In this document: one piece after another, positions 1-28,125 of the stretch
How the letters are laid out: each line of letters starts with the position of its first letter
Numbering within the stretch: position 1 is the stretch's first letter
IMG/VR virus record: IMGVR_UViG_650716055_000001
Coordinates: 1-28,125 of that record
Reading direction: 5' to 3' (one strand)
Origin: a virus
Length of the DNA stretch: 28,125 nucleotides
Made by a program: the position numbers and the translations under genes
Notes under the pieces: model-generated
Database searches by the model: none
Told to the model about the DNA's origin: nothing
Seen by the model: only the letters and a program-made list of their open reading frames with translations

Positions 1-978
1 TTATAATAATTTTTTAATATCTTTCAACATACTATTGGCTCTATCATTCGAATGGCTATAAAACAGGGTAGTATCTATCGACTTATGGCCCAATACCTCT
101 TTTACCACATCCAAAGGCACACCCTTATTCAGCAAATCCACAGCCCTACCGTGCCTCAGAGAATGCAAAACTATTCGTTTATTCTGCGGAATCTTACCTT
201 CTTTTTTCAATTCTTTAATAACATTTGAAAATACATGCGTTATGGTATTCCTATTTATCTGCTTACCATCAACAGTTTGGAATATTGGGGCATCGGGGCT
301 TTTATCAATATTATACTGAATATAATACCGCAATGCTTCCAAAGTATCGTTAGAACATACCACAATCCTTTCCTCCTTACCTTTCGTATTCCTTATTCTA
401 AAAGTGCCTTCCTCAAAATCACAATCCTTATACCTAATGTTCAGGAGCTCCGATACTCTACATCCAGTATCCCACAACATCCTAATAATTAATGAATTTC
501 TTATATTCGTTCTGCTATTGCTGGATAATATCTTTTGAAGAATTTCATTTAATATACCTCCATCAACAGCATCATAATGTTTTACTTCATACCTCCTAAA
601 TCTCTTTCTCTCACTGCTTTCTTCTGCAAATTTTCTAAAATTTTGCAACCTTGCCAACCTATAAAATACCTTTAACAATTGGAAATATTTATCCTGGGTA
701 TTCCTAGATAATTTTCTCTCCCGTTCCAAATAATTAAAAAACCTTACAAAATCTGAATTTACCAACTTATCAGGCTCTTTGTTTAATCGATTATACACAA
801 AATCTAAAAATATAGTTATTCGCAGTATATCATTGCGAATTGTAGAAGGCTTAATGCCATCAAACTCCCGCTCTTCTCTAAACCTCTCAACCCACTGCTT
901 TATTCTCGGGTCATCCCTCACATTTTCTTTTCTCTGTGGTTTGACCAATATTAAATTTTCAATACTCTTCATTCCCAT
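1..978 (-). CDS. int: Tyrosine recombinase / integrase (XerC/D-like)
   Basis: Catalytic motifs TGCRVSEL (R), TKGK (K), HSLRH (HxxR), LGH and TTLFY (Y); N-terminal SAM-like core-binding region. Confidence 0.96.
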   Translation of the reverse strand: MGMKSIENLILVKPQRKENVRDDPRIKQWVERFREEREFDGIKPSTIRNDILRITIFLDFVYNRLNKEPDKLVNSDFVRFFNYLERERKLSRNTQDKYFQLLKVFYRLARLQNFRKFAEESSERKRFRRYEVKHYDAVDGGILNEILQKILSSNSRTNIRNSLIIRMLWDTGCRVSELLNIRYKDCDFEEGTFRIRNTKGKEERIVVCSNDTLEALRYYIQYNIDKSPDAPIFQTVDGKQINRNTITHVFSNVIKELKKEGKIPQNKRIVLHSLRHGRAVDLLNKGVPLDVVKEVLGHKSIDTTLFYSHSNDRANSMLKDIKKLL

Positions 979-1222
979 CTACCAACTGATAATTTATTAA
1001 TAACCCAACTGCTTTCCCATGTTTTTCTATAATATTTTTCTCCTCATTTGACAAAGTAATTACTCTCTTATATTTCTTTTTAGATTCCAATGCTTTTCTA
1101 AGACGAGATATATCTAAGTTTATAGTATCTGTGTTTTCGAGTTTATGAATCAAATACCTTAATTTTCGACTATCTATATTTTTACAGAGATAAAAAATTT
1201 TAGCATGTTTCCGCCTGTCCAT
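959..1222 (-). CDS. MJ0366-like (DUF2540) ribbon-helix-helix-like small protein; possible recombination directionality factor
   Basis: FYLCKNIDSRKLRYLIHKLEN...KKYKRVITLSNEE closely matches my recollection of M. jannaschii MJ0366 (FYLYKNIDGRKLRYLLHKLEN...KKYKRSITLTEEE); overlaps the int start. Confidence 0.85.
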   Translation of the reverse strand: MDRRKHAKIFYLCKNIDSRKLRYLIHKLENTDTINLDISRLRKALESKKKYKRVITLSNEEKNIIEKHGKAVGLLINYQLVDGNEEY

Positions 1223-1244
1223 TTTTTACACCCTTATCTATTTA

Positions 1245-3458
1245 TTATGATAATACCTTATACTTACCAGGTCTTACCTCCATTACCTCTCCAAAATTAC
1301 TTAATTTCTCCAAATACCTTTCTAACTGTTCCTCTGAAATGCCCTTTTTAGACAGTAATTCTTCCAAATCATAGAAACTAACAGGGGTATCCTTAGTCTG
1401 TTCTAAATGTTTAATCGCATCCTTAATTAAATCTAATTTCTCAACCTCAGACTTTGGAACGCCCCCTATTTTTGCGAAATCCAATAAACCAGTTTCGGGG
1501 TCTTTTGCTATTTCGTTGTAGCACTCCATTATGATATTTACTGCTTCTCTTGCATCTTCACCATCTGCAATCTCTTTAAGTTTAGCCTTTGCTATCGCTT
1601 CAGTTAGACGAGCAGCACTTTCCAACTGTCTGGGGGTGATACTTTCTCCTGCATCCTTAGTTTTTTGTCTTAATTCTACATAGAAGTCTTCTATTACATT
1701 ATCCGCCTCATCTGAAAGAAGCACTATTTTATTTGTGGCATATTGGATATACTTATAAATAAAATCAGGAGTTAATTTTATCCGTTTTCCATCTATCTCA
1801 ATTGTTTCCCCGTTAATATCCTCTTTTTTTACCAACTGCTTATTTAATCTTAAAATACGCTTTGCTATTTTTTTGTCTGAGTATCTATTTGCATTATCTC
1901 TTAAAGGAAATATTAAATCAAATCTCGATAGAAGTGCTTTTCCAATTTGGATTTGCTCCCATACTGTAAGTTCGGGGTCATATCTTCCACGCTTTGGATT
2001 GCATGCTGCCAAAATCGAGGTGTTGGTTGGTAGGACTGTTGATATGGATGCTTTATTAATGCTAAGTTTCATGTGTTCCATAGCTTCTAAAAGATAGTGT
2101 TCAATACTGCTCTTTGTTGTAAATTCATCAATACATGCGGTTCCGCCGTGTGCTTTTGGAATAACTCCTGGTTTTATAACCCATGTATCGTCTCCAATTT
2201 CGGTTTTAACTCGTTCTACTGTTGCGGTTAATCCAACTCCTGACGCTGTATTTACTGACGCATAAGTATTGCCTGGCATTTTTGCTATCTTTTGAAGCAT
2301 TATCGACTTGCCCACCCCAGGGTCTGTAATTAATAATATGTGTATTACATTTCGTTTTATTAATTTCTCTGTTCCTCTTATTTGTTGTAAAAATATTGCT
2401 TTTTTTATGGTTTCGTGCCCCTCTATCTCAGGGAACAGGTTTTTTGATAGAATGTCTATAACATTAGGTATCTTTGAAAGCTGTTTAATATCTTCCTCAT
2501 CTTCCTTTGAAATAGTGGCTTTCTTTGTGTTTTCAATTGGAATGATATTTATCGCTTTGATTATGATGTCATATACTGCCAGTTTCTTTGAACTTGCCAC
2601 TTTTATAGGAATTCCTATTACTTTTACCCTACCGCTGTATATTCCCTTTGCATTCTCATTGATTATCGTCATGTATCTTGGAGGGTCGTTTGGATTTTTC
2701 ATTTGTTCGATAGGCTGCTGGACTTTTAACTCCTGAAAATCCACATATTTTGAACCCTTCTCATCTAAATATGCCTTTTCTTTACATTTACAAGGAAGTT
2801 CTCTAACAGGATTTAAAGGGTCAATAGGTATAGTAAAGGTATTTCCACAGTTTGGACAGTAAAACTTCCCTTCTATTATTGCCGTTTTTAGTTTCGATGC
2901 CAGTGCTATTATTCCTTCAAATTCAACTAATTTATTTAGATTATTGCTCCTAATGTCCTCAATAGTTGTTGATGTGGGTAGTTTTTTAATCGTAACTACG
3001 GCGTCAGTGTCTTCATTGTTAAATGAATAATATGCTTCTTTGTATGCTTCCGATAAGAGAGTTAATGTTTTCTCAGGATTTTCAATTAACATATCTACAA
3101 CAGCTCCTAATCCTGAGCTTATTAGGTTAGAAGTATCTATCTCAACTAATTCCGAATCTGTTCTTATGTCTTCACTATGAGCAGTTTTAAAGAATTGAAT
3201 TAATTGAGATTTGTAAGTTAGTAATGCATAGTCATCTTCTTCCTTCTCTTCTTTCGGAGTTTCTAAGAGAGTGATAATTTTTTTATTATTGATGATTTCC
3301 TCCGAAATAACTCCTCTTTTAATTAGCCTGTCTTTTGTTGTAGATATTCCTCCTTTTGAATACCCTGCATCACATAATAATCTATATATATTATCCCATT
3401 CCATAGAGTGGTTTTGTGATTTTTTTAGTAAGTCGATAATTTCGTCAGCAATAGACAT
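1245..3458 (-). CDS. mcm: MCM replicative helicase with N-terminal wHTH-like extension
   Basis: Zn finger CPNC...CKC, Walker A TDPGVGKS, Walker B CIDEF, sensor AACNP, Arg finger LLSRFDL, ITPRQLE, C-terminal wHTH; about 65 extra N-terminal residues. Confidence 0.97.
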   Translation of the reverse strand: MSIADEIIDLLKKSQNHSMEWDNIYRLLCDAGYSKGGISTTKDRLIKRGVISEEIINNKKIITLLETPKEEKEEDDYALLTYKSQLIQFFKTAHSEDIRTDSELVEIDTSNLISSGLGAVVDMLIENPEKTLTLLSEAYKEAYYSFNNEDTDAVVTIKKLPTSTTIEDIRSNNLNKLVEFEGIIALASKLKTAIIEGKFYCPNCGNTFTIPIDPLNPVRELPCKCKEKAYLDEKGSKYVDFQELKVQQPIEQMKNPNDPPRYMTIINENAKGIYSGRVKVIGIPIKVASSKKLAVYDIIIKAINIIPIENTKKATISKEDEEDIKQLSKIPNVIDILSKNLFPEIEGHETIKKAIFLQQIRGTEKLIKRNVIHILLITDPGVGKSIMLQKIAKMPGNTYASVNTASGVGLTATVERVKTEIGDDTWVIKPGVIPKAHGGTACIDEFTTKSSIEHYLLEAMEHMKLSINKASISTVLPTNTSILAACNPKRGRYDPELTVWEQIQIGKALLSRFDLIFPLRDNANRYSDKKIAKRILRLNKQLVKKEDINGETIEIDGKRIKLTPDFIYKYIQYATNKIVLLSDEADNVIEDFYVELRQKTKDAGESITPRQLESAARLTEAIAKAKLKEIADGEDAREAVNIIMECYNEIAKDPETGLLDFAKIGGVPKSEVEKLDLIKDAIKHLEQTKDTPVSFYDLEELLSKKGISEEQLERYLEKLSNFGEVMEVRPGKYKVLS

Positions 3459-3480
3459 AAAATCTCCTCTTTTTTATTTT

Positions 3481-3666
3481 TTAAAGGGTTTCGCTTAATC
3501 CTAATTTTTTAGCATCTTCTTTTGTCAGTACCGTTAATAGTGCATACTCTCCACCGTATTCTGGGGGAACTATTGCAGATGCTCCACCACCTTGTGGTTT
3601 TAATTTTACAAGGAGTGTTGGATAAATTTCCCGTGATTTTTTCCAGTTTGGTTTTTTGATTATCAT
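3481..3666 (-). CDS. Small AbrB/DUF2080-like putative DNA-binding protein
   Basis: KLKPQGGGASAIVPPEYGGEYALLTV resembles the swapped-hairpin pattern VKxFGNSAHVxVPKEYxGxxV; GGTGA SD points to ATG 3666 (ORF track start 3678). Confidence 0.6.
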   Translation of the reverse strand: MIIKKPNWKKSREIYPTLLVKLKPQGGGASAIVPPEYGGEYALLTVLTKEDAKKLGLSETL

Positions 3667-3754
3667 AATATTCACCATTTGTTAAGATATAACTATTTGT
3701 TTTTTTACAAATAATAAAATTATTAAACTACTATATAAATTTTTTGGTTTTTAT

Positions 3755-3776
3755 AAAATAGTTTTAAAAAATACAA
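3755..3776 (+). promoter_or_regulatory. Putative operator/promoter box, copy 1 (AAAATAGTTTTAAAAAATACAA)
   Basis: 21/22 identical to 8056-8077; both copies lie in divergent early promoter regions. Confidence 0.5.
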
Positions 3777-3862
3777 TATTTCAATATATACACTTAAAAC
3801 AAATATATACATAAGTTTAAAATGACAGTTGTTTTTTTATGTCATTAAGTGAGGTGAATATA

Positions 3863-4189
3863 ATGAAGATGATAAAATTATTAGCAAAAAAACACATTAA
3901 AGAAATATTAGAATTACTTAATAAAAATGAAGAAATGTATTTTGGGCAGATTTTAAGGATTATAAATATAAATCAAAGTAATCTAAGTAAATTATTAAAT
4001 GAGCTTGTAAATGCGGGACTGGTAGAAAAGTGGGAAGAAAAAGAAGGATATAAACTTCCAAAATCATACTATAAAATAACTAAAAAAGGGCGACAGGCGT
4101 TAATATTCTATAAATTAGATGATAAATTTAAGGATATTCCAGATAACCAGTTTTTAAAAATTCAAAATATTGTTGCAGAATATGATTAA
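3863..4189 (+). CDS. Winged-helix (ArsR/HxlR/MarR-like) transcription regulator, probable provirus repressor
   Basis: EILELL...MYFGQI...INQSNLSKLLNELVNAGLVEK...YYKITKKG wHTH pattern; divergent from the mcm-int operon; GAGGTGA SD before ATG 3863. Confidence 0.85.
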   Translation: MKMIKLLAKKHIKEILELLNKNEEMYFGQILRIININQSNLSKLLNELVNAGLVEKWEEKEGYKLPKSYYKITKKGRQALIFYKLDDKFKDIPDNQFLKIQNIVAEYD

Positions 4190-4276
4190 AATATAAAATA
4201 AATATATTGTGTTTATTATGCAATGTGATAATAAAAACATAGCTTCTTTAATTTTAAAAAATAAGAATAATTTAAA

Positions 4277-4621
4277 CTTAAAAGTATGATAATAAGGGTG
4301 ATAATACTTGATAACAAAAAAACATAACGCGGTAAAACAATGTTATTTTTCGAAATAACCGATTACTTTAAATTAAAACCCTGATAATAGCACATAATAA
4401 AACCTATTATCATACTTTTAAGCATAATCCATTGAGATTGCAATTTATTAATTTGAAAACAAGCAATTATAAAGGATATAAGTATGAAAATGAGCGTAAT
4501 TAACGTCCGTTTTCATACTTTTAAGCCTTATTTACTCAATATTTTAGAAATAATAACCAAATGGCAAATATTGGCTTTTTCGTTATCATTTGTTATCACC
4601 CTTATTATCATACTTTTAAGC
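4277..4621. repeat. AT-rich repeat cluster: perfect 28-bp inverted repeat (4277-4304 / 4593-4620) plus iteron-like TCATACTTTTAAGC at 4410, 4513 and 4608; candidate replication origin
   Basis: CTTAAAAGTATGATAATAAGGGTGATAA is the exact reverse complement of TTATCACCCTTATTATCATACTTTTAAG; direct copies are spaced 103 and 95 bp. Confidence 0.85.
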
Positions 4622-4756
4622 CCTATTTATCCTTTATTTATTATTATATTATTATATTATTCTTATTTTCATATTATATTTTTCTTGGGTATATACTATA
4701 ATAATAGTATATAGTAAAAATAAATATAGAATTTAAAATCTATAAAGGTGATGTCT

Positions 4757-5364
4757 ATGTTGAAAAAATCCATGGTTGTTATGGCAGTTATTGGAATTAT
4801 AACTGCATGCATGTGCGGTTGCATGTCTTCCCCTGAACAATCCAGCATTGTAAAATTTCACCCTGATATCCAACCATATCATACTACTCATTATACTACA
4901 TTAACAAATAAAATATATATTAACATGAATGACCCATTAATAAAGGAAAAAAACAATTATATGACCAAGGTGGTGGGGTTGTAGGAAATGGTGTCCCCCA
5001 AGATTTAAACAACAATGTTAAACAATTTTTAGAGGAAGAAGGGACTAAAATATTTAATGATAAATATGTAATGTCATATTTTTATAACTTTAATATTACT
5101 GACCACGGTAATTTTGTCATGACCATCTATTCAAAAAGAGTTAAAAAAGATGATATGAAGGCATTTGTAATTATGGCTAAGGATATATATCATAAATATA
5201 ATATGTATTGCCCCAATAATAACATGCGTATAGTTATAGATTTTGTAGATATAGATAGTGGTTGGAAATATGGTAATGTGGCTTATAAGTCATATCTTGC
5301 CAATGGATTAGGCACTAGATACCAATTAGATGATGGAACAACAATTGGCGAGGAATATAACTAA
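4757..5364 (+). pseudogene. Predicted lipoprotein (~200 aa) split by a frameshift at the A7 run 4947-4953 (ORFs 4748-4984 and 5071-5364)
   Basis: Signal peptide with Cys motif (MLKKSMVVMAVIGIITACMCGCMSS); the second frame is open from 4933 to 5364; one extra A gives ...IKEKKQLYDQGGGVVGNG... Confidence 0.7.
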
Positions 5365-5401
5365 TAGATATAGATTATATTTTAATCCTTATTTTTATAT
5401 T

Positions 5402-5415
5402 ATCGGAGCTCCGAT
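5402..5415. other. Perfect 14-bp palindrome ATCGGAGCTCCGAT between convergent cargo genes
   Basis: Self-complementary and GC-rich within an AT-rich intergenic region; function unknown. Confidence 0.5.
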
Positions 5416-5508
5416 TATACCTTTGTAATTTATAGCAATATATAGCATTTCTGTTATTAGTTAAGACACCGAATATAATGGAACTTCAATAGTTCAATTT
5501 AACATATA

Positions 5509-6683
5509 TTAAATCTTAGTTTGATTAAATAGATTTCTTAGCGTTTTTTTATCTTGTATATAATCCAAGGTATCATTTTGTTTGATATATTTTTGGGATG
5601 TTAAAAACTCGTCTCTGCTGGATTTAAACTCATGAAACTTTAATATTGCATGAAGTATTGTTTTTTATTTTTATCATGCTCAGCTTCTTGATAATTTAAT
5701 AGTGGGTTTTTTATAGACTTTTCATTAGTTTCTAAGATAATATCATCAACCCATTTAGGGTTGGATATTATTTCATTACTAAGGGAGGTAACATCCAAAA
5801 GCCTTTTTCTAAATAATTTGAGTTCCTGACCTATTGGCTTTGGATTAACGGTTTTTTGGATGGGACCCCCAACACCAACATATGAGGATAATATATCGCC
5901 TACAACAAACTCTCCATAATGAACTCCCGATACATTGTATAAGGAAGATAGACTTCGTTTTACATCTAACATAACTATTCCAATATTTTTATCATATAAT
6001 GAGTTCCATATTGTATCGTAACTAACCCTATAGTTTCTAAAAGATTTATATAATATCCCAATTAAATTTAAAGTGTCATTATCTTCACACGAAATTACAT
6101 ACTCCAATATATCATTTAATAAGTTTTCATCACATCCTGGGTCAATAACTGGCATTATTGTTTTATTAGGATTACTCTCCACATATTTTTTATGAACCTG
6201 TTTAAATTTTTCAATAGGTAAGTTTAGCCAGGGGATAGTGATTATATTTAAATTATACTCTTCAATGTCCTTTTGTAATATGCATTGTAATCGTATAAAT
6301 TTTTCGAGAATACTATCCGAAGTATGTAAATAATTCAAAGCAGAGGATGTTGGTTGTAGTAATACATATCTCAAATTAAAATATTGCATTGTAACTAAAT
6401 GTGAAATCACAACTTTTTTAATGTCATTAAATTTTTTATTTTTGGAGATAAAATCTTTAATATTTCGTGTTCTTTTATCGGTAAATTTTAAAATAACCCC
6501 TCCAATTTCAGCATTAATTTCTACTGGAGTAGGTATTGTTTTTTTTGCATTCATTTCTGAGTTAGTTATTGCTCTTATTGGCGTTTCAATAGATACTGAA
6601 CTACTAATCTTTATTTTAGCCACTCTTGTTCTATATGTATATTTTGGTGAATCGTCAATATTTAATGGTTTTACTACTATCAT
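5509..6683 (-). CDS. Divergent tRNA/DNA-guanine transglycosylase-like (TGT/DpdA-like TIM barrel) protein, ~391 aa if the frameshift at T6 5661-5666 is corrected (ORF track stops at 5640)
   Basis: N-terminal RTRVAKIKISSSVSIETPIRA resembles TGT ARxGxLxTxxGxIETP; VHYG...VGDILS resembles HxLG...GxDxFD; the alternative frame continues ILHAILKFHEFKSSRDEF...NQTKI to a stop at 5509-5511. Confidence 0.65.
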
Positions 6684-7231
6684 GCCCTACCACACCCCCA
6701 AATTATGTCTTTATATTTATTTTTAATTTTCGATTTTTCTTTATATTTTTCATAGTTTTGATACACATATCTAAGAATACCATCAGTTCCTAACTGGTCC
6801 CATCCCTTCCTTTTTCTCTTTATCTCTTTTTTTAATTTATCAGGAAGTTTTTCAAAAGTCTCTTTTATTTCATTTTTACCCTTATCCGTAAGTTCAAACT
6901 TTTCTGATGTTGAGTTTTTTCTTCCAATTCTTTGTATATATCCAAACCATTCAAGTTGATTAAGAATCTCTGCAATATCAAAACTATATGGTCCGTAATG
7001 ATGTGGAATAAAATTTGGGTTTTGAATTTCAAAATCATTGTAATCTTTTAAGACTTCCATATATAATAGGAAAATTTCTTTAAATAGCAATGTCCTACCA
7101 TATATTGGCTTGTTTTGAGCATATAAAATTATCAAAACCAAATCTTTGGTGGTAAGAATTGTTTTTCCTTTCATTGATTCTATTAATTCTTTAAGTTTTT
7201 CTAATTTATTATACTTCAAAATCTCACTCAT
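6680..7231 (-). CDS. Panacea/SocA (DUF4065)-like winged-helix antitoxin-type protein
   Basis: GRTLLFKEIFLL...FIPHHYGPYSFDI...LNQLEWFGYI matches the GRTxLQKxxFL...FxPxxYGPxS family signature; overlaps both neighbours. Confidence 0.7.
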   Translation of the reverse strand: MSEILKYNKLEKLKELIESMKGKTILTTKDLVLIILYAQNKPIYGRTLLFKEIFLLYMEVLKDYNDFEIQNPNFIPHHYGPYSFDIAEILNQLEWFGYIQRIGRKNSTSEKFELTDKGKNEIKETFEKLPDKLKKEIKRKRKGWDQLGTDGILRYVYQNYEKYKEKSKIKNKYKDIIWGCGRA

Positions 7232-7745
7232 AGTATCCCCCTATTTTTTCTATGGTAAAAGGGATATTTTCTCCGTTTTTATAATTTCGATAGGTTACCA
7301 ATGCATAATTTTGGTTTTTCACATTAAACAAAATGTGCATTTCAAAATATACCTTTTTTGATTTTTTGGAAATACCTCTTTTCATTCTATTGTACATCGA
7401 ATAAGGCACAACAATAGAATAAACGCCATTTAACAGTTCATCGACACCGATACCATACTTGGCAAATAATATTGCAAAATGCCTTAATCTTTTATCAGGA
7501 ATGTGATTAAGTGCATCTTCTGTTTGGATTTTTAAAAATTTTTTATTTTCTTTACTATTTGCTATCAATTCATAACATCTACCGCAATAGCCACAATCCA
7601 CAAGCAAGGGTGCTGAAACATTGTAATCGTATGAAAAAGACATATCGATTAGTTTATTCAATGGTATCTTAATTTTTTTTGATTTTGCTGAAAGCATTGA
7701 TATATTAGGGCTGGGATTACCACAATAAACACACCGCATGAACAC
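7224..7745 (-). CDS. Zn-ribbon protein with a possible BrnT/RelE-like C-terminal domain (putative toxin)
   Basis: CVYC...CGYCGRC; DKRLRHF...AKYGIGVDELL weakly resembles BrnT KxxxNxxKHGISFEE; start may be ATG 7739. Confidence 0.4.
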   Translation of the reverse strand: MFMRCVYCGNPSPNISMLSAKSKKIKIPLNKLIDMSFSYDYNVSAPLLVDCGYCGRCYELIANSKENKKFLKIQTEDALNHIPDKRLRHFAILFAKYGIGVDELLNGVYSIVVPYSMYNRMKRGISKKSKKVYFEMHILFNVKNQNYALVTYRNYKNGENIPFTIEKIGGYYE

Positions 7746-8055
7746 CGACCTATTTCAATAATTATAAACTTTTAGTTTTTTAAAGAGTCTCTTCCTTTGT
7801 ATTTAAAATAATTTTATAACTTCACTTATGTTTGTATTATCCTTTTTTTAATAGTTTAACAGTTCCTATTACATTATAAAACTATGCTTGTATTAAAAAG
7901 TATCTATTTTTAGTTAGTTTTGGGATGTCAATGTATATTTTATAACTTATACTATTGACTTTTCTAAATGGTATATTAAAAAAATTAAATAGAAAGTTAT
8001 AAATAATAGTTTAACAATATTACTATTTGCAAAAAAGCAAAGAGTTTAAAATATA

Positions 8056-8077
8056 AAAATAGTTTAAAAAAATACAA
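8056..8077 (+). promoter_or_regulatory. Putative operator/promoter box, copy 2 (AAAATAGTTTAAAAAAATACAA)
   Basis: 21/22 identical to 3755-3776; ends 20 bp before the first early gene. Confidence 0.5.
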
Positions 8078-8097
8078 CTAACCCACGAGGTGAAAGC

Positions 8098-8472
8098 ATG
8101 ACAGAAAAATATTGGAAATACACAAGACCAGATGGAACAGTTGGATACCATAAAGGTAAGAAGTGGAGAGGAATCTCCCAGCAAGAAGTAACTAAAGAGG
8201 AATACGCAGACCTTCTAAGAGTAATAAGAGGGTTAAGTAAGTTGGCAGCCACCCACCCAGAGATAGAATATCTAAGAATTGAACTGGCAAAAGAGCTTCT
8301 AAGTGAAAAATGGAGTAGATTTGAAAAGTTTTGTAGGAGGGTATTTTATGGGGATGTAAAAGTAACAAAAGAGGAATGGGATTGGGCTTGGGAAGTTAGA
8401 GAACAGTTGCATTTCGGTCCATATACTTGCGGATTAATCGCAAAAGAATTACAAAAAGAGGTGAAAACATGA
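8098..8472 (+). CDS. Hypothetical early viral protein
   Basis: GAGGTGA SD; ATGA overlap with the next gene; internal VTKEE and AKEL repeats. Confidence 0.8.
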   Translation: MTEKYWKYTRPDGTVGYHKGKKWRGISQQEVTKEEYADLLRVIRGLSKLAATHPEIEYLRIELAKELLSEKWSRFEKFCRRVFYGDVKVTKEEWDWAWEVREQLHFGPYTCGLIAKELQKEVKT

Positions 8473-8690
8473 CAGAAGAAGAGATAATATGTGCCAGATG
8501 CGGCAAACCGTTAAAACATCCTGTGTGGATTAACGGAAAACCATACGGAAAAACATGTGCTAAAAATATCGATAAGCCTTTAAAAAGCAGGAGTTCCAGA
8601 GCTCCTGCAAGAAAGGCAAAACGCAAAAATAGAAAAGTGGATGAGCATGAAGGTTTGGATGCATTTTTAGCTCAACCATTAGTGCCTTAA
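8469..8690 (+). CDS. Small Zn-finger protein (CxxC...GxxC, DUF6011-like) with basic tail
   Basis: CARCGKPL...YGKTC; GAGGTGA SD supports ATG 8469 rather than 8427. Confidence 0.75.
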   Translation: MTEEEIICARCGKPLKHPVWINGKPYGKTCAKNIDKPLKSRSSRAPARKAKRKNRKVDEHEGLDAFLAQPLVP

Positions 8691-8738
8691 CCACTTTTTC
8701 TTTTAACTTTTCTAAGATAAAAATGTTTCGGTGAAATA

Positions 8739-8918
8739 ATGAAAGAACGAATTATTGATTTCTTAAATAGCAGAAATGGAAGAGCCAAAACATTAACAAC
8801 ATATTTTGTATCAGGATGCGGCTCTTACTCAGAGTTTAACGACATAATAAACGAGATGGAAAGGGACGGATTTATAAAAAGAGTTGAAAATGGAGAATAT
8901 TTAGAGGTGGTAAAATGA
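8739..8918 (+). CDS. 59-aa wHTH-like protein (below ORF-track cutoff)
   Basis: MKERIIDFLNSRNG...FNDIINEMERDGFIKRVENGEYLEVVK; GGTGA SD; ATGA overlap with the next ORF. Confidence 0.7.
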   Translation: MKERIIDFLNSRNGRAKTLTTYFVSGCGSYSEFNDIINEMERDGFIKRVENGEYLEVVK

Positions 8919-9094
8919 TGGATTTCAATAAATTGGAGTTTTATGTGGAAAAAGCAAAACAACAATGGATGTCAGGTGATGAGCACGGGGCAGTAGAATC
9001 GTTATATAAAGCAAAGAGGCTTGCCGCAGCAATGGAATCGGAAGCTAAATTCAAACTACATGTTGGACATAGAGATGCAATATTCATCAAGTAA
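8915..9094 (+). CDS. 59-aa helical hypothetical protein (below ORF-track cutoff)
   Basis: GAGGTGG SD; MMDFNKLEFYVEKAKQQWMSG...AIFIK; its stop abuts the SD of the next gene. Confidence 0.7.
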   Translation: MMDFNKLEFYVEKAKQQWMSGDEHGAVESLYKAKRLAAAMESEAKFKLHVGHRDAIFIK

Positions 9095-9103
9095 GGTGAT
9101 GCT

Positions 9104-9340
9104 ATGGGATATTATTATGCAGTAATAAAAAATGGTAAAATAGTTAGTTATGGAGCAGTTCGAAGTAAGAAAGAAGTTATAAAAAAAGCGGAATTATTAA
9201 AATTAACAGGAGCTGTATTAAAAGTTATCAATCAGTTGGAGTATCAGGCTATAAAAGAGAAGATTGATGAAAATGATAAAAAAAGAATGAGAAGATATTT
9301 AGCAACAAGGAGGGATTTAAAATGTGTAAATATGATTTAG
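9104..9340 (+). CDS. Hypothetical protein
   Basis: AGGTGA SD; tightly packed in the operon. Confidence 0.75.
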   Translation: MGYYYAVIKNGKIVSYGAVRSKKEVIKKAELLKLTGAVLKVINQLEYQAIKEKIDENDKKRMRRYLATRRDLKCVNMI

Positions 9341-10197
9341 CTGCACAGGCACACTATAATATTTATAAAAAAGAAATAAAGCCCGAAGCGATTAAGAAGG
9401 ATGTTAAAGAAATAATTAAAAAACATAACGGTTTGATTAATGAAAGCTCGGCATTTGTGATGTGGTTAGATGAATTAAAGTTAAGGGGTGAGTTTAAAAA
9501 GTTGAAAAATAATGGAGAGGTAAGAAGCATGGATTTTGTTGAGAAAAATTTAGGTATGCCAGACATCATGGAGATTTATGGAGAAACAAGAAGCTTAAAA
9601 ACATTTACGGCATATAAATTTGCAGTAGAAAGAGCAAAATCAGGTAAAAAAGTAATCTATATCGACACAGAAAGAAACATGACAAAGGAGCAAATCAAAG
9701 AGCTAAATGACGCTGGATGTGATTATAGGTGTATTATTAATTTTGATAGATTAGTTAATTTCATAACTTCGAAACTTCCAAAGGGATATAACTATTTGAT
9801 TTTAGATTCTGTTGGACTTCCTGCTCTTGGTAAATTTGCAGTTTCAAGCATGCATGGTAAAGGTCAGGTGTTGCTCAATGTTCAAGCTATACTCTATACA
9901 TTGAAGGATTACTGCGTGGAAAATGATTGTTATGCAGTAGTTACCAACCAACCAACTTCTGAAATGAATAAGACTGAACATTTCACTTACAATGGAAAAA
10001 AGTATATTGAACTTACGCCGTTTGGAGATAAAGGGAGTTTTTTTGTTAAGGAAATATACCGAGCAATACCTGTTAAACGAACTCAAAATGAGACGGTGGT
10101 AGATTTAATTGCATGGGGTTCAAGAGTGTATCCGAAGTATAAGCCTGTAGTTAGACTTGTAAGAAAAGGAACAAATCTTGAAGTTAAAGCACTTTAA
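9322..10197 (+). CDS. RecA-superfamily (RadB/Sak4-like) ATPase with N-terminal helical domain
   Basis: IMEIYGETRSLKT (variant Walker A), KVIYIDTE, LILDSV (Walker B), AVVTNQ. Confidence 0.85.
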   Translation: MCKYDLAAQAHYNIYKKEIKPEAIKKDVKEIIKKHNGLINESSAFVMWLDELKLRGEFKKLKNNGEVRSMDFVEKNLGMPDIMEIYGETRSLKTFTAYKFAVERAKSGKKVIYIDTERNMTKEQIKELNDAGCDYRCIINFDRLVNFITSKLPKGYNYLILDSVGLPALGKFAVSSMHGKGQVLLNVQAILYTLKDYCVENDCYAVVTNQPTSEMNKTEHFTYNGKKYIELTPFGDKGSFFVKEIYRAIPVKRTQNETVVDLIAWGSRVYPKYKPVVRLVRKGTNLEVKAL

Positions 10198-10226
10198 TTA
10201 TTTATTTAACTTTTTGAGGTGGAAAA

Positions 10227-10466
10227 ATGAGAAAATATAAAATGACACTATGTGGATATAAAAACTGGAAAAGGGTCGATCATGGATGTTATGAGACGAT
10301 AGAGGGGGATGATGTGTCAGTAGAATATGAAATCGAAGCTAATGATTATAGAGAAGCAGAAAGAAAAGCACTTAAAGATTTTAAGGATAAGGGATATTTC
10401 TTTGATGAAATAGATGCTGGCTCTATCAACTACCTGGATGAAGTTATGAAGGATGATATCTTGTAA
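10227..10466 (+). CDS. Hypothetical acidic protein
   Basis: GAGGTGG SD; YEIEANDYREAERKA motif of the kind seen in small viral proteins. Confidence 0.75.
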   Translation: MRKYKMTLCGYKNWKRVDHGCYETIEGDDVSVEYEIEANDYREAERKALKDFKDKGYFFDEIDAGSINYLDEVMKDDIL

Positions 10467-10494
10467 TCGGAGCTTCTACCCATCAAGCTTCGAT
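10466..10494 (+). other. Hairpin ATCGGAGCTT-N9-AAGCTTCGAT (one G-U pair)
   Basis: Inverted repeat immediately after a stop codon; possible RNA stem or terminator. Confidence 0.35.
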
Positions 10495-10516
10495 AATATA
10501 AAGTGAGTTGATTTAT

Positions 10517-10657
10517 ATGACTGAGAGAAAAGGAAAAATGGCATTAGACATTATAAGGACAGTTAGCAAATATTTCTTAGATATTTTAGACATCAAAGAC
10601 TATGGGGATAAATTAATAATTGAGATAAAAAGGGGTAGAGATGGTTTCACAAGATGA
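10517..10657 (+). CDS. 46-aa hypothetical protein
   Basis: MTERKGKMALDIIRTVSKYFLDILDIKDYGDKLIIEIKRGRDGFTR; overlaps the start of the next gene; weak SD. Confidence 0.45.
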   Translation: MTERKGKMALDIIRTVSKYFLDILDIKDYGDKLIIEIKRGRDGFTR

Positions 10658-11048
10658 AATACTAAAATTAATAAGGTCAAACGGCGGAGCAATTTCAACG
10701 AGAGAACTAAAAAAACACTATAATATATCTAAGGGGAATGGGTTGGGGAATATATCTCAGAGATTAAGACAATTAATGAAAAAGAAACTATTAGCAAAGG
10801 TTAAAGGGTTGAACGGGGAAGTAATTTATTTTTTAATCGATTTAGAGTATCTAAATAAAGAGGAAATTAAGAAATACAAATATAAGTTAGAAGATATTGA
10901 AAGGGAGTTCAAAAAAGGCACGAGTATTAAAGAAGTTGCAAATAAATATGGTATGAGTTATAAGTGGGCGTGGCAGTTGCATAAGCGTTTTTTGAAAGAA
11001 GGTATATTATATTATAAAAGAGATGGGAGACCATATAAACAAATATGA
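10641..11048 (+). CDS. Two-domain HTH protein, candidate late-gene transcription regulator
   Basis: N-terminal wHTH (EILKLIRS...ISTRELKKH...ISQRLRQLMKKKLL) and C-terminal HTH (GTSIKEVANKYGMSYKWAW); last gene before the structural operon. Confidence 0.8.
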   Translation: MVSQDEILKLIRSNGGAISTRELKKHYNISKGNGLGNISQRLRQLMKKKLLAKVKGLNGEVIYFLIDLEYLNKEEIKKYKYKLEDIEREFKKGTSIKEVANKYGMSYKWAWQLHKRFLKEGILYYKRDGRPYKQI

Positions 11049-11117
11049 ACAAGTTTATGAACAACTTTTTTATTTTTTTAATTAAGTATATTAGTTAATG
11101 TAAATAAACCAATTAAG

Positions 11118-11137
11118 TTAGCATTTTTAAATGCTAA
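11118..11137 (+). promoter_or_regulatory. 20-bp palindrome TTAGCATTT-TT-AAATGCTAA upstream of the head-tail operon
   Basis: Exact reverse complement of 27794-27813, which lies upstream of the packaging operon. Confidence 0.75.
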
Positions 11138-11150
11138 ACTACACGGGAAA

Positions 11151-11179
11151 ATATGTAGGGAAGGGCATGCCCTACATAT
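11151..11179 (+). other. 10-bp perfect stem-loop ATATGTAGGG-N9-CCCTACATAT in the late leader
   Basis: Direct base pairing; GGGCATGCCC (11163-11172) is an alternative internal palindrome. Confidence 0.55.
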
Positions 11180-11204
11180 GACGGAAAACTAAAAAGGTGA
11201 AATT

Positions 11205-11522
11205 ATGGCATTGTTTGGAGGAAAAAAAGTAGAAGCAACACAAGCCGTTAATCCCACACCAGATGACCTTATGATGGGAAAATCTGATGTGGTTGAAAAG
11301 ATTGCTGAAAAGAAAATAAAAGAGAAAGAATACGACGATGTTGTTGCTGAAACAAAAATGAGAAAATTCTATCATGAGAATACTCAAAATGAAAAGATTG
11401 CAAAGTTAGAAGCAGAACTTGCTAAAAAAGATAAGGAAATAGACGAATTGAAAGAGGAAATTAGATCCATAAAAGGGAAAACAGGGGGAATTGGAATTGG
11501 TGGTGGCACATCTAACAGGTAA
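11205..11522 (+). CDS. Coiled-coil hypothetical protein, first gene of the structural operon
   Basis: AGGTGA SD; heptad-rich C-terminal half. Confidence 0.8.
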   Translation: MALFGGKKVEATQAVNPTPDDLMMGKSDVVEKIAEKKIKEKEYDDVVAETKMRKFYHENTQNEKIAKLEAELAKKDKEIDELKEEIRSIKGKTGGIGIGGGTSNR

Positions 11523-11587
11523 GGTTGAGTTTCTGAAAGAAATAGTTTTAAAGAAACTCTAATTTTTTTATTTTTTAAGGTGGTTTT

Positions 11588-12457
11588 GTGGCAACACAGA
11601 GGGAATATATAGAAAATGCAATAACGGAAATAACAGATATTACAAACCATTCTAATGACCTTTATGATATTTTTAAAACCATTAAATTAAAAATCTACAC
11701 ACCCAACCTACCAGAGCCCCCCGAACTAGTTAAAAAAAGAATTAATGAATTTGAAGGTAAGTTGTTAGATATTGACCATGACGATTGGAACGGGGATTCA
11801 ATCGTTGGGAAGTTCCTGAAAACATGGTGGGATGATTCTACAAATGAAGGTTTTGCAGAAGTGGGGATATTTAATAAGGCAAAAGCAGTAGTAGATTTAA
11901 TTAAAGAAGGTAAAATTAAGTATTTTAGCCCCTCATTTTGGATTACATATTTAGGTGAAAACATTATTGATGTGCTTCCAAAGGGCGGAGCTCTGTGTCA
12001 ATATACTATACCTGATGACCCTGATTGTGGAGTTATAGACCATTCAAGGAGGAAAAATATGGATGATGAGATGATTAAGAAAATAATGGAAGAAAACACC
12101 CTTTTAAAACAGCAGTTGGAAGAAAAGGAAAAACAAATACAGTCTGTTTCAGCTTCACATTCTAAGACTATTGGGGAGCTCAAAGCAGAACATTCAAAAG
12201 AGTTAAAAGCAGCAGAAGAAAGGGGATTTAAAAAGGCAAAAACATTACTTGAATTGCATTCCAAGTATAACATTGATGAAGAAGTTGAAAAACAGCTTAT
12301 TGAAGCAATTGATAACAATGATGCATTGAAAGTTGCGGAATTAGTTCATTCATTGAAACCAAAGGAAAATGATGCCCTTGCAGTAGGCGAAGGGAACCAT
12401 TCCAATAATATGAGCCCCGAGGAGTATCTACAAAAATTAAGAAATGGGGAGCTATAA
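11588..12457 (+). CDS. Prohead protease fused to a C-terminal scaffold
   Basis: LDIDHD (His) and YFSPSF (Ser) resemble HK97/assemblin-like protease motifs; coiled-coil C-terminal half; lies before decoration and MCP genes; GTG start with GGTGG SD. Confidence 0.8.
   Translation: MATQREYIENAITEITDITNHSNDLYDIFKTIKLKIYTPNLPEPPELVKKRINEFEGKLLDIDHDDWNGDSIVGKFLKTWWDDSTNEGFAEVGIFNKAKAVVDLIKEGKIKYFSPSFWITYLGENIIDVLPKGGALCQYTIPDDPDCGVIDHSRRKNMDDEMIKKIMEENTLLKQQLEEKEKQIQSVSASHSKTIGELKAEHSKELKAAEERGFKKAKTLLELHSKYNIDEEVEKQLIEAIDNNDALKVAELVHSLKPKENDALAVGEGNHSNNMSPEEYLQKLRNGEL
12059..12457 (+). CDS. Nested in-frame scaffolding protein (132 aa)
   Basis: AAGGAGG SD a few nt before the in-frame ATG 12059 at the protease/coiled-coil boundary. 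Confidence 0.6.
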   Translation: MDDEMIKKIMEENTLLKQQLEEKEKQIQSVSASHSKTIGELKAEHSKELKAAEERGFKKAKTLLELHSKYNIDEEVEKQLIEAIDNNDALKVAELVHSLKPKENDALAVGEGNHSNNMSPEEYLQKLRNGEL

Positions 12458-12466
12458 GGTGATATT

Positions 12467-12793
12467 ATGAAGATTAATTATGCACCGCTATATACAACAG
12501 AAGGATTAATCACACTCAAAGGAAATGCAGCACCAGGAGAGGCAATATCTGCTGGAACAGTTATTGGGATTATTTCTGCATCAGGGGAGCTCTCACCGTA
12601 TAACAGCTCGGCTACTGACGGAACAGAAGTAGCAAGAGGTATTGCACTGTGTGATATTGATGCAGCAGATGAAGATAGAGACATAATATATGCGATAGCA
12701 GGAGCTGTTATTGAAAGCAAATGTATAGGCTTAGATGCAACCGCAAAAGAGGATTTATCAACGATATACTTTGTTAAAGATTCACAATTATAG
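12467..12793 (+). CDS. Head decoration protein (lambda gpD-like)
   Basis: AGTVIG...GELSPYNSSATDGTEVARGI matches the HDPD pattern; lies between protease and MCP. Confidence 0.85.
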   Translation: MKINYAPLYTTEGLITLKGNAAPGEAISAGTVIGIISASGELSPYNSSATDGTEVARGIALCDIDAADEDRDIIYAIAGAVIESKCIGLDATAKEDLSTIYFVKDSQL

Positions 12794-12802
12794 GTGGTAT
12801 AA

Positions 12803-13753
12803 ATGTCAGGAATTGATTGGAATAACCCAGCACTAAATTCATTAGCAATTAAGGGGATGATTAAGGAGTATGAAACCAACACCACGGAGCTCCCATATAG
12901 AAAAGTGATGCCAGTTGCTAATGTAAAATCAAAAACATTTTCAGAAATTGTTGATAAAAGCACAATCTTTGCAACTCCATCAACAGCAGCAGGAGCATCA
13001 ATTCAAACAGTAGATTTGGAAAAAGGATTAAAATCATACACTTGCGGTCTTCATGCACTAACCTTACCTTTGTTGGGTGAAGATAGGGGGCTCGCTCCTG
13101 TGGATTTAGTTCAGGATGCTGTTTTTAAGGAATTGGATGCGGCAAGATATGCTATTGAGGCGGAATTTGAAAACCAATTGGTGTCGAATATTCCAACCTC
13201 CAACAAGGTAGATGCCTCATCAGCAAAATGGACAGATGATACAAAAGACCCCATAAAGGTAATAAATAATGCAATCAAAGCAGTTAAAAAAGCATCTGGA
13301 TTAATTCCAAACGCCCTCATCGCTAAGGCGGATGTGATTGATGCACTGACAAGTAATGCAAACACAAGAGATTATATTAAATATATCCAGCCCAACGCAG
13401 TAGATGGAAATGGAACGCTGATAAAACTAAGAGGATTAACTATTATTGAAGCTCCCGAATCAATTAAAAGCGTAAATAATAAAGAGCTGTCTAAGTTTTC
13501 AAGCACATCAGTATACTTAACAGTTGCATCTAATGTAATATCAAGAGGAACAGGATATATCGCAACATATCCAACAAGGAAAGAAGTTCAGCAGGGAAAG
13601 ATATTGCAAAAGGCAAATAAGGATACCCCGCTTATTTTCAAATACATTGATGAGATGAAGGCAACGGGTGTAATTAATATGGTTTCAGAGCTCTCATTTA
13701 TTCCAGTTATCCAAAGACCAAATGCTACTGCCGAAATAAAATCAGTAATTTAA
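12803..13753 (+). CDS. Major capsid protein (HK97 fold, lambda gpE-like)
   Basis: KWTDDTKDPIKVI (WxxxxxDP) motif; size 316 aa; gene order. Confidence 0.88.
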   Translation: MSGIDWNNPALNSLAIKGMIKEYETNTTELPYRKVMPVANVKSKTFSEIVDKSTIFATPSTAAGASIQTVDLEKGLKSYTCGLHALTLPLLGEDRGLAPVDLVQDAVFKELDAARYAIEAEFENQLVSNIPTSNKVDASSAKWTDDTKDPIKVINNAIKAVKKASGLIPNALIAKADVIDALTSNANTRDYIKYIQPNAVDGNGTLIKLRGLTIIEAPESIKSVNNKELSKFSSTSVYLTVASNVISRGTGYIATYPTRKEVQQGKILQKANKDTPLIFKYIDEMKATGVINMVSELSFIPVIQRPNATAEIKSVI

Positions 13754-13763
13754 AGGTGTTATT

Positions 13764-14165
13764 ATGGGATATTGCACACCCGCAGAGCTCTACAACTTTC
13801 TAAAACTTAAAATTCAATATAAAGACATTGAAAACGACCTTAATTCTGCAATAACCGTGGCATCATCAAGGATTGATGCACAGGTAGGACTTATTGAGAA
13901 TCCTGATGAAGATACAAAGATACTATTAAAACGGGCATGTATGTATTATGCAGGAGCTGAAATATTAAGGCAATATTGGGAAGAATTACAGGTCGATAGA
14001 TACGAAATGCAAAAGGTTTCACAATATGAAGGAATGGGGGACGAGCTGACAAGAAACATATTAAATAAGTTAAAAGGAGTTCAGCAGATTACCACATCTA
14101 ACGATAATAACAAAGATACAAAAATAATTATTCCTTCATTTTTATATACGATTACAAATAGGTGA
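13764..14165 (+). CDS. Head-tail adaptor (Mu gp36/HK97 gp6-like)
   Basis: N-terminal YCTPAEL, helical bundle with ASSRIDA...LKRAC; directly after MCP. Confidence 0.7.
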   Translation: MGYCTPAELYNFLKLKIQYKDIENDLNSAITVASSRIDAQVGLIENPDEDTKILLKRACMYYAGAEILRQYWEELQVDRYEMQKVSQYEGMGDELTRNILNKLKGVQQITTSNDNNKDTKIIIPSFLYTITNR

Positions 14166-14170
14166 TTATA

Positions 14171-14956
14171 ATGGGTTCTACATCATATATTAATGGAGAT
14201 GGATATGCGAGATACACAGGGGGCGGGACGTTATTTATTAATGGAGAAAGCATAGCAATTGTAGAGTTTGAAGCAGAATTGAATCATAAAGAAATGCAGA
14301 CAGCCACTACTGCGGGGATTATAAAAGATGTTTCACAGCAGATAGATTTTAAAGGTAAATTCACCGATATAGCAGGAACACATAAGTTTTGGAGCATGTT
14401 TATGGGAATTGATGCTATGGAATCAACTGCTGAATCGTTATATTCTGGTGCTGGAACTGGTGCAGACCAAACGGCAACAGCTGATGCACAGCCAACGCTC
14501 CCATCTATTTTACAGATATCACTCTCTAAAAGTGGAACTACTGTTCCAACAATTACTCCCGATGCGATTGTAATTGCTGGAAAGGATGCATTTGGTAATA
14601 CAATTACTGAGAATTTCAATTATACTTGCCTTGAAACTATTGTTGGAAGTTTGTTATTTTCACAGATTGATAGTATTGCAATCCCTGGCACACTGAGCTC
14701 AGATACAAAAGTTACTGTTTCAACAGTTGCAGGTGTAAAAAGTGGAAAACCAACAATTGTTCCAAAATTCAACCTTCAAGGGTTTATAAAAGGGAGTGAT
14801 GGACACCTGCAAGGCGTACAAATGAAAAATGTAACAATACTTAATAAACCAAAATTTAAACTTGAAGGCAAGGAAGAACATATTAAAGAAGAAATTGAGT
14901 TTGTTTTATCAAATGCTAACGAAGACATAATATTCTATGAATATATACCTCAGTAG
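14171..14956 (+). CDS. Major tail tube protein with an inserted beta/Ig-like region
   Basis: Beta-rich, T/S/G-rich; precedes the chaperone and tape measure genes; GGTGA SD favours ATG 14171. Confidence 0.7.
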   Translation: MGSTSYINGDGYARYTGGGTLFINGESIAIVEFEAELNHKEMQTATTAGIIKDVSQQIDFKGKFTDIAGTHKFWSMFMGIDAMESTAESLYSGAGTGADQTATADAQPTLPSILQISLSKSGTTVPTITPDAIVIAGKDAFGNTITENFNYTCLETIVGSLLFSQIDSIAIPGTLSSDTKVTVSTVAGVKSGKPTIVPKFNLQGFIKGSDGHLQGVQMKNVTILNKPKFKLEGKEEHIKEEIEFVLSNANEDIIFYEYIPQ

Positions 14957-14964
14957 GTGGTTAA

Positions 14965-15339
14965 ATGGTAACTGTTGAAGAATACTTAAAAAAAGCATAT
15001 ACTACCGTAGAGCTCCCCAGTGGATTCAAATTCAAGATAAAAACATTATCCTCAATAGATGTTTTAAAAGTGATGGGAGATATTCCCTCAATACAGGAGA
15101 TGACAAACCTAAACAAAGAAGAAGTAAAGGAGAATGTGCAAAAGTTATCAGCGAATAAAGAATACACTAAGAAAATAATTGAAGTAGTTCCTGAATTGGT
15201 TGAAAAATCAATTATCGAACCAAAAGGCATAAAATGGGAGCAGTTAGACGGTAAGGATAAAGATGCATTAATGGAGTATATATTATCACAATTTACAGCA
15301 GATAAAAAAATATCATCCTTTCGTGAGAAAGAACAGTAA
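14965..15339 (+). CDS. Tail assembly chaperone (gpG-like)
   Basis: Lies between tail tube and TMP; VELPSGFKFKIKTLS pattern. Confidence 0.75.
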   Translation: MVTVEEYLKKAYTTVELPSGFKFKIKTLSSIDVLKVMGDIPSIQEMTNLNKEEVKENVQKLSANKEYTKKIIEVVPELVEKSIIEPKGIKWEQLDGKDKDALMEYILSQFTADKKISSFREKEQ

Positions 15340-15547
15340 ATTATTAGATGCTGTTGCTCAAAGATACGGCTGTCTCCCTTCTGACATTTTAAATCTTTCA
15401 GTTGTAGAATTTAACATAAATATTGCAGTTGCGGTTAATTCAGCAGATACAGAATCAGAGAAAAAAGGCTGTAAGGTAAAGGTTGTTGATAAAACAGAAT
15501 TAAACAATAAATATAAAGAATTATTGAGGAGGTATAATGCCCGTTGA
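15323..15547 (+). CDS. gpT-like extension, probably made as a +1 frameshift fusion to the chaperone (14965-15547)
   Basis: Overlaps the chaperone in the +1 frame; no SD before GTG 15323; TCC_TTT_CGT at 15316-15324; AQRYGCLPSDIL motif. Confidence 0.7.
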   Translation: MRKNSKLLDAVAQRYGCLPSDILNLSVVEFNINIAVAVNSADTESEKKGCKVKVVDKTELNNKYKELLRRYNAR

Positions 15548-15662
15548 TATAAAAAGATGGAAAAAAAACACTATTCTAATTTTTGGAGTGCTTATGTTAA
15601 TATTCTTTATTTTAGTTTTTATAATCTTTGTAATCAGTGAAATATACGCACTAACAGGCTGA
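15537..15662 (+). CDS. ~41-aa single-pass membrane microprotein (below ORF-track cutoff)
   Basis: Strong GAGGAGGT SD; MPVDIKRWKKN followed by a long hydrophobic stretch; stop 4 nt before the TMP start. Confidence 0.5.
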   Translation: MPVDIKRWKKNTILIFGVLMLIFFILVFIIFVISEIYALTG

Positions 15663-15666
15663 TAAT

Positions 15667-17850
15667 ATGGTAAATATGGAAATAATTATTTCAGCAGTCG
15701 ATAAGGCATCAGCTGTATTGGAAAAGGTTCAAAGGAAGATGGATGTAATTAAAAACAAAACAGCAAGAATAGCAGAAACATTTAACAGAGTAGGTAAAGG
15801 TTTAGCTGTTGCTGGTGCTGGAATGACTGCATTTGCCACTCCTTTTGTTGCAGGAATGGCATCAGCAATAAATAAAGGAATAGAATTTGAACAGCAAATG
15901 AAAACAGTTCAGGCAGTTATGGGGGCATCACAGCAAGACTTTACAAAACTATCACAACTTGCGATGCATTATGGTGCAACAACAGCCTATACTGCATCAG
16001 AAGTAGCAGAAGCCATGAGGAATATGGCAGCAGCAGGAATGAAAACAAAACAGATATACGCATCGCTCGGTAGTGTTTTAACTCTTGCAACGGCAACACA
16101 GTCTGATTTAAACCTATCATCTGAAATTATTATTTCAACACTTGCACAGTTCAATATGAAGGCATCTCAAAGTGCGAGGATAATTGATGTATTTTCACAG
16201 GCTGTTGCTAATTCCCCTGCAAGACTTGGTGATTTACAATATTCTTTAAAATATGTCGGAGCTCTGGCTAATTCAATGGGATATTCATTAGAGCAAACAA
16301 CTGCTGCATTAATGATGCTATATAAAGCTGGAAAAAAAGGAGAAGAAGCAGGGACTGCATTAAGGGAAGTATTGTCACGCTTAGTTAATACGGGGGTGCA
16401 AAATAAATTAAAAGCATTAGGTATTAATGTCCTCGATTCAAATGGAAAATTAAAAGGCATGGGGACTATATTAGATGAAATAAAAAAGAAAGGACTATCT
16501 TCGGCACAAATATTATCGATATTTGGAACGGAAGCAGGGACTGCAATAAATATTATGCTAACACAGGGGGGAGATGCCTATAAAAAATATGTAAAAGTAT
16601 TGGATGATTCAAAAGGAAAAGCAGAAAAGACAGCAGATGAAATGAAAAACACAGTTCAATATAAAATACAGGCATTAAAATCAGCAATTGAAGGGATAAA
16701 ACTATCTATTTTTAAGGACAATAAAGGACAGATTAAAAAGTTTTTAGATGAGCTCATTAAAGCCATGCCTGCTATAAAAAAGTTTGTTGTCTCTATTTCA
16801 AAAGGGATGGCTACCGTTGGGAAAGTGATAGTTAAAGCCATTCTTCCATTGTTAAAAATATTTAACAATCTTCCTGCACCAGTTAAAAAAGCCATTGGAA
16901 TTTTTGTTGGATTGGTAGCTGCAATAGCTGCAATAGTTGGCCCTATTCTGTTGGTGGTTGGCGGGTTTGCAATGGCTATCTCTTCAATCAGTGAAGTAGT
17001 TGGTGCAATAGGTGGATTAAGTGCAGCAATTGGTGCAGTTTCAGGGGTAATATCATCGGTAATTACCGTAATAGGGGGCATTGTGTTAGCAATAAATCCT
17101 GTTATTCTGATAATCCTTGCAGTTGCTGTTGCAGTGGCAGCTTTATATTTAGCGTGGAAAAATAACTGGTTTGGGATTAGGGATACAATAAATGCAGTTG
17201 TTAAAAAAATAAAGGGGATATTAAGTAAATTAGCAGGAGCTTTAAAATGGGTAATTACTGAGATTAAAAAGCATACAAAGGATATTAAAAAAGCATTATT
17301 TACCGCATTGCTCGGACCATTTGCACCACTCAAAACAGCATGGGATAACAATCTCTTTGGAATTAGAGATAAGTTAAAAAAAGTATTTAATGAGATGATT
17401 AGTTACTTAAAATCATTACCTCGTAGATTTTATCAGGCTGGTGTAGGGATGATTAATTCACTTAAAAATGGAATTGAAAGCAAAATAAATGAAATTAAGC
17501 AAAAAATATTGGATTTACTTCATTGGATTGATAACCACCTACCCCACAGCCCTGCAAAAGAGGGACCGTTAAGCAGATTGGATAAAGTAGGTCCTGGTTT
17601 TATAGATACAATTGCAGAAGGGATAAATAAACATAAATCTAAAATCCAAAATGTAGTTGGGGGCATAACTACCACTATGGCAATTAATACACGATTAGGC
17701 AGAGCTCCTACAACGAGCAATGTACTCAACTATGGTGGAGACACGCAAACCAACTATAATGTGGCAATTAATGTTGTTGGTAAATCTTATGATGAGCAAC
17801 AATTAGCTAATCATTTGAATAAATTATTAAAAAAACAAATTTATAGGTGA
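15667..17850 (+). CDS. Tail tape measure protein (TP901/PhageMin_Tail-like)
   Basis: FEQQMKTVQAV...YTASEVAEAM...GEEAGTALR motifs; A/G-rich hydrophobic middle; W-spaced repeats; PHSPAKEGPL near the C-terminus. Confidence 0.95.
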   Translation: MVNMEIIISAVDKASAVLEKVQRKMDVIKNKTARIAETFNRVGKGLAVAGAGMTAFATPFVAGMASAINKGIEFEQQMKTVQAVMGASQQDFTKLSQLAMHYGATTAYTASEVAEAMRNMAAAGMKTKQIYASLGSVLTLATATQSDLNLSSEIIISTLAQFNMKASQSARIIDVFSQAVANSPARLGDLQYSLKYVGALANSMGYSLEQTTAALMMLYKAGKKGEEAGTALREVLSRLVNTGVQNKLKALGINVLDSNGKLKGMGTILDEIKKKGLSSAQILSIFGTEAGTAINIMLTQGGDAYKKYVKVLDDSKGKAEKTADEMKNTVQYKIQALKSAIEGIKLSIFKDNKGQIKKFLDELIKAMPAIKKFVVSISKGMATVGKVIVKAILPLLKIFNNLPAPVKKAIGIFVGLVAAIAAIVGPILLVVGGFAMAISSISEVVGAIGGLSAAIGAVSGVISSVITVIGGIVLAINPVILIILAVAVAVAALYLAWKNNWFGIRDTINAVVKKIKGILSKLAGALKWVITEIKKHTKDIKKALFTALLGPFAPLKTAWDNNLFGIRDKLKKVFNEMISYLKSLPRRFYQAGVGMINSLKNGIESKINEIKQKILDLLHWIDNHLPHSPAKEGPLSRLDKVGPGFIDTIAEGINKHKSKIQNVVGGITTTMAINTRLGRAPTTSNVLNYGGDTQTNYNVAINVVGKSYDEQQLANHLNKLLKKQIYR

Positions 17851-17855
17851 TTGAA

Positions 17856-18419
17856 ATGCCAGCGGGTGGACCAACAAATGATACAATTCCCAATACAAAT
17901 AAAATATATATAACATCTCCAATTATAGCCAAAGTTGTATCGGTCGATTCAACACTAACAGTTACAAAAGACGGTGATGGTAATATAATCGATGCTTATA
18001 TTGAAGCCCCGACCAATGGACCAAATTCTTGTTCAATAGTTAGTCCGATGATATATAATAAAAGCGATTGTACAGAATGTAATTTAAATAAGATTGAATG
18101 GGATCCAATGAATGGATTTAAAGTTCATATTTATTCAGATGATGCAAATGAAACAGATACTTTCAATTTGTCATTTATAAAAGTTGTCCCAAAAACTATG
18201 GAAAGAATAAATAATATAATATGTGATAATACAACACCAGAATATACTTCGGATGAACCACCATATAAAAATTATAATATTTTGACAGTTAATGATAATG
18301 CCCCAGAAAACTTTGATGTTGTAATTGTATATGATAGTTATAGAAGAGAAATATTGAAAATCAATAAAAATGCCCTATATGATGAAATACAAATGGGCAG
18401 TGGTGGTGGAACAGAATAA
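17856..18419 (+). CDS. Putative tail/baseplate structural protein
   Basis: Directly after TMP; AGGTGA SD before ATG 17856; beta-rich; no family recognised. Confidence 0.6.
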   Translation: MPAGGPTNDTIPNTNKIYITSPIIAKVVSVDSTLTVTKDGDGNIIDAYIEAPTNGPNSCSIVSPMIYNKSDCTECNLNKIEWDPMNGFKVHIYSDDANETDTFNLSFIKVVPKTMERINNIICDNTTPEYTSDEPPYKNYNILTVNDNAPENFDVVIVYDSYRREILKINKNALYDEIQMGSGGGTE

Positions 18420-18454
18420 TAAAAATCTTTCTTCTATTTTTTTGGTGATTTAAT

Positions 18455-19261
18455 ATGGGCAATTTACACAATTATTCAACCGATAATGATAATAGTAATA
18501 TTTCAAACTATAATAATAATAATACTAAAAATTATGATAGTGATTACTCTCTTTTGAATAGCGAAGAAGGTTTAGATATAAATAATCCTAAAAATCCACA
18601 ACAATCTGGTTCATCGATAAAATCAACTAAAATGTGTTATGATTCATCTACACAAAATGTAATATGTGAAATAACATTAACAGATGGAACTATAATAACA
18701 AAAAAATATAATATTGCAGTTTTATTACAAAGTAAATATAATAATGGATATACAAAAGGTAAAGTTGATGGTATAAATAGTGTTGATTTCAAAACTATAA
18801 CAGCGACTGTAAATAATACAAACATAATAACTAATATTACATTAACAAACAATAAAAGTAAAATAAACTCATATATATTATCAGATAATGATGTAATAAA
18901 ACTTTATAATAATTTACATCCAGTAAATAGTGGTTTGTGGATAAAAATTGACGATAAAGAATATATTTTTCCAATAATTGATAGAAATAAGCAGCCAGAT
19001 ATAAACGCAGCGTATCAACCAGCAATAGATGGCAGCTCACAATATGAAGTTTTAGGAAAACCGCAAAAGAAATGGACATTTGATTTATATGTAGATTCAA
19101 TTGAAAAATTACAATTTTTAGAACAATTAGAAATAAATCCAGTATGTGAAGTAAAATTCGATGAAATAGAAACTTATAAACAAACATTAATACAAAATTT
19201 ATCATATTCCAGAATTACATCTTTCAATTATAATGTTTCTATCGATTTGGTGATATTATGA
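18455..19261 (+). CDS. Putative distal-tail (Dit-like) protein with Asn-rich N-terminus
   Basis: C-terminal DGSSQYEVLGKPQKKWTFDL resembles distal tail motifs; position in the tail module. Confidence 0.5.
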   Translation: MGNLHNYSTDNDNSNISNYNNNNTKNYDSDYSLLNSEEGLDINNPKNPQQSGSSIKSTKMCYDSSTQNVICEITLTDGTIITKKYNIAVLLQSKYNNGYTKGKVDGINSVDFKTITATVNNTNIITNITLTNNKSKINSYILSDNDVIKLYNNLHPVNSGLWIKIDDKEYIFPIIDRNKQPDINAAYQPAIDGSSQYEVLGKPQKKWTFDLYVDSIEKLQFLEQLEINPVCEVKFDEIETYKQTLIQNLSYSRITSFNYNVSIDLVIL

Positions 19262-20697
19262 CGGTTGATTATGAAACTTATCAAACAATTATAAGAACAG
19301 TAAAAAAAATGATGGAAAATTTGGGAAATATTCCTAATAATTTCAAATTCCTATCAGATGGTTCGTTTCAATTGGTTAATGAAGCAACCGTTTGGGATGA
19401 TATGACAAGCCAAAATATTGTTGGACATAATACAATTAATTATGTTTTAGAAGCAACAGAATTTGAACAACCAATACCATATACAGTATTTGATAATAAT
19501 GTTTGGTTAAAATGTTCTATACCAGCAAATAAATCTATTACTGTTACATTTACACCAGATAGCAATAAACAACCGGTTAATCCAGATAATATATTTGAAT
19601 TTTTTGATGATTTTGATGGAAATTCATTAGATACAAATAAATGGACAGGAAGTGCATCAATAAATAATGGAACAATAACTGGTAATAATTGGGATATTCA
19701 TTCTAAGAAATCATTTACTTTACCAATAATTATAGAAACAAAAGTTAAATATATATCTTCAACGAGTGATACATCACATTGGTTTGGTATTTATCAAGGA
19801 AACTCATTTGGAAATAATCTATGTTATTGGAGATTTGATTCTTCAGTTGAAATATACTCTCCTAACGAAAAAATAGAAACAATAAATCATAATGATGGGT
19901 ATGATTATTTTGTAGCATATTATACTCCAAATAAAGTAGGTGTAAGTGCTAATGGACATTATGGTCAGAGTGCTTCTAAAAAAGGTTTAAATAACCAATC
20001 TATAACTTTAAAATCATATAGTGGATGTAAAGTATCTGTCGATTGGGTTTTTGTTAGAAAATACGCAGACGAAGAACCAACAATTAATGTATTACAAAAT
20101 TCAGATGGTTCTTATACTGTAACAATATCAAATCCAAATAATTATAATTTAGAAGATTATCAAGTAAAAATATCTGGTTTGGATCTAACAAAAACATATA
20201 ATGTAACCGTTAAAACAACAACTCCAACATTAGTTTGTGACGCTATGCCAAATGATAAAGAAAGTTACTTAACATTCTATACGATGTTTTCACATCAAGT
20301 AAAAGTCAACGGCATAGCTCACTTTTATGTTCGTACTTATATTCCACCAGACGCACCTGAAGGTGATGTTGTTCTAAAATTAGAATGGCAAACACATCCC
20401 ATTGAAGCAATAATCGAAAGTGATACGGGTAATATTATAAACCTTTCAACTTATAATACAATAACTAAATCTGTAAAAAAACAGTTTCATATTACATCAG
20501 ATATGCACGGTAAAAATATTGTCCTATGTTTCTGTACAATTGATACAATTAAGAATTTCGACCAAACAGTATTTTCAAACCTCACTAGATTAACGGATGA
20601 TGCAAATGATACTTTCAACTCAGCTTTACCAATATTATACGCAAGTTGGTGTGCAGAAGTTGATACATTAGGCAGTAGAACACCATCTGAAAAATAA
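19258..20697 (+). CDS. DUF2341 / ConA-like lectin domain tail adhesin (candidate receptor-binding protein)
   Basis: VWLKCSIPANKS, NPDNIFEFFDDFDGNSLDTNKW, VDWVFVRKYADEEPT, ISNPNNYNLEDYQVKI. Confidence 0.75.
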   Translation: MTVDYETYQTIIRTVKKMMENLGNIPNNFKFLSDGSFQLVNEATVWDDMTSQNIVGHNTINYVLEATEFEQPIPYTVFDNNVWLKCSIPANKSITVTFTPDSNKQPVNPDNIFEFFDDFDGNSLDTNKWTGSASINNGTITGNNWDIHSKKSFTLPIIIETKVKYISSTSDTSHWFGIYQGNSFGNNLCYWRFDSSVEIYSPNEKIETINHNDGYDYFVAYYTPNKVGVSANGHYGQSASKKGLNNQSITLKSYSGCKVSVDWVFVRKYADEEPTINVLQNSDGSYTVTISNPNNYNLEDYQVKISGLDLTKTYNVTVKTTTPTLVCDAMPNDKESYLTFYTMFSHQVKVNGIAHFYVRTYIPPDAPEGDVVLKLEWQTHPIEAIIESDTGNIINLSTYNTITKSVKKQFHITSDMHGKNIVLCFCTIDTIKNFDQTVFSNLTRLTDDANDTFNSALPILYASWCAEVDTLGSRTPSEK

Positions 20698-20724
20698 ATT
20701 TTATATTTTATTAAAAACACAATA

Positions 20725-21234
20725 GTGATGTTTATGAAAGATATAATTATTGATGCAAAAACATCTATTGATTTAGATATGAATATAAATGCTATTGACC
20801 AAGCAAATATAAATTCATTAATTTATTTAGATATAAAACCGTTTGATAAAGTAAATATTATATATTCAAATAATAAAATATTTAGTGGCATAGTTACGGA
20901 TACTGAATTAAATATAGCTTTTGGACAAAAGAATTACAGTTATACAGTCAATTCCCCATTATTTTTATTGAAAAAGACTAAAATAGAAAATAGTTATACT
21001 ACTTTTTTACAATTGTTTCTAAAACAATGCTGCGATATGTGTAATTTATATTTAGATTATAGATTAGATAAAAATCCAATAATGGCAGTTGAAAAAATAG
21101 ATTATTTTAGTATGTTGAAAAAAAGTGTAATTTACACAAAAAACTATAATACCAGATTTTATATTGATTATGAGAACAATAAGTTAGTATTTACAGATAA
21201 AACGGATGGATTTTATAATAAAATAAAAAAGTAA
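20725..21234 (+). CDS. Baseplate hub/tail-tip-like protein; probably extends to 21287 via a frameshift at A6 21225-21230
   Basis: KIFSGIV...FYIDYENNKLVF hub-like pattern; the -1 frame continues VINYSYEYDTTIVNQIKY to a stop 11 nt before the next start. Confidence 0.6.
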   Translation: MMFMKDIIIDAKTSIDLDMNINAIDQANINSLIYLDIKPFDKVNIIYSNNKIFSGIVTDTELNIAFGQKNYSYTVNSPLFLLKKTKIENSYTTFLQLFLKQCCDMCNLYLDYRLDKNPIMAVEKIDYFSMLKKSVIYTKNYNTRFYIDYENNKLVFTDKTDGFYNKIKK

Positions 21235-21298
21235 TAAATTATAGTTATGAATATGATACAACAATTGTAAATCAAATAAAATATTAATTGGTGGTTTT

Positions 21299-23446
21299 AT
21301 GGGAAATACACCCTTAACTTATGATGAAATTATAGCAAAAGTAAAACGAACTTGGACTGTTAAATTTTGGTTTGATGTTGTTGCGTATGGGAGTGAGCAT
21401 TATTCAACAAGTATAATGAATGATTCAACTTACAAAATTTTTAGATATAATCTTATTACAAATCATTATGATGGCGAGATGGGTTGGGGCGTGATTGCTC
21501 ATCAAACTGTTGAATATGATGATGTTGTTGAATGGAAGAATGATACAACAGTTGTTCAATTACAATATCATAATTCTGACTCATATATGGCGGAAATAGT
21601 AATAGATTTATGTTATGAAATAAAATCAAATGATGGAAAATATACAAAATCTGGAAGGGTTAGATGGTATGATTATTATAATGGCACTCATCTAAACTAT
21701 TATAATATTACATCAGATGGAGCCTCACCAAATGAAAATTTACCAGAGTTTTCGATAAATAAAAATGTTAATTTAAATTCTTTTTCTGAAAATGATAATG
21801 GAACAGCAACAATTACTAATAATAGTGACGGAACATATTATGTAAATGGACTAATAATGACTGATGTTTTCAAAAAAGTATCTATTGAAAATAAAGAAGA
21901 AAATGTATCAAAATCATTTTCATTTACAATAGAAAAAGATGGAAAAAATATAAAATCATACAATCAAAATGGAAATATAACAGATATTATAAATAAAGAT
22001 ATTGGTGATGGTTGGTGGATAAGTTCTGATTCGACAGCAGAAATAACGGAAGATAATGATACACAATGTGATATTGTCTCTTCATCTTTTATTGGATATT
22101 CAGTTCAGCCGGGGGATTATAAAATTACATTTACTAATAAAATAGGCGTTGGGACAATAATTCAAACATTTACATTTACTATAAAAGAAGGGATGAAAGA
22201 AAATATAAATATAAAAATTAGTGGAGATTTAGCCATAAAGCCGGTGTGTAAATGTTATTTAAATAGCGTTGATTCAAAAAAAATAACATATAATTATTCA
22301 GTTTCGAACGTAAAGTTCAATGCATTTCCAAATGATTCAAATACCCAATTAACAAATATATTTTATGAGAATTTACGAGATAACACAAAATGGTATTTAC
22401 GATTATTTGATAAAGATGATAATAAATTAACAGAAAAAGATATTACAAAACAAAATGTTGGAACAATAGATTATACATTTAATTTATCGAAAAATACTGT
22501 ATTTGATGGTAAATGGGAATTAATTGCAAAATATAACAAAAAAGAATATAAATTAGACGAACAACAAATAAAAGTAATAAGACAAAAATACTGCAACACC
22601 ATAAAAATAGATATAAAAATGTATGATGAAGCTGGGACTGAAATTGATAAAATACCACAGCCTACTTCGGCTGGATATAACAAAAATTTACATAGTAATA
22701 TAAATATAAAAATAAATATTACAGATGAACAAGGTAAATATATCGATATCCCAGATGGTAAAATAAAAACAAACTGGCAACAAACATTAACAAAAGATGA
22801 TATCGGTAAATACAGCTTTATAATACCAAATACTGATGATAACGCATTGGGTTTAGGAAGCTATGGAATAACTGTTTATGTAGATAGAGATTGGTGCGAA
22901 ACAAACGGCTATTATAATAGTCATAACATTGAAGCAAATAATGTTATGATAAATTCAAACAAAATAGAAAAAATAATGTTTGTGGGAGCTCAGGTTGTAA
23001 ATTATGAAAATGGGATAACAAATTTGGATAAAGAATATGATAAAATATCTGGCATATTTATAAATCCACAATTAGAGTTCGATGTTGTTCAATCGACTCA
23101 AACCAATAATCCACTAAATCAATATACTTTTTGTTATACTCCATTTATAGCATCACAAACACTAAATCTTCCAACATATACTGATGAAGAAAAGAAAGAA
23201 TTAATAAAAGCCATTATGAGAGATTTAGGAAATGTTAGGAAAATAGAAACATTCCAAATTATGACAAAACCAGATAAATTACCGAAAATAAATCAAAATA
23301 TTACATTAGATACTTGTATTGATAATCAGTTAAGAACTATCCCCATATATTCAATTAATATATCAATATCAAACAGGAAACTATCTGTAAAAATATCTAA
23401 TGAAGAAAAAAAGCTAATGAAAGATTATTTAAGCATGCTAAAATAA
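21299..23446 (+). CDS. Large tail-tip/host-interaction protein with multiple beta-sandwich domains
   Basis: 715 aa, N/T/Y-rich, last gene of the tail operon; GGTGG SD. Confidence 0.65.
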   Translation: MGNTPLTYDEIIAKVKRTWTVKFWFDVVAYGSEHYSTSIMNDSTYKIFRYNLITNHYDGEMGWGVIAHQTVEYDDVVEWKNDTTVVQLQYHNSDSYMAEIVIDLCYEIKSNDGKYTKSGRVRWYDYYNGTHLNYYNITSDGASPNENLPEFSINKNVNLNSFSENDNGTATITNNSDGTYYVNGLIMTDVFKKVSIENKEENVSKSFSFTIEKDGKNIKSYNQNGNITDIINKDIGDGWWISSDSTAEITEDNDTQCDIVSSSFIGYSVQPGDYKITFTNKIGVGTIIQTFTFTIKEGMKENINIKISGDLAIKPVCKCYLNSVDSKKITYNYSVSNVKFNAFPNDSNTQLTNIFYENLRDNTKWYLRLFDKDDNKLTEKDITKQNVGTIDYTFNLSKNTVFDGKWELIAKYNKKEYKLDEQQIKVIRQKYCNTIKIDIKMYDEAGTEIDKIPQPTSAGYNKNLHSNINIKINITDEQGKYIDIPDGKIKTNWQQTLTKDDIGKYSFIIPNTDDNALGLGSYGITVYVDRDWCETNGYYNSHNIEANNVMINSNKIEKIMFVGAQVVNYENGITNLDKEYDKISGIFINPQLEFDVVQSTQTNNPLNQYTFCYTPFIASQTLNLPTYTDEEKKELIKAIMRDLGNVRKIETFQIMTKPDKLPKINQNITLDTCIDNQLRTIPIYSINISISNRKLSVKISNEEKKLMKDYLSMLK

Positions 23447-23447
23447 A

Positions 23448-23903
23448 CTATTTTAAGCTATCTTCTATTGCATTTTTAATAATCTCCTCTACTTCCTTTT
23501 GTTTTCTTTTTAGTGCGGGTTCAAAAAATGGTCTAGCAGGCATTTTACTCGTTCCTTTTTCTACATATATTGCATAAGGTCTATCAGTTGTAATTATGCC
23601 CGTTAATCCTCCACTTCGGAACTTAACAGATATAGAATCTTGAAGTTTTTTCTTATCTTGTTTTGGACTGAATAAACCATTGTGAGGTAAAAGTCCTTTT
23701 TTCTCCAACTGTTTTTCGTATGATTTAGATATAGGTTTCCATCCTAAATCCGCCTTTTCATATCCTGTCATAATATTTTCTTTTACCTCTTCCTTAACCA
23801 TTAATGTTGCAGTCTTGACGGCATCTTGCAGATTTTTAAACATCTCATCCTTCATAGTTAGTATATTTTTATCTATCTTAACATCTATTTTGAAATCCCC
23901 CAT
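23448..23903 (-). CDS. HK97 gp10-like tail-completion/neck protein
   Basis: YAIYVEKGTSKMPARPFFEPAL signature. Confidence 0.9.
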   Translation of the reverse strand: MGDFKIDVKIDKNILTMKDEMFKNLQDAVKTATLMVKEEVKENIMTGYEKADLGWKPISKSYEKQLEKKGLLPHNGLFSPKQDKKKLQDSISVKFRSGGLTGIITTDRPYAIYVEKGTSKMPARPFFEPALKRKQKEVEEIIKNAIEDSLK

Positions 23904-23907
23904 AATA

Positions 23908-25947
23908 TCACTTAATAGGTTCTATGCGATATACTGGCGTACATCTACATCTCGGATGTATTGGCGGGATGATAGGGGCTTCATTAATTTCCCATTCTTT
24001 ATTGGCATATCCTTTACATATTGGACATACTTTACTATCTCCCCTCGTTATGATTTTAACATATACCTTATATTTCCCTTTGTGCTTTTTTGCAAATTCT
24101 TTATAATATTCATTTTCAGACCATGTTTTAGCCCTCCTTAATTCTGTTTCCACAATCCTTTGAGCATCTGCTTTTGTAGTTTTCAATGTATCCATTATTC
24201 TTTGTGTAATATTTGTATCCCCCACAGTATTGAGCTCTGAAACAATGATATATTTAAGTCTATTTTTCTGGTTTTCAGTTAGTTTAGTGCATAAATCCAA
24301 TGCGTAGTTTTTTACAAACTTCACAGCATCGCTATTTACATCTATTTGTAATCCCGTTCCTGCTACCACCGTATCTATTGCGGTGTTAATTTCTCCTTTT
24401 AGATTATTATCTATATCTTTGAAGTGCTCATCCAACATATTATTTAGTTCTATATAATTATCAACAGTAATTGATTTGTTCTTTTTCAAAAACTCTTTAA
24501 CATCATCATCAAATGCTATTGTTGCATTTTCAATATTATTCATTATTTTATTAGTGAGCTCCTCAACAATGACATTATCGGTGTCATCAGTTGGTATGTC
24601 TGAGTGCTGTGCTGGTTTTGTTGTTGTGGATTTATCGAATTCAATGTTTAAACCAAATTCTTTCATAACTTCAATTATTACATTCTCTTTAACTCCACAA
24701 TTTTTTAACTTTCCAATAATATCTGCCTGTTTATCCAATCTTTCTACTTTCTGATTTGTATCTTCAGGGTTTATATCTGCAAATTTTATCTTTACTCCAT
24801 TTCCGAACTTTCTGAATAATATAAAATTAATAAGTGCCGTAAAATCAGTTTGCATTCCTCGATATACTGCATTAAGATAATCTGCCACTGTTCGTGATGT
24901 TGCTAATTCCGAACCTCTCGCATCTATGAGTGCCATGCTCGATAACAGTGCATATGTTATTTGTTTGTCCAAAATAGAAATTGATGTTTCATATATCTGT
25001 GGATTAATAGCCTTACCTGCTTCAATCGTTTTAAGTTCAAGGAATGGGTCTGTAAATAATTCCTTCCTCTCATCCCAATTCTCAAACTCTTCCGATAACT
25101 GCTCTAATTGTTTTTTAAAATTATCATAAGCTTTCTTAGCAACCTCATCATTGGGGTCTGCTGGTGGAGTTGGAAACATTGGATTTCCATCTTTATCAAA
25201 CTTTCCAACTATGCCATGGATGAACGGTGCGGAATATCTCATAATTGTAGTGGGCATCCTCCTAATTATGTCCCACTTTGCCAAAACATATTCAATACAT
25301 TTATCTATTACCGAGCCACCGTTCCTTTTGAACCATATTATATTTTCTGCCTTTCCAACTTCTGCACCGTTGGTTTTGATTTTATTTCGAAGCTCCGAGG
25401 GTACGAAGTATATCGTTTTAGATTTAGCATTCCCTTGCAGGTCTTCATAGTTAGCCGTTTGGATAAAATAAACTTCTCTATCGTCGAAAGGGCTTTTTTT
25501 AACCTCCATTGTTGTTGGGTCTATTCTCTGGATATACTCGACTTCACCGTTCTTATACCTTATTTGTGCGAAACATTCCCCATATATTAAATAATCAATA
25601 AATATCTTTTCCAATATGCTGTCTCCGTGTAGATTTGTGTTAATTAACCCTATCTCATTAATCCAATTTTGCACCTTTTCTTTAAGTGTATCATTGTCAG
25701 CAATTATTTCATAGCTCTGGAATAGTTTATTTTTCAATGTTGTTATTGTGAGATTAACCGTAGCATCGTATTTATATATCATTTCTTTGAATGCAGGGTC
25801 TTCTAATAATTGAGCGTATTTGGTGGAGCCTATGGTTGTAGGTCTTTTGTAGTTTGATAAGTGCTGTATAACAATATCATCGTCTTTCGTATTTTCAGTA
25901 ATGGCATTATTATCTTTTGAATGTCCCCAAACTGCTGTAAAGAACAT
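23908..25947 (-). CDS. Portal protein fused to a C-terminal MuF (SPP1 gp7-like) head morphogenesis domain
   Basis: Portal-like DYLIYGECFAQI...IQRIDPTTM; C-terminal RAQRIVETE...GDSKVCPIC...PPIHPRCRC-type MuF signature. Confidence 0.88.
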   Translation of the reverse strand: MFFTAVWGHSKDNNAITENTKDDDIVIQHLSNYKRPTTIGSTKYAQLLEDPAFKEMIYKYDATVNLTITTLKNKLFQSYEIIADNDTLKEKVQNWINEIGLINTNLHGDSILEKIFIDYLIYGECFAQIRYKNGEVEYIQRIDPTTMEVKKSPFDDREVYFIQTANYEDLQGNAKSKTIYFVPSELRNKIKTNGAEVGKAENIIWFKRNGGSVIDKCIEYVLAKWDIIRRMPTTIMRYSAPFIHGIVGKFDKDGNPMFPTPPADPNDEVAKKAYDNFKKQLEQLSEEFENWDERKELFTDPFLELKTIEAGKAINPQIYETSISILDKQITYALLSSMALIDARGSELATSRTVADYLNAVYRGMQTDFTALINFILFRKFGNGVKIKFADINPEDTNQKVERLDKQADIIGKLKNCGVKENVIIEVMKEFGLNIEFDKSTTTKPAQHSDIPTDDTDNVIVEELTNKIMNNIENATIAFDDDVKEFLKKNKSITVDNYIELNNMLDEHFKDIDNNLKGEINTAIDTVVAGTGLQIDVNSDAVKFVKNYALDLCTKLTENQKNRLKYIIVSELNTVGDTNITQRIMDTLKTTKADAQRIVETELRRAKTWSENEYYKEFAKKHKGKYKVYVKIITRGDSKVCPICKGYANKEWEINEAPIIPPIHPRCRCTPVYRIEPIK

Positions 25948-25951
25948 ATAA

Positions 25952-27289
25952 TCACCTCAAAGTGTAAGCATAGTTATTGATTATCTTAGTATGTTTTGAT
26001 TCAGCAGCATAAATTGCAAGAGCTAAACTCATAACGCAGTCATCATGCTGTCCATTCCCCTCACAAGATAATTGTGTTTTTCTTTTAACATATCTGAAAT
26101 ATTTCAGTTCAGTTATAAGCTGGTCGAGATATGGGAACAATACTTCATTTTTTACAATAGATGTTTGGAGTTTTGTAATAAGTGGGAGTTTGTTTTTACT
26201 CGTAAAAGTAAATCCAATTGGATTTAGAGATTCTACCTGTTCAACTACTGCCGCACCAGGTCCTGTTGCATCCATACATACTTGCGGTTTATTAAACAAT
26301 TGGTATAATTCTTTAACTTTATCTGCAACAAATGAATACGGCATTAAATTAAACCGTTCGAAATAAACGAGTTTATATGGTTTTACACTCACATCAAGTA
26401 CTGTAATTACTGTATAATCCTCAAATTTTGCCAAATCTACACCCATTACATATTGATGCCCGCTTTCTCCTGATTTTAATAGTTTAATGGTGCCATCAAT
26501 ACACTGCTGAATATACTCCCAATTAAATACCGCCTCATTATTATCAATGAACTCTGCACAATACTCCTGTTTCCAAACTGGCGAATCTTCCCCAACTTCC
26601 TGCTTAATCTCTTCAATTGCATTTTTAGGTAAGAAAGGATTTGTCCAGGTTGGAAACCTAAATGAAATATGTCTGTTTTGTTTATTTTTCCCCATTAAAA
26701 ATGACTCATAAAAATGGTTATGCCCGTTGGGTGTTGAAATTTCAATTAATGGAGCATCATAATCCAATAAAAGTGGCTTAATTACATATTTCACTACATC
26801 ATCTTTGATGAATGCAGCCTCATCTAATATAACAAGATGATAGCTCTCTCCTCTTATGGATGTTGGATTATCTGCACTTCTAAAATCAATAGTACAGCCT
26901 GTTTTAAATTCAATAGCCATGTATGGGGATTCAACCATTCTCTTAACTAATCTACTTAGTACATTGCTTTTTTCAATGTATTTTTTTAGCTCCCTAAATA
27001 TAATTCTTGCATTGGCATAGAATGGAGCTATTACAGCATATTTCTTATTTTTTTGAGTACTACATAAGAATATTAGCAAAAATGCCATTAATTTTGATTT
27101 ACCAAACCTACGGCCTGCAGCTACTATAATTGTTTTATATTTCTTTGAGATATATGCATCAATTATTTTTTGTTGTGCGGAATGTAATTTTTCTTTAAGT
27201 ATTGCAGCTACAAAGAATTCTAAATCTGTTTTTAGTTTTGTTTTTAAGTCTTGTGCTGAATATTGTCGTAGTTTGGTACTGATTGACAT
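25952..27289 (-). CDS. terL: Terminase large subunit
   Basis: AGRRFGKS (Walker A), VILDEAAF (Walker B), STPNG, WKQEYCAEF, GVDLAK and HDDCVMSLALA (RNase H-like nuclease). Confidence 0.97.
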   Translation of the reverse strand: MSISTKLRQYSAQDLKTKLKTDLEFFVAAILKEKLHSAQQKIIDAYISKKYKTIIVAAGRRFGKSKLMAFLLIFLCSTQKNKKYAVIAPFYANARIIFRELKKYIEKSNVLSRLVKRMVESPYMAIEFKTGCTIDFRSADNPTSIRGESYHLVILDEAAFIKDDVVKYVIKPLLLDYDAPLIEISTPNGHNHFYESFLMGKNKQNRHISFRFPTWTNPFLPKNAIEEIKQEVGEDSPVWKQEYCAEFIDNNEAVFNWEYIQQCIDGTIKLLKSGESGHQYVMGVDLAKFEDYTVITVLDVSVKPYKLVYFERFNLMPYSFVADKVKELYQLFNKPQVCMDATGPGAAVVEQVESLNPIGFTFTSKNKLPLITKLQTSIVKNEVLFPYLDQLITELKYFRYVKRKTQLSCEGNGQHDDCVMSLALAIYAAESKHTKIINNYAYTLR

Positions 27290-27299
27290 ACTATCTCCA

Positions 27300-27734
27300 C
27301 TAGGACATTAATGCTTTAACAATTGGGTCTTCTTCTTCCTTCTCCTGCCCTATTAATAACTCAGTTTTTGTTTTTAAAGCAGAACATATTGCATTAACGG
27401 TTGCTTGGAATTGGTGGGGGTGCTTAATAAGGTCTTCTCTATCTAATATTTTTTCAGCAACATCGAGTGATTTATTTAATAGTTCAATCCCCCTCATTAG
27501 CTCCGTTTCAACACTTCCCTCACCTTTCTCTTTTTCATACATTTCCTTTAATCTTACATTGGCCTCCTTTTCAAGATTTCTTTTGTAGTATTCATACACT
27601 GAAGACGGGCTAACTTTAACCTGGTATTCTTTTTGAATTCTGTTTGATATGTCCCTCCATGAGCTTCCTTGTGCTCTCCATAGGATAATATCATCATGCA
27701 TCATTGGAGTAATTTTGGCCACAATAATCACCAT
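27300..27734 (-). CDS. terS: Terminase small subunit (HTH plus helical oligomerisation domain)
   Basis: GSSWRDISNRIQKEYQVKVSPSSVYEY HTH; directly upstream of terL; start may be GTG 27722. Confidence 0.7.
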   Translation of the reverse strand: MVIIVAKITPMMHDDIILWRAQGSSWRDISNRIQKEYQVKVSPSSVYEYYKRNLEKEANVRLKEMYEKEKGEGSVETELMRGIELLNKSLDVAEKILDREDLIKHPHQFQATVNAICSALKTKTELLIGQEKEEEDPIVKALMS

Positions 27735-27742
27735 TCAATATA

Positions 27743-27782
27743 TGTTCGGATTTATTCTGTTTTATTAGGTTTTGTTCGGATT
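27743..27782. repeat. Direct repeat TGTTCGGATT x2 (27743-27752, 27773-27782)
   Basis: Exact 10-mers 30 bp apart, upstream of terS. Confidence 0.55.
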
Positions 27783-27793
27783 ATCCTAATGCA

Positions 27794-27813
27794 TTAGCAT
27801 TTAAAAATGCTAA
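27794..27813 (-). promoter_or_regulatory. 20-bp palindrome, identical on the minus strand to 11118-11137, upstream of the packaging operon
   Basis: TTAGCATTTAAAAATGCTAA is the reverse complement of TTAGCATTTTTAAATGCTAA. Confidence 0.75.
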
Positions 27814-27837
27814 CATTTTAATTAACATGGTGATAAC

Positions 27838-28125
27838 ATGAATGAGTATCAAAAACAGTATATGGCTACATTGTTATTGATTGAAATAATATTATTGCTC
27901 CTAAAAGAGTTTAGAGCCGCATTAGTATGCATCCCAATATTCATTATAATTTTAGCATTGTTCCATGAGCAACTTTTTCATGGCATTAGTTTGGACAATA
28001 TTAAACTGTTTAAAAAAGACTCTTTCAATGCTCATAAGAGAGTTAAGAGCATTGCTCCAATTAATAGCAATCTACCAAAAGAACACAAACAAAAGGAAGG
28101 TTATAGCAAAAATAATTGGTATTAA
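27838..28125 (+). CDS. Small membrane protein (two N-terminal hydrophobic segments, basic C-terminal tail); holin-like candidate
   Basis: LLLIEIILLLL and ALVCIPIFIIILALF; GGTGA SD; divergent from terS. Confidence 0.6.
   Translation: MNEYQKQYMATLLLIEIILLLLKEFRAALVCIPIFIIILALFHEQLFHGISLDNIKLFKKDSFNAHKRVKSIAPINSNLPKEHKQKEGYSKNNWY

Follow-up and report, generated by a model that had tools for sequence, protein, structure and literature searches.

Three overlapping genes on the minus strand of a methanogen provirus, termed g1, g2 and g3, belong to a cassette that is also found in other archaea. The cassette is tentatively interpreted as a conserved, mobile archaeal conflict module of the toxin-antitoxin or abortive-defence type, present here as provirus cargo; a probability of about 0.42 is given to this reading, which is drawn from comparison of sequences, predicted structures and gene neighbourhoods. 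The gene order and the gene overlaps are constant across distant archaea, and the cassette is found on integrated elements and in the company of defence genes. The original prediction was that the combination has no name, and this agrees with its absence from Pfam, NCBIfam, PHROGs and PADLOC 2023. The triplet is likewise not described in the literature found by searches on YwgA, on TGT-like proteins in defence, and on transglycosylase with archaea and antitoxin.

To our knowledge, the number of antiviral and toxin-antitoxin systems defined in archaea is small. Should it prove functional, the cassette would be a further example of the TGT fold at work in immunity, where DpdA, Cap10 and the proposed TIM-B came before it. 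The promiscuous antitoxin logic of the Panacea type would then also hold for a sister family of winged-helix (wHTH) proteins.

Gene layout in the provirus

The window, i.e., the whole stretch of DNA analyzed, comprises 28,125 nucleotides of IMG/VR record IMGVR_UViG_650716055_000001. Open reading frames show g1 at 7224-7745, g2 at 6680-7231 and the main frame of g3 at 5640-6683, all on the minus strand. The g1/g2 overlap is 8 nt (7224-7231) and the g2/g3 overlap is 4 nt (6680-6683), which bears out the three coupled genes first proposed. The location of the cassette is also as described at the outset. On one side are an ArsR-like wHTH gene (3839-4189, plus strand) and the integrase and MCM genes (1-3458, minus strand), and on the other is a plus-strand operon that starts at 8098. 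The provirus has a tape-measure gene at 15667-17850. The GC content is 0.26-0.28 at the cassette and 0.32-0.37 in the structural module.

The divergent intergenic region at 7746-8097 is AT-rich and is a candidate promoter/operator. It has TATA-like boxes upstream of g1 and carries three copies of TTAAACTATT, out of four in the window against an expected 0.54.

The frameshift in g3

The g3 frame terminates with a stop codon at 5642-5640 and encodes 347 amino acids, whereas g3 homologues have 380-420. A single frame ending at 5509 had been assumed originally, and the frameshift was missed; position 5509 lies in the -1 frame. The conserved C-terminal block that is absent from the main frame (motif SKVHE...S..EF) is found in this -1 frame, minus strand, at 5509-5664, as 51 codons without a stop. 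This piece aligns to positions 334-386 of the family profile with an E-value of 2e-14 and, by column counts, bears the E, S, E and Y residues that hardly vary within the family. The frameshift site, at 5657-5666 on the minus strand, consists of a run of six A residues followed by caa^ta. DNA alignment with two homologous loci shows that the window has one base fewer, the base being absent at caa^ta (∼5658/5657), directly after the A6 run at 5666-5661.

The window cassette is probably crippled, with a g3 product devoid of the conserved C-terminal helices, provided that the deletion is real and not an artefact of assembly. There is a substantial chance, if short of an even one, that the shift is not a real inactivation: either assembly introduced an error in A-rich DNA, or -1 slippage on A6, in translation or in transcription, yields full-length g3. 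The persistence of a 51-codon segment without a stop, and with its profile match, in DNA of 27% GC is in keeping with this, as is the position of the shift at or beside the A6 run, where slippage would give back the family length; with the base present, g3 would have 398 amino acids. Arguing for inactivation are the homologues, which need no shift, and the site itself, which in the zero frame does not conform to the standard X XXY YYZ heptamer. In addition, a separately truncated g3 in a viral contig (L060) shows that the gene decays. With its frameshifted g3, the window copy is unsuited as a reference for the cassette.

Distribution and neighbourhoods

All loci examined have the triplet in the same order. 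With more than 10 independent loci, this order is not a product of chance. The cassette is spread over Methanococcales, Archaeoglobus, Thermoproteota, Nitrososphaerota and DPANN-type lineages. The g2-like and g3-like genes are adjacent, and mostly overlap by 4 nt, in the window and in L002/3, L004, L008, L010/11, L043, L044/45, L046/47, L053/54, L055/56, L057 and L059, with HMM E-values from 1e-56 to 1e-126. A g1-type protein is encoded upstream of g2-g3 in nine of these loci and also in L005.

Defence genes are found next to the cassette, an association that refers to about 10 sampled loci, reached by look-ups of exact proteins, and is not a statistical survey. In the Archaeoglobus locus L008 the triplet lies between hsdM and hsdS, within a type I restriction-modification (R-M) operon. 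One locus has MmeI-like and DpnII R-M genes together with an integrase as neighbours, another adjoins BrxL/PglZ (BREX), and yet another adjoins PLD-SNF2 and a type IIG methylase. Several copies are on integrated elements, and some loci have no viral genes in view. A distant version of the cassette (G006) consists of a YwgA-UPF0175 protein, then a distant g3-like protein and then a bona fide Panacea protein.

In whole genomes of the family and the phylum (23 and 40 species genomes, respectively), g3 was present in the window's own genome only. A scan of viral contigs with P0002, an intact homologue 61% identical to the window g3, gave no match, and a comparison of g3 with BFVD viral structures gave a best TM-score of ≤0.42, with none convincing.

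g3, a predicted TGT fold

The g3 family has 86 representative clusters, and its named members are archaeal. The fold was taken from P0002 and not from the window g3, whose single-sequence AF2 model is unusable (pLDDT 41.7). The AF2 model of P0002, built with a 72-sequence alignment, has a pLDDT of 94.7 and a pTM of 0.93, and its best Foldseek matches are all TGTs. In an exhaustive structure search (VIA), ArcTGT (1iq8) ranked first with a Z-score of 21.9 over 308 amino acids at 4.0 Å, followed by bacterial TGT (3unt, Z 20.7), QTRT2 (6fv5, Z 19.7), Cap10 (9ntn, Z 16.3) and DpdA (7ui4, Z 14.4). The top five matches are all of the TGT superfamily and stand above all other TIM barrels (Z ≤13.4). 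Judged by the predicted model, g3 belongs structurally to the TGT superfamily, and the fold first suggested for it holds.

At the sequence level g3 is highly diverged, and neither of two family alignments has a run of 7-10 columns that is conserved. The window g3 has no Pfam match, PF01702 included, and its identity to TGTs is 8-12%; PF01702 is matched by two of 72 family members, with a best E-value of 6e-5. When the family was aligned with ArcTGT by hhalign, the N-terminal R...TP motif alone aligned (E = 0.017), and this gives no residue map; nor does hmmsearch against an ArcTGT alignment. The Cys cluster of the zinc site is absent from the window g3 and from most of the family. It is kept as C.C..C in four of 87 family members and in the L059 protein, with the His of KVHE 30-40 amino acids onward; therefore the zinc site is ancestral and its loss took place in the branch of the window.

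The family has an invariant pocket of R37, D181, R243, H255 and D263, and the invariant residues follow barrel strands. The aspartates of the Zymomonas mobilis TGT are D102 in the DSGG motif, D156 and the nucleophile D280. Their counterparts in g3, assigned by motif and strand order only in comparison with the host ArcTGT, are Q110 (45 of 72 members), T/S149 and S/A266, and the invariant D263 aligns, by motif comparison only, with the first Asp of G.D.FD. With the zinc Cys residues lost and Gln, Thr/Ser and Ser/Ala apparently in place of the aspartates, g3 does not look like an enzyme that still exchanges guanine. Perhaps it could be catalytically TGT-like after all, as the mapping of the aspartates consists of motif and strand order only.

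Several known proteins share this fold. ArcTGT, bacterial TGT, QTRT1 and the non-catalytic QTRT2 resemble g3 over about 310 residues, with an N-terminal hairpin that has the R...TP motif and a C-terminal hairpin followed by helices. However, the TGTs are housekeeping proteins, whereas g3 is found in a mobile three-gene cassette. Cap10 of type IV CBASS (10.1101/2025.04.06.647259; PDB 9ntn) is, like g3, a TGT-family protein without a zinc site. It is encoded in an immune operon and acts on a partner protein and not on tRNA (10.1101/2025.04.06.647259). It differs from g3 in its lower Z-score (16.3) and in its partners: the cassette has no QueC-like Cap9 and no CD-NTase, and the partners of g3 are wHTH and zinc-ribbon proteins.

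TIM-B, or P4 'beta' (PF14350), which includes Gop-beta-cII, is a TGT-related TIM barrel proposed to be a regulator of effectors, among them BECR RNases, and PanA is sometimes coupled to it (10.64898/2026.10.19.760177). It resembles the cassette in that a TGT-related TIM barrel is part of a conflict operon, but the partners of g3 are nearly constant and the named g3 proteins are archaeal. In hhalign, g3 gave an E-value of 0.073 with P4 beta, and PF14350 matched none of 72 members; one of 72 matched the PADLOC 'beta' model at 0.004, and the Atlas TM-score to the PF14350 cluster is 0.40. DpdA (PMC10164549; PDB 7ui4) is similar to g3 in that it belongs to the TGT superfamily, is found on genomic islands and phages and is linked to restriction. 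It differs in being the weakest TGT-superfamily match. The TGT of the BREX-related 'BRC' systems has a different context.

g2, a YwgA-type winged-helix protein

The g2 protein has 183 amino acids and is the invariable partner of g3. It has 49 homologues, some of which are named YwgA in their sources. The original prediction of a Panacea-like protein was right as to resemblance and wrong if membership in PF13274 is meant. Seven of 42 family members match PF13274, with a best E-value of 0.0022 and all under the gathering cut-off, and a protein of the branch with DUF4258 fusions (P0045) matches it at 0.003 across the g2-like region. In contrast, the window g2 has no PF13274 match at E ≤1, and the whole genome has none; hhalign of g2 with one true Panacea protein gave an E-value of 0.076. 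PADLOC matches are to the tail of a type I specificity-subunit model (8e-11), to PDC-M19A (1e-10) and to DarG (1e-5). The NCBIfam DarG model is matched at 2.4e-5, the resemblance being to the C-terminal region of DarG. In the Atlas, fold neighbours of g2 are fused to HsdS, CopG, UPF0175 or DUF488. By these comparisons g2 is a YwgA-type wHTH protein with a distant resemblance to Panacea, and not a member of PF13274. Sequence searches of the PDB with g1, g2 and g3, both single and profile, gave only matches at chance level or to zinc ribbons or MarR wings.

The closeness of g2 to its partner is also found in PanA-PanT systems (Panacea/DUF4065, SocA; PMC8832971), where the gene of a small wHTH-type protein lies only a few bases from that of its partner. 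The 4-nt g2/g3 overlap, here and in most loci, is well inside the distance of <100 nt used to define Panacea-type loci. PanA-PanT loci at times have a third gene, and they are mobile and found in phages and archaea. Their helix-and-GP(Y/V)S type signature is shared with g2, some g2 relatives match PF13274 weakly, and in G006 a true Panacea gene is found beside a distant g3-like gene. The partner of PanA is variable, however, while that of g2 is constant and TGT-like in fold, and g2 is placed in a separate 'YwgA' group.

g1, a zinc-ribbon protein

The probable start of g1 is the ATG at 7739 (171 amino acids), as in databases; the GTG at 7745 gives 173. The protein has a split zinc ribbon (C..C, about 40 amino acids, then C..C..Y) and a C-terminal alpha/beta domain of about 100 amino acids. 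In an alignment of 10 loci, with BLAST links between loci, C51, C54 and Y58 are nearly invariant in the family, and the C-terminal domain has few conserved polar residues. For g1, the model in the Atlas cannot be relied on (pLDDT 0.50, pTM 0.43) and has no meaningful structural neighbours.

A RelE/BrnT-like fold proposed for g1 is so far not supported by sequence or profile searches. No toxin homology was detected in Pfam, NCBIfam, PHROGs or PADLOC, and 10 family members scanned at E ≤10 gave only weak zinc-finger matches in Pfam and the PDB. Comparison with the DUF4258 domains of a sister branch by hhalign gave an E-value of 0.61. The wider idea of a toxin at the first position fared better, at least for that branch. 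There, DUF4258 and a zinc ribbon are fused to g2 in place of g1, and g3 then follows. DUF4258 belongs to the BECR RNase toxin domains, and its fusion to MqsA has precedents (PMC11980606; 10.64898/2026.08.28.747851). The sister branch is similar to MqsRA and the DUF4258-MqsA fusions (PMC11980606) in that a BECR toxin is joined to a zinc-ribbon-plus-HTH antitoxin, and the cassette is similar to DarTG in the DarG-like C-terminal part of g2 (E = 1e-5). Unlike DarTG and MqsRA, the cassette has no macrodomain and no DarT, g2 is of the YwgA wHTH and not the XRE HTH type, and a gene of the TGT fold always follows.

Proposed role of the cassette

As a conflict module, the cassette would have g2 as its hub, a protein that would bind the effector and restrain it, and that probably represses the operon as well. 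A neutralizing role for g2 is suggested because of the DarG C-terminal and HsdS-tail matches, the CopG and UPF0175 fusions, the weak PF13274 matches and the Panacea protein of G006. The effector is most likely the protein at position 1, which would be g1 here and the BECR-type RNase domain in the sister branch, since the fusions of DUF4258, zinc ribbon and g2 precede g3. The g3 protein may be a regulatory or sensing enzyme, one that modifies or binds a ligand with a nucleobase, or else a partner protein or nucleic acid. Its action would be analogous to that of Cap10 and the proposed TIM-B, and it would set the release of the effector on infection. That g3 is broken here and truncated in the viral contig while g1 and g2 are intact argues against a lethal g1 that g3 has to hold in check.

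A more specific proposal, which we consider unlikely, is that a hitherto unrecognized TGT branch of archaea has come to act in an antiviral, toxin-antitoxin-like cassette, either as its effector or as the enzyme that controls it, and that base transfer or base recognition gates effector release. The target might be a partner protein, tRNA or invading DNA, and the effector, of zinc-ribbon or BECR type, would be held by the Panacea-like protein. The backup effector PrrC docks on EcoprrI, and the Panacea-like domain could similarly dock the cassette on type I restriction complexes as a backup.

The g2-g3 pair is tighter and more constant than the rest of the cassette, and this also fits g3 as the toxin. 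It would excise or exchange a base in tRNA or DNA and be neutralized by g2, with g1 as an accessory or sensor. This is doubtful, if more likely than the two other roles discussed below. The pair is invariable and translationally coupled in all loci, the distant version in G006 included. In addition, g3 is the largest and best-conserved protein of the cassette and has an enzyme-like invariant pocket. Orphaned toxins often decay, and g3 is the decaying gene, by frameshift here and by truncation in L060. Against it, g3 has by motif not retained the aspartates that serve TGTs as nucleophile and in substrate binding, and the sister-branch cassette already has a recognized toxin domain in DUF4258. 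We know of no toxin in the TGT superfamily; the roles of DpdA, Cap10 and TIM-B are modification or regulation. Panacea-type antitoxins, for their part, mostly adjoin their own toxin (PMC8832971), which speaks for g3 as the toxin.

The self-modification alternative raised at the outset has become weaker and is now thought improbable. In it, the cassette would be a DpdA-like base-modification system in which g3 puts a 7-deazaguanine or other base into DNA or tRNA and so marks self or protects the provirus, with g1 and g2 for targeting or regulation, perhaps together with neighbouring R-M genes. The TGT fold of g3 is consistent with this, as are the copy within a type I R-M operon and the g2-like domains fused to HsdS. 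The host genome carries QueC and ArcTGT, and therefore the host should make preQ0. However, PADLOC, which models defence systems, gave no meaningful match for g3 or 72 relatives, and no QueC/D/E, DpdB or DpdC genes were called in the 12 neighbourhoods. Furthermore, g3 is nearer to the tRNA-type TGTs (Z 20-22) than to DpdA (Z 14.4), and the guanine-binding and nucleophile aspartates are replaced, by motif.

It is similarly improbable that the cassette is no conflict system and serves mobile elements in regulation or maintenance, e.g., in lysogeny control, with defence neighbours that stem from shared islands: g2 is a wHTH protein, TTAAACTATT boxes are repeated in the divergent promoter region opposite the cassette and several copies are on integrated elements, but one copy is inside a type I R-M operon, some loci lack viral genes in view, one branch has a toxin domain and g2 resembles antitoxin-type proteins.

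The conflict-module interpretation is directly testable, since Methanococcus maripaludis has an intact cassette at locus L043, beside an nSTAND NTPase in a provirus, and is a host amenable to genetics.

Organization and distribution of the cassette

The genes g1 (7745..7224, 173 aa), g2 (7231..6680, 183 aa) and g3 (6683..5640, 347 aa) are read from the minus strand and encode a zinc-ribbon protein, a YwgA-type winged-helix protein and a diverged relative of tRNA-guanine transglycosylase (TGT), respectively. The ORF listing shows overlaps of 8 nt between g1 and g2 and 4 nt between g2 and g3, the same lengths as in the original prediction of three overlapping genes. The cassette is a conserved, translationally coupled and mobile triplet that occurs alongside defence genes; the largest of its proteins is a divergent member of the TGT superfamily. 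What was first noticed is real but incomplete. The interest of the cassette lies mainly in its family.

The g1-g2-g3 order recurs on short metagenomic contigs and on longer ones, and thus the three genes do co-occur elsewhere; on the longer contigs (L008 to L059), the identity of g2 and g3 is borne out by family HMMs at every locus. In L002/3, a g2 of 85% identity precedes a g3 of 61%; the corresponding values in L004 are 53% and 47%, and L005 has a g1 of 58% with the beginning of g2 behind it. In an Archaeoglobus sp. MAG (L008, 932-8449), the cassette lies within a type I R-M operon, all on one strand, hsdR-hsdM-[g1'-g2-g3]-hsdS; HEPN/MNT pairs and an EVE gene are close by. Other copies adjoin an MmeI-like enzyme, a DpnII R-M system and an integrase (L010/11), an nSTAND-TPR NTPase in a provirus of another M. 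maripaludis strain (L043), an integrase (L046/47), BrxL and PglZ (L053/54), or a PLD-SNF2 helicase and a type IIG methylase (L055/56). A HicA toxin gene is near L044/45, SMC_N/AAA_23 and Metallophos genes are near L057, and L059 is surrounded by IS elements. Que, DpdB and DpdC genes were found in none of the cassette loci examined.

No description of the cassette was found in the literature and PADLOC has no model for g3, in keeping with the view that the combination is not a named system. The preprint on TIM-B (10.64898/2026.10.19.760177) sets out a related idea for a different protein family: g3 does not match PF14350, and its hhalign comparison with P4 beta reaches E 0.073.

The TGT-like protein

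Window g3 has no informative match in sequence libraries. An exhaustive HMMER search found relatives in 86 representative clusters, 45 of them with E below 1e-10. The named members are all archaeal (Archaeoglobus, M. maripaludis, Zestosphaera, Thermosphaera, Nitrososphaerota and Nezhaarchaeales), and so are the closest Atlas clusters. The fold was modelled on P0002, an intact homologue 61% identical to window g3 whose upstream neighbour shows 85% identity to window g2, with a 72-sequence alignment (pLDDT 94.7, pTM 0.93). All best Foldseek matches of the model are TGTs, and re-alignment to these gives Z 21-22 across ∼310 residues (model residues 1-394). A second structure search, independent of Foldseek and covering 48,161 chains, gives Z 21.9 for ArcTGT (1iq8), 20.7 for bacterial TGT (3unt), 19.7 for the non-catalytic QTRT2 (6fv5), 16.3 for Cap10 (9ntn) and 14.4 for DpdA (7ui4). 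Generic TIM barrels reach Z <= 13.4, below all five TGT-superfamily chains.

Homology beyond a shared fold is supported by weak PF01702 matches in two of 72 family members and by the TGT zinc motif C.C..C, which is kept in four members and the L059 protein, with the His of the KVHE motif 30-40 residues later. The TGT-like fold predicted for the third gene holds. The branch of the window g3 has lost the three zinc-motif cysteines.

P35, R37 and D263 are invariant in the g3 family, and R20, K47, P151, D181, R243, H255 and a C-terminal E, S, E and Y are nearly so; most of these residues come after barrel strands in the P0002 model. Profile methods give no significant alignment of g3 with ArcTGT, and residues were mapped to the host's own ArcTGT by strand order and motifs. 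On this mapping, g3 appears to have Gln, Thr/Ser and Ser/Ala at the DSGG-, substrate- and nucleophile-aspartate positions of TGT, respectively, and D263 may align with the first Asp of G.D.FD. Elsewhere in the window's own genome (G000:C1:1815-1955), a 576-aa open frame contains another, weak match to PF01702 (E 4.5e-5, profile positions 237-283).

A frameshift in g3

Relatives of g3 are all ∼380-420 aa long, and of the 347 residues in window g3 their alignments span 1-342. The conserved C-terminal block of the family (motif SKVHE...S..EF) is found downstream in the -1 frame, which is open from 5664 to a stop at 5511-5509; when the whole genome is searched with the profile, this piece is a hit of its own (profile positions 334-386, E 2e-14). 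This explains why the original prediction had the cassette end at 5509: the conserved block does end there, but the g3 frame closes at 5640 and the frameshift was overlooked. Aligned with two homologous loci at the DNA level, the window lacks a single base at caa^ta (∼5658/5657), directly after an A6 run. The product lacks E356, S360, E363 and Y379, residues kept in 66-71 of the 72 aligned members; for E363 and Y379, window g3 is the sole exception. The 51 shifted codons are still free of stops, in DNA of 27% GC, and the shift is therefore either recent or due to an assembly error; a slippage site is less likely. The window copy of the cassette is probably defective.

A second, independent decayed g3 is present on an IMG/VR viral contig (L060, 5746-7113). 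Here g2 is intact and g3 breaks off at half length, near position 223 of the 388 in the profile; the rest was not found in any frame.

The second and first positions

There are 49 close relatives of g2, several of which are called 'YwgA' by their sources. The central part of the protein is a MarR-like winged helix. The protein matches the C-terminal 120 positions of the PADLOC type I specificity-subunit model (8e-11), PDC-M19A (1e-10) and DarG models (∼1e-5). In the Atlas, the fold occurs fused to HsdS, CopG, UPF0175 and DUF488. The second gene had been predicted to be a Panacea-like antitoxin. Window g2 itself does not match PF13274, but sub-cut-off matches occur in seven of 42 family members, and a neighbouring Atlas cluster has the domain in 21% of its members.

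A distant version of the cassette in another Methanococcales genome (L052, G006:C4, 5889-8376) adjoins a resolvase gene. Its order is a YwgA-like-UPF0175 protein (217 aa; hhalign E 1.7e-15), a 369-aa protein with distant g3 likeness (E 3e-4, 234 columns) and lastly a true Panacea protein of 144 aa, which scores 66.5 bits against PF13274. 'Panacea-like' is thus a fair account of the resemblance, but not a family assignment.

When ten position-1 proteins are aligned, they show a zinc ribbon split by a variable insert into C..C and C..C..Y parts, and an alpha/beta domain of ∼100 aa at the C-terminus. The Archaeoglobus protein (93 aa) has the C-terminal domain only, without the zinc ribbon. The closest g1 homologue is from a hydrothermal-vent metagenome. 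The toxin-like character predicted for g1 is unproven: no search made gave a match to a toxin family, comparison with DUF4258 by hhalign yields nothing significant, and the one structural model to hand is unreliable. In a sister branch of this g2 family, however (L059, 6001-8097; P0036, P0038, P0042, P0043, P0047), g2 is extended at its N-terminus by DUF4258 and zinc-ribbon domains and is followed by a g3-family member, which in L059 retains the TGT zinc motif C.C..C...H. DUF4258 domains are RNase toxins of the BECR fold, and their fusions with MqsA (zinc ribbon plus HTH) have been recorded (PMC11980606; 10.64898/2026.08.28.747851).

Proposed functional roles

A toxin-antitoxin or defence function of some type is quite probable for the cassette. 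The g2 protein may be a neutralising and regulatory hub, given its likeness to Panacea and to the C-terminal region of DarG and the fusions of its fold to antitoxin domains and HsdS. Position 1 is a varying slot, filled by a zinc ribbon with domain X, by X alone or by DUF4258-zinc ribbon fused to g2, and it carries a recognised toxin once. In conflict systems, such a pattern points to an effector, and the position-1 protein would have this role.

Perhaps g3 is the regulatory or sensing enzyme of the cassette, a reading given a probability of roughly 0.4. It is ranked over g3 itself being the toxin because the TGT-superfamily proteins characterised or proposed in immunity, DpdA, Cap10 (10.1101/2025.04.06.647259) and TIM-B, all modify or regulate; a toxic g3 is accordingly rather unlikely. 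The HsdS fusions, together with the one locus where the cassette is inserted between hsdM and hsdS (L008), suggest that the cassette may be tied to type I restriction in the manner of PrrC.

Provirus surroundings

The cassette lies in a provirus. A tyrosine integrase (1-978) and an MCM helicase (1245-3458) are encoded on the minus strand, an ArsR-like wHTH protein (3839-4189) and an operon from 8098 on the plus strand; the window also has a KaiC/RecA-like ATPase and a tail tape-measure protein (15667-17850). No tRNA genes were found in the window. The GC content of the cassette and flanks is 26-28%, versus 32-37% in the structural genes.

The divergent intergenic stretch that separates g1 from the plus-strand operon (7746-8097) has three exact minus-strand copies of TTAAACTATT, at 7850, 8005 and 8058; the whole window has four, with 0.54 expected. 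The copies are candidate operators, to which either the provirus repressor or g2 might bind. An AT-rich segment (4484-4984), placed between the wHTH gene and a 97-aa ORF without a family (5071-5364), has several short ORFs that overlap one another and occupy both strands; their peptides are hydrophobic and of low complexity. The segment may be the origin region mentioned in the original prediction, or an attachment-related region.

Follow-up and report, generated by a model that had tools for sequence, protein, structure and literature searches.

The 289-residue protein encoded at positions 11588..12457 of a tailed provirus of a Methanococcales archaeon is best read, at the level of the fold, as a capsid-maturation protease fused to a scaffold, and nearly all of its histidines are directly followed by serine. 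We consider it likely that this assemblin-fold protease, with His64 and Ser114 as its catalytic residues, cuts itself and the coiled-coil scaffold to which it is fused at these His-Ser marks after the shell has assembled. Related proviruses carry other dipeptides at the homologous places, and to us it is an even question whether the P1 preference of the family has shifted at least two times between Ala, Phe and His, with every capsid substrate site changing in step. In the following, the window denotes the whole stretch of DNA that was analyzed, 28,125 nucleotides in length.

The genes of the window that provide the context for the protease-scaffold gene are the following:

1245-3458: MCM-like helicase
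12467..12793, plus strand: head decoration protein, lambda-D-like (PF02924, E 7e-13)
12803..13753, plus strand: major capsid protein, with matches to PHROG major head proteins
15667-17850: tape-measure gene
23908..25947, minus strand: portal protein of the Mu type fused to MuF (Pfam Portal_Mu and Phage_Mu_F), likely a second substrate of the protease
25952-27289, minus strand: large terminase

The protease-scaffold gene is thus followed by the decoration protein and then by the major capsid protein, while the portal-MuF and terminase genes lie in a facing operon, i.e. the gene stands in a head module. The shell itself is probably not processed, because the capsid protein has one histidine, the decoration protein has none, and neither of them contains His-Ser.

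We now consider the protein itself, for which these features are needed:

11588..12457, plus strand: protease-scaffold fusion gene, 289 aa, with a GTG start 4 nt downstream of an AGGTGG Shine-Dalgarno sequence
11651..12043, plus strand: core of the protease (residues 22-152), which has the assemblin / T4 gp21 fold and His64 as its sole internal histidine
11777..11779, plus strand: codon of His64, the putative catalytic histidine, invariant in 11 sequences and across all lineages
11927..11929, plus strand: codon of Ser114, the putative nucleophile, likewise invariant in the 11 sequences and across all lineages

Residues 1-160 were modeled with AlphaFold (pLDDT 75, pTM 0.74). In VIA-align, the model of the N-terminal domain superimposes on T4 gp21 (5jbl) with a Z score of 10.0 and an rmsd of 3.9 over 130 aligned residues. 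The next best matches are the proteases of VZV (Z 6.9) and HCMV (Z 5.8), with unrelated folds reaching at most about 5.6. In Foldseek, gp21 and the assemblins come out on top, at a probability of 1.00, and the matches in BFVD comprise dozens of prohead proteases, down to E 4e-8. The nearest clusters in the ESM Atlas are Mu-like_Pro, which is the closest, Peptidase_S78 and DUF2213. The structure matches assign the modeled domain to the assemblin fold, the seven-stranded beta-barrel of capsid-maturation serine proteases such as T4 gp21, HK97 gp4, Mu gpI, P2 gpO and herpes assemblin.

Seven residues, namely His64, Ser114, Asp63, Lys58, Gly74, Cys137 and Pro142, are invariant over eleven sequences and then also over five lineages. 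Among these, His64 and Ser114 are the candidate catalytic residues. The spacing of 50 residues between the two resembles that of HK97-type proteases. Two candidates for a third catalytic residue were considered and rejected. His152, which would complete a herpes-like triad, is replaced by Phe in the G017-type proteins and is absent in the relatives G002 and G005; the Ser-His-His triad of the herpesvirus enzymes is therefore unmatched, since His152 is the only candidate for the second histidine. Asp27, which could be the Asp of a triad like that of P2 gpO, is invariant in the 11 sequences, but G002 and G005 lack this part of the protein.

Curated profiles do not detect the family. None of 7 members searched matched a Pfam protease family at E <= 5, and the PHROGs protease families gave nothing except a chance-level match (E 0.14) of one member to a head maturation protease PHROG. 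The relative G002 is the sole member with a match to Phage_GPO (E 0.02), which at 14.9 bits against a cut-off of 33.6 is below threshold. A sequence profile search of the PDB gave no protease match. The family is also small, as only 4 clusters were found in a search of 1.84 billion proteins and 7-9 proteins in word-indexed searches. No homologue was found by tblastn against 50,697 phage records or in two scans of viral contigs, and a metagenome scan for P0009, one of the relatives, gave nothing. One relative locus belongs to a Methanothermococcus single-cell genome.

Taken together, the fold, the invariant residues, the gene context, and the fact that the scaffold is a separate gene in some relatives lead us to read the protein as a capsid-maturation protease-scaffold fusion, an assignment that the modeled structure supports at the fold level. 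The initial annotation had already proposed this identity, and it is borne out by the fold, by His64 and Ser114, and by the head module.

For the scaffold part, the model shows a long helix at residues 160-226 followed by short helices up to residue 289. Three features in this part of the gene are relevant here:

12047..12061, plus strand: candidate internal start, consisting of AGGAGG, a 6-nt spacer and ATG (Met158), present also in the homologue L001
12059..12457, plus strand: candidate nested scaffold ORF, residues 158-289, which is a separate gene in relatives (P0010 and the G017 scaffold)
12401..12454, plus strand: C-terminal tail, residues 272-289, conserved among relatives

The AGGAGG-N6-ATG spacing equals the Shine-Dalgarno spacing of the other late genes. 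Among the relatives, G005 has GAGGGA before Met139, six residues past its first site, and G002 has no such nested start. These signals make it probable that a second scaffold lacking the protease is made from the Met158 start. By analogy with the scaffolds of herpesviruses and P22, the conserved tail would be the end that binds the capsid.

The striking property of this protein is the distribution of its histidines. According to a script run on the 289-aa translation, they are found at residues 21, 64, 152, 191, 202, 224, 254 and 271, and in 7 of the 8 cases the next residue is serine. The exception is His64, which stands between two aspartates (Asp-His-Asp). The seven His-Ser sites are all on the plus strand:

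11648..11653, plus strand: His21-Ser22, in the loop before the protease core; relatives have His-Ser or Phe-Ala within 3 columns
12041..12046, plus strand: His152-Ser153, in the disordered tail that ends the protease domain, a position like that of a release site
12158..12163, plus strand: His191-Ser192, in the scaffold helix, in a column shared with His-Ser of P0010 and with Phe-Ala of the G017, L009 and L010 scaffolds
12191..12196, plus strand: His202-Ser203, in the scaffold helix, retained in P0009
12257..12262, plus strand: His224-Ser225, where the long helix ends; P0009 has Phe-Ala in the same column
12347..12352, plus strand: His254-Ser255, absent in P0003-5 and present in P0006
12398..12403, plus strand: His271-Ser272, 18 residues ahead of the C-terminus, a position like that of a maturation site, in a segment of low pLDDT (261-272)

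The initial annotation had listed the same seven sites, with codon positions identical to those found here, and had put the chance expectation at well under one. From 8 His and 15 Ser we calculate an expectation of 0.42 (binomial p = 8e-9), and among 200,000 shuffles of the ORF not one gave seven His-Ser, the maximum being five. The background for the dipeptide statistics was the genome, consisting of two contigs of 1,662,525 and 14,930 bases. It shows no general preference for this dipeptide (observed/expected = 0.97), and the ORF is the top His-Ser outlier among its 1580 ORFs, by five orders of magnitude. When all dipeptides in all ORFs of the whole genome are considered, it is still the most extreme of 53,229 tests, with a Bonferroni p of ~4e-4. 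The excess is thus genuine and holds up after correction for the look-elsewhere effect.

As regards the structural environment, the models place three of the seven sites inside the long helix, and the sites at 152 and 271 in segments predicted to be disordered; residues 141-160, which cover His152-Ser153, have pLDDT < 50. There is no extended consensus around the sites. The least conserved of them is His254-Ser255, since it is lost in P0003-5 though kept in P0006.

Close relatives of the protein (65-84% identity) retain the His-Ser sites even where the flanking residues vary. In P0006 and P0007 the last site is displaced by two residues and is still His-Ser. The more distant P0009 (36% identity) has serine after 6 of its 10 histidines (p = 2e-5); one of these sites aligns with His152, and four lie in a scaffold region that can otherwise barely be aligned. 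P0010 is a stand-alone scaffold of 138 residues, in which all 4 histidines are followed by Ser, Thr or Ala. This scaffold and the protease P0008 both have 8,124 bases as the length of their longest contig, which suggests that they share one contig.

The dipeptide is a different one in a sister lineage. The G017 provirus, from another family of the same archaeal order, encodes a 272-aa protease and a separate 147-aa scaffold, neither of which contains any His-Ser. In an unbiased scan, Phe-Ala is the top dipeptide of this scaffold, where Ala comes after 6 of 8 Phe (p = 1e-5) and Gly after the remaining two. The metagenomic relatives L009 and L010 likewise have Phe-Ala as the leading dipeptide of their scaffolds (p = 2e-5 and 2e-4), as do the proteases of G017, L010 and L008 (p 8e-4 to 4e-3), and it leads in no further ORF of those loci. 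Phe-Ala and His-Ser occupy the same alignment columns. At the end of the protease domain, His152-Ser153 and Phe151-Ala152 of G017 are both exactly 15 residues past the invariant cysteine. The site ahead of the C-terminal tail agrees within one or two columns, where P0006, P0007 and P0010 have His-Ser within 2 columns of His271-Ser272 and the G017-type scaffolds have Phe-Ala.

This pattern was put to a prospective test, the prediction being that in each further lineage these places would be occupied by a dipeptide peculiar to that lineage, with a small second residue. Such lineages were sought by a family-profile search of 40 genomes of the archaeal order, which yielded G002 and G005. In G002, a fusion of 369 residues, Ala-Ser is the top dipeptide (9 of 28 Ala, p = 1e-5). 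In G005, a fusion of 247 residues, Leu-Ala and Ala-Ser both come out on top, because all four of its Ala-Ser sites read (Val/Ile)-Leu-Ala-Ser. The first of the four, at residue 132, stands where the protease domain ends, those at 173 and 197 are in the scaffold, and the one at 226 is 21 residues short of the protein's C-terminus. In the two proteins Ala-Ser is found 20 and 23 residues past the invariant cysteine, and about 21 residues from the C-terminus. [quoted passage not shown] The internal head proteins share a short dipeptide, significantly repeated there and rare elsewhere, which does not end in Glu.

The replacement of one lineage-specific motif by another at homologous places suggests a joint change of specificity in the protease and its targets. 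It supports the view that His-Ser is a cleavage motif co-evolving with its protease, and hence also the earlier suggestion that HS is the recognition site, which we nevertheless regard as an inference. A check for HS in homologues, which the initial annotation had called for, shows that the dipeptide is kept in the close relatives and in P0009 and that Phe-Ala or Ala-Ser replaces it at homologous positions in other lineages. It is important to note that the covariation rests on few independent events, since the family consists of about five lineages, all from one archaeal order. The dipeptide alone cannot suffice for recognition either, because the shell proteins of the Ala-Ser and Phe-Ala lineages contain these dipeptides as often as expected, and P0008 and G002 carry the dipeptide also inside the folded protease core, including beside the putative catalytic serine. 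Depletion of the motif in the shell proteins gave no signal, at low statistical power. As for how a P1 histidine could be recognized, Asp143-Asp144, directly after the invariant Pro142, is present in all His lineages; the Phe lineage has Lys-Met in its place, and the Ala lineages have Lys-Val. One may speculate that this acidic pair forms the pocket for the P1 histidine.

The portal-MuF protein provides a further place at which the motifs can be compared. It has two His-Ser sites:

24601..24606, minus strand: His448-Ser449, in the linker that joins the portal domain to MuF, retained in L005 though the flanks vary
25918..25923, minus strand: His9-Ser10, near the N-terminus, retained in L005; G017 has Phe-Gly one column off

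The linker is poorly conserved, and in an alignment of four lineages the same column of it shows the motif of the respective lineage: the window has His-Ser there, G017 has Phe-Ala (twice), G002 has Ala-Ser, and G005 has Leu-Ala-Ala. This supports a splitting of the portal-MuF fusion by the protease, as read from the alignment.

Other explanations of the dipeptides have to be weighed against cleavage by the viral enzyme. The initial annotation had cautioned that a DNA-level CATTC motif might lie behind the pattern, as all seven sites are CAT-TCN; they are also locally dense, accounting for 7 of the 26 plus-strand copies of CATTC in the window. That caution does not hold up. In the L001 homologue, which is 80% identical, the His codon is CAC in two of the His-Ser sites and the Ser codon is another one in several, and TCN makes up 75% of the Ser codons in the late genes, such that seven out of seven has p = 0.13. 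Moreover, the excess recurs at 36% identity, and other dipeptides replace it at the same positions of the protein. The latter two observations speak equally against a chance or compositional effect, as does the rank of the ORF as the top dipeptide outlier of the genome, and we give a DNA signal or chance hardly any weight. An N-glycosylation sequon was considered as well, because several sites read Asn-His-Ser. It was rejected, as the histidine of other sites is preceded by Asp, Ser, Glu, Leu or Val and the proteins are presumably intracellular.

Two further explanations accept the dipeptides as protein motifs. In one of them they are never cut and serve as contact or packing motifs, an aromatic or imidazole group plus a small residue, that bind the shell or the internal proteins together. 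Several sites are spaced 11 and 22 residues apart along a predicted coiled-coil helix, which would fit this, and one pocket could take either His or Phe. However, the same motif is found in disordered linkers, where the protease domain ends, and in the linker of portal and MuF, the residue in question is Ala, a poor knob, in two lineages, and the G005 sites resemble assemblin cleavage sites, which makes a contact role unlikely in our judgment. In the other, the dipeptides are cleavage marks for a protease of the host, with the motif varying from host to host. There is precedent for this in the host enzyme Prp, which cuts the scaffold and capsid proteins of the staphylococcal phage 80-alpha after Phe. 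The His-Ser, Phe-Ala and Ala-Ser lineages do reside in different host genomes, and the viral protein has no match to any curated protease family. On the other hand, it has a capsid-protease fold with invariant His and Ser, the motif marks the border of the protein's own protease domain, in the manner of the self-releasing assemblins, and G017, G002 and G005 are grouped in one genus and yet have two motifs among them. We rate a host protease as less probable still than a contact role, and cleavage by the viral protease thus stays the preferred explanation.

In the mechanism that we propose for the viral protease, the C-terminal tail of the scaffold would carry the fusion enzyme into the procapsid. 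The protease-less scaffold is probably co-produced from the internal AGGAGG-ATG at Met158. After assembly of the shell, cuts would most likely be made between His (P1) and Ser (P1'). The scissile bond is placed here, and not after the serine, because of the Ala|Ser precedent of the herpesviruses and because the second residue of the motif is always small (Ser, Ala, Thr or Gly). Cutting at 21/22 would trim an N-terminal piece of 21 residues, and cutting at 152/153 would liberate the protease core of 131 residues. The cuts in the scaffold would yield peptides of 11-39 residues that are able to exit the shell, and the one at 271/272 would remove the last 18 residues, i.e. the putative capsid-binding end. 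If all His|Ser bonds were cut, the computed pieces would be of 21, 131, 39, 11, 22, 30, 17 and 18 residues. Finally, a cut in the portal linker would separate the MuF domain from the portal.

This scheme predicts where the mature virion proteins begin and end. Sequence is enough to recognize the sites, which differ cleanly between related viruses at homologous positions, and with a protease core of ~130 aa the family offers a compact natural system for the co-change of a viral protease and all its substrates. To our knowledge, cleavage specificities have been established for few head-maturation proteases and for none of archaeal viruses. In the literature searched, neither this provirus nor a His-Ser site of a head protease is the subject of any paper.

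It is instructive to compare the proposed scheme with the systems that have been characterized. P2 gpO, Mu gpI/gpZ and lambda C/Nu3 are similar in that a single gene, nested or fused, provides both protease and scaffold. The window also resembles Mu in its portal with MuF, and lambda in its decoration and capsid genes. The protein differs from those of P2, Mu and lambda in having no profile match above threshold, and the cleavage motifs of these phages are, as far as we know, not His-Ser.

T4 gp21 is the best structural match, and in T4, too, a short motif is repeated in the internal head proteins. The gp22/gp67/gp68 type of core protein maturation involves such a motif, with the scaffold chopped small and the portal and other internal proteins cut as well (PMC7411985). 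Cleavage by T4 gp21 and by phiKZ gp175 / SPN3US gp245 takes place after Glu, in (Leu/Ile)-x-Glu or Ala-x-Glu (PMC7411985). The motif of the window, in contrast, is a dipeptide of His, Phe or Ala plus a small residue; in addition, protease and scaffold form a single fusion protein and the major capsid protein seems to stay uncut, unlike in T4, phiKZ and SPN3US.

The herpesvirus assemblin precursor (UL26 / UL26.5) shares with the window protein the fold and the position of the protease N-terminal to the scaffold in a fusion, and its P1' residue is small, as is the predicted one of the window protein. In both cases there is a site, a putative one in the window protein, where the protease domain ends and another ~20 residues from the C-terminus, ahead of a capsid-binding tail that is likewise putative here, and the probable in-frame nested scaffold begins, as in UL26/UL26.5, a few residues past the release-like site. 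The R and M sites of the herpesviruses are cut between Ala and Ser/Thr, the maturation cut parting the scaffold and the tail with which it binds the capsid (PMC4498786). Ala-Ser is also the dipeptide at the sites of the relatives G002 and G005, and in G005 it is preceded by Val/Ile-Leu, which resembles the R and M sites. The differences are that the virus of the window is archaeal and has a shell of the tailed-virus type, that the P1 residue would be His (Phe in the sister lineage), that five further sites lie within the scaffold, that the Ser-His-His triad has no counterpart, and that sequence similarity is not detectable.

The fold, the gene fusion, the nested scaffold and the motif-directed destruction of the scaffold are thus already known from other viruses (T4 gp21, phiKZ/SPN3US; PMC7411985). 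What is new is an archaeal protease family that is invisible to curated profiles (Pfam, PHROGs), a predicted P1 histidine, found for no characterized head protease in the literature searched, and an apparently clean switching of the motif between Ala-Ser, Phe-Ala and His-Ser at homologous sites. If the scheme is correct, the Leu-Ala-Ser sites of the G005 type would tie the processing of archaeal tailed viruses directly to the R and M sites of the herpesviruses.

The portal-MuF fusion carries two His-Ser dipeptides:
24601-24606, - strand, His-Ser in the interdomain linker, the lineage motif (the dipeptide read as a candidate cleavage mark)
25918-25923, - strand, His-Ser at portal residues 9-10
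In the linker, all four lineages compared have their own motif (His-Ser, Phe-Ala twice, Ala-Ser and Leu-Ala-Ala). At residues 9-10, the counterpart in G017, a genome of the same archaeal order, is Phe-Gly, one column off.

We now consider the preference for P1, the residue before the presumed scissile bond, for which one feature of the protease is a candidate pocket determinant:
12014-12019, acidic pair Asp143-Asp144, following the invariant Pro142
The pair is found only in lineages whose motif begins in His; the Phe lineage has Lys-Met at this position, and the Ala lineages have Lys-Val.

The head and neck proteins encoded at 12467-15547 are nearly devoid of His, the genome average being 1.6%. 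There is none in the decoration protein or in the ORFs at 13764, 14965 and 15323, and the only one in the capsid protein, residue 84, is followed by Ala.

Related head-tail proviral modules are present in two other genomes of the same order as the host:
G005:C1:304000-320000, locus L016
G002:C1:1449000-1465000, locus L017
No ribosome-binding site precedes the TTG annotated as the start codon of the G002 gene, so translation may really begin four codons further downstream, at a Met.

The protease family is fluid in its domain architecture. In some relatives a DUF6582 domain, which may be capsid-internal, follows the protease domain and either replaces or precedes the scaffold:
L007 (the locus of one relative), 15754-16572, - strand
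P0008, a homologous protein
L017, 6537-7646
The metagenomic homologue P0007 has a 30-residue deletion directly after the equivalent of His152-Ser153, the site ending the protease domain. Both the first scaffold site and the region around Met158 are lost with it, so that P0007 may be a defective copy.

Within the protease-scaffold gene there is an internal start signal:
12047-12061, AGGAGG, 6-nt spacer and ATG (Met158)
Met158 lies six residues past His152-Ser153, and the signal is kept in L001, the locus of the 80%-identical homologue. The spacing is that of other late-gene ribosome-binding sites in the window. The stretch 12059-12457 is likely a nested scaffold gene, and this candidate would resemble the nested scaffold genes lambda Nu3, Mu Z and herpes UL26.5.

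What the first reader, a model, noticed from the sequence alone, without database searches (positions are those of the whole stretch)
15304..15547. Tail chaperone G/GT overlap carries UCC_UUU_CGU, the influenza PA-X +1 frameshift motif
Seen: in-frame TCC TTT CGT at 15316-15324, just before the chaperone stop. A +1 slip (UUU to UUC) enters the 15323-15547 ORF, which has no SD although most neighbours do. The -1 frame hits TGA at once. Established: tail chaperones typically use a programmed frameshift, mostly -1; UCC_UUU_CGU is the +1 site of influenza PA-X; CGU is a rare Arg codon in Methanococcales. Inference: the same hungry-codon +1 mechanism may work on archaeal ribosomes.
Basis: partly seen in the sequence, partly recalled or inferred. 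Interest (0 to 1): 0.72.

Follow-up and report, generated by a model that had tools for sequence, protein, structure and literature searches.

The report
Plus-one frameshift in archaeal tail chaperone
A tailed provirus in a Methanococcales archaeon very probably makes the long form of its tail-assembly chaperone when a few ribosomes slip one base forward at UCC_UUU_CGU, a signal proven for influenza PA-X and already predicted for haloarchaeal viruses, so this is a well-supported new example and not a new kind of mechanism.

Summary
Observation confirmed. TCC TTT CGT lies in frame at 15316-15324, five codons before the stop of a 124-aa ORF (14965-15339). That ORF sits between a tail-tube gene and the tape-measure gene. 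A 74-codon continuation (15323-15547) is in the +1 frame, the -1 frame closes at once, and the continuation has no Shine-Dalgarno.

Interpretation supported.
- All 15 distinct related loci keep in-frame TTT_CGT with T in +1. Hosts include Methanothermococcus and Methanocaldococcus.
- It is the longest invariant nucleotide block in G-T.
- In some loci a +1-frame stop three codons upstream narrows the shift window to about six codons.
- The A7 run is not conserved.
- One relative has GTA instead of GTG, so it has no usable start, yet the T N-terminus stays conserved.
- CGU is the third rarest codon in this genome.
- The predicted fusion aligns colinearly with natural single-ORF G-T proteins.
- In 69 IMG/VR loci with this T domain, -1 loci carry classic heptamers. 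+1 loci carry TTT_CGN or TTT_CCT at the homologous Phe.

It is not new in kind. TTT-CGC was proposed for HF1-group haloviruses in 2020 (PMC7230728), and this scan noted the motif in other archaeal genomes. Nothing has been shown experimentally. Confidence about 0.8, interest moderate.

The parts
14171..14956 (+). Tail tube protein (the ORF is listed from GTG 14162; ATG 14171 follows an AGGTGA Shine-Dalgarno)
   Evidence: AlphaFold model from a 9-sequence alignment, pLDDT 74.8. The top Foldseek PDB hits are siphophage tail tube proteins (phage Chi 8vhx_G, Mystique 9n71, YSD1 6xgr), E 1.5e-4 to 5e-3, but TM-scores are low at 0.2-0.3. No Pfam or PHROG hit.
14965..15339 (+). G: short tail assembly chaperone, 124 aa, with its own Shine-Dalgarno (AGGTGG, -10.7 kcal/mol)
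   Evidence: It lies between the tube and tape-measure genes. Weak sub-threshold hits to DUF7391 (E 1e-4) and to phrog_4336 tail assembly chaperone (E 0.028). Model pLDDT is 66.5 with a disordered C-terminal tail at 112-124. Foldseek BFVD hits are mycobacteriophage tail assembly chaperones, E 1.8e-3 to 9e-3, prob 0.96 or more.
15316..15324 (+). Proposed +1 shift site UCC_UUU_CGU. The slip is on UUU_C (15319-15322), and C15322 is skipped
   Evidence: TTT CGT is invariant in 15 distinct related loci. It is the longest invariant nucleotide run in the 654-column G-T alignment of 13 sequences. F-TTT and R-CGT are two of only 3 invariant codons among 27 invariant degenerate residues of G. The single tRNA-Phe(GAA) and tRNA-Arg(GCG) are shown.
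15323..15547 (+). T: +1-frame continuation, 74 codons plus stop. It would be translated as the C-terminal domain of a 193-aa G-T fusion with junction ...ISSF|VRKNS...
   Evidence: No Shine-Dalgarno. The T domain is conserved (A2) and has 57 relatives in a profile search of 1.84 billion proteins. The fusion P0005 aligns across the junction with single-ORF proteins P0055 (E 7e-23) and P0068 (E 4e-11).
15537..15662 (+). Conserved 41-aa single-pass membrane micro-ORF between T and the tape measure. It is a neighbour and not part of the recoding signal
   Evidence: Strong Shine-Dalgarno GAGGAGGT (-11.5 kcal/mol). Homologous 41-42 aa ORFs (MPVD..RWK..TILIFG) occur in L004, L018, L019 and L021.
15667..17850 (+). 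Tail tape measure protein, 727 aa
   Evidence: PF10145 PhageMin_Tail E 5e-44. phrog_1533 tail length tape measure protein E 3e-107.

Best explanation
The two ORFs are the G and T parts of a lambda-type tail assembly chaperone of a siphovirus-like provirus. Most ribosomes translate G (124 aa) and stop at TAA 15337-15339. A minority pause with peptidyl-tRNA-Phe(GAA) on UUU (15319-15321) in the P site, while the A site waits for the rare, wobble-read codon CGU. The tRNA-Phe then re-pairs one base forward on UUC, a full Watson-Crick match. C15322 is skipped and decoding resumes at GUG 15323. The result is a 193-aa G-T fusion (...ISSF-VRKNS...). By analogy with lambda gpG/gpGT, G and the G part of G-T coat the tape measure, and the T domain recruits the tail tube protein. 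Shown here: the anatomy, the conservation, the codon and tRNA context, the lack of start signals, and the existence of fused homologues. Inferred: the slip itself, its efficiency, the pausing role of CGU and the binding partners.
For: (1) Synteny. The gene order is head decoration, major capsid, tube, G, T, tape measure, and G has a chaperone-like fold.
(2) All 15 distinct related G-T loci keep in-frame TTT CGT 3-9 codons before the G stop, with T in +1. They come from at least two named genera (Methanothermococcus, Methanocaldococcus), a third genus of the family, and vent metagenomes. G amino-acid identity to the window falls to 42%, and to about 30% over the G fragment held for L030.
(3) TTTCGT is the longest invariant run in G-T. 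Every other invariant 4- or 6-fold residue of G uses 2-5 different codons.
(4) In 8 distinct loci a +1-frame stop lies 3 codons before the Val codon. In others G stops 2 codons after CGT. So the shift must occur within about 6 codons around the motif.
(5) The GTG has no Shine-Dalgarno in 11 of 13 loci. In L024 it is GTA, and there is no ATG/GTG/TTG until 10 codons later. Yet N4, S5 and D9 of T are kept there with synonymous changes.
(6) CGT is 0.66 per 1000 codons. There is one tRNA-Arg(GCG) and one tRNA-Phe(GAA).
(7) No conserved RNA structure, as at PA-X (PMC5009743).
(8) The fusion is colinear with natural single-ORF G-T proteins.
(9) Family-wide control. Of 69 IMG/VR loci with this T domain, 33 of 35 -1 loci carry a classic in-phase heptamer. 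28 of 32 +1 loci carry TTT_CGN (17) or TTT_CCT (11) at the homologous Phe, 9-14 codons before the conserved Asp.
(10) UUU_CGU is an experimentally proven +1 site (PMC3498833).
Against: There is no protein or ribosome data for any archaeon.
- GTG is present in 14 of 15 loci and could be a start used by termination-reinitiation.
- TTT is 83% of Phe codons here, so its invariance alone is weak.
- Given conserved residues in both frames, dual coding could fix TTTCGT without any slip.
- Two distant relatives have an ATG-led T directly at the G stop (L027, L033), so T may sometimes be made on its own.
- In-frame TTT_CGT is not avoided in host genes (7 against 9.2 expected), so the site must be of low efficiency.
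- Both natural fused forms carry A10/A11 runs at the linker and could be assembly artefacts.
- The chaperone fold match is only moderate (pLDDT 66.5; best E 6e-4).
Confidence: 0.8

Rival explanations
1. There is no frameshift. T is a separate 74-aa protein started at GTG 15323, for example by ribosomes that terminate at the G stop 14 nt downstream and re-initiate backwards (termination-reinitiation coupling).
For: GTG is conserved in 14 of 15 loci. The G stop is only 8-26 nt downstream. Distant relatives L027 and L033 have an ATG abutting or overlapping the G stop. L030 also has an ATG 5 nt before its G stop.
Against: There is no Shine-Dalgarno (-1.7 kcal/mol against -6 to -13 for neighbours). 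L024 has GTA and no start codon before the conserved T N-terminus. This model does not need C15322 or the third base of TTT, yet both are invariant. Homologues exist as single G-T ORFs. The -1 members of the same T family carry classic slippery heptamers, which shows that this domain is normally reached by recoding.
Confidence: 0.1
2. The split is produced at the A7 run 15304-15310. Either it is a homopolymer sequencing error (true A6 giving one ORF), or RNA polymerase slippage deletes one A.
For: In this window the +1 frame is open from 15275, so an A6 would fuse the frames. Two distant fused homologues have A10/A11 runs at the same Lys-rich linker.
Against: The A run is absent in relatives (AAT AAG AAT, AAT GAA AAT and others). 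In 8 distinct loci a +1-frame stop lies between that position and the motif. The G-stop and T arrangement recurs in 15 independent assemblies. A7 or longer runs are commonplace here: 1811 in 930 of 1423 long ORFs.
Confidence: 0.03
3. A +1 shift does occur in the same nonamer but by another route: slippage of the preceding tRNA on UCC_U (CCC_U in one relative), or out-of-frame binding of Val-tRNA without P-site slippage.
For: The protein product is identical (PMC3498833 lists these models for PA-X). The preceding codon is NCC in 12 of 15 close relatives and in most +1 loci of the survey.
Against: AAC and AAA replace NCC in three relatives while TTT_C never varies. UCC to CCU re-pairing has a first-position mismatch, whereas UUU to UUC improves pairing with anticodon GAA (PMC3498833).
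Confidence: 0.05

Closest known systems
Tail assembly chaperone pair of HF1-group haloarchaeal myoviruses (HF2 HrrHF2_550/545; Dyall-Smith et al. 2020, PMC7230728; also HSTV-2, cited in PMC5009743 and PMC8211752)
   Same: An archaeal tailed virus with two chaperone CDS before the tape measure, the second in +1. TTT_CGN lies a few codons before the first stop and no classic slippery heptamer is present. I checked this in HF2: AAG TTT CGC AGA TAG. The authors linked it explicitly to the TTT-CGn motif of eukaryotic viruses. It is a prediction only.
   Different: That is a myovirus of halophiles with a GC-rich genome and CGC, not CGT. Its chaperone has no detectable sequence similarity to this G (hhalign probability 0.2%). 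Here the full UCC_UUU_CGU nonamer is present, the host is AT-rich and CGU is the third rarest codon.
Influenza A virus PA-X +1 frameshift site UCC_UUU_CGU, and the UUU_CGN class (amalgaviruses, chronic bee paralysis virus, fijiviruses; PMC3498833, PMC5052127)
   Same: An identical nonamer. P-site tRNA-Phe(GAA) can re-pair UUU to UUC. The A-site Arg codon is rare. No 3' stimulatory structure. Low efficiency is expected.
   Different: Those are RNA viruses translated on eukaryotic ribosomes, and the site was proven by mass spectrometry. This is a dsDNA provirus on archaeal ribosomes and is unproven. The products are unrelated.
Bacteriophage lambda gpG/gpGT (Xu, Hendrix and Duda 2004, as summarised in PMC5009743)
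   Same: Same gene position, sizes and logic: an abundant short chaperone and a rare C-terminally extended one made by recoding near the end of G. -1 members of the same T-domain family use lambda's own heptamer G_GGA_AAG.
   Different: Lambda slips -1 on a tandem-slippery heptamer. Here the -1 frame is closed and the shift is +1 on a single P-site codon.
Other non -1 phage tail recoding: Mu gpGT (-2), and Listeria phage and SPP1 tail proteins (+1), as cited in PMC3498833
   Same: They show that tail genes of tailed viruses reach the other frame by routes other than -1.
   Different: The hosts are bacterial and the shift sites differ. I did not examine them here.

Membership tests
Lambda-type G/GT tail assembly chaperone pair | Two small ORFs directly between the major tail (tube) gene and the tape-measure gene | tested here: met
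   Tube 14171-14956, G 14965-15339, T to 15547, tape measure 15667-17850. A 41-aa membrane ORF also lies between T and the tape measure.
Lambda-type G/GT tail assembly chaperone pair | The second ORF overlaps the end of the first in another frame and lacks its own initiation signals | tested here: met
   17-nt overlap from GTG. No Shine-Dalgarno (-1.7 kcal/mol). The same holds in 11 of 13 relatives, and L024 has no start codon.
Lambda-type G/GT tail assembly chaperone pair | An in-phase -1 slippery heptamer X_XXY_YYZ in the overlap | tested here: not met
   The -1 frame reads TGA at 15324-15326 and T is in +1. This variant feature was already known to vary in the family.
Lambda-type G/GT tail assembly chaperone pair | G has the tail-assembly-chaperone fold or homology | tested here: inconclusive
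   Foldseek BFVD: several mycobacteriophage tail assembly chaperones, E 1.8e-3 to 9e-3, prob 0.96-1.0. HK97 chaperone 2ob9 ranks second in PDB but with E 0.48. Model pLDDT is only 66.5. Pfam and PHROG hits are sub-threshold.
Lambda-type G/GT tail assembly chaperone pair | A G-T fusion protein is made at a few per cent of G; G binds the tape measure and T binds the tube protein | not testable with these tools
PA-X-type UUU_CGN +1 ribosomal frameshift site | In-frame UUU_CGN at the 5' end of a conserved +1 ORF | tested here: met
   15319-15324. The +1 ORF has 74 codons and a conserved protein sequence.
PA-X-type UUU_CGN +1 ribosomal frameshift site | The motif is conserved at synonymous positions across relatives | tested here: met
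   15 of 15 distinct loci. It is the longest invariant nucleotide run, and only 3 of 27 invariant degenerate residues keep one codon. Caveat: dual coding also constrains these bases.
PA-X-type UUU_CGN +1 ribosomal frameshift site | A single tRNA-Phe with anticodon GAA (better pairing on UUC) and a seldom-used A-site codon | tested here: met
   One tRNA-Phe(GAA) and one tRNA-Arg(GCG). CGT is 2.0% of Arg codons and the third rarest codon. This was tested for this genome only.
PA-X-type UUU_CGN +1 ribosomal frameshift site | The trans-frame peptide is detected and the shift is lost on UUU_CGU to UUC_AGA | not testable with these tools
   Requires mass spectrometry or reporter assays.
HF1-group haloarchaeal chaperone pair (TTT-CGC) | Sequence homology of the chaperone proteins | tested here: not met
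   hhalign of the G alignment against HF2 HrrHF2_550: probability 0.2%. No tblastn hit of the G-T fusion in 50,697 phage records. It works like them but is not a member of their protein family.

The most novel reading that the evidence does not exclude
UUU_C followed by CGN (or CCU) is a general but unrecognised +1 slip signal of prokaryotic-virus tail chaperones. It would be the forward counterpart of the X_XXY_YYZ heptamer. Evolution swaps the two freely at one homologous Phe codon of a widespread T-domain family, in genomes from 30% to 62% GC. It would then work on archaeal (and possibly bacterial) ribosomes as it does on eukaryotic ones. The residue after that Phe is F/W in the few fused and ATG-led forms examined, but V/E/A/L in +1 forms. 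That pattern suggests selection for CGN/CCU in the A site.
Probability: 0.5. Interest if true: 0.75.

Novelty: new member of a known kind. Interest (0 to 1): 0.55.

Why it matters
Only one programmed frameshift (-1, fucA1 of Saccharolobus) has been demonstrated in Archaea, and +1 frameshifting has only been predicted (PMC8211752). This locus gives a very clean +1 candidate. The site is six codons wide and phylogenetically invariant, there is no competing start, and the host lineage (Methanococcales) has genetically tractable members. A reporter or mass-spectrometry test is therefore straightforward. It also extends the influenza/amalgavirus UUU_CGN signal from haloarchaeal myoviruses to methanogen siphovirus-like proviruses whose chaperone protein is unrelated in sequence. 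That points to a property of the decoding machinery and not of one virus lineage. Practically, gene callers split or truncate T in every relative seen: they call it from GTG, from an upstream ATG, or from an internal Met. Annotation pipelines could use TTT_C(G/C)N as a +1 rule for tail chaperones.

Tried and rejected
- A -1 frameshift is rejected. The -1 frame stops at 15324-15326 and is 6-21 codons long in all relatives.
- The A7 run as error or slippage site is rejected. It is not conserved, it is separated from T by +1-frame stops in relatives, and A7 runs are ubiquitous.
- A -2 slip is rejected. tRNA-Phe cannot re-pair on CCU.
- No downstream stimulatory RNA structure was found. RNAalifold predicts no pairs in 11 sequences, and the single-sequence z-score is -0.96.
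- No Rfam family matches the window.
- No upstream SD-like stimulator is conserved, by inspection.
- Other in-frame TTT_CGN sites in the genome: none is followed by a +1 ORF longer than 26 codons, except this one.
- No relative exists among 50,697 deposited phage genomes, so no annotated ribosomal_slippage feature could be consulted.
- A DUF7391 search of related genomes added nothing, and the 'phylum' scope held only the same 40 genomes.
- PHROG scans of distant G and fused proteins gave nothing.
- The MFTV1 paper and the two 2013 halovirus papers are not held. I rely on reviews for them.
- The hosts of the marine +1 loci could not be determined.

Full report
**What is there**

The window is G000:C1:312238-340362 of a 1.68-Mb, 29% GC Methanococcales genome. 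A relative from the same genus is titled Methanothermococcus sp..

Around the finding lies a tailed-virus structural module:
- head decoration protein, 12467-12793 (PF02924);
- major capsid protein, 12803-13753 (phrog_1005);
- a 261-aa protein, 14171-14956, whose model matches siphophage tail tube proteins;
- the 124-aa ORF 14965-15339;
- the +1-frame ORF ending at 15547;
- a 41-aa membrane ORF;
- a 727-aa tape measure protein (PF10145; phrog_1533 E 3e-107).

The 124-aa protein gives only sub-threshold family hits (DUF7391; phrog_4336 tail assembly chaperone). Its model has pLDDT 66.5 and a disordered C-terminal tail. It finds mycobacteriophage tail assembly chaperones in BFVD (E about 1e-3 to 1e-2). 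The HK97 chaperone is the second PDB hit but is not significant. The G/T assignment rests mainly on position, size and the T-domain family described below.

In frame, G ends TCA TCC TTT CGT GAG AAA GAA CAG TAA, with TCC TTT CGT at 15316-15324. The +1 frame is open from 15275 to 15547 and its first conventional start is GTG 15323. The -1 frame reads TGA at 15324-15326.

Pairing of the upstream 22 nt with the 16S 3' end (GGATCACCTCCT) is -1.7 kcal/mol. For 16 of 21 starts in the module it is -6 to -13.

CGT is 2.0% of Arg codons and the third rarest codon of the genome. The genome has one tRNA-Arg(GCG), which reads CGU by G:U wobble. It has one tRNA-Phe(GAA), which pairs better with UUC than with UUU.

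**Comparative evidence**

Searches of 40 Methanococcales genomes, JGI/ENA metagenomes, IMG/VR and protein collections gave 15 distinct G-T loci. They include Methanocaldococcus vulcanius M7 (Metvu_0573), two genomes of another genus of the same family, a Methanothermococcus single-cell genome and metagenome contigs. G amino-acid identity to the window falls to 42% for L024, and to about 30% over the G fragment held for L030, by my inspection. Pairwise nucleotide identity is 51-97% with a median of 64%.

Every one of these loci has T in the +1 frame and in-frame TTT CGT 3-9 codons before the G stop. The preceding codon varies (TCC, CCC, ACC, AAC, AAA) and so does the following one (GAG, GAA, GCG, AAA).

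TTTCGT is the longest invariant nucleotide run in the whole G-T alignment. G has 27 residues that are invariant and degenerate, and only three keep a single codon: E6, and the Phe and Arg of the motif. All other 4- and 6-fold residues use 2-5 codons.

In eight distinct loci a +1-frame stop lies three codons before the Val codon. In others G stops two codons after CGT. The frame change must therefore happen within about six codons centred on the motif. The A7 run is absent from the relatives.

**Against independent initiation**

The GTG has no Shine-Dalgarno in 11 of 13 loci. In L024 (IMGVR_UViG_2918192969_000001) the codon is GTA, and no ATG/GTG/TTG occurs until ten codons later. Yet the intervening T residues (N4, S5, L8, D9) are conserved through synonymous changes such as CTT versus TTA and GAC versus GAT. 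There the conserved N-terminus of T can only be reached from G.

**The fusion is a real protein species in relatives**

A profile of T found 57 relatives among 1.84 billion representatives. Most are 40-100-aa ORFs, but two are 218 and 190 aa with T at the C-terminus. The +1 fusion predicted for the window (P0005) aligns with them in one colinear segment across the junction (E 7e-23 and 4e-11).

One caveat applies. Both fused genes carry A10 or A11 runs in the Lys-rich linker. They may use, or suffer from, homopolymer slippage.

**A family-wide control**

Using the T profile I fetched 69 IMG/VR loci.
- In 35 loci T is in the -1 frame. Of these, 33 have a classic in-phase heptamer in the overlap (A_AAA_AAA, G_GGA_AAN, T_TTT_TTA, A_AAA_AAG).
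- In 32 loci T is in the +1 frame. Of these, 17 have in-frame TTT_CGN and 11 have TTT_CCT.
- After de-duplication there are 12 TTT_CGN, 6 TTT_CCT and about 3 without either. The TTT always lies 9-14 codons before the conserved Asp of the T domain, which is a homologous position.

So this T domain is normally reached by recoding. Whenever the frame relation is +1, the device is UUU_C with a CGN or CCU A-site codon. These loci span 30-62% GC and several G families. Their hosts are unknown; one family is marine 'Prokaryotic dsDNA virus sp.'.

**Mechanism**

The best-supported model is that proposed for PA-X. Peptidyl-tRNA-Phe re-pairs from UUU to UUC while the A site waits on a slow codon. No 3' structure is involved (PMC3498833, PMC5009743). 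Consistent with this, RNAalifold finds no conserved pairs, and the local fold is unremarkable.

In-frame TTT_CGT is not depleted in host genes (7 observed, 9.2 expected). That fits a low-efficiency site, which suits the roughly 30:1 G:GT ratio known from lambda (PMC5009743).

**What weakens the case**

There are no protein data. GTG is conserved in 14 of 15 loci. Dual coding could contribute to the invariance. Two distant relatives have an ATG-led T at the G stop: L027 (in the same frame after TGA) and L033 (TAATGA overlap). I put the frameshift at about 0.8, independent or re-initiated T at about 0.1, and an A-run artefact or transcriptional slippage at about 0.03.

**Novelty**

Reviews state that only the -1 fucA1 frameshift has been shown in Archaea, and that a +1 G/T shift is predicted for HSTV-2 (PMC5009743, PMC8211752).

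Dyall-Smith et al. 2020 (PMC7230728) described a TTT-CGC motif inside a perfectly conserved 15-bp block at the end of the first chaperone CDS of HF1-group haloviruses, and linked it to the eukaryotic TTT-CGn signal. I confirmed AAG TTT CGC AGA TAG in HF2. Its chaperone shows no sequence similarity to this G.

Earlier notes of this scan report the same motif in other archaeal genomes. The present locus is therefore a new, unusually well-constrained member of a predicted kind. It extends that kind to methanogen siphovirus-like proviruses and shows the exact PA-X nonamer.

Noticed in passing
window 15537-15662: A 41-aa single-pass membrane ORF with a strong Shine-Dalgarno (GAGGAGGT) sits between T and the tape measure. 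Its start overlaps the T stop. Homologous 41-42 aa ORFs (MPVD..RWK..TILIFG) occur in four relatives, and the other loci keep the same ~120-nt gap without an ATG-led ORF. Function unknown.
   Followed up: partly
IMG/VR loci L036-L104 (T-domain relatives): Across 69 viral contigs with this T domain, -1 loci carry classic heptamers and +1 loci carry TTT_CGN or TTT_CCT at one homologous Phe codon. This suggests a general +1 rule for tail chaperones. Hosts are unknown and GC ranges from 0.30 to 0.62.
   Followed up: partly
L027:2490-2510: In a distant relative, G and T are in the same frame and separated only by TGA followed directly by ATG (GTA TGA ATG). This could mean stop-codon readthrough, coupled re-initiation or an alternative genetic code. 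Not resolved.
   Followed up: no
L026:2085-2110 and L031:481-495: The two natural single-ORF G-T homologues carry A10 and A11 runs in the Lys-rich linker (L026 also has a T7 run). These are possible transcriptional-slippage sites or assembly artefacts. The window's A7 run lies at the equivalent linker position.
   Followed up: partly
whole genome G000: In-frame TTT_CGA is about 4-fold depleted (5 observed, 20.5 expected from codon frequencies), while TTT_CGT is not (7 against 9.2). I did not examine whether this reflects dinucleotide bias or selection against slippage.
   Followed up: no
window 14162-14171: The tube-gene ORF is listed from GTG 14162, which overlaps the upstream stop. ATG 14171 is preceded by AGGTGA at proper spacing and aligns with the MG(S/Y)TSY N-termini of relatives, so it is the likelier start.
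   Followed up: partly
L006:1501-1893 versus L005:1501-1875: Two closely related proviruses (same genus as each other) differ in G by a six-residue KD-repeat expansion (KDKDKD) in the acidic/basic middle loop.
   Followed up: no
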